A program made the translations under genes and the position numbers. The notes under the pieces were generated by a model. That model saw only the letters and a program-made list of their open reading frames with translations. It did not search any database and had not been told where the DNA came from. Below, in pieces: positions 1 to 13,514 of a DNA stretch of 13,514 nt. Source of the stretch: Azolla caroliniana (taxonomy: Eukaryota > Plantae > Polypodiophyta). The stretch covers positions 1 through 13,514 of the forward strand of contig JBHGNT010000945.1 in NCBI GenBank assembly GCA_043228905.1, given 5' to 3'. How positions within the stretch are numbered: the stretch's first letter is position 1; every line of letters starts with the position of its first letter.

Positions 1-1609
1 AGCAGTTTTCCTTAACTCCTCTTCTGTCGCTTTCTTTAAATCTCGTTCGCAACTCCGTAGTGCTTCTTGTGCGGCAAGTTCGTCCCTTAATTTGGCAAGC
101 TCTTGGGCTTGCGCCACATCTTTCTTCGGTACAGTTTCTGTCTCCGGGGTCTTATTCATATGTACATCCACCGGAGTCACCGGTGCTTGGATCTGTGTTG
201 CGGTTAAGGCCATTTTGGCCATGTCTTCTGTGACCCGATCCAAGTCTTGTTCGAGGCTACGGATCCTTGACCGGGCCGTCTCTAGTTCATCGGTTGTGAC
301 TAGCAACCATTCCATCTGCGCTCGTTCTTCTGCCTCTACATACAATAACACTCTGGCAACCTGCTCTCATATCCACCGGAGTCATTGGCTGCCGGTGCCC
401 TGTTGTTGCGTCTGTACGGAGGGTTGGCTGGTGGGTTCACTTGCCGGTGGCTGGTCCCGCCTTACTGCGTCGAGCTGCAATTCCGGCTCTGCTTGTTCAG
501 GTTCCGGTTGTGTTTCAGTTGGTCGCACTTGTTCTGCTTATTCTTGGCCGACTGAGGAAGGTGGCACCTGCATTACCGACGCTTGCATTTCGGGGCTTGC
601 CATTCCCTGACCCACCGGTATTGCTTGATGTGCAGGGGCTTCTGAGACCGGTTCCATCCGAACCGGTTCTGGTTCCTTCCTTGGTGTGGGCTTCTCAGTG
701 TGGGGTAAAGCTGTTCCATCCTTCTGTGGGTCTGAACGCTTCCCGGCTAATTCTGCGGTGCTCTTCATCGGCCGCCACTGGAGGTGCTCCGTAGGTTCTT
801 CCTCTGTTTCCTCCTCCTGAGTCCCGATATTCATTCTTGCCGCCAAGGTGTCCGTGTCTTGCTGCACCGGTCGGTGGAGTGTGCTCTTCACGGGCCGTGC
901 CGGTGTCTCCTCGTGCATCTCCATCGGCTGCTTCCGGATGGCGCGCTCCTTCGCCGCCTGCTCCGTGTCGGCTGTCTTCCCCTTAGTGGTCTTGGTGGCC
1001 AACAACTGCTGTCGTTTTGAAGCAGCTTTCGGGGTGCCGTCCGATATTCTTCCCCGCTTCTTGGTCTGGACGGGCTCGATCAGTGGCGCCAGTAGGGTGA
1101 GCCATTGTGCCACCGCATGCCATATTTTCTGGCCTTCTTTGGCTTCCTTACCTCTTACGGTGTCAATAGCCGCACATAATCCGTCGGCGATCAACACCGG
1201 CCAATCCACCTTGACCCCTTCATATGTTGCAATGATCAAGCCTGCTCGGTTTTGAGGCATGACAGGGGGGTCGAGGGTATACGTGGCTGAACTCATGGAG
1301 TACACGGACAATTTCTCGGAATAACATATCTTCTCTGCCTTGTGTCCTGTAGCCCTTGCTGGCCAGAGAATACTCGCCGAAGTATTTGATGAGCCGTTCA
1401 GAAGTAGGGTTGTCAATGGTATAGATGCCCCCCTTCGGAAGGCCTGTTAGTGCCCGGATCGCTTCCTCCGTGATCAGCTCGGTGTCAATGTCTTTGATGA
1501 TCTTGTCGGCTTCTCTGTGTGGTGGTGCGTCCATGATTGTGAGGAACCCCTCCAATCCGTGTTGTCGTAGCCATTTCTTGGCGGCCTCAGAGAGAGTCTG
1601 GCAGTCCAT
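1..1609 (-). pseudogene. Extra sense ORF downstream of integrase (plant-transposon-protein-like N-terminus, Pro/Glu/Gln linker, coiled coil); disrupted and truncated by the window edge
   Basis: ORFs 1220-1630 and 538-1416 join if one base is removed from the G6 run at 1265-1270 (YPRPP/VMPQNRAGL). The frame continues past TAA 538-540 and two TGAs to position 1 with heptad-like segments (ELETARSRIRSLEQDLDRV; ELAKLRDELAAQEAL). Motifs ITEEAIRALTGLP and VKVDWPVLIADGL. Confidence 0.7.
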
Positions 1610-1981
1610 GTCTGCGTCGAGGTCGGACAACGTTGGTGAGGGCTGTGTATGAGGAAGCTCTGTGTGAGGAAGCTTTGTGTGTGTGCGTCTGTCCTCCTTG
1701 GTTTGCGAAAGAAGAAGGTCTCGATGTGGGGGGCGTTTTCTCTCTACATCTTGGCGCCTTTTTCGAGCCTACGCATGTGCAAGTCGTGTACTATAATAGC
1801 ATTACGTGCCATGTGGCGGTGGTTTAATGCCCTTTTCATAGCCTCCTCGTACCTTTTCGAAGTGCCTCTTTACTCCTCATTTGCATGGCCGTTCCCACCA
1901 CTCCTTTGCATGATTTCTTTGATTCGTTTCGATTTTTTTTTAAATTTAATTTAATTTAATTTTTAATATTTGATTATTAGG

Positions 1982-3499
1982 TTAATTCGCCTCCGGTCCT
2001 ACCGGACCCTTACCCGAATGAGGAATCTTGCCGGCCTCGTGACGGTTTGCCGTCCTCTTATCCAACCCGTGTGCCGACTCTTTGTCCCCCTTACCTGCTT
2101 CGTTGTTGCCGATTGCTAATCGAGTTGCCGTTGTTTCCGGTATTTCGGTATCTGGTTCGGCATCAACCTTTCCTTGTTCAAATGGGTTCCTCGGCATGGG
2201 TCCCTTGTATGGCTTTAGTCGAAATTCGTTGACCCACTTACCCAAGACTTCGCCGGCAAGTGTCCCTAACTGGTAGGATCCATTGAACTCGCGTGTGATC
2301 CAGTACGGTCCGGTCCACCGAAACCATAGTTTCCCCGGCATCTTTCCCATCCGGGTCTGGAACACTAGTACCGGCTTGCCGATTCCAAACATCTTTTCAT
2401 TTCCTTTCCGGTGGCGATCCACAAACGCCTTTCTTCGCCGCTGCTCCAATTCTAGGTGCATGATACTTGCTAATCGGTGTTCTTCTAGTTCACACAGAGC
2501 CGCTAACCGAATTGCCTCCGATTCCTTTTCGTTTAACCGTTCCCTAATCTGAATCCGTAAGCTCGGGACCTAGAACTCTACCGGCATCACGGCCTCCAAC
2601 CCGAATGCTAGCCGGAAAGGTGTGGTTTGGATGCTTGTTTTGTAGGCTGTCCGGTAAGCTCAGAGTGCGCTATGCAACTTTGTATCCCAGTTTGTCTGGT
2701 TTTCATTGACGATTTTCCAAAGGATATTCTGGAGCGTTTTGTTTGTCGACTTGGCTAACCCGTTTGCTTGCGGATAGTATGGCGTGCTCCGTTTATGCAC
2801 CACGGCATAGAACGACGTCAAGCTTTCCACCACTTGGCCGAGGAAGTGCCCTCCTTGGTCACTTATTAGCTCGATCGGGCATCCATACCCGCACCAGATG
2901 TATTCATACAAGAATTTCGCCGTCGACGCCGCGGTGTTGTCATGCAAGGGTTTGGCTTCTACCCATTTCGTGCAGTAATCCGTTGCGACAATTACATAAC
3001 GGTTTCCAGTTCTCATCGACGGTGGTTTGAATGGACCCACAAAATCCAGCCCCCATTTCTAAAATGGTTCTAGCGGCAGTACTGTCTGGTGCAACATCCT
3101 AGCTTGTTCGGTTGGCTGGCCCATTCGCTAACATAGATCGCATTCTTTAGCATACCGGACGACGTCTTTCAATGTTGTCGGCCACCATAGGCCACTCTGC
3201 CATATCTTCCTTGCCATAGCATCTCCGACGTAATGGCCTCCGACGACTCCGCAGTGTGCTTCTCGTAGTATTATATCCTTCTCGTAGCTGTGCACCGCCC
3301 GTCGCCATATACCGTCTGCGCCTTTGTGGTATAGCATGTCCCGTAATAAACAGAAGTGCCGGCTTTGTACCGCCAGGCGTTTCCTCTCGTCCCGGTTCAT
3401 CTCATCCAGAGGCAATCCGGTGCTCAGAAATTGTTGCATATTCGTTAGCCATTTATCTTCTTGTGCCACTGTTTCATTTGTTGTCGTTTCCGTGGTGAC
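1982..3499 (-). pseudogene. pol: Integrase region of pol (HHCC zinc-binding, rve core, GPY/F C-terminus), inactivated
   Basis: HCGVVGGH...CDLC, WGLDFVGP, ISDQGGHF, YYPQANGLAKSTN (catalytic E position reads K) and FRWTGPYWI. ORF fragments 3128-3469, 2660-3040 and 1982-2461 share one frame and are separated by point stops. Confidence 0.93.
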
Positions 3500-5191
3500 T
3501 CAAAATAGCTCAGCATCCGGAAACTTGTCCGGGACTCCGTCACCAGTCTCGCCGGAATCCAACCGGCTCAAATAGTCTACTACTGCGTGTTGTATGCCGG
3601 GTCGGTGGAATATTTCGAACTCAAATTCCTGCAACAATAACGTCCACCGTGCCAACTTCCTGGTTAGTGACGCTTTGGAAACTAAATAGAGGAGTGCCGA
3701 ATGATCTACGTGGAAGGAAAATTTCCTTCCCAGCAAATAATGTCTGAATTTCATCACGCTGTATATCATGCCCAAAGCTTCCCTTTCCGTGGTGGAATAA
3801 TTTCGTTCGGCTTGGGATAACTTTTGGCTTGCGTAATACACGGGCTGGTACCACCTTGGTTCCGTAAGTTGCATCAGCGCACTTCCGATTGCAATGTCGG
3901 ACGCATCCACAAACACATGAAACTCCTTAGCCCAATCCGGGGGTTGCACTACCGGCGCTTGCGACAATAGTACTTTGAGTGCCCAGTACGCCTTGTCTTC
4001 GGTGTCTGTCCACTGGAACGGTGTTTTGTGTACCGCAATATGCAGTGGTGTAGCTAGGTCCGCCCGATACCGGAGCATTCGACTATGCCACCGGATTTGG
4101 CCTAAGAAACGGCTTAATGCTTTGGTCGTTGTTGGTGCCGGTGCCTCCAAGATTGCTTTTACTTTGTCTGGGTCTACGAAAATTCCTTCCTTGCTCACAA
4201 TGTGTCCTAATAGCACCCCGCTTGACACTCTGAATACACACTTTGCCGGATTCAATCTTAGCCGGTAAGCCCGACATTTCTCTAGACACAGTCGGAGGTG
4301 CTGAAAGTGATCTCCGTCCCAGCTATAGACGGCGAAGTCATCCAGAAACACCTGCATAAATGCCAGTATAAATTCTCTGAATATTTCCATGATGATCCTC
4401 TGGAACGTTGCCGGCGCCGTTTTTAGTCCGAACATCATTACTACGGCCAGAAACACTCCCCATTCGGTGACGAAAGCCGTTTTCTCCTGGTCATCGGGGT
4501 GCATCCGTATCTGGTTGTATCCGCTGAATCCGTCTAAGAAACTGTATACCTCATGGCCGGTGACTGCATCCAAAACTCCATCCGTAAATGGGAGTGGGAA
4601 TGCATCTGTTACCGTCGCCGCATTAAGCTTACGGTAGTCGACACAAACTCTAATTTTGCCGTTTTTCTTTGGTACGACTACTATCGGGCTCAGCCATGTA
4701 GATTTCGTTACTAGGCGGATAAAGCCAACCCTCAGCAACTTGTCGATTTCCTCCTTGACTTTGGCGGTGTAATTTGGATTCATCCGGTACCGCCGTTGTG
4801 CTACCGGTTTGGCGTCTTTGCTCAAATGTATCTGATGCTGATATAGCTGAGGATCGAGCCCTTGCATATCCTCGTAAGATTAGGCAAACACGTCCCGAAA
4901 TTCCTTGAGAAGTGTAATCATCGCCGTTTTGTTCTCCGGAGTCATTTCCTTGGCGATGTGCACCGGTCTCGCGTCTTCCGTAGTTCCTAAATTTACCTCC
5001 TCTAGTTGGGATGCTTTAACCTGTTGCGATACGGTCATTTCTCTTTCCAGCGCCTCTTGTGCTTGCCGTAGCTCCCGGATCACTTCTTTATTTGGTTCCT
5101 CGTCAGCTCCGTCCGGTGGCAGTATGTATGGTGATACGGCTTCGGCTACGTCGATTTCGAACAGAGGTACGATCTTCAGATTATCCTGCAA
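3500..5191 (-). pseudogene. pol: Reverse transcriptase and RNase H region of pol
   Basis: RVCVDYRKLN, FLDGFSGYNQI, MFGLKTAPATFQR and VFLDD (RT). VDASDIAIG, NYSTTEREAL, VDHSAL and DYLSR (RNase H). In-frame stop at 4880 in DVFA*SYEDM, where W is expected. Confidence 0.96.
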
Positions 5192-5899
5192 TTATTGATC
5201 TACCTCTTCGTCTGCTAATCCGTCCAACATATTGACGCATTCAGCATATAGGGGTGTCAATTCCTTACCGGTACCCATCCGTGCTTGTGTCAATACCCGT
5301 ACTTTTGCTTTTCCCCGCCGGAAGGTGATTATATTCTTCCTCCAGTTTTGTTTAATGTGCGCCGTTTTCAACCACGGCCGCCCCAACAATAGTGGGTAAG
5401 CTCCTTGTGCCTGTAGTTGTAGCACTACTGCCGAAATGTGAAATGTGTGGCCGTCAATCATTACTTCCAAATCTCGTATCAAGCCGGTCGGTCGCGCTGA
5501 GCTTGTATCCGCCATCCACAGCCAGAATGGGCATGGTTCCCACTCTTGGATTCCCAAGGTTTTGCACGTTCGGAGGCTAATCACATTGACGCCGGATCCT
5601 CCATCTATTACTGTTCGGGGTAACTCTTTTCCCTTCACGATGGCTGTGATTGCCGGATTGTTTGTGTCTACTACCGCCGGTCCCTCCTCCGGATTGGAGA
5701 AGAATGTTGGAGCCGGTGGTGTTTCTCCTACCGTCATGCATGTCTTTAGTCCTTCTGTGAATCTAGGCACTAGTTGCAGGAGCCGTCCTAATGGCAACGT
5801 GATTTGGCATTCCTGCAATGCCTGCCATGTCGCATTTTCGGGCTGACTACCGCCGGCGAGCTCTTCAGTATTTTGCTTTTGCTGCGCAAGCTCTGCCAT
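5192..5899 (-). pseudogene. Aspartic protease region of the polyprotein
   Basis: VIDGGSGVNVIS active-site motif and YPLLLGRPWL motif, in the same frame as RT. Confidence 0.92.
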
Positions 5900-6796
5900 G
5901 TTTCGCGCATTCGCCTTTTCTATGCATTCTGTTGCCTGCTTGCGGATGGCCTCTTGCGCCTCCCATTCCGTCGCCTTACCCTTCGATCTTGTGGTTACCT
6001 ACTACAGGTCTGCGGCTTCGACGACTACCATGTTCACCGCCGGTCGTTTATCCTAGTTCATTGCCGAGCATTGATTACTATAATGTCCTTCTTGTCGGCA
6101 ATAGTAACAATATGTTTTCCGGGTAGTGCTGGATTCGGCGTTGTTTCCTGCCCCCGGTGGAGGACCTGTGGTAACGGTGGGGCTTTGATCCAGTTGGTTG
6201 CTTGAGGCGCCCTTCTCCGGTTCCCGTAGGTAACCCCTTTTCTTGAAATGGCGTTTCTTTTTGTTCCGATACTCTTGACGGGGTTGGTCATCATGTCTCC
6301 CGTAGGCTTCCCGTCGTTGGTTGTGACCGGGGGATTGGTCCTGATTGTATCTTTCATACCATCCATTATAATCCCGGTACCGATCATATCTCTCATATCG
6401 GTCATAGTTGTCCCTGTACCAGACATCCTGTGCCGGTCGGTACCGCTCTTCTCACCTCCAACGTTCTTCTTCCTCCTCCTTGGTACTCCGTGGTTCGATT
6501 TGCCGAACCGGTGGTGCTTGGCGATTCAACAAATTGTACTCGCACTGCTCCATTGTGTGGTTCCTGGAATGGCACAGTAGACATTGCGACCACATGGTAC
6601 ATTCTAGTGCTGAGTGTTCGGCATTTAGGCATGTTGTGCATTGAATGGCCTGTCAAAACCAGAGATCCTCATCGGTTGGTAACGCTCGTTGGAGTGCTCC
6701 CATTGTTAGCCAAGAGCTTGTTTTCTCCATTTCTCTAACCCGGTTGATGACCTGGTCGACGGTACTTGTGCGAAAGTCGATGACCGTGCATACCGT
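5900..6796 (-). pseudogene. gag: Host gag, 3' part, with three CCHC zinc knuckles (frame absent from the ORF track because of stops)
   Basis: Manual translation gives CTTCLNAEHSALEC (6599-6640), CLLCHSRNHTMEQC (6542-6583), CYYCRQEGHYSNQC (6068-6109), then VTTRSK. All are in frame with pol. Confidence 0.9.
6793..6796. repeat. Left target-site duplication CCGT
   Basis: CCGT immediately precedes TGTCGT at 6797 and recurs at 10310-10313. Confidence 0.9.
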
Positions 6797-7525
6797 TGTC
6801 GTGCCTTTCGGCTCCGGATCGTTTGCGTGAGTCGGGTGGGAACCACTGGGGTTTTGGACTAGGAAGAGGAGAGTTTTAAGGCTAATAAGAATATAAATAT
6901 GTTGTAAGAAAGAGTTATAGCAAACTCGTGAATCCCACGAGTGTATTGTATTAGATTAATCAATATGAATATAAGAATATAAACTTCGGTTGAAAGAGAA
7001 TGATATAGAATTCTCGTGAATCCCACGAGTATAGTTTATTAATTGGTGTTTTTTAGAAACATATCTAGTTTCCAAATATTTTTCACACACAATTACATTG
7101 TGCTCCCCATCCTTATGTAGTGATGAGGAAGTCTTAGTAATCCATGCTTTTTCTCTAACTATAGACCCCATGCTTTTCCTATAGATAGACTATATGCTTT
7201 ATCTAAAGTGATCATGCTTTTTTCTAACTTGTGCATTTTTTATCATGCACGCTAGATGTGTATGTGTAGCTTTTTCTTTTGTTATGCGTTTTTCTAATGT
7301 TTATCCTAGCGTGAATTTACCTTTCTATGTGGGACATCTATGCTTTAACACTAATGAAATGCTAGTGTAATGGTAAGACATTACATTATTAACATGGAGG
7401 TGCAAGGTTCGAATCTTGCCCTATGCATGTTCCATTTATTTTGCTATATTCTTCTATTTCTTCATTTTTTATTGAATCTAATACTATATACGTTTTTCAC
7501 GTAGTGTACAAAATACACTACGACA
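6797..7525 (-). repeat. 3' LTR of the nested element (729 bp)
   Basis: Direct repeat of 9581-10309 (offset 2784). Mismatches seen at 7235, 7312, 7327 and 7448. 6-bp terminal inverted repeat. Preceded by the PPT on the minus strand. Confidence 0.96.
7356..7428 (+). other. tRNA-derived sequence with Pol III A-box/B-box inside the 3' LTR (antisense to the element)
   Basis: A-box TAGTGTAATGG (7363-7373) and B-box GGTTCGAATC (7406-7415) at tRNA spacing. Partial D, anticodon and T arms, but no acceptor stem. Confidence 0.72.
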
Positions 7526-7537
7526 CTCACCCCCTCC
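7526..7537 (-). promoter_or_regulatory. Polypurine tract of the nested element
   Basis: Minus strand GGAGGGGGTGAG directly abuts the TG start of the 3' LTR. Confidence 0.9.
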
Positions 7538-9542
7538 AAACCCGCACATCCTCCGGTATGTGCCGAAGTTGTTGGTGTTTGTTAGTCTCCTCCGTCCGGT
7601 CTCTACCCGATTGGTTTCGTTGCCGGCTCGTAGTACCCTCGACTTCTCTTGTTATGTTGACTTTGTCTCTCCATTTGGAGCACATCCATTCTTTCCACCC
7701 GAACCATTGTCGACATCCGATCCACCATAGTCTTCGTTCGCTTTTTGCATGGCCCGCTTGGTCCTTGTCATCCGCGGTAGTATCTTTTCTTGCCCTCTTT
7801 CTTTTCTTCATCAATCTCGACTTCTTTTCGGATTTTCGGTTTAGTCGGATTAGCTTACTTCCGATTCGGTCTCGTCGGATCGTCTTTCGTTTAGTTCGGC
7901 TTCCTTTCCGATTTGTATTCGGTCGATCCGGACTCGGTTGATCGGTTTTTACCGATTCAGTGCTCTTTCGGGTCGGTTTCTTTTCTTTTCTTTTCGTCCG
8001 GATTTGCTTTCTTTTCTTCGTTTTCACCTGCCTTGTCCGGTTCGACTTTCGGCCCTTCTTTCCGTTGTTCGCTACGTAGGTCCTCCGATATGTGCTCGTT
8101 GTTCGGTCCTCGTGTGGTTGTAATGCATGCTTCTTTTCTCGCCGTAGCGCGTGCTTCTTTATTCGCCATAACACGCGTTTCTTTATTCGCCGTAGAGCGT
8201 GCTCTGTATTATGCGCTTCTCCCGTCGTAGACCCGACCTCCGCATTGTCGCACTTTCTTTTAGATTGGAATTTCGTCCGGATCACCTTCCATCCTAACTG
8301 GCTTCCGACTTTACCTTTCTTGCCGCCATCTCCCGACTCTCCGGTCTCAAGTTGGTTCTCGGACACAACCGCCGAAGTCTCTAGATATTGTTGGCATGAA
8401 TCCTCGGTATTACCTTCTTTCGTAGTTTCACCCTTAGCATTCTTCTCGGCTATCTCTTCATCGTATTCGTCGGCTTCGACATTCGTTTTCTCTCCGCCAC
8501 CTTCCGTCTCTTCGGTCTCACGTTGCCTTTCGATCGCAACCGCCGGAGTCTCTGGAATCAGTGGTGGGGAAGTCTCGATATGGCAATCCGCCATTGATTC
8601 GTCCATAGCCACCTCCGATTCGATTTCGTCTTTTGTGGCTACCTCCTTAATCACATCCGCTTCACACTCTTTATCTGCATCAATTATGCAAACATCTATT
8701 ATGCTTACCCCTTTTTGACCCGATGTCTCGGGCACTTGTATCCCGAAATTTCCTTCTACACTTGAATTATCGGCCTTATCCTTCGCCATCGTTCTTTCAC
8801 AAGACGAGTGGGTGTCTTGTTCCACTCTTTCTCCCGTGGTACCATCATGTTGTATTTCGGCCTTCATATTGGCTTCATCGTTTTTCCTCAATCGACCATC
8901 CTTCATGGGCCATGTCGTTGTTGACGAGATTCTCAGCTTCCTTTCATCATGTCTTCGGCATACCCTTTCGACTTTGGCCCAATCCTCGGTAAGGCCGTTC
9001 GCACCGTCATCATCTTCGAGTTCGATCCCAATGTCCATCCTTTCTTTCCGATCGATCGATCTTACGAACATTAAGACTTTATCTTCTCCCACCAATCTTC
9101 GTTCCCGCTCCGAGAGTCGAGCAAAACGATGCTCGAACTTTAGGAACGCTTGCGTTGCACTTCGGTGAGTCTTCTCCGATGCCACCCATTCGTCGAATTC
9201 TCGTCGATCTCGTCCCGTCCATCTCTCATAGTCATATGCCTCCCGTAAAGCTTCTTCAAAGGACTCCCATGTCGAGTTTTGTTGTTGTATCTTGTGGATT
9301 CTCTCTTGTAGTTCGTCCGAGGCCACCCGGTTAAAGGATGTCACTCGCAGTCCTTCCGAAGCCCGGCACCGGAGCATCTCCGCCTTGTAGTCCTGCAAAT
9401 ATCGCGACACATCCTTACCATTAAATTGCCCGTTGCGTTGCACGAGCCGCTCTACTGATGCCGAAATCTCCGACATCGTGCGTTGTTCTTGAAGCATCCG
9501 TTCGAACATCGCCATCATATTGTTAGCTTGTTGAGCCTCCAT
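7527..9542 (-). CDS. gag: Gag-like protein (~671 aa from the first ATG): capsid-like N-terminus, acidic disordered middle, Lys/Arg-rich tail
   Basis: Uninterrupted ORF (the track starts it at GTG 9563, inside the PBS; first ATG at 9542). N-terminal FNGKDVSRYL...TWESFEEALREAY...F.KFEHRF pattern resembles LTR-element Gag. It lies directly after the PBS. No CCHC knuckle seen. Confidence 0.8.
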   Translation of the reverse strand: MEAQQANNMMAMFERMLQEQRTMSEISASVERLVQRNGQFNGKDVSRYLQDYKAEMLRCRASEGLRVTSFNRVASDELQERIHKIQQQNSTWESFEEALREAYDYERWTGRDRREFDEWVASEKTHRSATQAFLKFEHRFARLSERERRLVGEDKVLMFVRSIDRKERMDIGIELEDDDGANGLTEDWAKVERVCRRHDERKLRISSTTTWPMKDGRLRKNDEANMKAEIQHDGTTGERVEQDTHSSCERTMAKDKADNSSVEGNFGIQVPETSGQKGVSIIDVCIIDADKECEADVIKEVATKDEIESEVAMDESMADCHIETSPPLIPETPAVAIERQRETEETEGGGEKTNVEADEYDEEIAEKNAKGETTKEGNTEDSCQQYLETSAVVSENQLETGESGDGGKKGKVGSQLGWKVIRTKFQSKRKCDNAEVGSTTGEAHNTEHALRRIKKRVLWRIKKHALRREKKHALQPHEDRTTSTYRRTYVANNGKKGRKSNRTRQVKTKKRKQIRTKRKEKKPTRKSTESVKTDQPSPDRPNTNRKGSRTKRKTIRRDRIGSKLIRLNRKSEKKSRLMKKRKRARKDTTADDKDQAGHAKSERRLWWIGCRQWFGWKEWMCSKWRDKVNITREVEGTTSRQRNQSGRDRTEETNKHQQLRHIPEDVRVWRG
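8125..8203. repeat. 24-bp in-frame tandem repeat (~3.3 copies) within the gag-like ORF
   Basis: Units gcatgcttcttttctcgccgtagc / gcgtgcttctttattcgccataac / acgcgtttctttattcgccgtaga encode HALRRIKK-like octapeptides. Confidence 0.85.
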
Positions 9543-9558
9543 CTCCTTGCCACCCGTC

Positions 9559-9576
9559 TTCACGTCGGGTTCACCA
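9559..9576 (-). promoter_or_regulatory. Primer-binding site complementary to the tRNA-Trp 3' end
   Basis: The plus strand reads TTCACGTCGGGTTCACCA, matching the 3' 18 nt of plant cytosolic tRNA-Trp(CCA) as I recall it. It lies 4 nt from the 5' LTR. Confidence 0.88.
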
Positions 9577-9580
9577 ACGT

Positions 9581-10309
9581 TGTCGTGCCTTTCGGCTCCG
9601 GATCGTTTGCGTGAGTCGGGTGGGAACCACTGGGGTTTTGGACTAGGAAGAGGAGAGTTTTAAGGCTAATAAGAATATAAATATGTTGTAAGAAAGAGTT
9701 ATAGCAAACTCGTGAATCCCACGAGTGTATTGTATTAGATTAATCAATATGAATATAAGAATATAAACTTCGGTTGAAAGAGAATGATATAGAATTCTCG
9801 TGAATCCCACGAGTATAGTTTATTAATTGGTGTTTTTTAGAAACATATCTAGTTTCCAAATATTTTTCACACACAATTACATTGTGCTCCCCATCCTTAT
9901 GTAGTGATGAGGAAGTCTTAGTAATCCATGCTTTTTCTCTAACTATAGACCCCATGCTTTTCCTATAGATAGACTATATGCTTTATCTAAAGTGATCATG
10001 CTTTTTTCTAACTTGTGCGTTTTTTATCATGCACGCTAGATGTGTATGTGTAGCTTTTTCTTTTGTTATGCGTTTTTCTAATGTTTATCCTAGCGCGAAT
10101 TTACCTTTCTCTGTGGGACATCTATGCTTTAACACTAATGAAATGCTAGTGTAATGGTAAGACATTACATTATTAACATGGAGGTGCAAGGTTCGAATCT
10201 TGCCCTATGCATGTTCCATTTATTTTGCTATTTTCTTCTATTTCTTCATTTTTTATTGAATCTAATACTATATACGTTTTTCACGTAGTGTACAAAATAC
10301 ACTACGACA
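9581..10309 (-). repeat. 5' LTR of the nested element (729 bp)
   Basis: Near-identical to 6797-7525, with TGTCGT...ACGACA termini, followed by the PBS on the minus strand. Confidence 0.96.
10140..10212 (+). other. tRNA-derived A-box/B-box cassette inside the 5' LTR
   Basis: Identical copy of 7356-7428. A-box 10147-10157, B-box 10190-10199. Confidence 0.72.
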
Positions 10310-10313
10310 CCGT
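10310..10313. repeat. Right target-site duplication CCGT
   Basis: Follows ACGACA at 10309. Removing the element plus one CCGT restores the host gag frame. Confidence 0.9.
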
Positions 10314-11348
10314 TCGTAGAGGTTCCCAGAGCACGGCTAAGAATATAGCCCATGTTTCTTCCTCCGGAGGTGTTCGGGTAAGCTGACTGTGCATCCGTTG
10401 AAATCCGATGACAAACTGCGGAATGCTCTCCCTAGGGTCCTGCCGGATGGTATAAAATAGGCCCACCATTTCTCTCTGGTCCACCTCCTTCTGAAAGAAG
10501 TGCAAGAATTTATCTTTCAGGTCCGCAAAGGTGGTGATGGTGCTGGGGTCCTGCGTCCAGTGCCATCTGGCGGCCGGTCCTTCCAATGTCACACCAAATT
10601 TGGCTATCTTAGATCGTTTCTCTTCGGTTGTGGTTAACTGTTGTGACACATCGTTCGCCTCCCATGTTTGTTGAAAAGCGTGAACATGAGCCTCCGCGTC
10701 CGGGTCATCCCTATACTTGGGGTACTGGAACGGCATGTCGTCGTCCGGTGTCGGTACGCGAGCTGGCGGTGTCAGTGGTCTTTCTTACTGTTCCGTCGGC
10801 GTCAGAGGTCATTGCTGGTCCTCTGTTGGAGTTGGAGGTCTTTGCCGGTCTTCCTTCAGTGTTGCCGGCTCGACTTCCGGTGTCGGAGGTCTTTCTTTGT
10901 CTTCTTCTGTCTCCGGAGGTTTCTCCACGTCTAGTGCCGGAGGTTCCCGGTCTGACAATTCTGGTTCCAATGTCGGTAATGTATCCGACTCCTTGTCCTC
11001 CGGTCCTCCTGGGGTGTCGTTACTGCTGCGATAGTTCGTGTGCGCGTTGTAACCCCCTTCTGAATCCGATTCCAGCGCTGAAAATGCTTTGGATTCGCCG
11101 TCTCTTCCGGCCAAGGCCTGGAGAAGGGATTCCACTTCCCGGAGACTGCTTAAGCTGCTTCCTTCGTCTGGGTAGGCGTTTTTTTGCAGACTGAGCGACT
11201 CCTCCGCCACTTTCCGGATCACTTTGGAAAATGATCGATCCGATCGGATTTCTTTGGAAAATGATTGATCCGAAAGCCTCTCGCCGCCTTCACCGTTCAC
11301 AAATCTTCGTGCTCTCTCCGTAACCGGGTCGTCTGTTGGCCTAGTCAT
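10310..11348 (-). pseudogene. gag: Host gag, 5' part (acidic/Pro-rich leader plus retrotransposon gag capsid domain)
   Basis: ORFs 10809-11348 and 10302-10736 are in one frame. Motifs YPKYRDDPDAEAHV, TLEGPAARW, TFADLKDKFLHFF and IRQDPRESIPQFV (Q-x3-E-S major homology region-like). Confidence 0.88.
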
Positions 11349-11384
11349 CCATTCCCGCCGCTGTTCACTATGATTGTGCAGGAA

Positions 11385-11396
11385 TCGTGGTTGCCA
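11385..11396 (-). promoter_or_regulatory. Host PBS, probably tRNA-Arg(TCG) type
   Basis: Minus strand TTTT-TGGCAACCACGA just after the LTR. It resembles the complement of tRNA-Arg(TCG) 3' ends (…GTGGTYGCCA) as recalled. Confidence 0.6.
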
Positions 11397-11403
11397 AAAA
11401 CTG

Positions 11404-11824
11404 TGTTAATCCTTAGGGCCGGACAACAGCCTAACACAGGGTGTCCACTTAAGACACTTCACCAAAGGGTGTTACAGTGAGATAACTTACGACACAACGC
11501 TTAATTGGACCTTAATCGGTTACTTAGCAATACATCATTAACACGCGTAAGATATACAATAAGCACAGAACGGTGAACAATACTCAATGATTAAACAAAA
11601 GGTTTATATTACTCTCCGTTCATGACTACATTATAACCGGGCCTTTATATAGGTCACCGGTGCGAAGTACAAAACGGTGCCAACCGACACCTTTTCAGGA
11701 TCGGTCCGGATCCGGATCGGCATACCGATCCCGATCCGTCCGTCCACATCTTCTCATATATTAATATATTAAGATTAGTAATTACAACAGATGCCTCCTT
11801 AGCTTCTTTGCCGGCCGGGTAACA
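11404..11824 (-). repeat. Putative 5' LTR of the host element (~420 bp; left edge 11402 or 11404)
   Basis: TGTTA...TAACA inverted termini, adjacent PBS, internal TATA box, and an abrupt switch to minisatellite at 11825. The partner LTR is not in the window. Confidence 0.7.
11644..11651 (-). promoter_or_regulatory. TATA box of the host LTR
   Basis: Minus strand CCTATATAAAGG in the middle of the LTR, oriented toward gag. Confidence 0.65.
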
Positions 11825-12470
11825 AGAATACGATCATAGCTAACTAGCTAATGGAAATAGCTAACTAGCTACTGGTAATAGGTAATTAGCTACTCTTAAT
11901 AGGTAATAAGCTACTCTTAATAGCTAATCAGCTACTCTTAATAGCTAATTAGCTACTGGCAATAACTAAGTAGCTATTATCAACTAATTAACTACAACCT
12001 TTGCTAATTAACATCAAACTATGAGCATAGCTAACTAGCTACTAGTAATAGCTAATTAGCTATTATCAACGAATTAGCTACCACAAACGCTAATTAGCTA
12101 CATCAGAATATGATTTAGCTAACTAGCTACTAGATATAGCCAACAAGCGTGGTAAAAGTTAATTAGATATTGGTAATAGGTAATTAGCTACTCTTAATAA
12201 CTAATTAGCTACTGGTAATAACTAATTAGCTACTCTGATCATAGCTAATTAGCTACCACACTATATCTAACTAGTTATTGGTAATAGCTAATTAGCTACT
12301 CTTAATAGCTAATTAGCTACTTGTAATAGCTCATTAGCTACATCAAAATAGCTAATTAGCTACATGAGAGTATGATCATAGTTAATTAGCTACATCAAAA
12401 TAGCGAATTAGCTACACGAGAGTATGATCATAGCTAATTAGATACCACACTATATCTAATTAGCTACATC
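11825..12470. repeat. Minisatellite of ~21-bp units built on the 14-bp palindrome TAGCTAATTAGCTA (roughly 29 copies)
   Basis: Recurrent TAGCTAA(T/C)TAGCTA cores separated by short linkers such as CTCTTAA, CTGGTAA and CATCAAAA. Confidence 0.95.
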
Positions 12471-12529
12471 AGGTAGCATCAGAGTAATCACTGAACTCCC
12501 TTCATTACATAGGTAGATTTATTTATTAG

Positions 12530-13423
12530 GTTTAAGCGAATGCATCCAAATATCAAAGTTCAACTACGAACATTCGAGTATCTTAAACCACACTTTGTGA
12601 GATGCTTAAAAGATCGATACACATGTTGTTGCATTTACCATGTACAAATGACTTTTTTCAAGGACTCTGTTAATCTACTACGTCACCATAGCTCCTCCCT
12701 ACAGGATGCAATTTGCACTTGTGAGTGCCCAATTTGTCGATGTAGCCCGCAAGAGCACTGTAAATCATCAAAGCATGTTATCTCTTCCATGCATGGTCTT
12801 TTATATTCAGGATTGGGTCTACGAGAATCTTAGGCTATCTTCCACAGTTATAAATGTGTCATGGGTTTATGTCAAAATTGGAGCTATTGTTTAAACAAAA
12901 CATATATTCAGAATTGGGAGTACCATACATTGAATGATAAGGAAGCGGTGGATGGAGAAATAGAAAACAATGCTGACTTCACATATCAGGGCCGTGGAGA
13001 TACTCTACATGATGTCATAAACGTTGGGGATAATTTCATTGTAAATGCAGAAGAAGGCAATTCAAAGGGTGTTGATTTCTATATATTGAAGTGCATGGTT
13101 TGTAAACAATGCACAACACAGAATATTGTAGATGCTTGGGGAAACTTGTGGCATCTTGTACCCAAAACAAACGCGCTACTGAACTGCACTACATCCCTAT
13201 ATTCATCGTGATTCTATCTGTTGGGACATTGTATATCAAATGTATTTTTTATGCAAGACTAGATGATTACGATTATATGTATAGGCTTTTAGAAGACAAA
13301 CCAGTAGTGTACATGTACTCTCATTTGGTCAGGTGCATCGTCCCGATGTCCCAATACAATAGTTGCTCAGATTTATACACAGTTAGTGCTAATGTGCATG
13401 AATCTATTTACAACAACAGTTAG
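12530..13423 (+). pseudogene. Degenerate Cys-rich DNA-transposase-like gene fragment (tentatively Sola2-like), catalytic core apparently missing
   Basis: FKRMHPNIKV..RTFEYLKPHFV..DRYTCCCIYH. ORFs 12540-12833 and 12861-13211 are in one frame across a TAG. The frame changes near 13150-13210. Candidate splice acceptor TTATTAG/G at 12529/12530. Confidence 0.45.
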
Positions 13424-13514
13424 TCTCTAGAACTAGTGTGGGGAGAGCTCATCTTCGAGCAACCACCTTGTTGTCATTGTCCATAGCCACCTCCACCTCG
13501 ACGCCGCTATCTGT

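Follow-up and report, generated by a model that had tools for sequence, protein, structure and literature searches.

An antisense tRNA-like cassette conserved in the putative U3 region of a Ty3/gypsy retrotransposon lineage

Introduction

What role, if any, does a sequence bearing the promoter boxes of a tRNA gene have when it lies antisense within the long terminal repeats (LTRs) of a protein-coding retrotransposon? The question is raised by a 13,514-nt stretch of Azolla caroliniana DNA (GCA_043228905.1, contig JBHGNT010000945.1; hereafter the window), in which an initial annotation described a tRNA-derived Pol III cassette built into both LTRs of one element. LTR sequences derived from tRNA or 5S rRNA are otherwise known only from very small, non-coding TRIMs, in which they are taken to act as the element's own Pol III promoter. 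Helenus (TRIMp3; Kojima 2024) comprises non-coding TRIMs of 311-1263 bp with 5-bp duplications of the target site in plants and fungi, a site for primer binding (PBS) plus a polypurine tract (PPT), and with a tRNA-derived part in the LTR whose conserved portions are mainly boxes A and B (PMC10886601). This tRNA-like part has been proposed as a Pol III promoter, and it is argued that autonomous partners should not share it, although "not a few" LTRs in Repbase also contain tRNA-like parts (PMC10886601). Cassandra TRIMs, likewise short and non-coding, contain LTR sequence derived from 5S rRNA and are reportedly transcribed from a Pol III promoter (PMC10886601).

Results

A gag-only Ty3/gypsy element hosts the cassette

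The cassette resides in a 3.5-kb (3512 bp), gag-only element of Ty3/gypsy type on the minus strand, with LTRs that are 99.5% identical (Table 1). Direct repeats at 6794-7526 and 9578-10310, recognized in an identity map at an offset of 2784, differ at four positions (7235, 7312, 7327 and 7448), and trimming of these repeats to TG..CA defines the LTR bounds. The 18-nt PBS matches what we take to be the 3′ end of plant tRNA-Trp. A single open reading frame (ORF) fills the entire internal region from PBS to PPT. Pfam returned no match for this 678-aa ORF, its relatives were recovered with scores of 2e-127 to 1e-36, and the clusters nearest to it in the ESM Atlas are Retrotrans_gag; the C-terminal two thirds of the protein are of low complexity and rich in E and K/R. 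The assignment to Ty3/gypsy is supported by the LTR pair, the target-site duplication, the PBS, the PPT and gag, together with the gypsy order of the pol domains in an autonomous relative, L001. That the host codes for Gag, as had been stated at the outset, is thus borne out, in contrast to the short non-coding Helenus and Cassandra TRIMs (PMC10886601).

The element is inserted in the gag of another Ty3/gypsy element, represented in the window by an RT/RNase H ORF at 3500-4867 and a gag ORF ending at 10302. Two contigs of run X2 (Logan) join position 6791 to position 10309 and so display an empty site, which confirms the element boundaries; other contigs show other copies. The empty site reflects either host gypsy copies without the insertion or an insertion that is polymorphic.

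Several further sequence features accompany these structures. The LTRs contain a conserved palindrome, CATGCAC..GTGCATG, at ~7243-7275, in place of which group-B relatives have a longer TGCACAAAACCATGG hairpin. Both LTRs also contain four AAAGCAT(G/A) repeats within 7140-7280, and a hairpin, CTCGTGGGATTCACGAG, occurs twice in their R/U5 part (6926-6942 and 7011-7027). Elsewhere in the window, 11810-12480 is a long array of 21-nt tandem repeats with partly palindromic, ATAGCTAATTAGCTACT-like units, which yields weak, false miRNA-precursor matches in Rfam. A separate tRNA-like sequence on the minus strand at 13137-13198 (Rfam, 18.6 bits) has acceptor, D and anticodon arms (loop UUUGGGU) and no T arm; it resembles, presumably, plastid tRNA-Pro(UGG) and may be an organelle-derived or pseudogene fragment.

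Table 1. Coordinates of the element, its cassette and related modules (positions in the window unless an LTR or another locus is named)
Feature	Position	Strand	Remarks
Target-site duplication CCGTT	6793-6797 and 10310-10314	.	5 bp; read directly
3′ LTR	6798-7525	-	728 nt, TG..CA; terminal inverted repeat TGTCGT/ACGACA; offset-2784 map, ends read directly
5′ LTR	9582-10309	-	Same gag-only element; offset-2784 map
PPT GGAGGGGGTGAG (minus-strand reading)	7526-7545	-	Abuts 3′ LTR; same tract precedes the LTR of L020
Gag-like ORF	7527-9563	-	678 aa; single
PBS	9559-9576	-	18 nt; 5 nt from 5′ LTR; plus strand is a tRNA 3′ end terminating in CCA
Conserved block AACACT.., just upstream of A box	7331-7362	+	Alignment of relatives
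A box TAGTGTAATGG, copy 1 (3′ LTR)	7363-7373	+	Read directly; 3′ half and D-loop (7369-7378) form a conservation peak
B box, copy 1: GGTTCGAATC	7406-7415	+	Within hairpin 7401-7418; conservation peak 7395-7412
B box, copy 1: GGTTCGAATCT	7406-7416	+	As above
T-runs, potential Pol III stops	T4 7439-7442; T6 7465-7470; T5 7493-7497	+	Read directly
Cassette copy 2 (5′ LTR)	10147-10200 (A box 10147-10157; B box 10190-10200)	+	Identical core
Parts aligning between families	LTR start; nt ~96-179 (cassette); nt ~250-283 (palindrome); nt 480-728 (R/U5)		BLAST
L020/L023 tRNAiMet-like module	L020:1800-1885; L023:~2870-2950	+	U3; in place of the antisense cassette
L038 initiator tRNA-Met gene copies	L038:744-815 (44.1 bits); 1046-1117 (56.5 bits)	-	Rfam; no CCA; T4 trailer

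The cassette displays tRNA-type promoter boxes in antisense orientation

The antisense orientation reported for the cassette is evident from the anatomy of the element: the cassette is on the plus strand, whereas the minus strand holds the PBS, the PPT and the gag-like ORF. Read in the direction of the element, the cassette occupies LTR nt 56-170, well upstream of an AATAAA at ~nt 490 and of candidate TATA motifs, and these relative positions suggest distal U3, in keeping with the U3 placement that the initial annotation had proposed. Its core (7356-7447) is identical in the two LTRs, as the four mismatches between them all fall elsewhere; the sole mismatch across the full span of 7356-7470 is that at 7448, in the T-rich tail.

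Within the cassette, the window carries the sequence pattern of a type-2 Pol III promoter, defined here as an A box (TRGYNNA..GG) and a B box (GGTTCRANNCC) ~30-60 nt apart on one strand, with matches at 7363 (TAGTGTAATGG) and 7406 (GGTTCGAATCT), and the pattern is kept in most relatives. The two boxes are indeed at tRNA spacing, with 43 nt between position 8 and position 52 where a canonical tRNA has 44, and the 10-nt core of the B box is exact in this young copy. The T6 run noted downstream is present and is joined by a T4 and a T5 run; a T4 run recurs at a similar distance in most group-A relatives, in a U3 that is itself AT-rich. A TATA-like run is found in the block upstream of the A box in some relatives and is missing from the window copy.

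The arms described for the cassette fared unevenly. The GCAAG/CTTGC hairpin of the T arm is present, with a loop of 8 nt (or a 6-bp stem with a 6-nt loop) where the canonical loop has 7, and there is no acceptor stem, just as had been observed. In the window copy, the D arm takes the form of a 10-bp hairpin.

Membership of the tRNA family was examined with a covariance model, as the initial annotation had suggested. ARAGORN reported nothing, and the Rfam tRNA model RF00005 scored 13.4 bits against a gathering threshold of 29, so the cassette is not a tRNA gene. This score belongs to a local match spanning model positions 8-63 (E=3) obtained when 161 nt were searched alone, and the match is not listed when Rfam is run on the whole window. 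Possible resemblances to tRNA-His, Asp, Trp or organellar Gly are not claimed here. Of dinucleotide-shuffled versions of the window, 6.7% contain a relaxed pattern of A box, spacing and B box, and because of this frequency and the low Rfam score the window by itself is only weakly significant. The case thus rests on conservation in relatives.

Relatives of the element form one lineage that carries the cassette

Relatives were gathered with the N-terminal domain of gag, which as a query retrieved 14 proteins, the alignment of which led to 80 metagenome contigs; more were added through exact-protein look-ups. These contigs are metagenome assemblies of plant material, many of them probably containing dead copies and some circularly permuted by assembly, and LTR starts can be placed in a minority of them. 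Nearly every contig that extends to the 5′ end has the same PBS, and the relatives thus form one lineage.

A hidden Markov model of the cassette, seeded on three copies, a mode of detection that favors conserved ones, located it in 19 gag-anchored contigs and in three of four fetched later, or 22 further contigs altogether. In every one of these, the cassette is on the strand opposite to gag and lies in LTR context. One of the bearers, L001, is autonomous, with gag followed by a 1155-aa pol that contains RVT_1, RT_RNaseH, Integrase_H2C2 and rve. In a Gag tree, both of the main ingroup clades contain elements with the cassette, and the cassette was not found in an outgroup of 31% identity. Across ~300 kb of gag-anchored contigs, it never occurs outside an LTR. 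Among loci with a defined LTR start, the cassette is absent from L020/L023 only; the other loci scored as lacking it are mostly unreliable, their LTR starts being unplaced. Matches to GGTTCAAGAC on the sense strand near the PBS of some relatives proved to be a U5 motif and are not tRNA-like.

The presence of the cassette in an autonomous gag+pol relative and across the whole lineage makes a recent, passive capture of a SINE head, which had been raised as the alternative, unlikely.

The gag-only layout of the window element is likewise recurrent, consisting of an LTR, the PBS, one ORF of ~530-690 aa that runs to the PPT, and a second LTR, with the autonomous relative L001/L012 alongside. In many relatives (L003, L022, L033, L086 and L087), the 3′ LTR directly follows gag. 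Shared by several divergent relatives, the gag-only layout represents a type of family that recurs and not a one-off deletion. Certain contigs have more complex arrangements: L022 and L020/L023 read from an internal 3′ end through an LTR and PBS into the gag of a second unit, and L021 has two PBSs 175 nt apart. These are either tandem elements with a common LTR or the product of circular permutation by the assembler. The outgroup element of L078 has full U1 (1806-1970, plus strand, 129.9 bits) and U2 (2767-2973, minus strand, 147.6 bits) snRNA genes 2-3 kb upstream.

Primary sequence is conserved and the cloverleaf is not

A BLAST search with the whole LTR of the window, a query with no bias to the cassette, aligned only four parts of the LTR across families, and the cassette is one of them (Table 1). 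Box conservation was also compared with the flanks across copies, as the initial annotation had suggested. Between three sequence groups, the core is 61% identical, versus 31-37% in the 100-nt flanks. Among 18 non-redundant copies, two conservation peaks lie in and beside the boxes, one at 7369-7378 (the D-loop together with the A box in its 3′ half) and one at 7395-7412 (the variable loop, the 5′ strand of the T-stem and the first half of the B box), and scores are lower in the region of the anticodon arm and in the flanks. The 5′ half of the A box varies among relatives, some of which have better A boxes than the window (TAGCATAGTGG / TAGCATAATGG), and the strongly conserved part also takes in GAGGTGCA, 5′ of the B box, for which Pol III promoter function has no obvious need. 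Several copies have changes of C56 to T, of the CpG type, in the B box, and one copy has its B box deleted; copies with an altered or deleted B box may be dead.

These peaks are not accompanied by conserved RNA structure. In 17 relatives, 50.7% of cloverleaf cells are paired, compared with 51.7% in shuffles and similar values in slid controls. Pairing amounts to 36-49% in the acceptor, D and anticodon helices; the T helix, at 80%, has no excess of covariation over controls. Nine relatives were searched with Rfam and gave no tRNA match, none reaching ~18 bits. As neither the cloverleaf nor the T arm gives a signal above that of controls, a conserved tRNA-like or other RNA structure can be dismissed. 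The window copy does adopt a stable two-hairpin fold (z ~ -4.3) that is not common to its relatives. Folding z-scores for the two strands are equal for practical purposes (-1.84 versus -1.97), so the strand of function cannot be called from them. Unconserved stems combined with peaks of primary-sequence conservation would be anticipated for a promoter or a binding site and not for a structured RNA.

Other tRNA-type modules occur at or near U3

The family that lacks the antisense cassette has a different tRNA-like sequence in its LTR. In this sister family, L020/L023, the same PPT together with the terminal motif establishes the LTR start. Here LTR nt ~125-200, roughly the U3 position that the cassette has in the other elements, hold a sense-oriented relic that resembles tRNAiMet, from which it differs mostly by transitions, and that is directly followed by T-runs. 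Several GCGTTTTTT(T) repeats come after this module. Rfam gave no match for the decayed module of L020.

A third type of arrangement is found in L038, in which two near-intact, antisense copies of an initiator tRNA-Met gene reside in tandem units of 302 nt that are bracketed by LTR copies; one LTR end immediately precedes them, and the next LTR, PBS and gag follow. These gene copies may belong to the LTR or to a TRIM-like internal region, or they may be host tRNA genes with an insertion on either side. Together, the modules of L020/L023 and L038 indicate that tRNA-derived pieces recur near or in the U3 of this lineage. Given that the L020 module is decayed and has no Rfam match, such recurrence could reflect a mechanism of capture instead of selection.

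Discussion

The cassette is probably a piece of a tRNA gene that has been kept by selection throughout this lineage. As to what it is kept for, we tentatively favor, with a confidence that falls short of calling it probable, a role as a selected TFIIIC/Pol III DNA site in distal U3, with or without a short antisense RNA. An old relic of a tRNA gene, or of a tRNA-derived repeat, would have become a heritable part of the LTR in one Ty3/gypsy lineage. Its tRNA fold has decayed, and primary sequence has been retained in the D-loop with the adjoining 3′ half of the A box and in the segment that covers variable loop, T-stem and B box, at tRNA spacing and in outward orientation. At the DNA level, this sequence in distal U3 may be bound by TFIIIC and the Pol III machinery, and the cassette could thereby serve the LTR as an accessory module in regulation or chromatin. 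Transcription from it may also yield an antisense RNA of ~80-115 nt whose end lies at the T-runs, short of the LTR edge. We infer such binding, transcription and benefit to the element from sequence patterns.

Several lines of evidence argue for a TFIIIC/Pol III site. The same core is present in both LTRs and in the further contigs, that of the autonomous element included; an LTR-wide search picks out the cassette, whose core is so much better conserved than its flanks and peaks at the boxes; and both Gag ingroup clades possess it, tRNA-type modules recur, and the B-box core of a young copy is exact. On the other side are the weak score against the tRNA model and the frequency of the A+B pattern in shuffles, the conservation of GAGGTGCA, the variable 5′ half of the A box and the copies in which the B box is altered or gone, as well as the decay of the L020 module and the preference of the HMM for conserved copies. 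A Pol III complex so near a Pol II promoter can also repress.

A different and, in our judgment, unlikely explanation is that the cassette is an ordinary upstream regulatory module for Pol II that binds other factors, being tRNA-like by descent with its Pol III boxes out of use. Such a module would suit the distal U3 position amid repeated AAAGCATG and CATGCA-type motifs, as well as conservation that exceeds the canonical boxes to include GAGGTGCA and the upstream AACACT block, and enhancer blocks are commonly the sole conserved parts of U3. However, both peaks lie in or beside the positions of the A and B boxes at tRNA spacing, which would not be expected of a random factor site, other tRNA-derived modules occupy the same place in sister families, and no known plant cis-element was recognized in the conserved core.

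Selection need not be invoked at all if a tRNA or SINE piece in the ancestral LTR has persisted by descent, its apparent conservation being a product of common ancestry, recent bursts and the mode of detection. The many decayed copies with their CpG-type B-box changes and single deletion, the decayed L020 module, the lack of an RNA-structure signal and an HMM that prefers conserved copies would all accord with a neutral relic. Even so, we consider it improbable, because the flanks are now too divergent to be aligned, whereas the core remains 61% identical between groups in which Gag N-terminal domains are ~50-60% identical to that of the window, because an unbiased search with the whole LTR singles out the cassette, and because the boxes are intact in the youngest copy.

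A further possibility is that the cassette works in the genomic RNA as the second part of a Ty3-like PBS, in which U3 would pair with a host tRNA at its D and T arms, so that the tRNA would bridge the 5′ and 3′ ends at the initiation of reverse transcription. In yeast Ty3, the T arm and D arm of the primer tRNA pair with sequences in U3 (PMC5371799, citing Gabus et al. 1998). Like Ty3, the element in the window is of the Ty3/gypsy type, and the sequence in question is in U3, has the same polarity, such that the sense RNA is complementary to a tRNA, and is conserved in its D-loop and T-arm parts. It differs in that the T-stem of the primer inferred from the PBS (RCGUG/CACGU) is at odds with the GCAAG/CTTGC of the cassette and in that the existing PBS already measures a full 18 nt. 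With the primer tRNA known from its PBS part only, no specific complementarity extends beyond the universal T-loop GUUCGA, and the L020/L023 family does without the cassette. Covariation between PBS and cassette is uninformative here because the PBS is invariant in the lineage. A bipartite PBS seems highly improbable. Chance resemblance with no tRNA descent at all, for which the low Rfam score, the silence of ARAGORN and the frequency of the relaxed pattern in shuffles might speak, is barely credible in view of the better A boxes in relatives, the D-loop AATGGTA, AGGT variable loop, T hairpin and spacing that are all consistent with a tRNA, and a local alignment that spans positions 8-63 of the Rfam model.

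Several known systems come close to this arrangement. Heads of tRNA-derived SINEs and TFIIIC-only sites have A and B boxes at tRNA spacing, a decayed cloverleaf and downstream T-runs. The cassette resembles them in keeping boxes and spacing, in the loss of the cloverleaf and in the T-runs that follow, but has no LINE-type tail or target-site duplication of its own, is confined to LTRs in the 300 kb examined, and is inherited with the LTR. With Helenus, the window element shares tRNA-derived sequence inside the LTRs, boxes A and B as the best-kept parts, a 5-bp target-site duplication, a PBS and a PPT. The window element is nonetheless larger and coding (3512 bp with a 678-aa ORF), its cassette is antisense, whereas use as a promoter in Helenus implies the sense orientation, and an autonomous relative shares the cassette. 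Cassandra provides a similar parallel, as a plant LTR element both of whose LTRs hold the relic of an internal promoter of Pol III type, although the relic there is of the 5S type and not of the tRNA type, and Cassandra is short and non-coding. In the literature searched, no description was found of an outward-facing tRNA relic in coding or autonomous LTR elements, Helenus and Cassandra being nearest.

A broader proposal, and one about which we are doubtful, is that a lineage of autonomous and gag-only elements not only keeps but repeatedly re-acquires TFIIIC/Pol III sites from tRNA genes as a selected U3 module. Its effect might be to keep the chromatin of the LTR open, to insulate the LTR, or to link the element with the Pol III machinery or with the neighborhoods of tRNA genes; the tRNAiMet copies beside the LTR of L038 hint at a link of the last kind.

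In this lineage, the relic faces outward from coding and autonomous elements that must themselves be transcribed by Pol II, and it is the best-conserved part of their U3. If its boxes bind TFIIIC, the cassette would represent a retrotransposon-borne chromatin or boundary module in plants and a new source of dispersed Pol III sites, as well as of false tRNA and SINE calls in annotation. If they do not, a tRNA relic would here plainly have been put to new use as a regulatory block for Pol II.
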